DNA of 64,000 nucleotides. Origin: Eledone cirrhosa (lineage: Eukaryota). Below the pieces are notes generated by a model. That model did no database searches. It saw only the letters and a program-made list of their open reading frames with translations, and was not told where the DNA came from. Positions 1-64,000 of the stretch are shown piece by piece (position 1 is the stretch's first letter; each line of letters begins with the position of its first letter). Made by a program: the position numbers and the translations under genes. The stretch spans positions 39,060,001-39,124,000 of the forward strand of contig OZ024756.1 in NCBI GenBank assembly GCA_964016885.1. The letters are read 5' to 3'.

Positions 1-1574
1 TATTTCCTCTTAACGTTTCATTTTTAGTAAGAAAAGTATAAGGCGGAGTGAAACAATTTATATGCATACTTCTCTTGTAGCTCATCTGGCTATATGGAGA
101 TTATGTCTAGTCTACCAACAGCTATTTATGTTCACTGACCAGCACTCTAAGGCCACCCACCACCAGGAAAGACATTCATATCACAGCCTTGGCACTGTAC
201 ACGAACGGCAGTCAAATGATACTATTCGGACCGAGGAAACCTAAAAAATATATAGAGTTCCTATGAAATTTCTTCTAGAGAAAAAAATTTTTTCCGAAAG
301 AAAAAAACCTTCTTCCCCCGAGATCACGTTTACAAAATTCAGAAAACTGAATTGAAAACTAGGTTGAAAGAAACTCATCAATTAGAGGTTAATTCAGAGA
401 GCCTTCATAAATCTCTCAGAAAAGAGAGTTGCTGATGTATACAACAATTTCAAACTGCTAGCCTTGAGTGATACGTTGATGTAAACAATGATCTTGCAAT
501 CACATGTTATATGCCTTGATAAGTCCCACCATGGGGTCGGACGAAACGGCTGTCGGCAATAAACTTGTTATAATGTCATAATAGTTCCTTTGTTCTTTTT
601 CACTAATATTTCTGCTCTGCGTATACGCATAGAGCTTAACTAGCTACCGTCGCATATTTGGTAAGTCAGACGTGATCATCGCGATTCACATACGTCCTAC
701 CATACATCTTACTTATATATATATATATATATTTGTGTGTGTGTGAAACTATATATTAAAGTCTAGTTGTATATACACGTGAGCTTTTGTTCATTTGCTC
801 CAATGAGATACGGTTATCACTGCGAGTTTAGAAATGTCTATATTTTCGAGCGTTCTATCCGGGATTACAGTTGTTGCTTCTTTTAGATGCAGCGATATCT
901 GTATATATATATGCATGCACACTCATATATGTGTATATATTCGTGTCTATATATGTATGTATCTATGTATGTATGTATGTATGTATGTATGTATGTATGT
1001 ATGTATGTATGCATGTGTGTGTCAGTATGTGTATGTTTGCGTATGTGTGTTTCTATTTGTACCTGTATTTGTACTGCACATAATAGTTGATTTAAAAACG
1101 GCTTCCCCTGTCATAATTATTATCAATGGGAGATTCTGGTGAAAACAAGCTCTGTGATTGGTTCATTCTGTTATACCTAATATGGTAATATTTGCAATAC
1201 ATTCATAGAATACTTTCTCTAATTGTGCAGTTCGATATTTGCCAAACAACGATGCCTAAATTTTTTTTATTAGAATCATTGATATTGTATGCAGGATATT
1301 ATTGGATCCTACACATTATAATGGAACGTAAGAAAGGGTAATAAAATGTGTCAAATGTATATATATTTATATATATATAATTATTTATGCAAAGTATATA
1401 TACATCGGCTTGTATATATATATATATATATATATGTCAAAAATTATATTTATATTTATATATATGTCAAAAATTATCTATGCAAAGTATATATATATAT
1501 ATATACACCGGCTTGTGTATATACTTTATATATCTCTTTTACCTGTTCTAGCCATCCGACTGAGGCCATATATA

Positions 1575-2023
1575 TATATATGCATAAAATTTTTTGTATT
1601 TTCATTGGTCAATTTGAACTCTGTTCCCAAACGAACCTGAAATTTTGAATTGTTGTTATTATCAATAAATATATTTCATTATTTCTGAAGACGGCATATA
1701 TGTGTGTTTGGTATGTATATTTAATCTTGATAGTTTGTATAATTTTGTATAATTTTGTACATAGATCTGTTGAATATGCATGCCAATTCTAACACATATA
1801 TATCCTAGAAACGATCGTTAAATAATGAACTTTTTTTGTTTAATATAAGGAACTGTTTCATTGTTTTATTCATTATTTTTTAAATATTTTATCTTGACTC
1901 TGTATTCCGTTTATCTTTCACCGAAAGTGATTTTTCATTGCATCTCTTCTTTCCATGATATCCGGACTACATTGAGTTCTTCATACGGATTGGACACTAC
2001 CGTAAACTCTTGGTAGATTTATC

Positions 2024-2026
<3 letters not shown>
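1575..2026 (+). mobile_element. HHR-bearing PLE-like non-autonomous element, family A (copy 1), between (TA)n tracts
   Basis: Shares ~190 bp with 17978-18175, contains an HHR fold and ends in (TA)n. Confidence 0.65.
1677..1827 (+). ncRNA. Type I hammerhead ribozyme with very long stem II (family A)
   Basis: CATTATTT-CTGAAGA-[~115 nt imperfect hairpin]-GAAAC-GATC-GTT^AAATAATG; 8-bp stem I; palindromic stem III ACGATCGT. Confidence 0.7.
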
Positions 2027-2075
<49 letters not shown>

Positions 2076-2080
<5 letters not shown>

Positions 2081-2155
2081 TAAAATAACAGATTAAAGTT
2101 TAAGCAAAGAATCGCTGCTTTCACCCTTAATTTTAGTCTTCAAATTTATTATTAT

Positions 2156-2160
<5 letters not shown>
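2076..2160. mobile_element. Family D fragment: inverted arm fused to forward 3' tail, inside (TA)n
   Basis: Matches both ends of 19414-19640 in opposite orientations. Confidence 0.7.
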
Positions 2161-2248
<88 letters not shown>

Positions 2249-2352
2249 CTCAGTTGGATGGCTGGAACAGGTAAAAGAGATATATATTATATACACAAGC
2301 CGGTGTATATATATATATATATATATATATACTTTGCATAGATAATTTTTGA

Positions 2353-2770
2353 CATGACTTAGTGGTTAGAGTGCTTAGAGAATTGGATTTGCAATCTTGA
2401 GGCTGTGAGTTCATTTTCCGGACCGGGCGATGCATGCGATATATCCTTGAACAAAACACTTTATTTTCCCGTTGCACTTTCTGAGAGGTGCTGCAGCCCG
2501 CAGATAGCATCAGCAATGGAAAGATCAATGGAAGCCTCGTTTTCTTGGTCTGATCTGATGATCAGCTCCTTTCTTCTGCCAGGAGTTGTGGCTGACAGAT
2601 AGCATCACCAATGGAAAGATCAATGGAAGCCTCGTTTTCTTGGTCTGATCTGATGATCAGCTCCTTTCTTCTGCCAGGAGTTGTGGCTGACAGATAGCAT
2701 CAGCAATGGAAAGATCAATGGAAGCCTCGTTTTCTTGGTCTAGTTTGACAAGTTTCGCCCCAGTCGAGAA
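2353..2770 (+). mobile_element. tRNA-derived SINE (type II) with 95-bp 3' module repeated ~2.5x
   Basis: A-box-like TGGTTAGAG, B-box-like GAGTTCATT, CCTTGAACAAAACACTTTATTT core; module starts at 2501, 2596, 2691. Confidence 0.8.
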
Positions 2771-3509
2771 ACGGGTAAGTTCTCGTATATGTCGATCGCT
2801 GAAGAAACATGTATAGATGTAGTAAAATAAGGGGGTGAATCTAAAATCAACCAACAGAACAGCCCACATCCCATGAACGTTTTTTCGTCTGAACATGAAT
2901 GATGAGTCCCTGCAGAGAAACAATACAATGCAACAACTAATATTCGAGCTTTGAACACATTTTCTTTATGACAGAATGTTACCACTGTGCTACGGTGCAC
3001 ACATCAAATGTAACTTGTATACATGCAAACAGAATGGTGGGGCGAGAGGGAGGCTTTTAGGATAGGGATGTTGTTAATACTTCACTTCATGATTGCAATC
3101 GATAAAAGAGTGTGTGTAGTGGTGGTGGTGGTTGTGGTGGTGGATGGGGAACCATGCTAGATATAAAAAAACAATATATCAAAGGTTTTTTTGTTGTTTC
3201 CGCCTCATTGAAATGCTTCTTCTTCGAAAAGAGTTAAGAAGACATATAAAATGGCTGCTGTTCCTGTTTTGTCCGGGACTAAATCTCTCAGCTAGATTGC
3301 TGTCGTGCTTATCTCCGATTGGTTCTAAGCAAGTGCATAGACAAACAATAGGATTCTGTCTTCGCGCTGAGAAATCAAAAAGCTATCAGCTGAAGAGAAG
3401 AAAAAAAAAGGAGTTTTTTTTATTCTACCAGCAATAGAATAGAAACTCCTATTTCAGTTGTTATATTTTTCACCCAGATCACCAGGCGAGGCTAGACTGT
3501 GATAATATA

Positions 3510-3902
<393 letters not shown>

Positions 3903-3988
3903 ATATATAAAATGCAACAATTAAACTGATCCTTTCTAAATTACAGTAGTTTGCATATTTTGAAAATATATATATAACAAATTTGTCA

Positions 3989-4199
3989 TGTGTGGCTGAG
4001 TGGTTAGAGAATTGGATTCGCAATCGTAAGGTTGTGAGTTCGATTCCTGGACCAGGCGATGCGTTATGTCCTTGAGCAAGACACTTTATTTCACGTTGCT
4101 CCTTCTACCTGGAGTTGCGACCGATAGATAGTATTAGCAATTGGAAAGACCAACGGAAACATTGTTCCCTCGGTCCGATTTGACGAAAGTCGATCGTTC

Positions 4200-4201
<2 letters not shown>
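3989..4201 (+). mobile_element. tRNA-derived SINE type II (V/CORE-like central domain)
   Basis: GTGGCTGAGTGGTTAGAG..GAGTTCGATTCC..TGTCCTTGAGCAAGACACTTTATTTCACGTTGCTCC; homologous to 11512, 16212, 36191, 56535. Confidence 0.85.
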
Positions 4202-4268
<67 letters not shown>

Positions 4269-4511
4269 AGGCACGTGATTAACACATGACAAATTTGTTA
4301 TATATATATATTTGCAAAATATGCAAAATACTGTAATTTAGAAAGGATCAGTTTAATTGTTGCATTTTTTTTCTTTTGTACACAGAATTATAGAACGCTG
4401 CTGACGATGAGTTGAGGTGTGTCATTAGATGCAGACAAGCTACATTTGGTGGTTTTGGTGATGGTACACAGAAATCCATATGGGGTTACATATGTATAGA
4501 TATGATAATAA

Positions 4512-4693
4512 TAATGGTTTCTACTTTTGGCACAAGGCCAGCAATTATTCCAGTTCATTACTGGTACTTTATTTTATCGACCCCGTAAGGATAAAAGGCA
4601 AAGTTAACCTCGGCGGGATTTGAACTCAGACCATAAAGGGACGTAATTCTATGCTGCGACGCAGGGTTTCCGACCCTCTACAGATACTGCCAG
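4512..4693 (-). mobile_element. tRNA-derived SINE type I (Meta-domain-like)
   Basis: Reverse complement carries GAGTTCAAATCCCGCCGAGG..GCCTTTTATCCTTACGGGGTCGATAAAATAAAGTACCAG. Confidence 0.85.
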
Positions 4694-4699
4694 TAATGA

Positions 4700-5118
4700 A
4701 AATCATTGTTTACAGTGCTCAGGTGCACTACACCTATCAAAGGTGCATGTATAGTACATAGAATAATGTACAAATGTGAAGAAAGTGGACAGTGTATGAA
4801 ATCATGATATACACACAGATACATGTGTGCGTGTGTATGGGGGAGGAATATCAGGTGTAGTGTTGGCGAATTTCGGGAAGTATGGGCATTTTAAAGGATG
4901 CAGTGTCCTGACAGCTAACAACCGATGCAGGGAGTTTGTTCCATGCTTCAGCAACTCTGAGCGTGAAAAAATGTTTCTAAAAGTCATGGGAGCTGTGCTG
5001 TTTTCTGATTTTATAAGCATGTCCTCGGGTGTTAGACACATGGAATTCAAAAAGGTGCTCAGGGTTGTTGTTGGCAAGATGGTTAATAATTTTGTGGGTC
5101 TCTACCAAATCAGTTGCT
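4700..5118 (-). mobile_element. CR1-like LINE ORF2 C-terminus plus 3' UTR fragment (frameshifted)
   Basis: DLVETHKII..LFEFHVSNTRGHAYKIRKQHSSHDF matches the CR1/L2-type terminal motif DL.E.YKI..TRGH..K. Confidence 0.8.
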
Positions 5119-5145
5119 AGTGCATGTAAGAACGTCTGTGTGTGT

Positions 5146-5202
<57 letters not shown>

Positions 5203-5612
5203 TGCCTGTATGGTTGTATGTGTGTATGTGTATGTGTATATGGGTACGCGTGTGCACAAAATAAAAGATTGTGAATGTATGCGTGAATATGTGTGTCTGA
5301 GTATGTGCATGTGTGTGTGTGTGTGAGTGTATGTACAAAAAAGTTTGTGTGTTTATGTGTGTCTGTGTGTGTGTGTATGTGTGTGTGTGTATGTATATGT
5401 GTATGTGTGTGTGTATGCATGCGAAAAAAATGATTATTAAACAGAAAAAGTGTGTTAGTAAAATGAAGATTATGTATATGCAGTGCGTGTGTGTGTGTGT
5501 GTATATGTTAGTATATCAATGTATATGTATATATGTGCTTGTATGTCTGTAAATATGTGCACATGAGACAATGAGAGAGAGAGAGGAAGAGGGGGAAACG
5601 GAGAGAGAGAGT

Positions 5613-5669
<57 letters not shown>

Positions 5670-5703
5670 ACAAGCCGGCGGAAGACAGACAGCTATAATA
5701 AAC

Positions 5704-5803
<100 letters not shown>

Positions 5804-6074
5804 TATTTATATATATATATATGTATGTGTGTGTGTGCATGCTTTTATCTGGATGTATGTATGTATATGTACGTATGTATGTACGTGTGTGTGTTTGTGG
5901 CTATGTATATGTGCATGTTTTAATCTGGATGTGTATGTGTGTGTGTGTGTGTGTGTCTGTATGATGTATGTGTGTTTGTGCCAATGTGTATGTGCATGCG
6001 TTAATCTGTATATGTGGTAAATATTACTCATTATATTTCCAGTCTCTCTCTTCACAATTGGTTATGCACCGAGT

Positions 6075-6158
6075 GTTGCACTGTTGTTGCACTGTTGTTG
6101 CACTGTTGTTGCACTGTTGTTGCACTGTTGTTGCACTGTTTCACTGTTGCACTGTTGC
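6075..6158. repeat. 11-bp tandem repeat (CACTGTTGTTG)n
   Basis: Direct reading. Confidence 0.9.
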
Positions 6159-6256
6159 ATACCTCTTACTTATCAAATATCTCGCTTACATCAACAATTT
6201 CCCCTCTAGCACCACACATATATGTCTCTCTCTCTATATATATAAATGTGTGTGTG

Positions 6257-6287
<31 letters not shown>

Positions 6288-6359
6288 GCTTGTTTTCGAC
6301 TAAATCCGCGAGTGTGTGTGTGTATGATATATGTGTTTGTGCCTATGTATATGTGCATA

Positions 6360-6465
<106 letters not shown>

Positions 6466-6894
6466 TATATATATTATATATATTTATATATATACATATA
6501 TATATATATAAATATATATATATTATATATATATATTATATATATTTATACATATATATATATATATATATACTTGCAAAAGATGATATGCAATCTAAAA
6601 TTGGATGCAATTGAAGAGTAGAAACTCTATTAAGAGGTTAAGTGGAATGGATTGACCAGACGAGAGTTTAAACCTAGTAAATGCAATATATACCTCTTTG
6701 TTCTTTTGTTTACTTTATGATATATTTACCTGTATTATTCCTATTTCGTGTGTAGAATTTCCCGGTAATCAGTCTCTCACCTTGTTAGTCAGACCCTAAT
6801 ATGGAGATTCCCAGACATAGTTTATATTATAAGAATTTGGAAATAGATTTCCATAGGAAACCTTTATTATTCTTATAACATGAAGACATATATA

Positions 6895-6993
6895 CAGAGT
6901 GTCCCAAAACATGTATTCACGTTTTACTTACCTGTACATGCAATATTTATTAGAATACTGTTGAAGTATGTATACATATTTTGGAACACTCTG
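6895..6993. mobile_element. Tiny Tc1/mariner-type MITE
   Basis: TA-CAGAGTGTCCCAAAA..TTTTGGAACACTCTG-TA; relatives at 8789 and 44779. Confidence 0.8.
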
Positions 6994-7219
6994 TATTTAT
7001 TTAGATGTTAGTTAAGTGGTGGTGGGCGCCATGTGGTATAAAGTAAAATCTCAACAGAGTTCACTGCTAATCTTACCTATTTAACTGATTACATTCGTGT
7101 CTGACATTACTGACTACCTTGCAGGTATAGACATCAAATAGTATCATTTTTCTTTTCTAATGAAATACGGAAGGTTAGAAGAAATAGCTAATATTAATAT
7201 AGAAAAAATAGGATATGGG

Positions 7220-7340
7220 TTGTTCCTGTAATTTGAAGGGCCAGCCTTATTACATTCTGTCTCATGCTGAATCACCCTGAGAACTACGGCAAGGGTACAC
7301 GTGTCAGTGGAATGCTCAGTCACTTACATGTTAATTAACA
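7220..7340 (+). mobile_element. Internal fragment of a SINE (Nin/Deu-domain-like)
   Basis: GCCAGCCTT..CCCTGAGAACTACG..AAGGGTACACGTGTC..CACTTACATGTTAA resembles a remembered octopus SINE 3' half. Confidence 0.45.
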
Positions 7341-7501
7341 CTAATATAGAACAATTAGGATATAGGTAAATTCATTTAATCTTTGTTTTCATCAGAGTTG
7401 ATATAATCTGGGTCTGGGAGAGCAAATTCAGTCGGTAAGATGGAAGATATGAGTGAGGTTCTCATGTGAAATACTATCAAGATTTTCTCTACAGTCAGAG
7501 A

Positions 7502-7737
7502 TGTGATGTAGGGGGCTTAGTACATATTTATTAAAAATACAGATCTCCGTTTATTTACAAGTTATTTATAAAATATCAGAGTCAGTGCTATAGAACAATA
7601 TGTATATTTATATACTGCTGTTGCTTTCTGTTTGCATATGAGTGCAGGGTTTGTGCTAAAGGCAACGAAGTTTGTAGCTTGCTTTTAGTCTTCAATGCCA
7701 AACTATGCTGTCCCCCTATCACTCTTTTACGATCACA
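7502..7737 (-). mobile_element. Possible solo LTR
   Basis: TGTGAT..ATCACA termini; AATAAA near the minus-strand 3' end; no clean TSD. Confidence 0.35.
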
Positions 7738-8788
7738 ATCTTCTACAAAAATCTCTCACAGATTTATAAAACAAATTCTTCATGGATCATTTGTGACAAG
7801 TGGCGTACAACAAGTGGCAAGCTTCTCACAATATACAATTGCCTTCTTAGTCGCAGATCAAAGTTTCGCCCGCCCTTAAAATGCAGAGACTTTATGCATT
7901 GTTTAAAGAAAGCAATGCCAGGATTCAGTAAACATTATCCTTTTTTTTAGCTGGACATGGAAATTCGTTAATACTGTTTCTATTTTCGCCTAAAGCGTCA
8001 CAAGATCTCACCCCCCCCCCCCCCTGAATGTTTTGAAGGTGCAGAAAATAAGAATATAGTAACAGCCTCCAACATTAGAGAGCGTTACAAGATCTTCCTG
8101 GTGAATGTTTTGAGAGTACGGAAAGTAAGAATATAGTAACAGAGTCCGTCCTTTAGAGTACAGAGTTATCTGGAAGAGTTGAGTGTAAGAAATGTCCTTG
8201 TATACATACATCTATTGCAATGTATCATGAATCTACCGAACCAAATTATTAGTGATGGCTGGTAATTCATTGTCAGGTTTGAATGAAGGCTTTACGCATC
8301 TCAAAAAGAAAAAAAAAAAAGCAATTTTATTTTTCCTAAATTCTTCAGAACTAAATAGTATCGAACACTGATGTATGAAACCATTTACGGCTGTTATTGA
8401 ACAATAAACGATGACAAGACTGCAGCCACATTTACGGCTGTTATTGAACAATAAACGATGACAAGACTGCAGCCACATTTACTTAAAGTTGTTCAACAAA
8501 AAAAAACTTTCATTTTAGTAGTATTTCTATTGGCAAAGAAATAGATAGACACCTAGTTGTACTAGATATTAGAAATGTCTATTTTGTATGAATGGAAGTA
8601 TATAGTATAACCTTTCAATTTTTCCCGCTCTATCAATATAGTGACAATTCGTTCATTCAACCTCGATCGAAATACAACTAATTGCACTACAGGAGACAAC
8701 ACGGTTTGTTGGTGTTGAAGTAAGGACTTAAAACATGTAGAGTCATGTTGTATTACCCATCCATAAAATACTGCCTTTCTTGTATATA

Positions 8789-8867
8789 CACAGTGTCCCC
8801 TAAAATGTATACACATTTATAAAAATGTTATTGAAGTGTTTATATATATATATATATGGACACCCTG
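8789..8867. mobile_element. Tiny Tc1-type MITE (degenerate)
   Basis: TA-CACAGTGTCC..GGACACCCTG-TA. Confidence 0.65.
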
Positions 8868-9029
8868 TATTTAGAGATCGAATATGTCTGCAGCTATCTT
8901 GGCAAATAAAATAATCAATTTGAAACTTTTGCAGTCTTTTTTTTTTTTTTTTTACAGAAATTCTAGAATTTAAGGTCCCCTTATTATTTTTATATCTAAT
9001 TAATATAGTGTGAAGACACGAGCTTTGGT

Positions 9030-9201
9030 GAGTGATGATGATGATGATGATAGTGATGATGACAGTGATGATGATGATGATGATGATGACAATAGTGATG
9101 ATAATGATGATGATGATATTAAGGACCACAACGACGATGATACGATGACGACGACGACGATGATGATGATGATGATGATGATAACAACAATGATGACTCG
9201 A

Positions 9202-9235
<34 letters not shown>

Positions 9236-9281
9236 GGTGATGATGATGATGATGGTGATGATGATGGTGGTGATGATGGTG

Positions 9282-9313
<32 letters not shown>

Positions 9314-9337
9314 AATGGTGATGATGGTGATGATGAT
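9030..9337. repeat. (GAT)n/(GGT)n compound microsatellite
   Basis: Direct reading. Confidence 0.95.
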
Positions 9338-9621
9338 AAACAAACAGTAAACACCAATGACAATGGTGAACGAAAAGAAAGAATTGGTTTTATGAAGAAG
9401 AATTTTGTTATGAAGAAAGACGAGAAGAGAAGGAGAGAAAGGAAGAGAAGAGAGAATAAGAGTGTAATGGATGTACATTTATTGATTGCTATTAGCAGTA
9501 GAAGTAGTAAGAGTGTAGTACTAGAGATTCCCTGCCAACCACGTGACGCTCTTACTACATCTCATACTACTCACGTTTATATTTGATATTACTTAAACTG
9601 TGACACGTGGTCCAACTTGTC

Positions 9622-9838
<217 letters not shown>

Positions 9839-9883
9839 TATGCATATATATATATATATATATATGTAATGTATAATATAATG

Positions 9884-9960
<77 letters not shown>

Positions 9961-10140
9961 TAAACGGAAAAGAAAATGGTGACAAATTGTTCCCAGTGAA
10001 AAATAGTTTAATTAGGAATAAGTAAAAATTAGTAATAGTATTGGTTAGTATTCAGTTTTGGTTTTAAGTTTTACCGGTTGCGCATTTCTAATGCTTTTCA
10101 AAAATAATTTTGAGATAGAGCGCCCGTGATGTTTGCTCTA

Positions 10141-10217
<77 letters not shown>

Positions 10218-10232
10218 ATGTATAATATAATG

Positions 10233-10301
<69 letters not shown>

Positions 10302-10316
10302 ATGTATAATATAATG

Positions 10317-10632
<316 letters not shown>

Positions 10633-11002
10633 GCTTCTTTGAGAGGTTTTTCTCATTAAGATGTTTAAGTATTAGAGATTAATTAACATTTTGCTTATCT
10701 TCGTTTGAAAATTGAGTGAAGTGGTTAGAGTCACATGCTCAGGTGATTCTGACTGAGATACCTGACCTGAAAAGATTTCCTATCGAAGGTTACAGAAACC
10801 ATCCCTGGCTACAAATCGCTTGGTTGGTTTTTCTGCCTTTATTAAGAAAGGAGGAATGGTGTGGAGCGTATAGCTAAGGCCCTTTACCTTCATTAATCAA
10901 AATTATTACAGAAACGACAAAAAAGTCTCCCCATGCCTCATAGAGAGTAAATAGAACTAAAGAAGACGAAGAAAGAGATATCACAGAAACATTACTATAA
11001 CA

Positions 11003-11162
11003 TACGCCATGCTTTGACGTATAGAGTTACGGCCCTTGCCATTCTGAGTTCAAATCCCGCCAAGGTTAACTTTGCCTTTCATCCTTACGGGGGTCGATAA
11101 AATAAAGTACCAGTAATGCACTGGTAATTGCTGGCCTTGTGCCTAACGTAGAAACAATTACT
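11003..11162 (+). mobile_element. SINE type I (Meta-domain-like)
   Basis: GAGTTCAAATCCCGCC..GCCTTTCATCCTTACGGGGGTCGATAAAATAAAGTACCAG. Confidence 0.85.
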
Positions 11163-11511
11163 ATAACATATACATGTCTTATTTTCTTGATATGAACACT
11201 TTCATATATTTTCTCTTCATTACATTTAGGGCACATGATCAGGGCCTATGAAAGGAACGGAGTATTTTGTTCCAGGGCCGAAGAGCTCAGAAGGCCTCAC
11301 AGCAACCATGCAACATCCATTTTGAGAAAAAATATTTCCCTGCTTCGGGCTCTAAAGAGGTCTTGTATCGCCTTGCAAAATTTCTCATGGATGCCTTTAT
11401 AATGACACACTATAATAACCAATTGCAAAATTTCTCTTGGAGACCCTGCACATACGAACACTTCCATATCTTTTCTCTTCACTACAGTTAGGGCCTTCAC
11501 TATATTGAAGG

Positions 11512-11706
11512 CATGGTTAGAGAATTGGATTCACAATCATGAGATTGTGAGTTCGATTCCTGGACCGGGTGATGCGCTATGTCCTTGAGCAAGACACTTT
11601 ATTTCACGTTGCTCCTTCTAGCTGGAGTTGCGACCGATAGATAGTATTAGCAATTGGAAAGACCGACGGAAACATTGTTTCCTCGGTCCGATTTAACGAA
11701 AGTCGA
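11512..11706 (+). mobile_element. SINE type II
   Basis: Closely similar to 3989-4201. Confidence 0.85.
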
Positions 11707-11952
11707 AATATATAAAGAAAGTTTTTAAAAACTGAAGAATTCGTGTAGACAAACCTTTAAATTAATTATCTAAATTGTTATCATTGGTTTTTTGAAATAT
11801 TTCTTTACCACTTTAATTAATATGTACGTACACGTGAATATGCACTATATATAAATATATATATACTTACACGCACGCACATATATACATATATGTATGT
11901 ATATACATTCATTCATACACATATATATATATATATTGATGTTGCTTAATGA

Positions 11953-12016
<64 letters not shown>

Positions 12017-12647
12017 GTACACACGCACATTATATATATATATATAAAGAGAGAGAGAGAGAGAGAAAGGGGGGAAGAAGTAGAAACATGTGCGCACGTG
12101 TTAGCATGTATATGTGTAAAGTTTGTGTATGATGTAGGATGTTATTGAGTCTGGCGTGTAATATAACTGTGTGTAGTTCGATGTGCTTCAGTTATTGACA
12201 GCTACCATAAATTGCCCGGGATAAAATAACCAATAACCAATCACATCACTTGTCTAGCTGGTCTACCGCTGACGGTTAGACATTTTCAGTGTCAGATCTA
12301 TTTTTAGAATCTGTGTAAAGCGTAACTTTCCATATAAGGAAAAATACTGATTGAGAATGGTAGAAAAATTAGTGAAAGACACGAGCAGCAATTTGATCAG
12401 GGGCATCGATTTGTATCGATAATAGTGAGGAGGAGCTTAGTGAAGAATTTTTCACAGAGCAGTGGTTAGAAAAATCGAAGATGAAGGCTCATTAGCATAT
12501 CTGGGTTAGAGAAATTGTGAGAACCAGTGATAGGATACTAGAGGAAAGTATGAATGGAACACGTGTTGATAAAGTAGATAGGTCCTGGCCTAGTTTGAAC
12601 TAAATACGTAAATATAGTGTAGAATATATATATATATATATATATAT

Positions 12648-13063
12648 GCAGAGGTTATATTTAATTTGTTGGGATACAACAAGCTAAATATTTTTATAAC
12701 TGATTATTGGAGTAAATATACAATATATTAACAAATGGAAACTATATTTATAAAACCATATTTATTTCAATATACATATTTCAAGGGCCACCAAAGCAAA
12801 CTATGGTGCGCTTTCATCAGATAAAATATAATATAGGTTAGTTTTATAAATAAATATTGACATACCCTTAAAAAATGCAACCATCCAGGAGATTCCAACC
12901 AGAATGGTTGCATTTTTTAAGGGTATGTCAATATTTATTTATAAAACTAACCTATATTATATTTTATCTGATGAAAGCGCACCATAGTTTGCTTTGGTGG
13001 CCCCTGAAATATGTATATTGAAATAAATATGGTTTTATAAATATAGTTTCCATTTGTTAATAT

Positions 13064-13067
<4 letters not shown>
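12648..13067. mobile_element. Family C palindromic element with two oppositely oriented HHRs
   Basis: ~164-bp near-perfect inverted arms 12721-12884 / 12904-13067, flanked by (TA)n. Confidence 0.85.
12960..13025 (+). ncRNA. Hammerhead ribozyme (family C); mirror copy on - at ~12763-12828
   Basis: TATTTTAT-CTGATGA-..CACCA..TGGTG..-GAAA-TATGTA-TA^TTGAAATA; first stem I pair mismatched. Confidence 0.65.
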
Positions 13068-13116
<49 letters not shown>

Positions 13117-13118
<2 letters not shown>

Positions 13119-13273
13119 CGAAGGAAATGTGGTAAGGAACCAGGTGGACCATAACGCACCAAAGTACTCAATACTTGAGGTAGTAGAGTGGATAATAGGA
13201 ACCAGTAAGACCCCGACAGCTGAGCTCAAGCCGTTTCGACGGCTTGAGCTCAGCTGTCGGGGTCTTACTGGTT

Positions 13274-13278
<5 letters not shown>
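13117..13278. mobile_element. Family F element ending in a perfect ~40-bp hairpin with TTCG loop
   Basis: AGGAACCAGTAAGACCCCGACAGCTGAGCTCAAGCCGT-TTCG-reverse complement; relatives at 33081, 35456, 62593. Confidence 0.8.
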
Positions 13279-13309
<31 letters not shown>

Positions 13310-13356
13310 TCTATATATATACATATGTATTTATATATATATATATATATGTGTGT

Positions 13357-13425
<69 letters not shown>

Positions 13426-13977
13426 CCAGCTCGACACAGCAGGAACACTGGCAATGGAAATAAGCTAGTTGATGAAAATAGCAAATGCTAGTCTAAAATT
13501 AAAACACACTGGGGTGGTGTATATGAAGAGCAAAGCAAAGGAAATAAGGTTCTTTCATTTATTTATAGAAAAAAGACTGACTAAATAAAGAACTATGTTG
13601 GTGTGCGGCATAGGGTGCTTATTTTCCAGTATAAAATAATGTCAGTGATATATTATGCTATATGAACACGGCTGCTAGTTAATCTAATCTGTTCAGGTGA
13701 GTATGAATTTATTTATAGATATATATTTTGTTTTTATTTGTCTTTCACTCTTCTCCTTGGGGATGCATCAGTGCTGTGTGTAAGGGGGGTTTGTTCTATA
13801 TAAACATATATTTATAAAAAAAACAAAAAACGTGGGCGAAGAGAGAACAAGAGACTGCTTTCAATGAACGAGATTTGTGATAGAACCTTCTCAGCTTCCA
13901 TCACTTAAGGAAGGAAGTCACGCTTAGGAACTTTTTAAAAATAATTATGAATCAATTGCACGCGATTGATCAGTCTT

Positions 13978-14134
<157 letters not shown>

Positions 14135-14140
14135 ATATAC

Positions 14141-14201
<61 letters not shown>

Positions 14202-14655
14202 TATATAAGTATTGGTATATTGCCAAATATACTATACATACATTCATATATATATGTGTATATATTACTCTATCCAGTTAACTTATCCCTTGCACGATCC
14301 GTGGACTATCGTGCAAATCCTTGGCAGGTCTACAATATCATGCCAGACAAACATCCCAAACTGAATAAGTTTTCCTGAACCTCATACCTCGAAATCGACG
14401 GGAGAGTCCATCATATACCTATACATACATACATACATACATACATAGATACATACATATACATACATACATACATACATACATACATAGATAGATACAT
14501 ACATACATATACATACATACATACATACATATACATACATACATACATATAAACATTCGTTGTACTGCCTCTCTGTTTTGTCCCTGTTCAAATTTTTCCA
14601 TTATATATATATATACATATATACATATATATATATATGTGTATATACGTATAGG

Positions 14656-14730
<75 letters not shown>

Positions 14731-15525
14731 GTATATATACGTATATGTATGTATGTAAGTATATATATATATATATGTATATATACGTATATGTATGTAT
14801 GTAAGTATATATATATATATATGTATATATACAAACACTTACTGTTTAAACTTTGTGTTTTATTTCAGGTCAACCTTTAACTGATAACCAACAACAGTAA
14901 TTACTCTCATAGAAATCTCTGAAGCATGATTGTCTGAACTTAAGAATTGTCTTATGAATCTTGTTATCTCATTAGACTAAGAAAGAACACAAAAATTAGA
15001 CGAATATCGACATCGGTTACTTGGCAACAGAATATACATTGGCTAAAAACTTTGGCTTTTATCTGGTACTCAGTGTTCCTCTCGTTTTTCATGCCACAAG
15101 TAGCAGATGTCGAAAATAGCTTAATCTGGTCCTCTGGACCATTCGGTATTGTTTAGAAACAAGCTAGAAATAAATATTTGTTGAAAATAGATCATACTTC
15201 ACGTGTAATCATAGCTCAGACCTGGAAGGTGTAGACATCGTGGAGAGGAAAAATAAACAAATTAGCCTGACTGGGGGAAAAAGCAGATGCTTTATATACA
15301 TGAAAATATAATATAGATGTTGTGAAAGTGATATTATAGTAATATATAGTAATATATAGTAGTATATATAGTAATATATATATAGTAATGTATATATAGT
15401 AATATATATATAGTAATGTATATATAGTAATATATATATAGTAATGTATATATAAATGGAAAAGAATGAAATGAAATTTCATTTCTCACTTCTAGCACGG
15501 CTGGTACCCAAACGCAAGCATGTAT

Positions 15526-15861
15526 GTATACGTACATACATATATGCACACAGACGCACAGCAGCATGTATATACATACATACATGCACACACATATATA
15601 TATGTACGTATGGGTCCACCGAACATCCACCATAATGCCCGGTTTGTTTGTAAACAAACAGCCCGAATTACGCCCTACAGTGTTCAGGAAACCATCGTCA
15701 CCTTTTTGAACACTGTAGGGCGTAATTCGGGCTGTTTGTTTACAAACAAACCGAGCATTATGGTGGATGTTCGGTGGACCCATACGTACATATATATGTG
15801 TGTGCATGTATGTATATACATGCTGTTGTGCGTCTGTGTGCATATATGTATGTACGTATAC
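15526..15861. repeat. Long fold-back inverted repeat (arms ~155-160 bp, 20-nt spacer)
   Basis: 15526-15686 is the near-perfect reverse complement of 15707-15861. Confidence 0.9.
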
Positions 15862-16211
15862 CATGTATATATAGTAATATATATACTTTATGTATAAATA
15901 CAAAGGTGGAGTGAAGAACAATTGCTGGTAAGTGTAGATGAAATGAACAAACTGTTGAGAAGGAAACGAAATTACGAGCTGAATATAGGTGAGGTCAGGT
16001 GCAAATCCACGTGATGGTGAAAATCCAAATAGTCTGTCAGGATGTGGTTGTTACAATAACCATCTGTACAACTTTATATTTCTACACTCGCCAGGTGACT
16101 TTGGATTAATTTATTACGCAACAATTCAAGAGACGTTGATAAAATGTAATTTCTGATGAGTAAAAACGAAAATTTGGTTTCGATTCTCATTCATTTCACT
16201 GATACAGTGAA

Positions 16212-16450
16212 GGTGCATGGCTTAGTGGTTAGAGCATGGGACTTGCAATCGAAAGGTTGTGAGTTCAATTCTCGGACCGGGTGATGTGTTGTTACCTTGA
16301 GCAAGACACTTTATTTCACGTTGCTCCAGTTTACTCAGCTGTAGAATTGAGATGATAGGACTGGGGTCCCTATCATTAAATTACCCAAGACACCTCCAAC
16401 GAGATATACTTTGGAGGAGGCCAGCTAAACCTTCAGAGGTGTGAGTTGCT
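16212..16450 (+). mobile_element. SINE type II, subfamily with different 3' tail
   Basis: Same head and core; tail matches 36191-36427. Confidence 0.85.
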
Positions 16451-16679
16451 AGAAAGAAAAAAGAAAAGATACAGACACAGTTTTCACGACATCAAGTTTG
16501 AAGCTCGGCTACCAACAGATTTATTATTTAGTGGCCTTGTTCCAATTTTTATTCGAATGTATTTCACGTTACTAACACTTCTAAAAAGGTTTGGAACAGT
16601 ATTAACGGTCATAACTTCTTATTTGATCAAAAGAAACTAATTTGTTAACCAGTAAAGTCAATGTATTACTATTATTTTC

Positions 16680-16812
16680 CTAGAGTTACGGTCCTTTACC
16701 GTCTTAGTTCAAATCCCGCCGAGGTTAACTTTGCCTTTCATCCTTACGGGATCGATAAAATAAAGTACCAGTAATGTACTGGGATAATTGCTGGCCTTTT
16801 CCTAGAATTAAA
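16680..16812 (+). mobile_element. SINE type I, 5'-truncated
   Basis: Meta-like core present. Confidence 0.8.
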
Positions 16813-16837
16813 GTTATCTGATGTGATAACTTTGACG

Positions 16838-17029
16838 TAGATTTGTCAACTCTCCCCGTCTGATGGGGAGATCTCCCACCTACTTTAGGGTGGGTGAGAG
16901 ATGTCTTCTCTTGTGTAAATGAATATAGCTTCATTATGTAAAATCTCCCCATTTTGCCTCGCTTCTCCCCGTTTTGGGGCACTTTTTTCATGGTACTCTC
17001 CGTTTTGGTTTTCAGAGGTTGGCAGGATA
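16838..17029. mobile_element. Degenerate TIR element (MITE relic)
   Basis: TTTGTCAACTCTC..GAGGTTGGCAGG imperfect terminal inverted repeats; internal TCTCCC repeats. Confidence 0.4.
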
Positions 17030-17034
17030 GTTAC

Positions 17035-17212
17035 CGTCTCAAATAACAACCACCCAGAGCACTGCTCAGCCTAAGTCGCTCATGAACTCTTTAGACTAGG
17101 CATAGGTGTGGCGGCTCTCAACGAAGTTCGTCCTCCCTGAAGAGGACGGTTTGAGAGAACATGGTGCGGGCTACACACTCTACTGGAGCGGAAAGCCAAA
17201 GGAGCGGAACCG
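17035..17212 (+). mobile_element. RTE-clade LINE AP-endonuclease fragment
   Basis: VAHELFRLGIGVAALNEV(R)LPEEDGLREHGAGYTLYWSGKP across a frameshift, typical RTE EN N-terminus. Confidence 0.8.
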
Positions 17213-17985
17213 TAGAATATACAGTAGCACGTTCACATCTAAATACTACAAAATATTTCCAGTAAAATTTCAATTCATTCCAACAATCGAGTGCTTGGAC
17301 AAAAGAAAAAAATCAACAAAAAAAAACAACAAAACAAACAATATTTATTCCCAATTTACATTTTGCCGAATTTAGCCAGAATATTTGTGTGACTACCATA
17401 TATGGTAATGGTAGAATTTCATTGTTAACTATTCATTGATTAATTTCCACTAGTATAAATCAACGGACATTAAAATGCGCCTAACTATATATATAGTTAC
17501 ACACTATTGGAGACTAAATATGAATGCCACAATTCTTCCTACGTCCAACCAATATAATTGGTGCAACATTCTTACATTTCCTGCTACACGATTAGGTTAC
17601 GGTTCTTGTAATTGTGTATTTATATCCACCTAATAAAGAAAATACCAGAACGATATAATGCAAGCATAAAATTATTGGCAGAAAATAAAGAAAAAAATAT
17701 TAGGTATGTATTTGTGTTGCAAGTGCGAACACATATACATAAATAAACACACATACACAAACACACACACACATGCACATACACACACACACACACATAT
17801 CTATATATATATATATAAATAAACACGAACACATACACACGCGCACACACACACACACACACACATACCCACGTATATGTATATATATATATATAAAATG
17901 AGACAATAAGAGACAGAGAGATAAAAAATCCAACTAAAGATAGAGACACATATAAACTCAGTTATATATATATATATGTAGATAA

Positions 17986-18119
17986 ATTATTTCTGAAGAC
18001 AGCATATATATGTGTAGGTATGTATATTCCCTGTGATAGTTTGTAAACATTTTACATAGATCTATATGATATACATACCAACACACACACATATATCCTA
18101 GAAACGATCGTAAAATGAT
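17986..18119 (+). ncRNA. Hammerhead ribozyme with long stem II (family A copy 2)
   Basis: ATTATTT-CTGAAGA-long hairpin-GAAAC-GATC-GTA^AAATGAT. Confidence 0.7.
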
Positions 18120-18172
18120 GAATTTTTTAATATAAGGAACTGTTTCTTTGTTTTTATTCATTATTTTTATTA

Positions 18173-18266
<94 letters not shown>

Positions 18267-19413
18267 ATAGGGAGAAAGAGACGATTATGATGAAGAAAAA
18301 TATATTTTTTTCCCCTTTTTTTGTCTCTCTCTCTCTTTTTTCTGGGTTAGAAAATGATTAAGACGATATATACGGTACTTTCATTATATTTTACTGATCG
18401 CTATTATACTTCAATTCACTCTTAGCTTTTACACTTCTCTAGCAATATATACAGTTAACCGGCTATCATATATGTAATTAATCGACCTCATAGAAACAAC
18501 AGTCAAATTTACTGCTAATGAGGAACTTAGAAGGACAAGAAGATATAGAGCGGGATTTAAGGAGAAATACAGGAATGGCAGAGTGAAGCAATGAAATGAA
18601 AGGGAAGAGGCATTCTCAGTAAGTTAGACTTTTGAAGATAAAGTCTTTTTGAGAGATTCTTTGAAGATAGAGTGAATGAGGTCGAATTACCGAGATGAGT
18701 AATGCAAAATTAGGTTACTATTTGCTGACGTCAGAAATTACCTATTTGCAGGGATTTTTTGCAAGGAAGGGGTTTAATATAGTAAATTACATGTAACTAT
18801 ATTTAGACAAGTTATTCTAGAGTAAGGAAGATGATTAATAATTTATTAGTTATGACTAAAATTACTAAGAGAACCAAACTGTAATATGAAACTAAGTAGC
18901 TATAATTATTTCTTTTGATCATATATCTCCGGATTTGAAATATAAAGTCATTTGATTTAAAACTAGTTTTTTTTATTTTATTTTATTGGTATTCCTTTTA
19001 CCGAACTGGTGAGGAAGAATGAGAGATATGAAACGTGTGATGTTTGACATTTGGAAAATAAAACTGCTGTGGTTCCCTTAGAATGTGATAACAAATCACA
19101 TTCATCACATCCTTGAATCAATAAACGAGTCTTTGTTATCACTTGACATGCTAAAAAAACAACAAAAAAACCATTCTTCTCTCAAATCGAACTCTTTTTA
19201 TCGAAGCGCTACGGGACATAAAAAGCAAACGTAAGCATAAATACGGACATACACACACACATATATATATATATGTATGTATATATATGTATATATATGT
19301 GTATGTATATATACAGATATATATATATATATATTCACACTCACACACACACATATATATGTATGTATATATATATGTATATATATATGTATGTATATAT
19401 ATATATATATATA

Positions 19414-19640
19414 TAGTAATAATAATAAATTTGAAGACTAAAATCCAAAGTGGGCTCGATAAGGATAAATATATATCAAATATATAAGAACCGTAGAGTA
19501 AATATTTATTAAAATAACAGATTAAAGTTTAAGCAAAGAATCGCTGCTTTCACGCTTAACGGGATCTTCTGAAGATCCCGTTAAGGGTGAAAGCAGCGAT
19601 TCTTTGCTTAAACTTTAATCTGTTATTTTAATAAATATAT
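19414..19640. mobile_element. Family D palindromic element centred on an HHR-like core
   Basis: Arms 19503-19569 / 19571-19637 around GATCTTC-T-GAAGATC; CTGAAGA-TCCC-GTTAA-GGGT-GAAA. Confidence 0.75.
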
Positions 19641-19730
19641 ATATAGATATATATACTCACACACACACACAAATATGTATATATATATAAACTCTTCACG
19701 CCGACGTTTTATATTTCTTGGTGCAATACT

Positions 19731-19788
<58 letters not shown>

Positions 19789-19791
<3 letters not shown>

Positions 19792-19925
19792 GACAGGCTT
19801 CCACATGGTTTCCGTCTACTGGATTTTACTCACAAGGCATTAGTCAGCTCGATGCTATAGTATTAACCTGAAATCACAGGGTTGAGTAGTTCACTTCTTA
19901 ACCCCTCAGACATGTCTGCGCCTAG
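19789..19925 (-). mobile_element. CORE-like tRNA SINE (type III), internally deleted
   Basis: Reverse complement GCCTTGTGAGTAAAATCCAGTAGACGGAAACCATGTGGAAGCCTGTCG; related to 35805-35965. Confidence 0.6.
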
Positions 19926-20106
19926 AAAAGTATTTTATCATTTTGAATCTTCTGCAAGTTTATAAATCTGCCATGTTTGAGTTGAATTACGAAGCTTACG
20001 TATCAATATTTTTAGTATCCCAGTACTGTGATGTATTGGTGGCGTTCCTTAATACTGATCACCTCTGCCTTTCTTCGATAAGACTGGATATATGATGATA
20101 TTGCTG

Positions 20107-20322
20107 ATTTCTACTTTAGGCACAAGGCCAGCAATTTTGCAGGGAGGGAAAGTCGATTAAATCGGCCCCAGTACATTACTGGTACTTTATTTTATCAACC
20201 TCATAAGGAGGAAAGGCAAAGCTAATCTCGGCGGGATTTGAACTCAGATCGTAAAGGGCCATAACTCTATGCTGCAAAGCATCGTGTCTGACGCTCTACC
20301 GATTCTGCCAATCTACCGCCTT
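20107..20322 (-). mobile_element. SINE type I, near full length
   Basis: Head, Meta-like core and tail all present. Confidence 0.85.
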
Positions 20323-20700
20323 ATTGGATGATATTAATACCAATTGGTTTGATATTTGTATTTTAAAACAAAGCTGCCAAATTGCTGACATTGTTCCTTT
20401 ACATACGAAGTCTAACTTCATATAAACAATAGCTTATTGGAAATAGATCAACGTTAAAATAAATTATGTGGCAACGTTATAATCGATTATGAATACAGAT
20501 ATACAAGTGTTGGTGCCACAATAATGCTAATAATTTTATTGTTTATTTGTTTATTTGTTTATTTGTATGTTTGTTTGTTTATTTGTTTATTTGTTTATTT
20601 GTTTATTTGTTCTTTTGATTAAACTTCAATGAATTTATTTTCTATTTAATTTGTTAAGTCAATGGAAGAACACATCATAAGTGGATAGTGTCGTTAGAAA

Positions 20701-21102
20701 CACACCATACCACACCACACTATACCATACCATACCACACTATACCATACCATATCATATCATATCATACCATACCATACCATATCACACCATACTATAC
20801 CATACTATACCATACTATATCATCCCATAACATACCACACCATACCACACAACACCATAACATACCACACCATACCACACAACACCATACCATATCATAC
20901 CATACCATACAACACCATACCATACCCTACCATACCCTACCATACCATACCATCCCATACCATATCACACCATACCAAACTATACCATCCCATAACATAC
21001 CACACCATACCACACAACACCATACCATATCATACCATACCATACAACACCGTATCATACCCTACCATACCATACCATCCCATACCATACGACACCATAC
21101 CA
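20701..21102. repeat. (CATAC/CACAC)n pentamer satellite
   Basis: Direct reading. Confidence 0.95.
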
Positions 21103-21217
21103 GGCCAGGCCAGTATTCAACACCTGTTTTGTAAATGGTCAGAAAGAAGATAATATATGTTGATATACGATACAAATAGTTATACGATAAGAGATACATT
21201 GTATCGTAAACCTTTAA

Positions 21218-21513
21218 TTTATTCCTCTATATTGCCCATCATTTGCCCACATAGTATCACAAACCTCTCATTTGCCCACATAATATCACAAATTTCTGCC
21301 CATCATTTGCCCACATAGTATCACAAACCTCTCATTTGCCCACATAATATCACAAATTTCTGCCCATCATTTGCCTACATAGTATCTCAAACCTCTCATT
21401 TGCCCATCATTTGCCCACATAGTATCACAAACCTCTCATTTGCCCATCATTTGCCCATATAGTATCACAAACCTCTCATTTGCCCAACATTTATTCCTCT
21501 ATATTGCCCATCA
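21218..21513. repeat. CATTTGCCCA-based minisatellite bounded by a direct repeat
   Basis: Repeating CATTTGCCCACATAGTATCACAAACCTCT; TTTATTCCTCTATATTGCCCATCA at both ends. Confidence 0.9.
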
Positions 21514-22577
21514 AAGTATCATTTCTAACCTTTAGTTTACATTGAAATGTCTTTATTGAACAAATTTATTTCAACTTCTTATATTTCTTTATAAATTGTG
21601 CAGACTTCCTCCGATCGAAGTTTCAGTCTACACATTTCGTATTATCAAATTAAGGATATTTACCGTGAAAGGAACTGTGACTCTGGTGACTTATTCAAAT
21701 TTATTATTCAATACAAACCAGCTACATTTTGATATCCAACCACCTGCACTGTTTTATTTAGGTCAAGACTATATCAAGGTGAACTCTGTAGTTGTGTATT
21801 ACAATGTAATATAATGCCAATTATACCTTCATTTCCGAAGAGCCCAAATCAGACATCAAATATGTCTTTATAACATTTCAATGTCTCAATTACTACAATA
21901 AGCGAGCTTCTCTTCATAATTGCTCGCTATGTTACTAATATATTCCAAGCTTTTGACAAGCCTAACAACTAATGCCTGCTATTTCCATCAATCTACCTGT
22001 TTAATATCAACTATCAAATTAAACAATTATCATATTGTTTCAATGTACTTATAATTCGTGCAGACATAACACAGCTATTTTCATCTTCAGAATAGAATCT
22101 ATTCAGAACTGAACAGTAGTAGTGATTGTGAAGAGAGAAGCGGTGCTGTAGTGGGGGTGGTGGGGCGTTTTTATTGGGGTGGAACAGTGGCACTAAGCGT
22201 GAAGACACAGACACAGAAATTATACAAACCAATGACATATCTGAGTGAGGTAAATAACTAGCAGGTTAATTTTCTTTGCAGATCTATACTTAGCTTCCAT
22301 TGATCGTATCCTTTTTCATACTGAATCTCCTCTTTTCTCTCACACACTCATCTTCTCTCTTTCCACCATACTCTTAATGAGTCTTTCATTCTCACACCCC
22401 TAAGCTCTCTTTCTAACTCATCTCTCTCTCTATTCTAAGTGTAATAAGCATTAATTCTAATAATTATTAACCAGCCAACATATACATAATATTTCGTTGT
22501 TATTAGGACGGGGAATTTACCTGAGATAGAGAGCTGTTGCTATAAATATATTACATTATTTATTGGCATTATTAAAC

Positions 22578-22930
22578 AGGGCGGGGGATTGGCAGTATCG
22601 GTAGAAAGTCGGACGCCATGCTTTGCAGCATAGAGTTACGTCCCTTTATAGTCTGAGTTCAAATCCCGCCGAGGTTAACTTTGCCTTTCAACCTCACGGG
22701 GTCGATGAAATAAAGTACCAGTAATGTACTGGGATAATTGCTGGCCTTGTGCCAAAAGTAGAAACAATTATTTATTGGCATAATCGTTAGAGCGTCGGAC
22801 ACCTTGATTCGTGGCATAGAGTTATAGCCCTTTACGTTCTAAGTTTAAATCCCGCCAAGCTCAGCATTGCCTTTCATCCTTTCGAAGTCGATAAAAAAAG
22901 TACCAATCCAGTACTGGGGTCGATTCTTCC
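22578..22930 (+). mobile_element. Two tandem SINE type I copies
   Basis: Two successive head plus Meta-core units (22578-22772, 22775-22930). Confidence 0.85.
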
Positions 22931-23610
22931 TCTATATCCCTTTCTTTGAGAAACTATATTAATATTTATATTTATATTTATATTTTTAACTGTTGGTCAA
23001 TCGATGATAAATATTGATTGCCAGCTAAATTATTTATAGAAATATAAAAAATATACTGAAGCGAAAACCAAACCAAACACTGAGTGTGTTTTACTATATA
23101 TTTCTGGCAATATGACCCTCCGTAAATATAACTTCTATAATAAAAAAAAAATACTTTCGAAACAGCAATGACTATGAATTAATGGTTTCTAAGATCAGAG
23201 GTTTTTCTCTGTATTCTAACACATTTTGGTTTAGATATTCATGCTAATAAAATGACGTATATACTTTATTTAAATTCAGATTTTCACTACAACTCAAAGT
23301 ATTTATATAAATTCTAGATCGTTTTAAATATATGTATTCACCATCAACTAAATTATATTTCCTACGGCCCTTTTAATCTTGTCTGGTTTATGTTTTATTT
23401 TTACTCCTAATGAAAGCGTTACAAGTGTTAAACGCATTTCCAAACTTTGCTCTTCCCAGTAGTCACAGATTTTATTTTAAAAAAACCGTTCCTCCAAGAT
23501 ATACAGCAGGTATCCGAGTCTATAATCTCGTCATTTATCATTATACTCAAATTTTCAAGAAAGATTAGAATAACTTAAAAAGAAAAAAGCAAGAAAGAAA
23601 GAAAGAAACA

Positions 23611-23665
<55 letters not shown>

Positions 23666-23799
23666 TGGGAGGGAAAGAAAGAAAGGAACCGTGAGAAATA
23701 GCTTGCAATTCTATCTTATAAACAGTTTGGCTCCACATATAAACTTTTATATTTAAATATACACATCGAGAAATTTGATAATATTCGTATGTTTTGAGC

Positions 23800-23910
<111 letters not shown>

Positions 23911-24248
23911 TGTGTGTGTGTGTGTATGTGTGTGTGTGTAGATATATATAGATATACACTCACACACATACATTAAGGCACACACACATGAGCACATATA
24001 CATATGTATAAGAGGGGTTTAGTAGATAATATATGTGTGTATGTGTGTATATGTTATATGTATATATTGGTTTGGCCAGACACATTCGTCCTTGAGATAA
24101 TCTAGTTTGAACAGTTTCCAAGTTAGTCATCCCGGGGTTCTGCCCTCTAATAATAATTTACAACACGCCACTTTTCAGTTCCATTGCTAAAACAGTTTTA
24201 AGGTCAAGGAAACTTTAACGAAATTCAACAGATATAAATTTTATATAT

Positions 24249-24283
<35 letters not shown>

Positions 24284-24417
24284 CTAATCTAAAAATAGTA
24301 TTGGTTCATAAGGTACTGAGAAACAGATATATATCACATAGTTATTCTGATGTCGGTTGAGTATCTGAAACAGTTGTTAGTGAGGAACTAAATACCTAAA
24401 GCGTAGCGGATCTTCAG

Positions 24418-24461
24418 ACCGAGCTGAAGATCCGCATAAGGTGAAAACATTTGTTCTTGGT
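24418..24461 (+). ncRNA. Hammerhead ribozyme (family G)
   Basis: ACCGAG-CTGAAGA-TCC-GCATAA-GGT-GAAAAC-ATTT-GTTCTTGGT; deleted relative at 62504-62552. Confidence 0.6.
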
Positions 24462-24494
24462 AACTGTTGTGGAACTACTTATATATATATATAT

Positions 24495-24835
24495 GATAAC
24501 TACCACTTCTTTACAGAAGAGGGCCTTCTCTTCAACGGTGTGCTAAACGGCACTGAGCTCGCATATCACTTCGCAAACCTGTCTCGATCCTGCATACTAT
24601 TTTACAGATGTGAGACACCCGAAGCTCTCGGATAGTCCTGAACGTAACTTCCTCCGTATGTACTCTGATGTGCCGCTTGAGTCCAACAGCAGACCTACAG
24701 GCTTTGTTGCAAAACTGACACAAATACCTCGCAGGCCGTTTGGGGAAGACACCAACATAATCAGCCCTAGACTGCTGAGTGCTGTGAGCTCTTAAATGAC
24801 TAGCAAACCCGCTACGAGAAAGAACAATCCGTTAA
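24495..24835 (-). mobile_element. RTE-type LINE 3' end with C2H2 zinc fingers
   Basis: CQFCNKACRSAVGLKRHIRVH followed by a second degenerate finger and a short 3' UTR. Confidence 0.65.
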
Positions 24836-24839
24836 TGAC

Positions 24840-25290
24840 ACTTTATTTATTTTATCGACCCCGAAAGGATGAAAGGCAAAGCTAACCTCTGCGGGATTTG
24901 AACCCAGGGCTGTAATTCTATGCCGCAAAGCTAGTTATCCGACGCTCTGTCGACACTGCCAATATTATTTTTCATAGACCTTGACCAAGATTGAAACCCA
25001 GACCAGGATCTCTACCGTCCTACCTCCCACTAGGCCACCGACACGGCTATCGACACTACTAATATTGAGAAGTAAACTCAGTGCTAATGATAAGATAATT
25101 GTTTCTACTTTAGGCACAAGGCCAGCAATTATCCCAGTGTATTACTGGTACTTTATTGTATCGACCCCGTAAGGACGAAAGGCAAAGTTAACCTCGACGG
25201 GATTTGAACTTAGACCATAAAGGGCTGTAACTCTTTGCTGCAAAGCATGGCGTCCGACCCTCCACCGATACTGCCAATCCAACGCCCGCC
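24840..25290 (-). mobile_element. Two SINE type I copies (24840-24962, 25096-25290)
   Basis: Reverse-complement Meta-like cores. Confidence 0.8.
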
Positions 25291-25846
25291 GCTCCACCGC
25301 TAGTGATAAGATAATAAGTTATAAATAGGCTAGCCATCCCGATTACACACTACAGCGAGTGGGATTGTTTCTGTTCAGTCTAATGGTTTCATAAATCACT
25401 TGTCAGATTAATTCGAATTGATGTAAAACAATTGTAAATATAAACCGCAGATCATTCAACTATATCTTAAATAAATATCTAATATCTCATATTACAAAGA
25501 ATATATTCGTGTGTAAACAGTTTTTAAAACCTGTGTGGAAGCAACATCGAGATAAATTCTGTCTGGCTTCGTCAAGTAAGCATATATCATGGAAATCTTG
25601 CAAGAGAATGTCACGTCCAGTGAAGTAAGTCCCAAGAGAATAAATAAATGTAGAGGATTACTCAGTGTCATTATACGTCAGTGTAATGAAAAATTCCGAA
25701 AGTTAAATACAAAAGTAGAGATGAATATATGATGACATAGGGTAAAATATATCATTATAGAATTACTGATAATAACAATGGCTGCAAATAATGGCATATC
25801 TTTCGATAAATATCTCTGATTGCTTTTGATGTTGATGTGTGTGTGC

Positions 25847-25916
<70 letters not shown>

Positions 25917-26029
25917 TGAGGGGTGTCGGGCTAAATACTATTTCGGGCTATATAAGGTTTCCCTTTCATCTATAGACACAGCATAAACTTAATACATTCA
26001 ATTTGTTTACGATATGATCACATTCATAC

Positions 26030-26394
26030 GGCACACACTGACCACCTATACACACATACTTACCCCCTCCCCATACACAAACATATCCCCCACACAAGCA
26101 CCTGCCCCGCACACATGCATACACACACACACACACACTGACCACCCCCCACACACTGATTCCCCACACGCACATGCATACACACACATGTACACACACA
26201 CACCCACACACACTGATCCCCCACACGCACATGCATACACACACACATGTACACACACACACACACTGACCACCTACACCCCCACACATGCACCTTCCCC
26301 CACACATATGCATACACACACACACACTGACCACCCCACACACACTGATCCCCCACACGCACATGCATACACTCACACACACACACACACACAT
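26030..26394. repeat. CA-rich minisatellite
   Basis: Recurring CACACTGA(C/T)C..CCCCACAC..CACATGCATACAC units. Confidence 0.85.
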
Positions 26395-26414
26395 GAAGAT
26401 ATATTGCTGACAGA

Positions 26415-26490
26415 GGCCGTTTAACTCAATGGTTTAGAGCGGTCAGCCGGAGCCTCAGAGGTTCGGAGTTCAATCCCTTTTTAGCCACTG
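26415..26490 (+). pseudogene. Degenerate tRNA-like sequence or SINE head
   Basis: GGCCGTTTAACTCAATGGTTTAGAGCG..GGAGTTCAATCCC..AGCCA (A and B boxes); anticodon arm not intact. Confidence 0.5.
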
Positions 26491-26630
26491 CTGGTCAATT
26501 TTCCCCGTCCCTCGGGGTATTTTACCTTCTTTTCTAAACTATTATTTATCGCAATCGACTCAGGTTACAATTATTTTCTGCGTTCGGGATTTCTTCAGTC
26601 TCCTAAGAATTCCATTCGTATGAAATCATA

Positions 26631-26675
26631 TTCTTGATGATTCCATACGAATGAAACAGTTCTAATACTGTAGAA
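26631..26675 (+). ncRNA. Family E HHR, core variant TTGATGA (probably inactive)
   Basis: TTC-TTGATGA-TTCCATACGAAT-GAAACAG-TTCTAATA-CTGTA^GAA. Confidence 0.55.
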
Positions 26676-26705
26676 GCCATTTCAATATATATATATATAT
26701 ATATA

Positions 26706-26989
26706 CAGTGCATCTTCGCTTATCCGGGCGGTCAAAACCAAACAGTTAGAAAAAGATCCGGTTAAGTGAAATATCCGGATAAGTGAATTCTAAAATCCCA
26801 TTGTTACACAGTGCTCGTGGTTTCTAATGTTTTGGCTTCTTTTAGTCAATCATGTTTATCGCCCGTAAAAATGGAATCATAAACATAAACCTTCATAAAC
26901 AACCTTCAAATACACATTGTTTGTCGTATAGAAATAGCCGCCCGGTAAATCGAATTTCGGAAAAGCGATATCCGGATAAGCGAAGATGC

Positions 26990-26993
<4 letters not shown>
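26706..26993. mobile_element. pogo/Tigger-type MITE in (TA)n
   Basis: TIRs CAGTGCATCTTCGCTTATCCGG / CCGGATAAGCGAAGATGCTCTG with TA on both sides. Confidence 0.9.
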
Positions 26994-27085
<92 letters not shown>

Positions 27086-27116
27086 TTAACGCTTGAAATA
27101 AAAGAAAGAAAGAGGG

Positions 27117-27152
27117 TCTTAACGTTTCGGACGCTAGTCCTTCATCAGAAGA
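27117..27152 (-). ncRNA. Minimal HHR (family B) in element ~27083-27195
   Basis: Reverse complement TCTT-CTGATGA-AGGAC-TAGC-GTCC-GAAACGTT^AAGA, identical to 48326-48361. Confidence 0.8.
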
Positions 27153-27188
27153 AAGAATGAGAAATAAATTAGATTGAAGGGATGGGTG

Positions 27189-27756
<568 letters not shown>

Positions 27757-28539
27757 ATATATTCATCATCATGTACATATACACCATATACACACATATA
27801 TAGAACTACGCAATAATCATTGAAACAGTTCTCAATGTGAAATTGATGTATAGTTTAGTATGTAGTAAATGACAGCCCCTGTAGCAACAAGGCCTATACA
27901 GAGAAACAACAAATAATAGCCATATAAGGACTACTACTACAGCAACAACAACAACAACGAATTGCCATATTTGGAAATGGCGACGAGTCACGTGTTTCAC
28001 TTACAACCCAGGCGTTAAATCAGTGCTGATATATTTTACTATCTGCTTCCGATTCTGAAATACTTCCCCATTCGTAATAACGCTGGATGTGTATATGTAA
28101 GTCTGATATTTAAATTTAACTGGTTGTCATCAATTGACAGGAGAAGATGTTGCATATATTATTTAATAAAGCCAGACATTGGCACTATTAGAAGATTCGA
28201 GAAATCTTTGCATACATTCACATGTTCACTGTACTTATAGTTTAGCTAGAATTTTTTGGGAATTTTACCATTATTTTGCGTCATGCTTAAGTCTTTCGCT
28301 TATTTTTAATTTTTACTTATTTTGCAAGTGTGATTTTTAGCTTTAATATATATATTGCCTGTGTATTCTCTTCATTCTCGCATGCTCCGAAGAACTGACT
28401 GGTTATAATTTTGTATTGGCGATCGAGTAACGTGAAAATAAGCGAATAGCGATCTCTAGACCTACCAGTTCAGAGAAACAATTGTCAGCTATGAGATTAA
28501 AAACATTTTTTGTATAGCAAACCATGTCAACCTTCTTTC

Positions 28540-28645
<106 letters not shown>

Positions 28646-28723
28646 AACCTACTATATTTGTGCATATCTATCTATCTACCTATCTATTTATCTATCTATC
28701 TACCTATGTCTATGTATGTATGC

Positions 28724-28765
<42 letters not shown>

Positions 28766-29254
28766 GTATATAAATTTATGCATATATGTAGACATATATT
28801 TGTGTAAGTGTGTGAGAAGACATTTAAACATATGCGTGTACATAAACATATCAATAAAATGTATTTCACGTGCCAGTGTGATAAATGCCTAATTGGTTTA
28901 TGTTACCAACACGTGATAAATCTTATTGTATCCACAGAAATTGCAAACGTAGACTTCTTCTATAGACTTTTCTCAAACCAAGCTAAGTGATACAATTTCA
29001 ACTACTAATTAAAGACGGAACATTATTTCAGTTTAATAGAACTCGTCTACTCTAAACCATTCATAGGCGTGTATACATGTATGCACAAATATATATACTT
29101 AATGCATATAATATATATTTGTGCATTCATCATTTTTAGTGTATTACGTATTATAAATAATATATACGCACATGCGATTGCACTAAGATATGCATTTACG
29201 TATGTATTATATTTAAGTATGGATGGATGGATTATATATAAGTATATGTACATG

Positions 29255-29600
29255 TGGGATTCCTCTGAAGGGTCTTTGGAGTAACGTTACTCGATAAAGT
29301 GTGTAGCTCAGTGATCAGAGAGTAGAGCCGCTACTTCTCCGAATTGAGAGATCACAGCTCCAATACTATGGGCATGCGGTTAGAATGTCTCAGGAAGGAA
29401 TCGCTGGACAGATGATTTTAAGGGCAAAACCAACCGGCAGGAGACCCAGGGGTAGACCCTGAGCAAGATGGTTGGATAACATCCATGAGCTTGGCTGGTC
29501 TCACTTGGGGATCAAGCTGGATCAATTGGATACGGTTGCTTCTGACAGGATCCTCTGGAAGGTGTATTTTCGGGAATAAGTGGGCAAAGTAGAAGATGAG
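29255..29600 (+). mobile_element. RTE/Expander-like LINE ORF C-terminal fragment
   Basis: Decayed ..GVTLLDKV.SS.IRE..EPLLLRIERSQLQYYGHAVRM..KPTGRRPRGRP..RWLDNI; second relic at 55430-55600. Confidence 0.8.
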
Positions 29601-30243
29601 CATGTGTGTATAATGTTTGAGTATGTATGTATGTTTGTATTATATGTAAGTGCACATGTATGTATTTATTTTGTAAATCTTCTTTAGATTTTTTTCTTCT
29701 ATTTTTAATCACGTCTCATTTCGATCTAAGTTCAAATCACGCTGAGATCAAATTTGGATTCGATCCTTCTGGAATCGATAAAATAAGTTCTAGGAGATTC
29801 TAATCGACTGCAACTATTTTTCTAAAATATGTGACCTTCCACCTTTGTAAAAAACCCTTATTTCCCCAAATCTGACAGCAATACAAGCAGTTGACGTTTC
29901 ACGCGTTGGTCTGTGTTGGATTATAATTGTTTCTACTTTAGGCACAATGCCAGCAAAAACACCAGTACATTACTGGTACTTTATTTTATGTTATGTAAAC
30001 AGGATTATTAATGTTGAAAAAAATATATATTTGTCTATCTGGGAATTTATTGCCCCCCCCCTCTCTCTCTGTCTGTTTGTCTGGCTGTTTGTCTGTCTCT
30101 ATCTCGTTCCTTCTCTCTCTCTTTCCCCCACTCTCACTCCCTCTCTCTCCCTTTCCCTCTCTCTCACTCCCTCTCTCTCCCTTTCCTTCTCTCTCACTTC
30201 CTCTCTCTCTCTTTACTTTATATATATATATATATATATATAT

Positions 30244-30626
30244 AGTTTTAATATAGATGAGATTCTACAGGACTAGAACTGTTTCATTCATTAGAAATCA
30301 TCAGGAATATAACACACTGCCCGAACTGCATGCACAAGAACTTTGCAACATTCAAACACTTTAAGCCAGTGTTAAAGCCCGATGGCTAAAAACGACCTCC
30401 CCCTATTGGCCCCTGTACCTCCTCCCCACCCTACCCCCACCCCTCCTCAACCTGAAATACGGCCACTATAGTTATATTCCTGATGATGGTTATATTCCTG
30501 ATGATTTCTAATGAATGAAACAGTTCTAGTCCTGTAGAATCTCATCTATATTAAAACTGTTATACTCTGCTATGTATTGAGTACCTTACTTACTGTGGTT
30601 ACCTCCGATTCAACCCGGAATAACGT
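30244..30626. mobile_element. Family E element with inverted HHR arms around an unrelated spacer
   Basis: 30244-30313 is the reverse complement of 30489-30558; 3' tail to 30626; (TA)n flanks. Confidence 0.8.
30494..30540 (+). ncRNA. Hammerhead ribozyme (family E); mirror copy on - at 30262-30308
   Basis: ATTC-CTGATGA-TTTC-TAAT-GAAT-GAAACAG-TTCTAGTC-CTGTA^GAAT. Confidence 0.8.
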
Positions 30627-30743
30627 ATATATATATATATATATATATCATATATAAATATATTGCGCGCACACACCGATACACTCACAAACGCACATAT
30701 ATATATACACGCATGCATATATATATATATATATATATATATA

Positions 30744-30785
<42 letters not shown>

Positions 30786-31132
30786 ATGTACGCAGAAGCA
30801 TTATTTGATGCAACAGTAACATTATTTTTTATGTATATTAATTTAGCTGATCGCTCATCGTTGGCCAATCCCCTCATGTCAGTCAGCACTACACCTGTGT
30901 AAGCCAAAAGCAGTTGCTTTTCTATCTTCCTCTATGTAGTAAAAGCAGTACAAGTAGAGCTACTATTGCACCAGTAGATCTACTTCGCTAATAGAAACAG
31001 CAGAAATTCGTGCAGAATAAATATTAAAACAAAATTCCCGATTGCCGAATGGATAAGATGTTGTTGCATTTATATCCTAAAGCCTGAGAGTTCGACGTTT
31101 TTTTTTTTTTAAACTATTAATTAACCATATTG

Positions 31133-31655
31133 TAGGGGTCTGAAACGTGCGGCCCGCACACTACATTTCTATGGCCCGTGACAGACAGAATAATTTTCCT
31201 GATTAATCAAATGAAAATATGAAACAGATAATTTGCTCCCCTACATTTTGTACTAATTCACATATCCCACTTGCTATCATATGTATATTTATTTTGATGG
31301 AGAAATAATAAATAGTAGTCTATCAGCTGTATTGTAGATTAGCATTATAATTGGCAAGGGCGGTGGGTTGGCAGTATTGGTGGAGGGTCGGACGCCATGC
31401 TTTCCAGCATAGAGTTAAGCCTCTTTACGATCTGACTTCAAATCCCGACGAGGTTAACTTTGCCTTTCATCCTTACGGGATCGATAAAATAAAGTACCAG
31501 TAATACACTGGGATAATTGCTGGCCTTGTGCCAAAAGTAGAAACAATTATTAGTGGTTTTAATCATGCCAACCTCCTCATGTCACTTTTGCGCCGCGGTG
31601 CTTCTATCCCCAGGACTTAATGGCCCTTTTTGAGTTCTTCAGTCTGAGACCCCTG
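31133..31655. mobile_element. hAT (Charlie-like) MITE relic with nested SINE type I (31358-31552, +)
   Basis: TAGGGGTCTGAAAC-GTGCGGCCCGC..GTCTGAGACCCCTG termini; 8-bp TSD not recognisable. Confidence 0.55.
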
Positions 31656-31744
31656 TTGTATAGTATGTTACACAGTGGACTTAAATCACTGAATTTCTAA
31701 TGTTCCTGCAAAAGGCATGGACTTTACAGTATTCTGGTTTACCA

Positions 31745-32325
31745 ATCTTATACTAAACATATAATGGATGCATCTCGGTTTCGAGAATTGCCATCCTTTG
31801 AACTTTTTCTCATACATATGTGGCTCGAACATGACTTTTTAGACCCCTCCAAGGACTTAGATTCTTTCCTGCGTATGCTGCAATGAAAGAAAATAGAAAA
31901 GGCCATTATCACGCTGCATACGTGAAAGTTGTTTAGTTCAAGTGAGGCATGTGCTTGAAGCTTTTATAAGTGAAGAAAGGCCTTACACTGGACCAATGTC
32001 ACTCTCTGAACAATGGTGACAAGAAAGGCCTTACACTGGACCAATGCCACTCTCTCAACAATGGTGACAAGAAAGGCTTCACACTGGACCAATGCCACTC
32101 TCTCAACAATGGTGACAAGAAAGGCCTTACACTGGACCAATGCCACTCTCTCAACAATGGTGACAGGTATCCAAACAGAAGAACTGGTCAACATCATTGG
32201 CTGCCATTGAATCACAGGGTTTACATCAGAGTTTTCCTTCTGGAATGATGTCTTAACAAGAACTAGGGAAAGTCTCTCACTCACGGTGGGCTAATCGCAC
32301 GCTCGGGCATCAAACCAAGTTTTTC
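31745..32325 (-). mobile_element. Diverged copy of the bipartite RTE-derived short element
   Basis: Shares AGAAGGAAAACTCTGAT, CCAATGATGTTGAC, ATAAAAGCTTCA, a decayed C2H2 finger and CTCGAAA.CGAG end with 39043-39647. Confidence 0.7.
31972..32165. repeat. 45-bp tandem repeat, ~4.3 copies
   Basis: AAGAAAGGCCTTACACTGGACCAATGCCACTCTCTCAACAATGGTGAC-type units. Confidence 0.95.
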
Positions 32326-32479
32326 CATATATATATATATATCTGTGGAAAGAGTCCAGGGAGGGATTCCTCCTCTGTGAGTGATTTCAAGACCCTGGAT
32401 CAGGATATATATATATAAAAAATATATATATATGTTGGTTTGGTCATCTGTTCAGTGCTTGGTCACACACATATATATA

Positions 32480-32562
<83 letters not shown>

Positions 32563-32668
32563 GTGTATGTGTGTTTGTTTAAATATAAATGTATGCATAT
32601 ATATATTTATATATACAAATATATATGCATACATCTAGGTTTCATTGAGTTTCTACGTGTGTTCGTGT

Positions 32669-32699
<31 letters not shown>

Positions 32700-32991
32700 G
32701 AAAGAGAAAGAGAGTGAGAGAGAGAGAAAGAAAGAGAGAAGAAGCCAGTGAAAACGATATTTCGTTCCTACTATCAAATGTGATATTTAGAGGAAACGCC
32801 AAAAAATCAATATTTGTCAATAGAATTTATTTGCCATATATGGTCATGAGAACACACGATAAAACATATGAATGAACAACGTGCTACACCACGATTATTT
32901 AGTTGAGGCGTAACTATTTTCAAGAACAACGCCTGTTCTACTATACGGTGCTACTCTGGTAGTAACACAGGGGGGGGGGGGTGCATATATG

Positions 32992-33032
<41 letters not shown>

Positions 33033-33034
33033 CT

Positions 33035-33070
<36 letters not shown>

Positions 33071-33080
33071 TTATATATAT

Positions 33081-33143
33081 CGGAAAAGAGTCAGGACCCC
33101 GACGGCTGCGCTATGGCCTTTTCGATAGCTAGATCCGAACTCA
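33081..33143 (-). mobile_element. Family F fragment in (TA)n
   Basis: GGAAAAGAGTCAGGACCCCGACGGCTG matches 62594. Confidence 0.75.
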
Positions 33144-33314
33144 TATATATATACATATATATATACATTTGTGTGTGCGTTTGTGTGCATGCATATATGT
33201 GTATGTATATATATATATATATATATATACATTTGTGTGTGTGTATGCCTGTGTATGTGCATCTATATATATTTAGGTTCCTGCATTTTGTTTGTTCTTT
33301 TCAACTATATACAG

Positions 33315-33433
<119 letters not shown>

Positions 33434-33634
33434 TAATCAAAGATTAATTAGTGTCTAATACCTAAACATCTCAACAAGAGAAATCTCCGAGAGAAGCAAT
33501 ATTACATATTAGAATTAAGTGAGAAAAAGACTCTAAATTCTGCGAGTACAAACAATATAGACAAAAGAAGTATTGTATCTAACCTCGCTTATATACATGC
33601 ATACATAAATACATGCATACATAAATATATACAT

Positions 33635-33699
<65 letters not shown>

Positions 33700-33816
33700 T
33701 AGTAATAATAATAAATTTGAATCAAAGAATCGCAAAGGGTGAAAGCATCGATTCTTTTCTTAAACTTTAATCTGTTATTTTAATAAATAAATAAATATAT
33801 ATATATATATATATGA

Positions 33817-33866
<50 letters not shown>

Positions 33867-33870
33867 TATA

Positions 33871-34377
33871 CGATATTAAATAAATGGAAACTATATTTAT
33901 AAAACCATATTTATTTCATTATATATATTTCAGGGATATCATATTAAAAATATGGTATGCCTTCATCAGACAAAATACAATATAAACAGTCTTATAAATA
34001 AACAGTCTTATAAATAAACAGTCTTATAAACAGTCTTATAAATAAACAGTCTTATAAATAAACAGTCTTATAAATAGATAGATTTGACATACCTTACACT
34101 TCAACTTCCATTTAAAAAGTTGATTTGGAAGTTGAAGTGTAAGGTATGTCAAATCTATCTATTTATAAGACTGTTTATATTGTATTTTGTCTGATGAAGG
34201 CATACCATATTTTTAATATGATATCCCTGAAATATATATAATGAAATAAATATGGTTTTATAAATATAGTTTCCATTTATTTAATATCGTAAATATACTC
34301 CAAATACTTGTTGAGTGCTTTTATATCAGTTATAAATATTTACTCGTTGTAACCCAACAATTTAAATAAAACTTTGC
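33871..34377. mobile_element. Family C palindromic element; HHRs at 33912-33977 (-) and 34183-34248 (+)
   Basis: TATTTTGT-CTGATGA-AGG..ATACCATATT..AATATGATAT..CCT-GAAA-TATATA-TA^ATGAAATA; left arm has a 17-bp tandem expansion. Confidence 0.85.
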
Positions 34378-34539
34378 ATATATATATATATATATATTTT
34401 ATTTTTTTAAATTTATTTATTAAAATAACAGATTAAAGTTTAAGAAAAGAATCGATGCTTTCACCCTTTGCGATTCTTTGCTTCAAATTTAGTATTATTA
34501 CTACACACACACACACATATATATATATATATGTGGGTG

Positions 34540-34606
<67 letters not shown>

Positions 34607-34757
34607 TCATATATATATATATATATTTATTTATTTATTAAAATAACAGATTAAAGTTTAAGAAAAGAATCGATGCTTTCACCCTTTGCGATTCTTTGCT
34701 TCAAATTTAGTATTATTACTACACACACACATATATATATATATATATATGTGGGTG

Positions 34758-34789
<32 letters not shown>

Positions 34790-35205
34790 TATATACATCT
34801 AGATATATACATGCACACACACATATATATATCTATATCTATATATATATATCATAGTCATATTCATTTATTAATATATAACCTCGACAAACATTTCAAG
34901 GAATAATATGTCAATATTATTGAATTCAATATATTTAATAATATAGATCTGTACAGCTGGTCTTAAAAAAGTGTTTGAATTAAGTCTGTAGCGGGGGTGG
35001 AGTTGTGGAGTTGTGGGCGATCGATATACATTCACTGTTATTTGTGAATGAGCTGAGTATTTCCTCAATACATGAGTTTAGATGTGAGGTGTATATATAC
35101 ATGTGCCGGCGTATACGTGTATATTTAACTGAAGTGTGGGCGTGTGCGTGACTCTTCACATGTTTCTCAATGAGATGGCATAAATAAAGAATATATATAT
35201 ATATA

Positions 35206-35298
<93 letters not shown>

Positions 35299-35343
35299 AA
35301 TTAAATTAAGGGTGTCATGTCCGAGGGACATGCGCCATATCCA

Positions 35344-35678
<335 letters not shown>

Positions 35679-35696
35679 TGTATGTATGTATGTATG

Positions 35697-35730
<34 letters not shown>

Positions 35731-35804
35731 TGTATGTATGTATGTATGTAGACGTTGATATGACCAACTCTGCCGTTGTAAAACTATTTTAGTATCGTGG
35801 ACAC

Positions 35805-35965
35805 CGGTATGGCTGAGTGGTTACAAGAATCACCCCACCATCCTGAGATCCTTGGTTCGATCCCACCGCGTAGATCTTGAACAACGGCCTTTGATATAAC
35901 CTCCTCACTTCGAGCCAAACTTTATGAATGAAATTGGGTAGATAGGAACTGTATGGAAGCCCGAC
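35805..35965 (+). mobile_element. CORE-like tRNA SINE (type III), degenerate
   Basis: TGGCTGAGTGGTT..GGTTCGATCCCAC..GGTAGATAGGAACTGTATGGAAGCCCG. Confidence 0.6.
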
Positions 35966-36190
35966 TGGTGGATCGTAGCCGTAATTCAAAGGACAAACCT
36001 AGTCATATATTGTATTACACTGGTTCGGCGTAGGAGTTACGTTTGCAGTGCACATGTATGTTGGGTGAATGCATTCGATGTTCAGAGAGTGGGATTGACC
36101 CCGCGCAAAGCCATTCCCCTTTTTAAAAAAAACTTCTAGCACAGGGATCGCTTGATCAGTGACATTTTATACGATGCATGGCATTGTTGG

Positions 36191-36427
36191 CGCATGGTTT
36201 AATGGTTAGAGCATTGGGCTTGCAATCGAAAGGTTGTGAGTTCAATTCTCGGACCGGGTGATGTGTTGTCTCCTTGAGCAAGACAGTTTATTTCACATTG
36301 CTCCAGTTTACTCAGCTGTAGAAATGAGATGATAGGGACTGGGGTCCCTATCATTAAATCACCCAAGACACCTCCAACGAGATTTACTTTGCAGGAGGCC
36401 AGCTAAACGTGCATAAGTGTGAGCTGT
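36191..36427 (+). mobile_element. SINE type II
   Basis: Homologous to 16212-16450. Confidence 0.85.
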
Positions 36428-36746
36428 CACACACACACACACACACACATAATCATATATATAATGTTCATAATCATATATAATGTTATACATTGCTGGC
36501 CATAGGCAAGCCCCTAGCAGAAGTTAAAAGCCACGTCTGTGATGCTTATGCTTAAGTATCAATCGATGGCATTACTCGAAATCGAGTTACAACCATCATA
36601 TAAAGATATGAAGAGACAGAGAAATGTGTGTACGTGTGTGAAATATTTATATAAATATAAGTTATGTGTCATTCAGTGGTTCAAGAATTTTTATGAGATC
36701 AGCAGAGGATGCATACTCACTTACAATTGTGAATCTATATATATAC

Positions 36747-36841
<95 letters not shown>

Positions 36842-36854
36842 CATAAATACATAT

Positions 36855-36903
<49 letters not shown>

Positions 36904-36950
36904 AAGTGACGAAACATAAGTCAATTGCATGAACTCATAATCCTTTATTT

Positions 36951-37006
36951 ACTGCTATATATATTTCGATGATAGCCATTGAATGGCTATGACCTCATCA
37001 GGCAGT
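36951..37006 (-). ncRNA. Hammerhead ribozyme (family I)
   Basis: Reverse complement ACTGC-CTGATGA-GGTC-ATAGCCA-TTCAA-TGGCTAT-CATC-GAAA-TATATA-TA^GCAGT. Confidence 0.85.
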
Positions 37007-37225
37007 TAGTCAGTTCTTAGATATGCCAGCTCTGTGTTCATAGCGTTGATGGTATCAGAGCCTTGGAACATATATATATATATATATATATAGTATTAAG
37101 GATACTATTTATGGTTATGTATATAATAAAACCTTTTATAGTTATATATATTTTAAACTCTAAATAGTGAAAGACAGTAATTCATTACTATCTTATTACC
37201 AGTAAGATAAATAGCTCAATGTAAT

Positions 37226-37326
<101 letters not shown>

Positions 37327-37679
37327 CTATATATTCGTAAATATATATTTCTGAATGTATTCATGAATATATATTTGTGAATATATGCGTGAGTGTGTTT
37401 GCGTATAAATATGTGTATATACTATTTTGTTCTTGTGATTTTTCTTCCTTGTTTTCACAGACTGAATACGTAGTCACCACCAAGCCTCTATGTAGTATAT
37501 AAAGCTAGAGATGTTGCTATGAGTTAGTGTATCATTGTAATACAATTTGCGCAGTTAGTCTCAAAAGAATGGCTATTATCTGAGTCTATATATTTATCTA
37601 TGTTATCTTGAGTTCCAAGATACAGTTGGGTGATTCTATAGAGATTTCTTTATCTACAGAAGACCATTATCTGTGCAAG

Positions 37680-37870
37680 TGTGGTGGTTTGGCAGTATCA
37701 GTAGAGGGTCGGACAACATGCTTTGTAGCACAGAGTTACGCCCCTTTCTGATCTGAGTTCAAATCCTGCTGAGGTTAACTTTGCCTTTCATCCTTACGGG
37801 GTCGATAAAATAAAGTACCAGTAATGCACTGGGTAATTGCTGGCCTTGTGCCAAAAGTAGAAACAATTAT
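37680..37870 (+). mobile_element. SINE type I
   Basis: Head, core and tail; ATTATCTGTGCAAGT on both sides is a likely TSD. Confidence 0.88.
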
Positions 37871-37931
37871 CTGTGCAAGTACAAAACATATCTCTCGCAT
37901 GTTCAATTTTTGTTATTATGAGTAGACCCGG

Positions 37932-38543
37932 TACCATACCACACTAAACCATATCTTACCATACCATACCAAACCATACCATACCATGCCATACCATACC
38001 ATACCATACCATGCCATACTATACCATACTATACTATACCATACTATACTATACAGTACCATACCATACCACACCATACCATACAATGCCATCCACACCA
38101 TACCATATCATCCCACAGCACACCATACAATACCATCCACACCACACCACACCACACCATACCATATTTATCCATAACATACTATACCATACCATACCAT
38201 ATCTTACCATACCAAACCACACCACACCATATCACATTACACCATACTATACCTCACTACACAATATCACACTACACCATACCACACCATACCACACCAC
38301 ACTACACCACACCACACTACACCACACCACACTACACCACACCACACTAGACCACACCACACCACACTACACTACTCCACACCACACCACACCACACTAC
38401 ACCACACCACACTACACCACACCACACTAGACCACACCACACCACACTACACTACTCCACACCACACCACACTACACCACACCACACTACACCACACTAC
38501 ACCACACTACACCACACTACACTACACCACACCACACCACACA
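37932..38543. repeat. (CATAC)n to (CACAC/CACTA)n pentamer satellite
   Basis: Direct reading. Confidence 0.95.
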
Positions 38544-39042
38544 TATATACAGACAAATGTGGTCTTATAGTCAGGCATTCTTTTCCTTTCCTTGTTTCAG
38601 CCTGCGACCAAACTACGGTACCACTTTCAAGGATGTTTTCTATCGATAATATCGATCTCGGTACATACTCTAGTCGGATATTTACTTTATCGATCTCTGT
38701 TTTACAAACAGCTGTTTGATGAGATCAAAAGGAAGGTTTCAGATACATAACAACGGTTAACTAGTCTTAATCTATATACAAACACCCACACACATACACC
38801 CACATACATACACCCACATACATACACATACCCACATTCACACACACACACATACACACACACAAATATGTATATATATATATATACACATACATATACA
38901 CACAACCACGCAAATATATATATATTGTAAGAGTGCAGTTTAACGAATGAAACCAGTTTAAAAAAAATATATGTGTGTGTGTGTATATATATATGTATAT
39001 ACTCATATATATGTATGTATATGTGCATGTATATATATATAT

Positions 39043-39647
39043 GTCAGGTCACCAGTTGGTGCTACTGGTAACATGTATCCCAGTACAACCTGTCTCATGG
39101 TCGGGTCGTTGGCGACTAAACTGGCAACCCCACCAAGGTTTCTTGGTGAGGAGGGTGACTTTGGACATCCTGCAGGACAAAAAAAAAAACCTGCCAAAGG
39201 CCAAAGGAGCTCTTAAGAGTCAATGGCCATCCAAAATCACCAGGAGAGATGACCCCTTAGCTTTTGTCAGAATTCTAGGAGAAGGAAAACTCTGATATAA
39301 CACCTGCAACCTTGATGGTATCCAATGATGTTGACTTGTTCTTCTTTTTGGTAAATATCATCTTGGTTAAGAGAGTGGGACTGGCTTTGTGTAGTGCCTT
39401 TGCTCACTATAAAAGCTTCACAGCACAGGCATTGCTTTATATCTGGAGATCTCTCTGCACTTGTCGTCACATGGTACCATGAGCCCAGCACTATGTGTCA
39501 ATAATTGTCACAAGTGTAGTGTTTGTACCAGAGTTTTCAAGTCGCTGGCTGGACTAAAACGTCACACTCGTTCAGCGTATCGGTAGGGGTTCTCTTACAT
39601 GGATATAAAGTAGTGGCCGTACTCGAAAACGAGTTTGCAGCCACCAT
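39043..39647 (+). mobile_element. Bipartite non-autonomous RTE-derived element (5' UTR-like part plus C2H2 3' end)
   Basis: GGAGAAGGAAAACTC motif; HKCSVCTRVFKSLAGLKRHTRSAYR* at 39509-39586; (ATGT)n tail. Confidence 0.7.
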
Positions 39648-39760
39648 GTATGTATGTATGTATGCATGCATGTTTGTATATATGTATGCATGCATGCATG
39701 CTTGTATGTATGCATGTATGTATTTATGCATGTTTGTATGTATGTATGTATGTATGTATT

Positions 39761-40173
39761 CCGGGAGAGATGACCCCTTAGCCTTTGTCAAGGCAGAATT
39801 CTAGGAGAAGGAAAACTCTGATATAACACCTGCAACCCTGATGGTATCCAATGATGTTGACTTGTTCTTCTTTTTGGTAAATATCATCTTGGTTAAGAGA
39901 GTGGGACTGGCTTTGTGCAGTGCCTTTGCTCACTATAAAAGCTTCATGGCACAGGCATTGCTTTATATCTGGAGATCTCTCTGCACTTGTCGTCACATGG
40001 TACCATGGGCCCAGCACTATGTGTCAATAATTGTCACAAGTGTAGTGTTAGTACCAGAGTTTTCAAGTCGCTGGCTGGACTAAAAAGTCACACTCGTTCA
40101 GCGCATCGGTAGGAGTTCTCCTACATGGATATAAAGTAGTGGCCGTACTCGAAAACGAGTTGGCAGCCACCAT
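39761..40173 (+). mobile_element. Second, 5'-truncated tandem copy of the same element
   Basis: Highly similar to 39239-39647. Confidence 0.85.
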
Positions 40174-40198
40174 ATATATATATAAATAAATATATACA

Positions 40199-40745
<547 letters not shown>

Positions 40746-42371
40746 GAATCTCCGCTACAGAGTTAAGAACAAAGTAAAGAAATACAATACAGAAGTAATT
40801 TCATTACAATTAATAAATACATCCAATTAATTAAACCAATTATAAATACATCTATTGTGAGAAGGAAATAATTCTAAACTATAATACAATACTAACATTA
40901 TCCTTCGACAACAAATAATTCTAAACTATATTAAAATATTATCCTTCGCCAACAAATCTAAACTATAATAAAGTAAGGAGTGCGGGAATGCGTCCAGAAT
41001 ATATTTTTATAAGTTGGATTACTTAATAAATAATGAATGAATATTACATAATTTATCTACTAAATTTCGTTATTCTTGATTAAATATAAATAATTTTGTT
41101 CCTTATTTTAAGATTCACTTCTTTAAAATTTTCAAATGTCAACACTTCCGGTTAGCGATCACTTAAACATTCATATATTTCCGTCACTAATTTTCTCCTA
41201 ATGCAGTTTATATATAATATCGTCTTTTTTTAATGTATCATGGATTACGTTACTGATTACATAAGACAGTGTAACGCAGTTTCGTTCGATTTCTGTGTAT
41301 ATTATCAATTACGATTTTATTTGATATATCATATCTACATGCATATATATTTGCGTATAATATCAATATGCACACTACACAAGGGTGGTTTTTCTGCTAG
41401 TAATACTAAACTATATTAAAATATTAACAGTATCGTCGCCAACAAATAATTCTAAACTGCATTAAAATATTAACTGAATCCTTCGACAACAAACATATCT
41501 CATCATCATTGAATATGATTTGTAAAACTTCTGACGTAAAAGAGGAAGATATCTTAATTATCCCAAATGAATAGCTTTTATTCTAAATTTGCATGAGATT
41601 AAATTACTGTTATATAGCTTTAAAGACGTTTAGTCATGAGATGTTATTAATATTTTTACATAAGTTAGCCCACTGTGGAGAAGTGATATAGTGCAAATGT
41701 TTAATAAATTACATAAAAATATTGCTTCAAGTGATGGAGTCATTTGCAAATATTGTAAAGATAGAAACATGGTTGAACGAATAGTCGTAATAGTTATTGT
41801 ATAAATGTTTAACAGACATTGATCGAACATGGCAGTATCGGTAGAGCGTTGGACGCCATGTTTTGCAAAATAGAGTTAAGGCCCTTTGCATTCTGAGTTC
41901 AAATCCCGCCGAATGAATGTCATTTCCTTATTTTAATAGACTTAATAGACTTTTTTATTTAATAAGCAATAAAGTAAGGATTAAATATAGAATAAAACAA
42001 AACAGAAATTAGATGGACATTTTTCTGGGCGTTTATAAATGATCAACTTTATTGAAACTGATCTGTGTAATGTCATTAAAAGCTTCTTTTTTTTTTTCAT
42101 CTAAAAAAATAATAGTAATAATAATACAGAACGTACCTTCTACGAATAATGGCAACTATAATGCATAAGAAACATGAGCAAAAAATTTATAACATAATGT
42201 TATAATAATTATCATCTGTAAAATAATACGAACTATTTAATCTATTATATAAATTGTAAAATAATACGATATATTTTAGAATAATCCATAAATCATGTTA
42301 CAAAATTAAAAGAAAGATTCCCTTTGTTATCAGGCACTCGAAGAGAAGTTGCTACTATATATATATGTAAA

Positions 42372-42411
<40 letters not shown>

Positions 42412-42592
42412 TACATACATATATATATATATGTATATATATGTGTATATATATATGTATATATATATATATGTATATATATATATGTATATATATATGT
42501 ATATATATATATGTATATATATATATGTATATATATATGTATATATATATATGTATCTATCTATCTAACTATCTCTCTCTCTCTCTCTCTCC

Positions 42593-42714
<122 letters not shown>

Positions 42715-43315
42715 TATATTCCTATGTAAAGTTAGATGACGTGAGCTGCGTAAAAATCAATGTTAATACACGAAACATTTGCTAAAATTAATTGTTTCGG
42801 TCATTGACACATCACAGATGACTTATCGACTTGATATATTGTAGGATCCTTGAGTCAGTATATATATAAAAAAAATATAATCCTAGTGAAGTCATCAGCT
42901 ATATGTGTGTGACTATAAAAGATTGTATGTGTTTGTACGTCTGATAGTATGTGTTTAGGTGTAAATGTATAGGTGCCAAACTGCTGAACTATTAATTTAG
43001 ATGCAATATATCTAACACCAATACCACGATGAGTCAATAATTCCCCACACACCTTATCTCAACTTACTATATTAATTTCAACACTTACTCTCCTTATTTC
43101 AATATTATAAATCTAGTTTATTTTAATGATACATGAAGATGTGAAGAACTACTAAAGTAACAATATATCTTAGGGATATTCATGAACATTTGAAATTGGT
43201 AACATTTGAAATTTGCGGTAGAAAACATACACTATTAGGTAAATATCTCTCAATCTATGTTTGATAAGTTTCTTTGAAGTTTATGACTTATACGTCGACT
43301 CTTATATATAACCTA

Positions 43316-43473
43316 CCGTATTTACCGGCGCTTCGTCCTCGAGGACGCACCCTAATTTTGACAACCAAAAATTTGAAAAAGATAATAAACTACCTTCGGC
43401 CTCCAGGACGCATAGTAAATTTTTGAGACTAATTTTAAGGAAAAAGTAGTGTCTTCGACGCTGGGAAATACGG
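43316..43473. mobile_element. Tc2/pogo-type MITE
   Basis: TA-CCGTATTTACCGGCG..CGCTGGGAAATACGG-TA. Confidence 0.85.
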
Positions 43474-44778
43474 TATTTAGCAATGTTTAAATATTGCCAA
43501 CACAAGAGCAAGAATGATGGGGGTCATTCTACTGACGTGGCTTAAGAGGCTGTTTGCATAATTGAAAACGAATCGAATATTATTATTAATATTTAAAAAC
43601 TCAGATTTACATTTCTAGTGTTCAGCCATGTTGAGCGATAAAACTATTTGTTAATTATTCATAAAAATAAAATCTTAACGAAGAACTACTTACTTATATG
43701 ATTATAAACATTATGATTATGAATATAACATATGATTATGAATACCATGAAAAGGGCCATTATCTACACTTTAATAGCAAGCAAGTTCCATCATCATATA
43801 TTTTTTTTTATATAATCCCTGACCAAAATCCACTTGAAGTCAACAAGAAAACAAAACTCCGCAAAGGAAAACAAACCGAGTCTAGATTCCGTCAATTTAT
43901 CTCCTCAATCATTGGACGGTTTTCAATCTATTCCACCCTACTAGAAATAACAAATTATCGTAAGAAATTACGAAAATAAATATTAGTACACGTGATGTAA
44001 TTGTTAGAGACATGTGATGTAAGTGTTAAAGACACGTGATGTAAATTAGAAAATACGCCAGTGACTGCTTCCGTATGATAGTGTTAAAACAATATATACG
44101 AATTACATTTTATTTTGAAATAATTCTCCCGATCAAATTAGAACTTAGACTCTTTGAGGGGAGAAACTAAATTATGGAAGGTATTTAGACATACGGCCAG
44201 TTCTAAAAATTTAACATTCTATTTACATAAGCCATATAAAATGTAACACTTCATCCATTAATATGGTGAATGGCGGTGAAGTGTAGAATGGAGGGTGAAA
44301 CGTTTATGGTCTGAAGCGAAAAATATTACAAAGTAATATCTTTATCAAGAAATAAAATTTCAAATTTATTAGTAGCCTGTAGAAAAATAAAACAAAAGGA
44401 AAGAAAAAATTCACAAACAAACTCTATAGTTAGCAAGGAAAAAGAACATTAAAATTAAGTCTACATATTTGATATGCAGTTGTAAAGTATATAGTTATAA
44501 AGTGTGTATATTTGATATATAGTTATAAAATAGAGTTACGTAAGAGCAACATGTGACTATAACATCAGGTGTCTTGGCGAAGATTTGGGAGGTTCCTATC
44601 TAAATAATGCAAGTACTTATGAGAAAACATAAAAATGAGAAACGAACTGTTTTAGAGAAATGATATCCTTAGAAATATCAGTTAAATAAACGTTGAATAA
44701 ATTAATATAATTATGGTTGTTATATGAAAAGTGATGCGCACAAAGACTCACGCGCACACATATATAAACATATATATA

Positions 44779-44853
44779 CAGGGTGTCCCAAAAATGTATA
44801 CACGCTTCAACAGCATTCTAATAAATATGTGTATACATTCTTTTGGGTCACCT

Positions 44854-44855
<2 letters not shown>
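44779..44855. mobile_element. Tiny Tc1-type MITE
   Basis: TA-CAGGGTGTCCCAAAA..TTTTGGGTCACCTTG-TA. Confidence 0.8.
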
Positions 44856-44908
<53 letters not shown>

Positions 44909-44913
44909 AACAT

Positions 44914-44981
44914 CTCTGTCTGATGAACGATCCAGACGTATATTATTATTGCTTGTGATCTGGAAACCTTTGGTAATGGAG
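44914..44981 (+). ncRNA. Hammerhead ribozyme candidate (family J) in element ~44905-45080
   Basis: CTCTGT-CTGATGA-[irregular stem II]-GAAACC-TTT-GGTA^ATGGAG; tail relative on - at 55770-55843. Confidence 0.6.
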
Positions 44982-45075
44982 TAGCTGTATTTTGTGTTGT
45001 TCACTTTCTAATTAAATAGCTCTGTTCTATACATAGAGCACTCTTTTTTCCTTTGCTTTTCCTTTGGAATTACAT

Positions 45076-45129
<54 letters not shown>

Positions 45130-45132
<3 letters not shown>

Positions 45133-45190
45133 GGATGGCTCCTGCAGGAATAGAACTGTTTCATTCGAAAGAAATCATCAAGAAAGCATC
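45130..45190 (-). mobile_element. Family E fragment with mutated HHR
   Basis: Reverse complement TTC-TTGATGA-TTTCTTTCGAAT-GAAACAG-TTCTATTC-CTGCAG. Confidence 0.6.
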
Positions 45191-45199
45191 AAGGTCGCA

Positions 45200-45700
45200 A
45201 AGAACTGTTCACGGAACTGTCATGATTGATGAGTGGAGGAAAGGAGATTTCTGTTGATAAAGATAAATTTGGCAAAGGACCAAAAGGAACGACTGGAGTT
45301 TGGAAGGCTGGAGAAATTCAGAACTATGCTATACACAGAGGCATCCTTTGCAGTCCAAATAGTGGCTTTATAAGAGTTGCAAACCTAGATAAATTCTGCC
45401 CAGTTTTCGAGGGAGGGACAGGTTGGCTTTCTGATAAGTTATCCACTAAGCTATTTCTGATTTGAAGTGCCATAAGGTCTAGTAAGTGGGAGAGTTGAGT
45501 AATATAGCAGGTGTGTTTTGAGGTAGTTGTGATTGGGTAGTGGCCGGTTGAACGATTGAAGATAGGGGGCAGAGATAGTTATGAAGGTTAGTAGAGGTTA
45601 GATTTAGAAATTGGTTTATCAAACCTAAACAAAATTGACTTTTGTGAGATTAGAAGACGGGAGGAGAAAAGGAATCTAACTGAACATGCTATCAACCCGT
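45200..45700 (-). mobile_element. Decayed LINE ORF2 fragment (EN-RT linker region)
   Basis: ..PSLENWAEF..NSYKATIWTAK..SSRSFWSFAK..SFPPLINHDSS across stops and frameshifts. Confidence 0.55.
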
Positions 45701-46039
45701 AAATGAGAATGCCAACAATAATGGGAGCCTCACTTATCTCCAGCACGTGTCCAGATAGACATATACATGAAACACGAAATCATGTAATAGGTTGTATTTA
45801 CAACCTGAAGATCAAAGGGAAAGAAAGCTTATCTTTCGAATCAAAACCAGCCAATTCTCGTTCTATTTCAGTGTTTCGTAAATAAGAAAGGAGCATTTAA
45901 TGTATTTTTTATTCCTTTATACAAAAAAAAAACAATAACAACAACAACAACAAAAAAACAGAATTGTAAAAGAGAAAAGGAAACTTATGTTGGTATTAAT
46001 ATGAAGCAATTAATCAGGTGTAGCTTTATATTTATCTTG

Positions 46040-46190
46040 TAAGGTGGCAGAGTCATTAGAACGTCGGATAAAATACTTTACGGCATTAGTTTCGGCTCTT
46101 TGCTTTCTGAGTTCAAATCTCGCCGACGTCAACTTTCGAGGTCGATAAAAAAAGTACCAGTTAAGTACTGGGGTTGATTCTTCCTCTATA
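46040..46190 (+). mobile_element. SINE type I, older subfamily
   Basis: GAGTTCAAATCTCGCC..GGTCGATAAAAAAAGTACCAG. Confidence 0.75.
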
Positions 46191-46671
46191 TCTCTTTCTC
46201 ACTTCTTTTCTCTCACTCTCTCTGTCCTTCTCTGGAAGAAATCTTCTATATTCACACCTGGAGAGAAGATGGGCTCTGACAGGTTTTACAAAATAGCCTA
46301 GAAACGCTGTATATCAATATGGCGTCCCTGCGACGCTAACAGGAGTTACGGGATCTTATATACATACATGCATAAATACATACATACATATATACATATA
46401 TACATACATACATACATATATATTTACATATATATATACATATATACATACATATATATACATACATACATACATATATACATATATACATACATATATA
46501 CATACATACATATTTACATATATACATACATACATACATATATACAAACATACATATATACATACATACATATATACATATATACATATATACATACATA
46601 TATACATACATATATACATACATACATATATACATACATACATACATACATACATAATATACATATATACA

Positions 46672-46703
<32 letters not shown>

Positions 46704-46838
46704 CATCATATATACATACATATATACATACATACATATATACATACATACATATATACATACATACATATATACATACATATATACTGATGTCAAGATT
46801 TTCATTTTTCTAACAGCAGCCTTTCATATATTCTCTCA

Positions 46839-46881
<43 letters not shown>

Positions 46882-47519
46882 TATTTTTTCATCCTTTATC
46901 TGACATGAGTAATAGTTCCAAGTCTAGTTTATTTATTTATTTATTTTCACCTGTACAAGAGCTAATGACAAATGAAAGGCAATCGAGATTTCGGTGTATT
47001 CTGAGATAATTTTATTATCTCACCTCTGAGATTTTTAGTACCTTTATTTAGTACCTTTTCCTTTGGGACTGTCTTATTATCTACTGTCGGGTCCCAAATA
47101 ATAGGGAAGGGGTTGGAATAAGCAGGGTGGTGGCGGCGGTGGTGGTGGTGGGTTTGGTATTTGCTTAAATTCTTATAAGCGGGGTACGGGGAATAAACGG
47201 TGGGGGTGGGGAACTCGGTAATTATATAGTGTACCTTTGTAAATATGGGATTTCTTGTAATGTTCTTTTTTTCTTGTCATATATAATGGGGTTTTTTAAA
47301 AATGTAAAATAAAATTATGATTAGATTCTCCAGCTGCTGTATCGATACGATACAATAACATTTTGCGGAGATAGATTATCAAAATTTAATAAGCGTGGGG
47401 GGGGGGGGTTGTAGAAGCGGGGGAGGGGGGGGGGTGCGATTACTGATTATTCAAGACCTGAGAGTATATATCTATTTAATATATATTTATTTCTATTTTT
47501 GTAATAGATGTTTCCTGAA

Positions 47520-48250
47520 AACCACCACCACCCCACAACCACCACCACAACCACCACCACAACCACCACCCCACAACCACCACCACAACCACCACCTCAG
47601 CCACCACCTCAGCCATCACCATCACCAAAACTAACAACTCCAGTACAAAATCTATATCTACATACTACCTCTATCTATTCTTCATTGCTACAACTACCCT
47701 CGCCATCACCACAACTACAACCACTACAACTATCACCGCAACCATCACCACCACAACCGCTACGACAGTCATCACAAGAACAACAACAATGTCAGAAGTG
47801 CAAAATCTATATCTACAAAATATTACCCCTATCTGTTCTTCACTGCTACAACCAGAGCCACTACCACTACCACCATAACCACAGCCACTACCACCACCAC
47901 AACCACAGCCACTACTACCACCACCACCACCACCACAACCACCACTACAACTACAACAGTACAAAATCTATATCTACACACTACCTATTTCAGTTCTTCA
48001 TTACTTCAACCACAACCACTACCACCGCAGCCACCACCACAGCCACCACCACCACCACTACCACCACAACTACAACCACCACCACCACCACCACCACCAC
48101 AACAACAGTACACAATCTATATCTATAATACATACTACCTCTATAAATTCTTCATTGCTACAACCACAGCCAACACCACAACTACCACCACTACACCACC
48201 ACCACCATAGCTACAACCACCACCACAACTACAACCACAGTCACCAACAC
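47520..48250. repeat. (CAC/CAA)n microsatellite with four interspersed ~50-bp spacers (higher-order ~160-bp unit)
   Basis: AGTACAAAATCTATATCTACA..TTCTTCATTGCTACAAC recurs near 47642, 47798, 47958, 48107. Confidence 0.85.
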
Positions 48251-48325
48251 GTTATTTTTATCTAAAGACATTTTTTTCCAATGCCAACCCACCCGTCCCC
48301 TCAATTTATCTTAATTCTCATTCTT

Positions 48326-48361
48326 TCTTCTGATGAAGGACTAGCGTCCGAAACGTTAAGA
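48326..48361 (+). ncRNA. Minimal HHR (family B) in element ~48255-48400
   Basis: TCTT-CTGATGA-AGGAC-TAGC-GTCC-GAAACGTT^AAGA. Confidence 0.82.
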
Positions 48362-48472
48362 CCCTCTTCCTGCTATATCAAGCGTTAACCTAATATATCC
48401 CTTCCATATACTGTACTGATTGTGTTGTTATTTCTGTTTACCTTTTACACTCATATATATATATATATATAT

Positions 48473-48542
<70 letters not shown>

Positions 48543-48774
48543 CCTGTATACATGTGTGTATGTGTCTCAAACATTTGACCGAGGCCAGGCTGTGGCACCC
48601 GCTTCTGAGATCTAACCATATTGACCACAGTGACTATTTCAGCCTGATTGACATTTTATCGATCTCAGTTTGTTGTACTGCTAAGTTACGGAATATAAAG
48701 AAACTCAATATGAACAGCTCCTGTTGTTAAAACCCATGTAAACATAGAGATCACGTACGCAGAAACACTCGCCC

Positions 48775-48827
<53 letters not shown>

Positions 48828-48859
48828 TAACACACATATTCTCTCACCTTTTTCTATCC

Positions 48860-48929
<70 letters not shown>

Positions 48930-48966
48930 GTATATATATATATACAGAGAGGGAGGGTAGTGATAG

Positions 48967-49068
<102 letters not shown>

Positions 49069-49580
49069 CGAAATAGAAAAAATATATATTTAACGATATG
49101 TCTTTCATTGACGTCATTGTGAGTTTAGAATAAAAGAAGTTCTTTATTGTGATATAAGTGTTTCATTGAATACTCTTCTGATAAATATAGATATACTCCT
49201 ATATATATATATCTAATGTCTTTATCTTTTAGCGCTGCTCTTTATGTCTGTAAAAATTTGTGTATAACCACTTGACTGTGTAAATTTCATCCCACAATTG
49301 AACTTCTATTAATACAGGACCACATAACGTCATATCATTTACGTCTTTGTAATGTTGTCGGGTCAAGTTTGTTTGTATTCGAAAACAAGGTCTCATCTTC
49401 TTACAAGCCGAAACCGTACCTAAGGTGTGGGATGCCATTCGGCTTTGGCAGATTTGAAAAAAGTACGTTTTTTCTTTAACAATTTATTGTCATTAGATTT
49501 ACAGTATTTAAATTCATTATTACATGTTATATATATATAAATCAACTAAAGAACGGCCTCGTTCATAAGTTGGGGACTTA

Positions 49581-49646
<66 letters not shown>

Positions 49647-50212
49647 TCTCATTAAATCTATCTTTATACACGTTCTATTAAAAGAACACTGCTGCAATAA
49701 CATAAGACACAATTTAGCAGAGTTAATTGTTTCACTCTCTTAATAAGATGCTTCCAGCACTTTTCGATCTTTAAAAAAAAAAAGGTAATGACAAAGCGGT
49801 GGAAATAGATCAGTCTGTATCTATTTTTATTGCCGAGTCTAATAATAAATTTAATTCTAGAGCATTTATAATGTTATAGTTGGAAGAGGTGGGATGAAGG
49901 CTGAGATACAAGTAATGATGTAGGAGGAAGAGAAAAATAAAGAAGAAATAAGTTTGATAATTCAATAGTTCAATAGTTCAGTTGCGTGTGTCACTTGCTG
50001 GTGTGTTTAGATTAAGGTTTTCTTATGTAAATAGATTTAGAAAAATATCAAGGAAACACCCCAAAATAGCTACAACTTTAAACTGTAGAGATGACATTTT
50101 AATTATGGGCCTCCATTTGCTCATAATAGTGAGAGATGGGGAGAGCGAGAGAGACTGAGGCAGTGACAGTGGAAGTTTGGTTCCTTTGTGCTCGGACCTG
50201 GTGTATATGAGA

Positions 50213-50400
50213 TACCATGCTTTGCAGCATAGAACTGCGGCCCTTTACGGTCTGAGTTAAAATCCCGCCGAGGCTAGCTTTGCTTTTCATCCTTACGGGG
50301 TCGATAACATAAAGCACCAGTAATGCACTGGGGTCAATTTAATCGACCCCCCCCCCCCAAAAAAAAAATTGGTGGCTTTGTGCCTATGGTAGAAATCATT
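50213..50400 (+). mobile_element. SINE type I
   Basis: Meta-like core and tail. Confidence 0.85.
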
Positions 50401-51676
50401 ATTTATCCATTCCAAATTGATGTCATAGTGTTGACAAAATGCTAGACCAAAGAGAGGGGCATAACAGTATCGACTTAAGTCCCTTTACAGCCAGGGTTAA
50501 ATGTTGCCAGTGTCAAACAATGATTATAACGTGATTCAGTTGTGTAAACCCACTCCATAGCAAAATAATGTCTGTTCTAATAACATTTATTAATAATTCT
50601 TTAATGCTTTAACGTCATTGCTACATGTCAGGCAAGAATAGAATTGTTACATTCCGAAACTGGTTAGAAAGTTACAGAGTTGAAGGCAATTATAATTTGT
50701 CTGAATTGAATATCTATAATAATATGTTAATAGCAAAATAACTACCAGTTTGTTGTTAATAGCATGTTTTAAATAAGATTAAATAAGATTAATGGATTAA
50801 TGGATGTTTCTAAGAAACCAGTTAATCTAAACTAGCTATTAATATTCAATTCTGGATTACAAGAGAGTCAATTTTCAATGATGTAAGCCATCTTATACGT
50901 TCTTTGAAGATTTGTCAGTGATTTCAATTTCCTGTCGTCTGTTATAAAGACATATATAGAGCTAACAGGCGATAATTAAGAACAAGAAGATTTGGCATTC
51001 TTTATTTTATTTTGTATTTGATTAAGAGAATATATTCGTCTGCCAAGCTTATTTAAAGTGTAAACGATGTTGCCAGACAAAAACCAATTAATGGCTCTCT
51101 TTCTACGGTTCATATTGAACTCCATGTGTTTCATTAGCGCGTGTTCACCTATCATTTACTCTATTATTCACTTGACCTCCAGTCAATATGTTTTATATTT
51201 ACGTTGATGTATTATTCTCGCCAAAATTCAAATGGGTCAGGGTGTATTATTAAACATATCATTATTATTGTTGATACAATGAAATTACAATCCTACAGAT
51301 CACGTTTATCAATTATAAAGTAATATATATTCCAACTTTTGATTCGTTTGGAAAGGTTTTGAATGTTTTTGTTACAGTTCCATTGCCAAAAATTACATTA
51401 CTACATCTCTATGTGTTCGTTTACTTAAGTATAAGATAAAATATAATCGTTCTCTTTCTGATTGTGTTACAACAACAGTAGGTTAATAGGAAATACAGTG
51501 GTATCTAAGAATCAGTAGAACACCGAACAAAAGACTCGGTGCTATTCAGTTACAGTTCTTTATATTATGTTTTCAAATCCCACCAAGTTGGACTTTGGTT
51601 TTAATCTCTTACCGGTCGTTAAAATCAAATTGTGGGGGGAAACTATTAAATAAAATATACCCCTTCCTGTGAAAGT

Positions 51677-51995
51677 TGATGTCTTATGCCTATGTACTAG
51701 AAAACTGGATGTCTTGTACCTCTGTGCTAGAAAACTGCATGTCTTGTACCTCTGTGCTAGAAAGCCAGATGTCTTGTACCTCTGTGTTAGAAAGCTAGAT
51801 GTCTTGTACCTCTGTGCTAGAAAGCCAGATGTATTGTACCTCTGTGCTAGAGAACTAGATGTCTTGTACCTCTGTGTTAGAAAGCTAGAAGTCTTGTACC
51901 TCTGTTGTAGAAAGCCAGATGTCTTGTACCTCCGTGCTAGATAGCCAGATGTCTTGTGCCTCTCTCCGTGCTATAAAGCTAGACGTCTTATGCCT
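51677..51995. repeat. 30-bp minisatellite, ~10 copies
   Basis: GATGTCTTGTACCTCTGTGCTAGAAAGCCA units. Confidence 0.95.
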
Positions 51996-52606
51996 GTGTT
52001 ACATTGTCGCTAGTTAATAACCCAAAATAGTCAGTTCGAAGATTTCGAAGATTCAATAACTTAAAATATTAATTATCTAACACCAGGGAGATTATTTTTT
52101 ATTTGATTTTAATCTTATACAAATAAAATAATTTAACAGATTTTTTTCTACGTTGTCTGTTCGTAATGGTAAAAGAGAGACGTTATCAGACAGACATTTT
52201 GTAAGATTCACTTGAAATTTTCTCTGCTGTTCACTTTTGGCTTCTTGCCATTTTAAAATGTTATTTAACATTTTTTTTAGTTTTATTTATTTTTCATATA
52301 TTATAATTCTCACTCAGATAGAAATAATTATTAGTTTAGTGGTTAGAAATAAATGTTACTTTGCTCTGAATATAACAAACCAATGAAATATCTCCTATGT
52401 CGTTGCACGATCGGCTAGAAATAGAAACGAAATAACTCAAAACATATGTTAAAGTCTTATAAATGGAACGACACATTAGGAAATGTAGAAATATATTAAA
52501 ACAGACCCAGGGACGGCAAAAAGTGGACAGAGACGACTGTGGGAATGGAACCACGAACCTCTCTCTCTCTCTCTCCTCTCTTCTCTCTCCTCTCTCCTCT
52601 TTCTCT

Positions 52607-52694
<88 letters not shown>

Positions 52695-52699
52695 CTATC

Positions 52700-52940
52700 T
52701 ACGTTCTGAATTCAAATCCCGCCGAAGTTAGCTTTGCCTTTCATCCTTACGGGAGGGGAGGGGAGGGGGTCAATAAAATAAAATACCAGTAATCACTGGG
52801 GTCGATTTAATCGACTTTCCACCTCCCCCTGAAAGTGCTAGCTTTGCGTCTAAATCAGAATTACATTATTCAACGTAAGGTCAGACACCATGCTTTGCAG
52901 CATAGAGTTATGGCCCTTTATGATATGAGTTCAAATCCCG
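52700..52940 (+). mobile_element. Two SINE type I fragments, the second truncated at the satellite
   Basis: Core at 52705-52860; head 52875-52940 ends GAGTTCAAATCCCG. Confidence 0.75.
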
Positions 52941-54406
52941 AAAGTATAAGGCAGTATAAGACAGTATAAGACAGTATAAGGCAGTATAAGGAAGTATAAG
53001 ACAGTATAAGGCAGTATAAGACAGTATAAGACAGTATAAGGAAGTATAAGACAGTATAAGGAAGTATAAGACAGTATAAGAAAGTATAAGAAAGTATAAG
53101 GCAGTATAAGACAGTATAAGGCAGTATAAGAAAGTATAAGACAGTATAAGAAAGTATAAGACAGTATAAGGCAGTATAAGAAAGTATAAGAGAGTATAAG
53201 ACAGTATTAGGAAGTATAAGACAGCATAAGACAGTATAAGACAGTATCAGGAACTATAAGACAGTATAAGACAGTATAAGACAGTATAAGGCAGTATAAG
53301 ACAGTATAAGACAGTATAAGACAGTATAAGGAAGTATAAGACAGTATAAGACAGTATAAGACAGTATAAGACAGTATTAAGAAGTATAAGACAGTATAAG
53401 ACAGTATAAGGCAGTATAAGACAGTATAAAGCAGTATAAGAAAGTATAAGAGAGTATAAGACAGCATAAGACAGTATAAGACAGTATAAGGAAGTATAAG
53501 AAAGTATAAGACAGTATAAGACAGTATAAGGCAGTATAAGAAAGTATAAGACAGTATAAGGCAGTATAAGACAGTATAAGACAGTATAAGACAGTATAAG
53601 GCAGTATAAGAAAGTATAAGACAGTATAAGAAAGTATAAGACAGTATAAGACAGTATAAGGCAGTATAAGACAGTATAAGGCAGTATAAGACAGTATAAG
53701 ACAGTATAAGGAAGTATAATACAGTATAAGACAGTATAAGACAGTATAAGGCAGTATAAGAAAGTATAAGACAGTATAAGACAGTATAAGACAGTATAAG
53801 GCAGTATAAGACAGTATAAGGCAGTATAAGAAAGTATAAGACAGTATAAGACAGTATAAGGAAGTATAAGACAGTATAAGGCAGTATAAGATAGTATAAG
53901 GAAGTATAAGAAAGTATAAGACAGTATAAGACAGTATAAGACAGTATAAGGAAGTATAATACAGTATAAGACAGTATAAGACAGTATAAGGCAGTATAAG
54001 AAACTATAAGACAGTATAAGACAATATAAGACAGTATAAGGCAGTATAAGACAGTATAAGGCAGTATAAGAAAGTATAAGACAGTATAAGACAGTATAAG
54101 ACAGTATAAGGAAGTATAAGACAGTATAAGGCAGTATAAGATAGTATAAGGAAGTATAAGAAAGTATAAGACAGTATAAGACAGTATAAGACAGTATAAG
54201 ACAGTATTAGGAAGTATAAGACAGTATAAGACAGTATAAGGCAGTATAAGACAGTATAAGGAAGTATAAGAAAGTATAAGACAGTATAAGACAGTATAAG
54301 GCAGTATAAGACAGTATAAGGAAGTATAAGACAGTATAAGACAGTATAAGGAAGTATAAGAAAGTATAAGACAGTATAAGACAGTATAAGACAGTATAAG
54401 AAAGTA
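52941..54406. repeat. 10-bp satellite (ACAGTATAAG)n, ~146 units
   Basis: Phase perfectly kept; variants mainly AC/GC/GA/AA at the first two bases. Confidence 0.98.
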
Positions 54407-54816
54407 TGATAGATATTTTACACAATGTAAAAGTGACGAATGTCACGTAGTTTATTAGCTGTTTGTAGAATTCTTGGGCTTATTGTGTGAAGACTTTTCA
54501 TTTCTTTGATTCTTTGCGTAAATTACTCTCTTCATCTATTACTTTCTTTTAACATTCTTCCATCTCTTCATTACCAAAATATAACCTTCCATTACTTCAA
54601 ATACCAGACTGAAAGTTATGGTTTATGGATGATTTCCATTCTTATTTTTATAATGATTCAGACTAAAAGGTCAAAATACAAAGAAATTTGTTTTGTGAGA
54701 TTTTTTCTTTTTTTTTTCTCTTTGCGTATAAATGTGTAAAGTTTGGGAGGGAATTGGTCGAGTATACATGGCCCCAAGTCTTTTGGCAGTTTTCCAATAT
54801 ATACACGCACTAAGCA

Positions 54817-54854
<38 letters not shown>

Positions 54855-54872
54855 TAATTGCACGTTACACTT

Positions 54873-54942
<70 letters not shown>

Positions 54943-55023
54943 AAATTTAAGAGAAGTGCATAGCTCTATTCCCATAGTCGTCTCTGGGTGTAGTTTACCC
55001 ATCTTATTGAACTATCTTATATA

Positions 55024-55119
<96 letters not shown>

Positions 55120-55429
55120 AGAACGCATAATGAATTGGAACATAAGATATAAAAAATAAACCTCATTTGGTCATTCTATGGGTGTATCTTGGTCAGATTA
55201 TGAACTTTTTCAGCCAAACCTCATAAATTCACAGAAGATTTTATTTAAGAACTGATCTCTCATAATCTTTACATAATTTAAGAACGTGATGTTGGCTTTT
55301 CTATCTATGAACACTCCTTTAACTTCTGGCTATGAGAAATAACTGGGTGTATAGTTTCTTATGAAAGGAAATCGAAAGAGAATCTTGTGCGATGTTTAAA
55401 GTCAAAATATTGTTTTTAAATGTTTCTAG

Positions 55430-55600
55430 CTGGGTCCTGCCAGAGGGTTGCTTCTGACAAGACCAGCTGGAGCATGGAGTGTTAGAGTATTGAGTTACTC
55501 GATAGAGTGCGTAGCTCCTAGATCAAAGAGTCGCTCCAGGTAAATTCGTTACTTCTCCGAGTCGGGGGATCACAGCTTCCGTAGTACAGACATGTGGTTA

Positions 55601-55602
<2 letters not shown>
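55430..55602 (+). mobile_element. RTE/Expander-like relic
   Basis: GTTACTCGATAGAGTGCGTAGCTC..TACTTCTCCGA..ATCACAGCT matches 29286-29385. Confidence 0.65.
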
Positions 55603-55655
<53 letters not shown>

Positions 55656-55729
55656 GGTGTATAGTTTACTGATTATACATACATACATGTATACATACAT
55701 ATATACATACATACACATATATATATATA

Positions 55730-55770
<41 letters not shown>

Positions 55771-55915
55771 AATATTTTCGTAGAAAAGATAAAGGAAAGA
55801 AGGGTGCTCTATGTATAGTGCAGAGCTATTTAATTAGTAATTATATATATATATATATATGTGTATGTGTGTATGTGTGTATACATGTATATCTATATCT
55901 ATATCTATCTATCTA

Positions 55916-55998
<83 letters not shown>

Positions 55999-56056
55999 AT
56001 ATATATAAAATAAAGTTAAATAAAAGTCAAATGATTAAAATTTAGCTTCGTTTATT

Positions 56057-56111
56057 ACTGCTATATATATTTCAGTGACAGCCATCTTTGGCTGTGACCT
56101 CTTCAGGCAGT
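56057..56111 (-). ncRNA. Hammerhead ribozyme (family I copy 2)
   Basis: Reverse complement ACTGC-CTGAAGA-GGTC-ACAGCCA-AAGA-TGGCTGT-CACT-GAAA-TATATA-TA^GCAGT. Confidence 0.85.
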
Positions 56112-56161
56112 TTGAATTAGTATGGTATAGACAAGTACATATGTTGTTTAGGTGTATGATA

Positions 56162-56210
<49 letters not shown>

Positions 56211-56534
56211 GCACATACACACATATACATACATATATATGTTTAATGTATTCTTGTCATACATCTTGTTTACTGCTTTGATATGACAGGTTATTTGACA
56301 GAAGTTAATTCTCTTGGACAGCTAAAGTGATATATATCTTCTTTGAAGAGACATTGTGACGTCAAAGAAACTTAGCAATCGCCAACGACTTGGGATGTAC
56401 TGTGGTTCTTCAGGTATAATTTATCTATATTAATGGAAAATATCATAAAATATTCACACTCAATTTAGATTAGTTTGAGAGACAAAATTATCTAAAGGAT
56501 TTGACTCAGCTTTTGATTATTTTGAAATGGTGTA

Positions 56535-56750
56535 AGCGCGTGGCTGAGTGGTTAGAGAATTAGATTCACAATCGTGAGGTTGTGAGTTCGATTCCCGGAT
56601 CGCGCGATGCGTCATGTCCTTGAGCAAGACATTTTATTTCACGTTGCTCCTTCTACCTGGAGTTGCGACCGATAGATAGTATCAGCAACTGGAAAGACCG
56701 ACGAAAACATTGTTTCCTCGGTCCGATTTGACGAAAGTCGATCGATCCTT
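56535..56750 (+). mobile_element. SINE type II, full length
   Basis: Homologous to 3989-4201. Confidence 0.88.
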
Positions 56751-57043
56751 TATATATATATATATATATAAAGGATATATATGTATATGTATATATATGT
56801 ATACTTAACATGCATTTCAACCCTTCTTTCTAACAACCTCTTTAGCTAAATACCAACATCTTTTTCCAACCCTTCATAGTTTACTCAATTCTTGCCCACT
56901 TGCAATCTTACACCTCCACCTCCTCACCGAAAGCTACCATTACCACATTGAGAGAGAGACAGAGAGAGAGAGGATATCCAGGTAAAACTTGAACAATTAA
57001 GGTCTCATTCCTGGATACGTCAATATTTATAAAACAAGCTCTG

Positions 57044-57104
57044 TATTTTATCTGATGAAAGCGTACCAAAGTTTTGGTACCCTTGAAATATATATAATAG
57101 AATA
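57044..57104 (+). ncRNA. Hammerhead ribozyme (family C, diverged subfamily) in element ~57010-57240
   Basis: TATTTTAT-CTGATGA-AAG-C-GTACCAAA..TTTGGTAC-C-CTT-GAAA-TATATA-TA^ATAGAATA. Confidence 0.82.
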
Positions 57105-57237
57105 AATATGGTTTTATAAATATAGTTTCCATTTATTTAATATCATTGATATTATACTCCAGAAAACTGTCGAGTGCTTTGAATCTGTTATAAATATATA
57201 TATTTGTTGAATTACCAACAAATTAAATATCCCTTTG

Positions 57238-57283
<46 letters not shown>

Positions 57284-57359
57284 CATGCATACACAAATAT
57301 TCAGGGACACGAGATGTAATAGTTTCTTTTCTTTTCTTGAGTTTTCTTTTTAATTTCAG

Positions 57360-57412
57360 GAATCAAACTGAAACAAGATATGGAAGTAATTATACCTCCA
57401 CTCATACTTCAT
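57360..57412 (+). other. Candidate 53-nt internal exon
   Basis: Long pyrimidine tract ..TTTCAG| acceptor and CAT|GTAAGG donor; two frames open. Confidence 0.3.
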
Positions 57413-58059
57413 GTAAGGGTCATATTATAGGATTATAGTTAAGGTAGAAATAACGTGACGTTCACGTGATCTTCATCAGCCTATCAACTATTGCCAATAC
57501 CAGATGACAGAAGAAATAGTATATATATATTTTTTTCTTTCTCTAGACAACCATATACTGAGAAAACTCGATTAATCAAAAAGGATAGGATAGGAGAAAA
57601 TACTGGCTATTGAAATGGTGTCTGGTTTTCTTCGTAATCGGACATTTTGTTGTTGTTGTTGTTGTTGTAGAAAAGAAAGATGGCGACACGTGAACGCAGA
57701 TATATTGTTATATATACTGAACAAAGCATCTCGTGAAATAATTCTCTCTCTTGTAAGCGTACAACAAGTAATACAAACATAATTACACCATAAGACAAAC
57801 ATTTTTATCTCACACATATTTGCAATATATTTCAAAGCAAGGAGTAATACGCGGAATGAATCGGATCGAATATAACTATAATTTATATCTCTCTATTATC
57901 TCTCTTTGTCTCTATGTGCGTGTGCATGCGTGTGCGAATGTGTGTGTGCGGGCGTATGTAAATATATGTGCGTATGTACACACACACACACACGCACGTT
58001 ACTTTAGGTTCACCCAGTAATGAAGGCTTAACAAATCGTCCTTGTATTATTATTATTTT

Positions 58060-58250
58060 GGCAGTCGGACGCCATGCTTTCCACCATAGAGTTACGTCCC
58101 TTTACGGATTGAGTTCAAATCCCGCCGAGGTTAACTTTGCCTTTCATCCTTACGGGGTCGATAAAGTACCAGTCACGCACTGGGGTTGATTTAATCGACT
58201 TTCCCCTCCACCAAAATTGCTGGCCTTGTGGCTATATAAGAAACTATTAT
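58060..58250 (+). mobile_element. SINE type I
   Basis: Meta-like core and (TAT)n tail. Confidence 0.85.
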
Positions 58251-58522
58251 TATTATTATGCGTGTGTGTGTGTGTGCATATATATATATATATATATATG
58301 TTTGTTTGTGTGTGTATATAAGAGATAGAATCTCTTGTTCGGAGGTCTATAACAAGGAACAGATCCGGAATCAGTAAAAGTAGACCTCCGAAGAAGAGAT
58401 TTTATCTCGAAATATTAGGACTGATAAATAAATAAGGTAACAAAAAAACACCTTGTTTCGTTTTATTTTCTTGTTTATCCATTTCACATTGTCGTGGCCT
58501 TCAAACTTCACATTCCCCCCCC

Positions 58523-58570
<48 letters not shown>

Positions 58571-58709
58571 CTGTGTGTATGAATGTGTTTGTGTCTGTGT
58601 GTGCGTATGCATGTGTGCGTGTATATATATATATGTCTGTGTATGTGTGAGAGTACATGTGTGTGACTGTGTATATGTGTGTGTGTGTGTGCCTGTGTGT
58701 GACTGTGTA

Positions 58710-58955
58710 TGTCTTTAAGTGTGTCTCTATGTGTGAGTGTGAGTATTCTATATCTAGTGTGCGTATGTATGTGTGCGTATATATTTATATGTCTGTGCAT
58801 GTGTGAGTGTGTCTTTAAGTGTGTCTCTATGTGTGAGTGTGAGTATTCTATATCTAGTGTGCGTATGTATGTGTGCGTATATATTTATATGTCTGTGCAT
58901 GTGTGAGTGTGTCTTTAAGTGTGTCTCTATGTGTGAGTGTGAGTATTCTATATCT
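58710..58955. repeat. ~98-bp tandem repeat, ~2.5 copies
   Basis: GTCTTTAAGTGTGTCTCTATGTGTGAGTGTGAGTATTCTATATCTA recurs at 58711, 58811, 58911 (period 100). Confidence 0.85.
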
Positions 58956-59335
58956 ACATACGAACGTTAGGTAAACTAAGGCTAATGAGGTATAAATCGA
59001 GGAAATTATTCTTCCTTGGTATTTCGAGTTCAAATGAGGGAGAAGTGGTATTGACTGGATTTGTTAGTTTAGAATCTGGAAGAGTTGTGAACTTAGAAAA
59101 GCACATTAGTTGACTAAGTGGAATAACTACAGCTAAGCTTTTACTATTTCTCTCTGAACTTGAATGATGCTTTAACGGCATAATGTTGGATTATATATAC
59201 ATGTGTGTGTGTGTGTGTGTGTGTCCGTGACTGTGTGTGTGTGTCTGTGTGTGCGTGTGTGTGTGCGTGTGTGCGTGCGTGTGTCTGTGTGCGTGTGTGT
59301 GTGCGTGTGTGCGTGCGTGTGTCTGTGTGCGTGTG

Positions 59336-59374
<39 letters not shown>

Positions 59375-59592
59375 GTGACTGTGTGTGTGTGTCTGTGTGT
59401 GTGTGCGTGTGTGCGTGCGTGTGTGTGTGTGTGCGCGTGTGCGTGCACGTGTGTGTGTGTGCGCGTGCGTGTGTGTGTCCGCGTCTGTGTGTGTGTCCGC
59501 GACTGTGTGTGTGTGTGACTGTGTGTGTGTGTGTGCGTGTGTGTGTGCGTGTGTGCGTGCGTGTGTGTGTGTGTGCGTGTGTGTGTGCGCGC

Positions 59593-59623
<31 letters not shown>

Positions 59624-60246
59624 CGTGTGTTTCTGTACATATCTGTATATGTAGGCTTCTGTATACATGTATTAATTAATATTCTTTACTGTTGTTAGAA
59701 CTATATTTTGCTGTCATGAAACATGTCAGAGTGTTTTCTCTCTCTTTTCTCTAGTTATAAAGTATTATCAAAGTTATATGACGTCCAATATACGTCAACA
59801 TTTATCTTTATGAAGCCACAGACCTGCTTTCTCTCTTCTATTTAAATGGTAAATGACAATTATAAAACATGTCTGATATTAGACAATACCAAAGAATTTA
59901 TCAAAGCTTTAGTTTCCTATTTTATATTCTGTTGTCTCTTAAACATTCTATTCTCTAGAATCTCTTTTATCTGCTGGATTTTCCAGTGACCCTCTTTTAG
60001 TTTTATAAAACTGCAATTGGTGAAGTATTTTTATGATAAAGTCTCGGCTTGTGCTTTACAGGGATTAATATAGTGTGGTAAATGAATACACACACGCACA
60101 TACACACACACTCACATACACACACACGCACATACACACACACACATACACATATATTTGTAAAAAGTCAACATAAATAACAACACAATCGGTACAGTAT
60201 ATGGAATGAATATATTAGGTTAACCCTTGAAATAGCAGGAAGAGGG

Positions 60247-60282
60247 TCTTAACGTTTCGGATGCTATACCTTCATCAGAAGA
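60247..60282 (-). ncRNA. Minimal HHR (family B copy 3, stem II mutated)
   Basis: Reverse complement TCTT-CTGATGA-AGGTA-TAGC-ATCC-GAAACGTT^AAGA; element ~60212-60350. Confidence 0.65.
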
Positions 60283-60864
60283 AAGAATGAGAGATAAGAT
60301 AGATTGAAGGGACGGGAGGGGTGGAATTGGAAAAATGTCTTTAGATAAATATAACAGGTCCATTCATGTTAACATTGGAACCAAACTTCACTGCCACTGC
60401 CTCTGTCTCTCCCACTCTCCCCATCTCCCACTAATTATTAGCAAATGGGGGGTCCCACGCGCTGGCTGCCATACGGCCCCGACGGACAGAATAGAGAAGA
60501 CGTTTCCCCGGAGAATGGTGAGGCAGACCCACTGGAAGAGACATTCCAGCTCGCGAGGATCACACTTGCGTGGTAACCAACTGTGTGCTGATTGTGGTGA
60601 GTAGGGAGGTGGTCCTAGGACCAAGGACTCTAGAAGTTCCCACAATCCAGTGCATTATGGCACTCGTTGATATTCAGTTTACCCACTAAAAAGATTTGTC
60701 AATATCATATTATCACAAATTATCTGAGTAGAAATTAAGAGCTGCGAACCTTCAGCTCAAGTCCAGACAATAGTTCTAATTTCATCTAGATTTATCTCAA
60801 GTGTAACTTTACTATAGAGTTCACGTCCTAGTGGTGTCTGGTGATGATAGATACCAGTAATATG

Positions 60865-61085
60865 CTTTCTCATTTAGGCACAAGGCCAGCAATTTTAAGG
60901 AAGGGGAAAGTCGATTAAATTGATCCCCAGTGCATTGCTGGTACTTTATTTTATCGACCCCCCGTAAGGATGAAAGTCAAAGCTAACCCCGGCACGATTT
61001 GAACTCACAACGTAAAGGACCGTAACTCTATGCTACAAAGCATGGTGTTCGACTCTCTACTGATTCTGCTAATCCATCACCCTAA
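60865..61085 (-). mobile_element. SINE type I
   Basis: Reverse-complement head, core and tail. Confidence 0.85.
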
Positions 61086-61380
61086 GTTGTTATAATAGAA
61101 ACATCTACGTCTTTAACACTTCAAGTGTATTTTAAGTTTGCTTTTACTTATCTAAAGTATTATTGGATAAGAAATGGATATTCGGAAACACAAATATATA
61201 TGTCGACAGGTAAAGCTTAATAAGATGAGGTAAATAGGAAAAAGTGAATAAATTATAGCTAAAGGTAAATAGTTGGAAAGTTAACGATAGTGTAAGGTGG
61301 TAGGGCTAACAAGAAATATACATCGTAATGAAATATATAGTGTAAAGTAGGAGGTAGGAAATAAGGAATATATTGTATTG

Positions 61381-61488
<108 letters not shown>

Positions 61489-61539
61489 GCTTGTCGTGTG
61501 TCTGATTAGTAAATTAGTTTGTTCTTCATCATTGCTGGT

Positions 61540-61624
61540 ATTGTTGTTGTTGTCTTCTTCTTCTTCTTCTTCTTCTTCTTCGTCTTCTTCCTCCTCCTCC
61601 TCCTCCTCCTCCTCCTCCTCCTCC

Positions 61625-61659
<35 letters not shown>

Positions 61660-61660
61660 G

Positions 61661-61705
<45 letters not shown>

Positions 61706-61830
61706 CCACCACCACCAACACCACTATTGTAATCTGTGTAGTTCTGCTAAACTCTTTTGAAAGATCAAAGAAACCAATCTCCTCTTCCTCTTCTTCTTCT
61801 TCTTCTTCTTCTTCTTCTTCTTCTTCTACC
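61540..61830. repeat. (CTT)/(CCT)/(CAT) compound trinucleotide microsatellites
   Basis: Direct reading. Confidence 0.95.
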
Positions 61831-61971
61831 ATCCCCTCCTCCCCCTCCTTCCTCTCCACCCCCTCCTCCCTCTCCTCTCATTGTTTACACGCCATTGAGT
61901 TCTTGAACCGTAGATATAAACTTAGTTTGAGGAAACTTCTGATAAGACACACACACCGCGTAAGAAGAGGG

Positions 61972-62030
<59 letters not shown>

Positions 62031-62390
62031 AAAGTTGTTACTCTATACAATTACCATATGTAGCGTATCTCCTATAAAATTACCAACAGACAACAGAACT
62101 GACAAGATTTGGGAATAGCTAGCTGGACCTCTCTCAAGTAAATAACGTCTTGTGTGTTTCTGATCAGTTAGATTACATCACTTAGATTACATTGCATCAT
62201 TTAACTGCTAGTGTTCTTATAAAACAAATCATCAAGGGGGCGTTGTGTATATAGGTGTGGAGTACTGCAGCCCTTTCCTCTCTATATATATAATTTTACG
62301 GCTCTGTTGAATTACATTGAGCTATACCTTTACTGTCATTTCTCTAATACGACGACTGTGTTTAACTCCAACACACTCTAGTATTTTAAT

Positions 62391-62432
<42 letters not shown>

Positions 62433-62559
62433 TGTGTGTGTGCGTGTATGTGCGTGTGTGTGTATATAAGTTTATCCTGGGTTCAATCGGGGCCATGTCC
62501 ATTACGAGCTGAGGTGAAACAATTGTTCTCGGTATGGTGAACTAACTGTTGTGTAACCA

Positions 62560-62592
<33 letters not shown>

Positions 62593-62595
<3 letters not shown>

Positions 62596-62713
62596 AAGAG
62601 AGTCAGGACCCCGACGGCTGAGCTCCGGCTGTTTCGACAGCTAGGTCCACCAAACAGTTCGGATCCAGCTGTCGAAACGGCCAGAGCTCAGCCGTCGGGG
62701 TCCTGACTCTTTT

Positions 62714-62716
<3 letters not shown>
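62593..62716. mobile_element. Family F palindrome in (TA)n
   Basis: Imperfect inverted arms; GAAACGGC-CAGAGCTCA-GCCGTC^GGGGTC. Confidence 0.8.
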
Positions 62717-62760
<44 letters not shown>

Positions 62761-62895
62761 TGTTATTTTGAGTACATACATCAAATACTACGAAAGTTAG
62801 TAATTAGTAGTCTGCGTGTGTGTATGTCTGTGAGTGAGCGTGTGTGTGAGTGATCGTGTGTGTGAGTGTGTGTGTGTGTGTGTGAGTGTGTGTGT

Positions 62896-62932
<37 letters not shown>

Positions 62933-63080
62933 GGCTGTATAAGAAGTATTATACACCTACACAATACAAAGTTATTTTATGAATGACTTCATGGTTTCCA
63001 TGTACAAAGTTCACGTGCCATTCTCTTGTGTTGTTTTATCAGGGTGGGTGTGCACGTGCTCATTTGTATACGTCTATATG

Positions 63081-63131
<51 letters not shown>

Positions 63132-63311
63132 GTGTATGTGCGTGTGTGTTGGCATGCGTTTGTGTCTGATCATGTATGTGTGTGTGTGTGTGAGAGAGCA
63201 CGATTTTGTGTCTAATCATGTGTGTGTCTGTGTGTGTCTCTGTGTGTGTGTGTTAGCATGTGTTTGTGTCTTAACATGTACGTGTGTAAATATATATATA
63301 TATATGTGTGT

Positions 63312-63349
<38 letters not shown>

Positions 63350-63697
63350 TAGCATGTGCTTGTGTCTGAACATGTATATGTATATTGTATATATATGTAT
63401 GTGGGAGGGGGGGGGGGCATGTGGAAATAATTATTTAATGTTTTCTAATACTATTTCCCTTCTCAATGGAATTCATTAGATTCGTTTAATCTCATCTTTC
63501 GTTATTTATTCCGGTTTATTACAGAAGATATCAATAAAAACCACATTCACTACAACAACAACATTATACACGTACATTATTGAAGCCTGTGGAGCAGTAG
63601 TTAGTAAGGTACTCAATAATTAGAAGCCAGTCACATTGACTGCTAATGAGGAACTTAGATATACGGCAGTATTGGAATGGCGATATGATGTATAATA

Positions 63698-64000
63698 TTT
63701 GTTTCTACTTTTTGGCACAAGGCCAGCAATTACCAAGGGCATTACTGGTACTTTATTTTATCGACCCGGTAAGGATGAAAGGCAAAGTCAACCTCAGCGG
63801 GATTTGAACTCAGATCGTAAAGGGACGTAACTGTGCTGGAAAGCATGGCATCCGACCCTCTACCGATACTGCCAATCCACCGCCATTATATGATATATAA
63901 TTGTTTCTACTTTTGGCACAAGGCCAGCAATTACCCAGTGTATTACTGGTACTTTATTTTATCGACCCCGTAAGGATGAAAGGCAAAGTTAACCTCGGCG
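63698..64000 (-). mobile_element. Two tandem SINE type I copies (second runs off the window)
   Basis: Reverse-complement Meta-like cores at 63698-63885 and 63900-64000. Confidence 0.88.

Follow-up and report, generated by a model that had tools for sequence, protein, structure and literature searches.

What kind of sequence is a near-perfect palindrome that carries a hammerhead ribozyme motif on either strand, and what has formed it? This question is raised by positions 12648 to 13067 of the window, by which we mean the entire stretch analysed here: 64,000 nucleotides of Eledone cirrhosa DNA, AT-rich and dense in microsatellites. A previous sequence-only reading had placed the locus among four that bear divergent copies of one hammerhead family (family C), and it took their compensatory stem II changes as a sign that the fold was selected for in the source elements. 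With regard to the fold this was sound, but the source itself was missed, a Penelope-like retrotransposon (PLE) whose insertion process yields the palindromes. Judged from sequence comparisons, the focal palindrome in all likelihood consists of head-to-head, 5'-truncated terminal repeats of this high-copy element in a (TA)n target, probably laid down in one insertion, with reverse transcription primed from both ends of the cut DNA; both of its hammerhead motifs are expected to be passengers without activity. The locus is organised as follows.

12624-12647: (TA)12, left-hand portion of the microsatellite target
12648-12884, minus strand: long, tail-bearing arm, a 5'-truncated pseudo-LTR copy that runs to the long end and has lost 18 nt of its tail by deletion
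12762-12829, minus strand: type I hammerhead motif with a cut predicted after 12771, mismatched as U.U at pair 2.1-1.1
12883-12884: head-to-head junction, a 2-nt microhomology common to both arms
12883-13067, plus strand: short arm, from +4 of the conserved CACTATCC motif to 50 nt past the cut site
12959-13026, plus strand: type I hammerhead motif with a cut predicted after 13017, mismatched as U.U at 2.1-1.1 and as A.C at 10.2-11.2
13068-13117: (TA)25, right-hand portion of the microsatellite target

The inverted arms of 164 nt each differ by one mismatched base and enclose a 19-nt loop, and the extra tail is present on the left arm only. With such incomplete arms, the earlier description of two loci as full palindromes is too generous, and inverted duplications exist at three of the four loci rather than at two. 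It is correct, for a read-through transcript, that the RNA made from either strand contains a hammerhead together with its antisense. A different repeat (13119-13275), with a long inverted repeat of its own and a very high sequencing-contig depth, follows the focal palindrome directly within the same TA run. Six family C motifs are found at the four window loci (cores at 12820(-)/12968(+), 27426(+), 33969(-)/34191(+) and 57052(+)), and the family is represented beyond the focal palindrome by the following features.

27248-27612: second head-to-head insertion; short arm (minus strand) with the ribozyme deleted, long arm (plus strand) from +1 of the start motif (27331), hammerhead at 27417-27483
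33871-34377: third head-to-head insertion; short arm (minus strand) to 34128 with tandem micro-duplications, long arm (plus strand) from 34126, identical hammerheads at 33911-33978 and 34182-34249
56975-57238, plus strand: solo pseudo-LTR that begins at the start motif (TATCC) and extends to the long end; in its hammerhead (57043-57105), helices I and II are fully paired
10430-10597: fifth family fragment, without ribozyme; tail and 5' leader (minus strand) joined to an inverted tail (plus strand), between TA runs

The left arm of the second insertion lost its ribozyme through a deletion between TATTTATAAA repeats. A tblastn search of the 64-kb window for the family protein was empty.

The motif reads as a type I hammerhead with an 8-bp helix I, CUGAUGA, helix II, GAAA, a 2-bp helix III and a predicted cut after AUA; in predicted folds, a distal 13-bp helix extends helix I. 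The helix II sequences of the four loci, which differ and still pair, are as the sequence-only reading wrote them, but the helix extends beyond the stem noted then: it comprises 3 bp, a near-invariant C.C mismatch (27/30) and another 6-7 bp. At all four loci, CTGATGA, GAAA, the TA-rich stem III (TAT(A/G)TATA) and the AUA site are indeed kept, with A at H17 after AU. Helix III is built from eight self-complementary bases (ATATATAT, or ATATGTAT with G.U pairs) and combines 2 bp with a palindrome. At pair 10.1-11.1, the usual G-C is present in 5 of the 34 motifs aligned (see below), the remainder having A-U (18), G.U (9) or other combinations (2).

Cervera and De la Pena (2014; PMC4209133) described minimal type I hammerheads of metazoan PLEs that are located in pseudo-LTRs and combine a long helix II with a short helix III, palindromic for activity as a dimer; their study also reports many consensus families with covariation, and opposite-strand pairs 100-700 bp apart in Schistosoma. 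The Eledone motif shares all of these traits: pseudo-LTR location, long helix II, short palindromic helix III, covariation and opposite-strand pairs. It departs from the hammerheads described there in having mostly A-U or G.U instead of G-C at 10.1-11.1, in lacking a bulged base after A9, in the fixed C.C mismatch of helix II, and in an 8-bp helix I that is followed by a further distal helix. With two motif copies as queries, no Rfam hammerhead model matched at E<=10, and no hammerhead was among the 150 matches listed of 238 for the window, which held only microsatellite-driven miRNA noise; a hammerhead variant with A-U at 10.1-11.1 and a fixed C.C mismatch is one that Rfam misses. The monomer folds of 3 of 5 copies are no more stable than shuffles (z -0.1 to -0.7), and the ribozyme of the source elements likely cuts multimeric RNA as a dimer, by way of its palindromic helix III, or with the help of protein. 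Since published PLE hammerheads of the same build are inactive as monomers (PMC4209133) or dependent on the protein of the element (PMC11167929), cleavage of 57044-57104 alone, the assay once proposed as a check, would be an unfair test of the earlier reading.

The motif pattern has 42,233 exact matches in the 3.0-Gb genome and none in a reversed control, and it is therefore not a product of chance; copies of the focal subfamily are 98-99% identical. Elsewhere in the genome, the same ribozyme flanks uninterrupted frames that encode a reverse transcriptase (RT) together with a GIY-YIG endonuclease at the C-terminus. This linkage was first seen in two copies (L067 and L072), the second of which displays the full layout of ribozyme repeat, tail, an ATG 193 nt past the cut site, ORF, AT-rich 3' region and second repeat. 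A protein search of the genome yielded 15,373 candidates, 150 of which were scored, and 12 long-frame copies (635-781 aa) were examined. A family C ribozyme lies within 6 kb of the frame, in direct or inverted orientation, in 11 of these 12 copies, and several frames are uninterrupted at 743 aa. With its pseudo-LTRs, inverted 5'-truncated copy and one-end tail, the family has the structure of a PLE; inverted truncated copies with a one-sided tail are a PLE hallmark (PMC8557442). Rather than forming a stand-alone family, the hammerhead motif belongs to the pseudo-LTR of a PLE whose protein carries Hydra-clade motifs.

Members of the Hydra clade, as described by Craig et al. (2021; PMC8557442), possess a single ORF for an RT with a C-terminal GIY-YIG domain, a DKT motif, a CxCX5C linker, no CCHH motif, CxxC and CxH around a conserved E and N, a (TA)n target and a hammerhead near the 3' end. 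The Eledone family matches this description in ORF layout, motif set, target and ribozyme. By motif reading, YxDD is found in 9/12 frames and a GIY/YIG-like stretch in 10/12; the CxCX5C linker is present in 11/12; CxxC precedes the conserved E in 11/12, and CxH follows the conserved N in 10/12. DKT (not DKG) occurs in 12/12 frames, although it was a selection criterion here; it was first seen, unselected, in L072. The CCHH motif is absent: in the 10 frames matched, the stretch that separates the GIY half from the YIG half contains only one Cys. Differences are found as well: the N-terminus carries R(I/L)RWR in 8/12 frames, by motif reading a variant of the Hydra RWK; the tail is about 91 nt as against 30-40; and the repeat-to-repeat unit, with its long AT-rich 3' region, measures 3691-4234 nt in 5 copies and so exceeds the <3 kb that is typical of, though not defining for, Hydra elements. 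The Eledone family numbers tens of thousands of copies, and Hydra-type elements can be very abundant. It is distinct from Hydra-1_oBim, since the hammerhead sequence listed for the latter differs (PMC8557442 supplement).

The neighbours of the family protein in the ESM Atlas are HTH_animal, RVT_1 and GIY-YIG clusters, including a GIY-YIG/RVT_1/HTH cluster at 0.97, and the best named protein matches, at 39% identity, come from Argonauta hians. Neither the three full frames examined nor L067 contain a domain that Pfam recognises, and a PDB sequence search with the family ORF gave no match. Placement in the Hydra clade would thus be by protein motifs rather than by a tree. An identity with Naiad or Nematis was dropped, as the endonuclease is C-terminal and the motifs are those of Hydra. 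Likewise, an RT frame adjoining a family C palindrome (L012:2201-3175; YSRYVDD, weak RVT_1) was rejected as part of the family because it lies beyond the TA run and differs in sequence; it probably represents another PLE clade. A 4-kb tandem array on another contig (C4:316577000-316592500; L064, L065) consists of four units, each with a truncated copy of the element, and reflects later amplification at the DNA level.

Fold selection for PLE hammerheads in general has been reported before (PMC4209133). For the Eledone family, 133 distinct contexts were condensed to 36 cluster representatives, and 30 of these were aligned with 4 further window motifs to give the set of 34. In this alignment, 93.3% of the cells are paired, and 8 of the 9 helix II pairs have changed on both sides; the covariation score of 0.430 compares with 0.237 for shuffles (0/500) and <=0.130 for slid partners, and RNAalifold recovered helix II only. 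The four window loci by themselves contain both-sided changes at three positions (A-U/G-C at 10.2-11.2, G-C/A-U at position 5 of helix II and C-G/U-A at position 6). As related copies inflate covariation counts, a tree was built from the flanks only, for 30 of the 36 representatives and with two related families left out; on this weakly resolved tree from 120 nt of AT-rich flank, both partners change together on 16 branches, compared with 5.9 +/- 2.3 for permuted columns (P=1.5e-4). The check on genomic copies that the sequence-only reading had called for thus finds helix II to covary across subfamilies. One-sided changes retain G.U over A.C by 21 to 1 in helix I and by 18 to 9 in helix II (39 vs 10 cells in total). 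Since the earlier sets had been chosen by their core pattern, a motif-independent set of 39 repeats was collected from 32 ORF-selected loci, with the anchor placed outside the ribozyme. The core is intact in 34 of these 39 repeats; the 5 losses are each private to one copy, and no core change occurs at the level of a subfamily. Variation shared between the repeats affects 1/12 core columns (two deletions and one substitution), as compared with 11/32 in helix II and 31/74 upstream.

One could argue that the compensatory changes reflect DNA-level hairpin correction, or a few inherited events, rather than selection on an RNA fold. Nearly all of the changes are transitions, the covariation cells count sequences rather than events, the tree was derived from 120 nt of AT-rich flank, and the stretch 3' of the ribozyme is highly conserved as well. 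We nevertheless hold this explanation to be very unlikely in view of the excess of partner-column co-changes over permuted columns and the preference for G.U over A.C in both helices; moreover, the C.C mismatch in helix II has never been corrected, and a related family has exchanged helix III ATATATAT for ATGCGCAT while keeping it a palindrome. These comparisons lend good support to the view, first proposed from the four loci, that the fold has been under selection in the source elements: the signal surpasses shuffles, slid controls and tree-aware column permutation, and the core is kept while helix II varies.

Why the family so often forms palindromes is a separate matter. Among the first 100 motif matches listed, neighbours within 5 kb comprise 13 head-to-head, 4 tail-to-tail and 7 same-strand pairs, with 2.7 expected in total; the head-to-head pairs hold 26 of the 100 matches, and their partners are identical or nearly so, as judged by eye, in 11/13 cases vs 0/4 for the tail-to-tail pairs. 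When 191 arms were placed relative to the cut site, 81 ended at +50 (short) and 81 at about +141 (long), 21 ran into the ORF and 8 ended elsewhere. A run of TA, AC or GT dinucleotides follows 158 of the 162 short or long ends, which fits insertion into (TA)n, and in the element itself each of the two end points is followed by a TA-like stretch. The two kinds of arm are combined by a near-fixed rule. Of 49 head-to-head events in a first set, in which duplicates were merged, somewhat too strongly, and to which 3 more events with an outer end outside the locus can be added, 45 pair a long with a short arm, 1 is short+short, none is long+long and 3 are unclassified (45/46 classifiable); the short+short case (L113) belongs to a divergent subfamily, and its left arm visibly continues into tail-like sequence. 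A second set, made up of 30 out of 56 loci chosen by the junction only and sharing one locus with the first, gave 26 long+short, 1 short+short (L178, unexplained), no long+long and 3 unclassified events (26/27 classifiable).

The 5' boundary is equally sharp. In each of the 30 junction loci, the start of the direct arm falls within -3 to +4 of a CACTA(T/C)C motif, the search pattern setting the inner limit of +4 and leaving room upstream; an arm starts at the CACTA motif in all four window loci, and the motif is invariant across subfamilies (0/5 columns variable). By eye, several subfamilies contain a TATA-like sequence about 30 nt upstream of it. We infer that this initiator-like motif marks the transcription start. 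Two subfamilies (L025, L125, L140-L143) carry the octamer ATTTGCAT, which we take to be a POU-factor site, about 45 nt upstream of the CACTA motif. In other PLEs, a rotifer pseudo-LTR has a TATA and a TCACT initiator-like motif (PMC3846280), and the Drosophila repeat contains a promoter (PMC2377424).

The reading that we prefer for the palindromes would run as follows. The endonuclease would nick both strands of the (TA)n target, and a protein dimer on one uncut element RNA would prime two cDNAs, one from either DNA end, in every case with one start at the short site and one at the long; when priming takes place in the upstream repeat, the cDNA would run off at the RNA's 5' end, that is, at the transcription start, and so leave a repeat-only insert, and microhomology of 1-3 nt would join the two cDNAs. 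Such a process would give rise to head-to-head repeats, the one-sided tail and solo ribozyme repeats, with thousands of these insertions being dsRNA-forming palindromes. We regard this scheme in its entirety, protein dimer and invariable site pairing included, as about evenly balanced between being right and being wrong. The focal arms have 2 nt in common at their junction (12883-12884). Most inverted arms read through the cut site, from which we conclude that the templates were uncut or religated. In a search for inserts derived from cleaved RNA, the inverted arms of 56 junctions, inspected by eye, stop at scattered positions (about +8 to -25 relative to the cut site) and do not clearly accumulate at +1, a distribution that microhomology blurs. 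A biochemical precedent is the purified PLE of the anole, which cuts and extends both strands, starts at two internal sites that bound the tail and uses uncut RNA; its ribozyme is protein-assisted and dispensable for insertion in vitro (PMC11167929). Against the proposed scheme stands that the anole start sites show neither a strand difference nor target homology, unlike the strict pairing and the TA-like sites of the Eledone family.

A palindrome of the same element could also be formed when one strand turns back and copies itself, and fold-back self-priming of this type has been proposed, on an antisense template, for rotifer Penelopes (PMC3846280). The arms are nearly identical, with a median of 1 difference in about 119 nt (25 rows), small hairpins are present in the junction region of head-to-head insertions, and the two focal arms have a rare variant in common, all of which speak for self-copying. 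A fold-back copy must, however, be a subset of the first arm. Of 42 pairs, 27, with the focal palindrome among them, have a short arm that extends further 5' than the arm with the tail; the long arm contains the short one in 8, as self-copying would have it, and 7 are ties. In 17/30 of the junction-selected loci, one arm has the tail and the other has further 5' sequence. With the tail on one arm and the greater 5' reach on the other in 27/42 pairs, neither arm is a copy of the other, and simple fold-back cannot apply where each arm holds sequence that the other lacks. The long+short pairing, the sequence often private to each arm and the 5' pile-up taken together favour two cDNAs primed from both cut DNA ends, and we consider fold-back self-priming improbable.

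A third explanation makes the double-ribozyme palindrome itself the selected unit, be it as a fold-back mobile element or as a source of dsRNA and small RNAs that silences the family. Head-to-head pairs are common among the matches listed (26/100, as given above), the read-through RNA of the focal locus would be a 164-bp duplex, and small RNAs from PLEs have been reported in rotifers (PMC3846280). Yet the junctions differ from locus to locus, which argues that palindromes form anew and are not copied as a unit; the ribozyme is missing from many inverted arms, and the same geometry brackets full-length elements. We accordingly judge selection of the palindrome to be decidedly unlikely, less so by a hair than the DNA-level account of the covariation, and nothing indicates selection on, or a function of, the focal palindrome itself. 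Small RNAs made from the palindromes as a by-product are possible and need no selection. A MITE or fold-back DNA transposon was rejected as well, given that junctions and arm lengths vary between loci and that the sequence belongs to an RT element.

Under the preferred reading of two-end priming, the focal ribozymes are passengers. Both contain U.U at 2.1-1.1, normally U-A, a variant present in 54 genomic copies as compared with 27,948 that have the usual base; in three other palindromes it is confined to one arm. Its occurrence in both focal arms suggests that they derive from a single template or source locus, but one arm may also have been converted later by the other. The predicted fold energy of the whole palindrome is -266.5 kcal/mol vs -6.5 for a single constrained ribozyme, and in a read-through transcript of either strand the antisense arm would be made first. 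As the rare mismatch lies beside the cut site, the antisense arm would be transcribed first and the hairpin energy dwarfs that of the ribozyme fold, the focal hammerheads are predicted to be silent and are probably inert at this locus. The read-through RNA of the palindrome could serve as a substrate for Dicer or ADAR.

The head-to-head arrangement, opposite-strand hammerhead pairs and covarying stems are already known; Penelope-13_HM, for instance, has an inverted 5' copy with a hammerhead on each strand (PMC8557442 supplement). The strict long+short rule, the start-bounded 5' end and this particular family were not found in the literature searched, which leaves Repbase, Dfam and subscription papers outside its scope. 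An annotation of octopus repeats lists 31 recently active Penelope-like families in a text whose accessible part does not mention ribozymes (PMC13282606). With Anolis Poseidon (Frangieh et al. 2024, PMC11167929), the Eledone family, as read from its sequence, would share two RT start sites that bound the tail, the use of both target strands and the uncut RNA template; the Poseidon sites are not homologous to the target and show no strand difference, whereas the Eledone sites are TA-like and would be used once each per head-to-head insertion. Non-LTR retrozymes (bioRxiv 10.64898/2026.07.22.740005; PMC7229834) resemble the Eledone repeats in their type I hammerheads, which are related to those of PLE pseudo-LTRs, and in the lack of coding capacity at the locus. 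They form head-to-tail tandem arrays, in contrast to the Eledone repeats, which are solo or head-to-head and traceable to a coding element: same-strand neighbours closer than 500 bp account for 3 of 99 intervals among the 100 matches listed, and the window loci are solo or head-to-head, not arrays of the retrozyme type. The bioRxiv study (10.64898/2026.07.22.740005) deals with how PLE repeats and retrozymes are linked.

How PLEs form their inverted repeats is named as an open question by Craig et al. (PMC8557442), and the near-fixed long+short pairing suggests how they likely build them. With its motif present in more than 42,000 copies, several of its ORFs uninterrupted and its boundaries sharp (two 3' ends, one 5' end), the family provides a large natural dataset and a concrete prediction for in vitro work.

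The window and the loci collected contain other hammerhead-like families. A family related to the present one, with helix III ATGCGCAT in place of ATATATAT, is found at L016 (region 1000-1354, as a head-to-head palindrome), L013, L017, L088 and L148. Another, at 36947-37010 (-) and 56106 (-), combines a helix II of 3 bp, C.C and 7-8 bp with the ATATATAT helix III; its helix I is GC-rich, and N7 varies (T, A, G) among the copies. A third family (27148 (-), 48330 (+), 60278 (-)) has a short helix II and a palindromic AACGTT helix III, and a further head-to-head family with a hammerhead-like core, duplicated in one copy, is present at 30304 (-) and 30480/30498 (+). The GC-rich hammerhead-like motif at 3589 (+), with a long helix II and a possibly paired helix III, may be competent as a monomer. 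Short perfect palindromes centred on CTGAAGA/TCTTCAG (19569, 24417/24424) are possibly head-to-head remnants of further families, and a long array of 10-bp tandem repeats occupies about 52820-54500.

Follow-up and report, generated by a model that had tools for sequence, protein, structure and literature searches.

Two hammerhead motifs between TA runs

The window (the whole 64-kb stretch of DNA that was analysed) has a G+C content of 27–41% and is crowded with (TA)n, other simple repeats and recurring SINE-like repeats, which we take to resemble octopus SINEs. No long coding frame was found in it outside the simple repeats, and no tRNA genes. Two complete type I hammerhead motifs, termed Ia and Ib (family I), are located on its minus strand (Table 1). 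In minus-strand order Ia reads ACTGC-CTGATGA-GGTCATAGCCA-TTCAA-TGGCTATCATC-GAAA-TATATATA-GCAGT, and Ib reads ACTGC-CTGAAGA-GGTCACAGCCA-AAGA-TGGCTGTCACT-GAAA-TATATATA-GCAGT. The core (C3 U4 G5 A6 N7 G8 A9, G12 A13 A14, the pair A15.1-U16.1 and H17) is complete in both copies, and H17 is A. An earlier sequence-only reading had stated that stem I (ACTGC/GCAGT) and GAAA-TATATATA are the same at 36951-37006 and 56057-56111, and the minus-strand reading confirmed this.

Table 1. Positions of the hammerhead copies, their parts and related features in the window
Feature	Position	Strand	Basis or remark
Copy Ia, type I hammerhead motif	36951-37006	-	motif pattern, fold model
Ia stem I	37006-37002 with 36955-36951	-	
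Ia core CTGATGA	37001-36995	-	
Ia stem II, loop TTCAA	36994-36968	-	3 bp + C×C + 7 bp
Ia GAAA	36967-36964	-	
Ia palindromic helix III	36964-36957	-	
Ia A17 and predicted cut	36956; cut between 36956/36955	-	triplet AUA
Ia 3' tail	36904-36950	-	AATAAA at 36949-36944; covered by many contigs of run X1
Ia upstream family sequence	37007-37070	-	TA run at border; covered by X1 contigs and X19 reads
(TA)n-rich tract at Ia 3' end	36736-36903	.	strand unassigned
TA run at Ia 5' end	37071-37092	.	strand unassigned
Copy Ib, type I hammerhead motif	56057-56111	-	
Ib core CTGAAGA	56106-56100	-	
Ib stem II, loop AAGA	56099-56074	-	closing pair G·U
Ib GAAA	56073-56070	-	
Ib predicted cut	between 56062/56061	-	
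Ib 3' tail	56007-56056	-	AATAAA at 56056-56051
Ib upstream sequence	56112-56164	-	alignment to Ia at chance level; TA run at border
Family II hammerhead	27418-27482	+	3 bp + C×C + stem; helix III ATATGTAT
Family II hammerhead, short arm	33912-33977	-	inverted pair with 34183-34248; ends about +49 to +57
Family II hammerhead, long arm	34183-34248	+	pair with 33912-33977; ends about +137
Family II hammerhead, single arm	57044-57104	+	ends about +137
Family II hammerhead, long arm of inverted pair	12763-12828	-	covariance model, outside training set
Family II hammerhead, short arm	12960-13025	+	pair with 12763-12828; outside training set
Hairpin-helix III family, first	19531-19609, 40335-40375, 2102-2122		
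Hairpin-helix III family, second	26653-26672, 30266-30536, 9742-9761		
Hairpin-helix III family, third	35554-35629, 62674-62696		

The window has two matches to the family I motif pattern, and 100 dinucleotide shuffles yielded no match. The plus strand was considered as the ribozyme strand and rejected; it folds too, but lacks the core. Neither copy was matched by the Rfam hammerhead models at the gathering score or at E values up to 10, and the only Rfam matches were microRNA models driven by microsatellites. The hammerheads underlying these Rfam models close helix III as a true hairpin.

The (TA)n is reached 52 nt (Ia) and 54 nt (Ib) beyond the predicted cut, and AATAAA lies 5–6 nt beyond it in both copies. 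Each copy therefore forms a repeat of some 160–170 nt bounded by TA runs. The TA run bordering the upstream sequence of Ia is likely the 5' truncation point. The flanks of the two copies had been described as divergent. This is true upstream, where 28 of 67 positions are identical and 128 of 500 shuffles did as well, but only in part downstream, where the flanks are equal in length and identical at 31 of 51 positions (matched by 1 of 500 shuffles).

Words from the Ia stretch were present in 11 of 21 public sequencing runs, and none of these 11 is on record as RNA, which carries no information on expression. Four runs were compared with the stretch. Run X1 has 708 contigs on it, with depth in all 28 bins, and run X19 has 2133 raw reads on it, of which 136 continue beyond 37065 in other sequence; runs X2 and X13 gave no records, which is no evidence either way. 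Family sequence thus extends over all 166 nt, and the "flanks" of Ia are part of the element. In 46 X19 reads the match is clipped at the loop and followed by the exact loop, stem and core of Ib (window 56086-56111), so that Ib is a genuine subfamily whose differences are fixed. Over the 3' arm of stem II, Ib-type letters make up about one-third of the depth in X1. The C-to-U form has a depth of 51k, versus 142k and 141k for the other two Ib-type letters in stem II, and we infer from this lower depth that part of Ib probably has a G-C closing pair. Depth is not a copy number, and the run data are therefore taken only to mean that Ia and Ib are both multi-copy.

The frequent X1 variant at 36973 was considered as a U·G intermediate of the compensatory change, and this was rejected. 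The records are Ib-type, as seen from the fall in X1 depth from 409k to 277k at the loop and from the X19 reads clipped with Ib sequence. Run X9, labelled as a wastewater metagenome, holds a fraction of 0.58 of the sampled Ia words, and five differently coded organisms hold at least 0.67. Thirteen bases in the upstream sequence of Ia (37050-37062, plus strand) resemble a primer-binding site for plant initiator Met-tRNA and are nearly invariant in X1. Given an animal element and the strand, this likeness is probably due to chance.

Variation within family I and its relatives

Ia and Ib are identical at 47 of the 56 columns of the motif. The eight substitutions are found at core position 7, at four sites in stem II and at three in the loop, which also has one gap. 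The differences listed in the sequence-only reading were recovered: the variable core position, position 7, is T in Ia and A in Ib, the loop is TTCAA versus AAGA, and the T-A pair of stem II in Ia (36989/36973) is replaced by C-G in Ib (56094/56079). Stem II is longer than that reading described, with 3 bp, a C×C mismatch and 7 bp, and carries two more changes. These are the two innermost bases of the 3' side, which give G-C/G·U in Ia versus G·U/G-C in Ib, and both of them keep the pairing.

The chance of such a pattern was calculated by placing four random changes over the 20 paired sites of the ten stem II pairs. All ten pairs are kept by chance in 726 of 4845 cases (15%) with transitions only and in 3.5% at ts:tv 2:1, and the chance of a double change is 9%. 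The single compensatory pair across two copies is weak evidence and is not significant on its own. None of the eight substitutions lies within the 28 columns of the core, stem I and helix III (p about 0.002, a value inflated because Ia and Ib were picked by that same motif).

A motif scan of the window gave four motifs of a second family (family II), with the same layout of 3 bp, C×C and stem as family I. The palindrome is equal or near-equal to that of family I, with an overlapping AATAAA, and stem II is closed by A-U. Helix III is TATGTATA in three of the eight copies of families I and II. For covariation we aligned Ia, Ib and three family II copies; the copy at 33920 was omitted since it is identical to that at 34191. 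In the five-sequence alignment 97.9% of the cells are paired and 12 of the 19 pairs show double changes, while slid-register controls reach 28–47% paired. On four of five measures none of 500 shuffles scored as high (107 of 500 on the fifth); the basis is five related sequences from about three lineages, and relatedness alone can beat shuffles. Within this family I and II alignment, the covariation analysis suggested at the outset holds for the hammerhead fold, and conservation is centred on the fold.

A covariance model built from the alignment scored eight copies at 59.6–83.7 bits, and the next match at 16.9 bits. These eight comprise the five training sequences, one copy identical to a training copy and two new ones (12763-12828 and 12960-13025). 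As a control, bare-core matches were collected from other sources. A stem I of at least 4 bp together with a stable stem II was seen in 0 of 120 viral matches and in 0 of 115 from metagenomes, the latter drawn from 7 of the 64 parts of the collection. With the covariance model, 100 of the 115 metagenome loci were scored and none exceeded 23.9 bits; the clade-specific pattern was present in none of the metagenome stretches.

In the left arm (27240-27296) of the family II insertion at 27240-27612, the upstream sequence is joined straight to the tail and the hammerhead is gone, apparently lost between two short TTTATAAA repeats. In one arm of the inverted pair at 33863-34378, about six repeats of a 16-nt unit immediately precede the hammerhead (33981-34074). 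The other arm does not have them.

Predicted dimer fold and cleavage

Helix III is ATATATAT in both copies, an 8-nt self-complementary palindrome with no hairpin closure within one molecule. It had been taken for a (TA) microsatellite, but it comprises just four TA units. The proposed dimer mode of action is supported by the model, in which the predicted dimer has eight intermolecular helix III pairs. Lunse et al. 2017 reportedly described the dimer cleavage of hammerheads.

The energy of the modelled active dimer is lower than that of two monomers by 5.0 (Ia), 5.8 (Ib) and 5.4 (Ia+Ib) kcal/mol. The mixed Ia+Ib dimer has a modelled energy of -35.8 kcal/mol, versus -34.4 and -37.2 kcal/mol for the pure dimers. 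In modelled pairs of family I with family II most of stem I is lost and nothing is gained. The minimum-energy dimers are not in the active fold; they are lower by 2.8 (Ia) and 5.6 (Ib) kcal/mol. In the model of the Ia monomer the core is buried in stem II. The (UA)4 helix III, at -3.2 kcal/mol, is among the eight weakest of the 64 possible palindromes. The pair that closes stem II, conserved as G10.1-C11.1, is G-C in Ia and G·U in Ib. The AUA triplet is described as slow in one review (PMC3138052), and weak, dimer-dependent and possibly protein-assisted cleavage has been published for minimal hammerheads (PMC4209133, PMC11167929).

In the mechanism that we propose, two copies, on one transcript or on two, would pair through their palindromes to give a helix III of 8 bp, with an exchange of partners between the stem I arms. 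As stem I would then be paired between the partners, cleavage after A17 of each molecule would be carried out by the core of the other, as in the double-hammerhead model (PMC4209133). The cut after the AUA triplet would be weak and would occur only in pairs.

Stem I might also serve as a family address, and (UA)4 as a weak shared clasp, such that the sister subfamilies Ia and Ib cut each other in trans. We consider this extension of the model unlikely. Ia and Ib agree in all 18 intermolecular bases and differ at seven sites in stem II and its loop. If cross-subfamily cutting were true, the 5' product would be a ready trans-acting ribozyme against family copies in host transcripts; if it took place in cells, natural trans-acting ribozymes would arise from a repeat of high copy number. 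Ia and Ib constitute a natural test set, with equal intermolecular stems and unlike stem II, and family II is a built-in incompatible control.

Probable parent element and the TA-like helix III

By most testable features Ia and Ib are likely dimer-type minimal hammerheads of the Penelope-like/retrozyme group, which is a known and common kind. Minimal hammerheads have a helix I of 4–5 bp, a long helix II and a palindromic helix III, are mostly found singly and show weak cleavage in dimeric form (PMC4209133). The metazoan Penelope-like set of Cervera and de la Pena 2014 (PMC4209133) has in common with Ia and Ib the type I topology, the intact core, a 5-bp helix I, the long helix II, the palindromic helix III, an AU-rich 3' flank and an occurrence as dispersed single copies in many families. 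In the text of its 56-row alignment (machine-extracted from the PDF), six rows have AUAUAU and five have AUAU as helix III, and two have the AUA triplet. The closest rows are those of Drosophila Penelope, with an AUAUAU helix III, of D. willistoni and Schmidtea, which share the AUA triplet of Ia and Ib, and of shrimp and Saccoglossus(2), which are like Ia and Ib in having no extra base after A9 and in having A17. The extra unpaired base between A9 and 10.1 is absent from all five aligned copies; the published consensus has it, and two of the 56 rows do not.

Ia and Ib also differ from the published set. The 8-nt alternating AU helix III is found in none of the 56 rows, the longest alternating one having 6 nt; the C×C mismatch after 3 bp of helix II is fixed; and Ib has a G·U closure (PMC4209133). 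The 8-nt AU palindrome was not found in the literature searched, the 56 rows included, although Lunse et al. 2017 and bioRxiv supplements may list it. Family I is a further clade for the known catalogue, marked by the 8-nt alternating AU helix III and the fixed C×C in helix II.

All eight copies of families I and II end at least 49 nt beyond the cut site. In the two inverted pairs of family II the short arm ends at about +49 to +57 and the long arm at about +132 to +138. Both family I copies end in the range of the short arm, and each is single-armed, with no inverted second arm. Family I has the TA target and the fixed end, and the inverted arm and the two ends are seen only in its sister family II. 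Penelope-like insertions are described with a (TA)n bias (Neptune/Naiad), an inverted 5'-truncated arm and a one-sided tail (Craig et al. 2021, PMC8557442). Their TA location, strong 5' truncation and fixed 3' end past the hammerhead are as in family I (PMC8557442, PMC11167929). The inverted arms and two ends of family II are also as in these insertions, but its tail is about 85 nt, compared with the 30–40 nt described, and the single-armed copies of family I are unlike the inverted-arm insertions (PMC8557442). A conserved hairpin in the tail was considered and rejected, as z ranged between -2.4 and +1.2 in the six tails examined.

We consider it likely that Ia and Ib are 3' ends, truncated on their 5' side, that belong to two sister subfamilies of a Penelope-type retroelement or of its non-coding derivative. 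Self-cleavage of the RNA of this element, in pairs, is predicted. A Penelope-type RT/GIY-YIG protein would nick TA repeats and write the DNA copies; its template would be RNA that is uncut or has been re-joined, with a start of copying about 50 nt past the motif. On this view the TA-like helix III would be one weak palindrome among many and would have no part in target choice. In the anole Poseidon element, reverse transcription begins at internal positions of the RNA, beyond the hammerhead, that are not homologous to the target (Frangieh et al. 2024, PMC11167929), and mutation of the hammerhead does not prevent insertion (PMC11167929). Both studies describe the role of hammerheads in Penelope-like elements as open (PMC8557442, PMC11167929).

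Whether the family I copies are ends of a coding element or of a non-coding retrozyme is roughly evenly balanced. The retrozyme, for which we would put the chance somewhat short of even, would be a short RNA, tandem or circular and a few hundred bases long, that Penelope proteins mobilise in trans, with the copies as truncated monomers. Animal non-LTR retrozymes (Cervera and de la Pena 2020, PMC7229834; Li, Clavereau and Pollet 2026, bioRxiv 10.64898/2026.07.22.740005) have a non-coding context, a type I hammerhead and many copies, as family I does. Dimer-dependent variants are known among the published type I hammerhead retrozymes (PMC7229834), and retrozymes derive from Penelope terminal repeats (bioRxiv 10.64898/2026.07.22.740005). 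There is no coding remnant beside Ia or Ib, and no RT or GIY-YIG frame was detected with Pfam in the 300 longest of the 355 open segments. However, the copies keep only 60–70 nt of upstream sequence, which is too short to reveal a frame either way. Family I is unlike retrozymes in that neither a head-to-tail monomer nor a tandem copy of either subfamily was found in the window, and published retrozymes mostly have canonical hammerheads, the minimal ones being tied to Penelope-like elements (PMC7229834).

It is improbable that Ia and Ib descend from a ribozyme that no longer cuts, with the sequence kept by descent or protein binding. The predicted misfolding, the G·U closure of Ib and the weak helix III would fit such dead relics, as would the report that eight of nine retrozyme dimers gave no cleavage product in one study (bioRxiv 10.64898/2026.07.22.740005) and the finding that hammerhead cleavage is dispensable for insertion in vitro (PMC11167929). 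However, the 28 columns of the core, stem I and helix III carry no substitution while the upstream flank has diverged to chance level, which argues that selection acted on the fold at the family level. The two genomic copies themselves may be inactive.

The sequence-only reading had pointed to a likeness between the cleavage region and the genomic target. That helix III matters because of this likeness is not supported: the copies end well past the cut, and motifs with a non-TA helix III lie equally close to TA tracts. It is very unlikely that (UA)4 was kept for its likeness to TA, with the cleaved 3' end UAUAUAUA priming on nicked (TA)n DNA or the ribozyme cutting (UA)n RNA in trans. In favour of this idea, (UA)4 does stand at the end of the predicted 5' cleavage product, families I and II keep the palindrome though stem I has fully turned over, and all eight copies lie within 150 nt of a TA tract. 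However, 13 of 16 hand-picked motifs with a non-TA helix III also lie within 150 nt of one (no difference between the two groups, Mann–Whitney p=0.27; 24% for random positions), and since the arms of one insertion are not independent these counts overstate n. Of the 16 motifs, two are full motifs from a relaxed list, from which three rows, likely chance matches, were dropped, and 14 are from 21 rows of 3' halves. None of the seven 3' halves dropped recurs at a second site, and the kept row at 3641 is also single.

None of the eight copies ends at the cut site, and X1 depth is continuous over it (bins of 548k, 591k and 552k). No site in the window has the core followed by GAAA and at least five TA units, three of the eight copies carry the TATGTATA form, and AUAUAU or AUAU is already the helix III of 11 of the 56 published rows (PMC4209133). 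Trans-cleavage, for which the same reading had suggested a test, is not supported for bare (UA)n RNA, as in the computed pairing this substrate gives no stem I with the family I arm. Among 3748 candidate trans substrates in the window, a stem I of 5 bp is formed by two sites (the copies themselves), of at least 4 bp by three and of at least 3 bp by 11. That both families keep the palindrome can be attributed to shared descent and to the double cost of changing a self-pairing palindrome. An example of a palindrome other than (UA)4 is ACGAUCGU.

Further motifs of hammerhead type are present in the window. Those at 27121-27148 (minus strand) and 48330-48357 (plus strand) are hammerhead-like, with the non-TA palindromic helix III ACGT and the classic extra base after A9. 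On the plus strand, 3' halves with the non-TA palindromic helix III ACGATCGT and ACTCGAGT are found at 1808-1819, 18101-18112 and 3641-3652. Three recurring families have a true hairpin helix III (Table 1). They are often truncated inside the core, and several form inverted pairs within TA tracts, with the arms facing outward. Several inverted repeats, perfect or nearly so, with TA runs at their sides (15496-15897, 13178-13278 and 44760-44874) are possibly further two-armed insertions with no surviving hammerhead. A short broken frame at 4800-5120 on the minus strand, for which Pfam gave no match, resembles the C-terminus of LINE proteins of the CR1/L2 type. Single segments resembling C2H2 zinc fingers, with scores under the Pfam cut-offs, are present at 24535-24831 (minus strand) and 39413-39583 (plus strand). 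The latter sits in a 405-nt tandem duplication (39240-39644 and 39761-40170).
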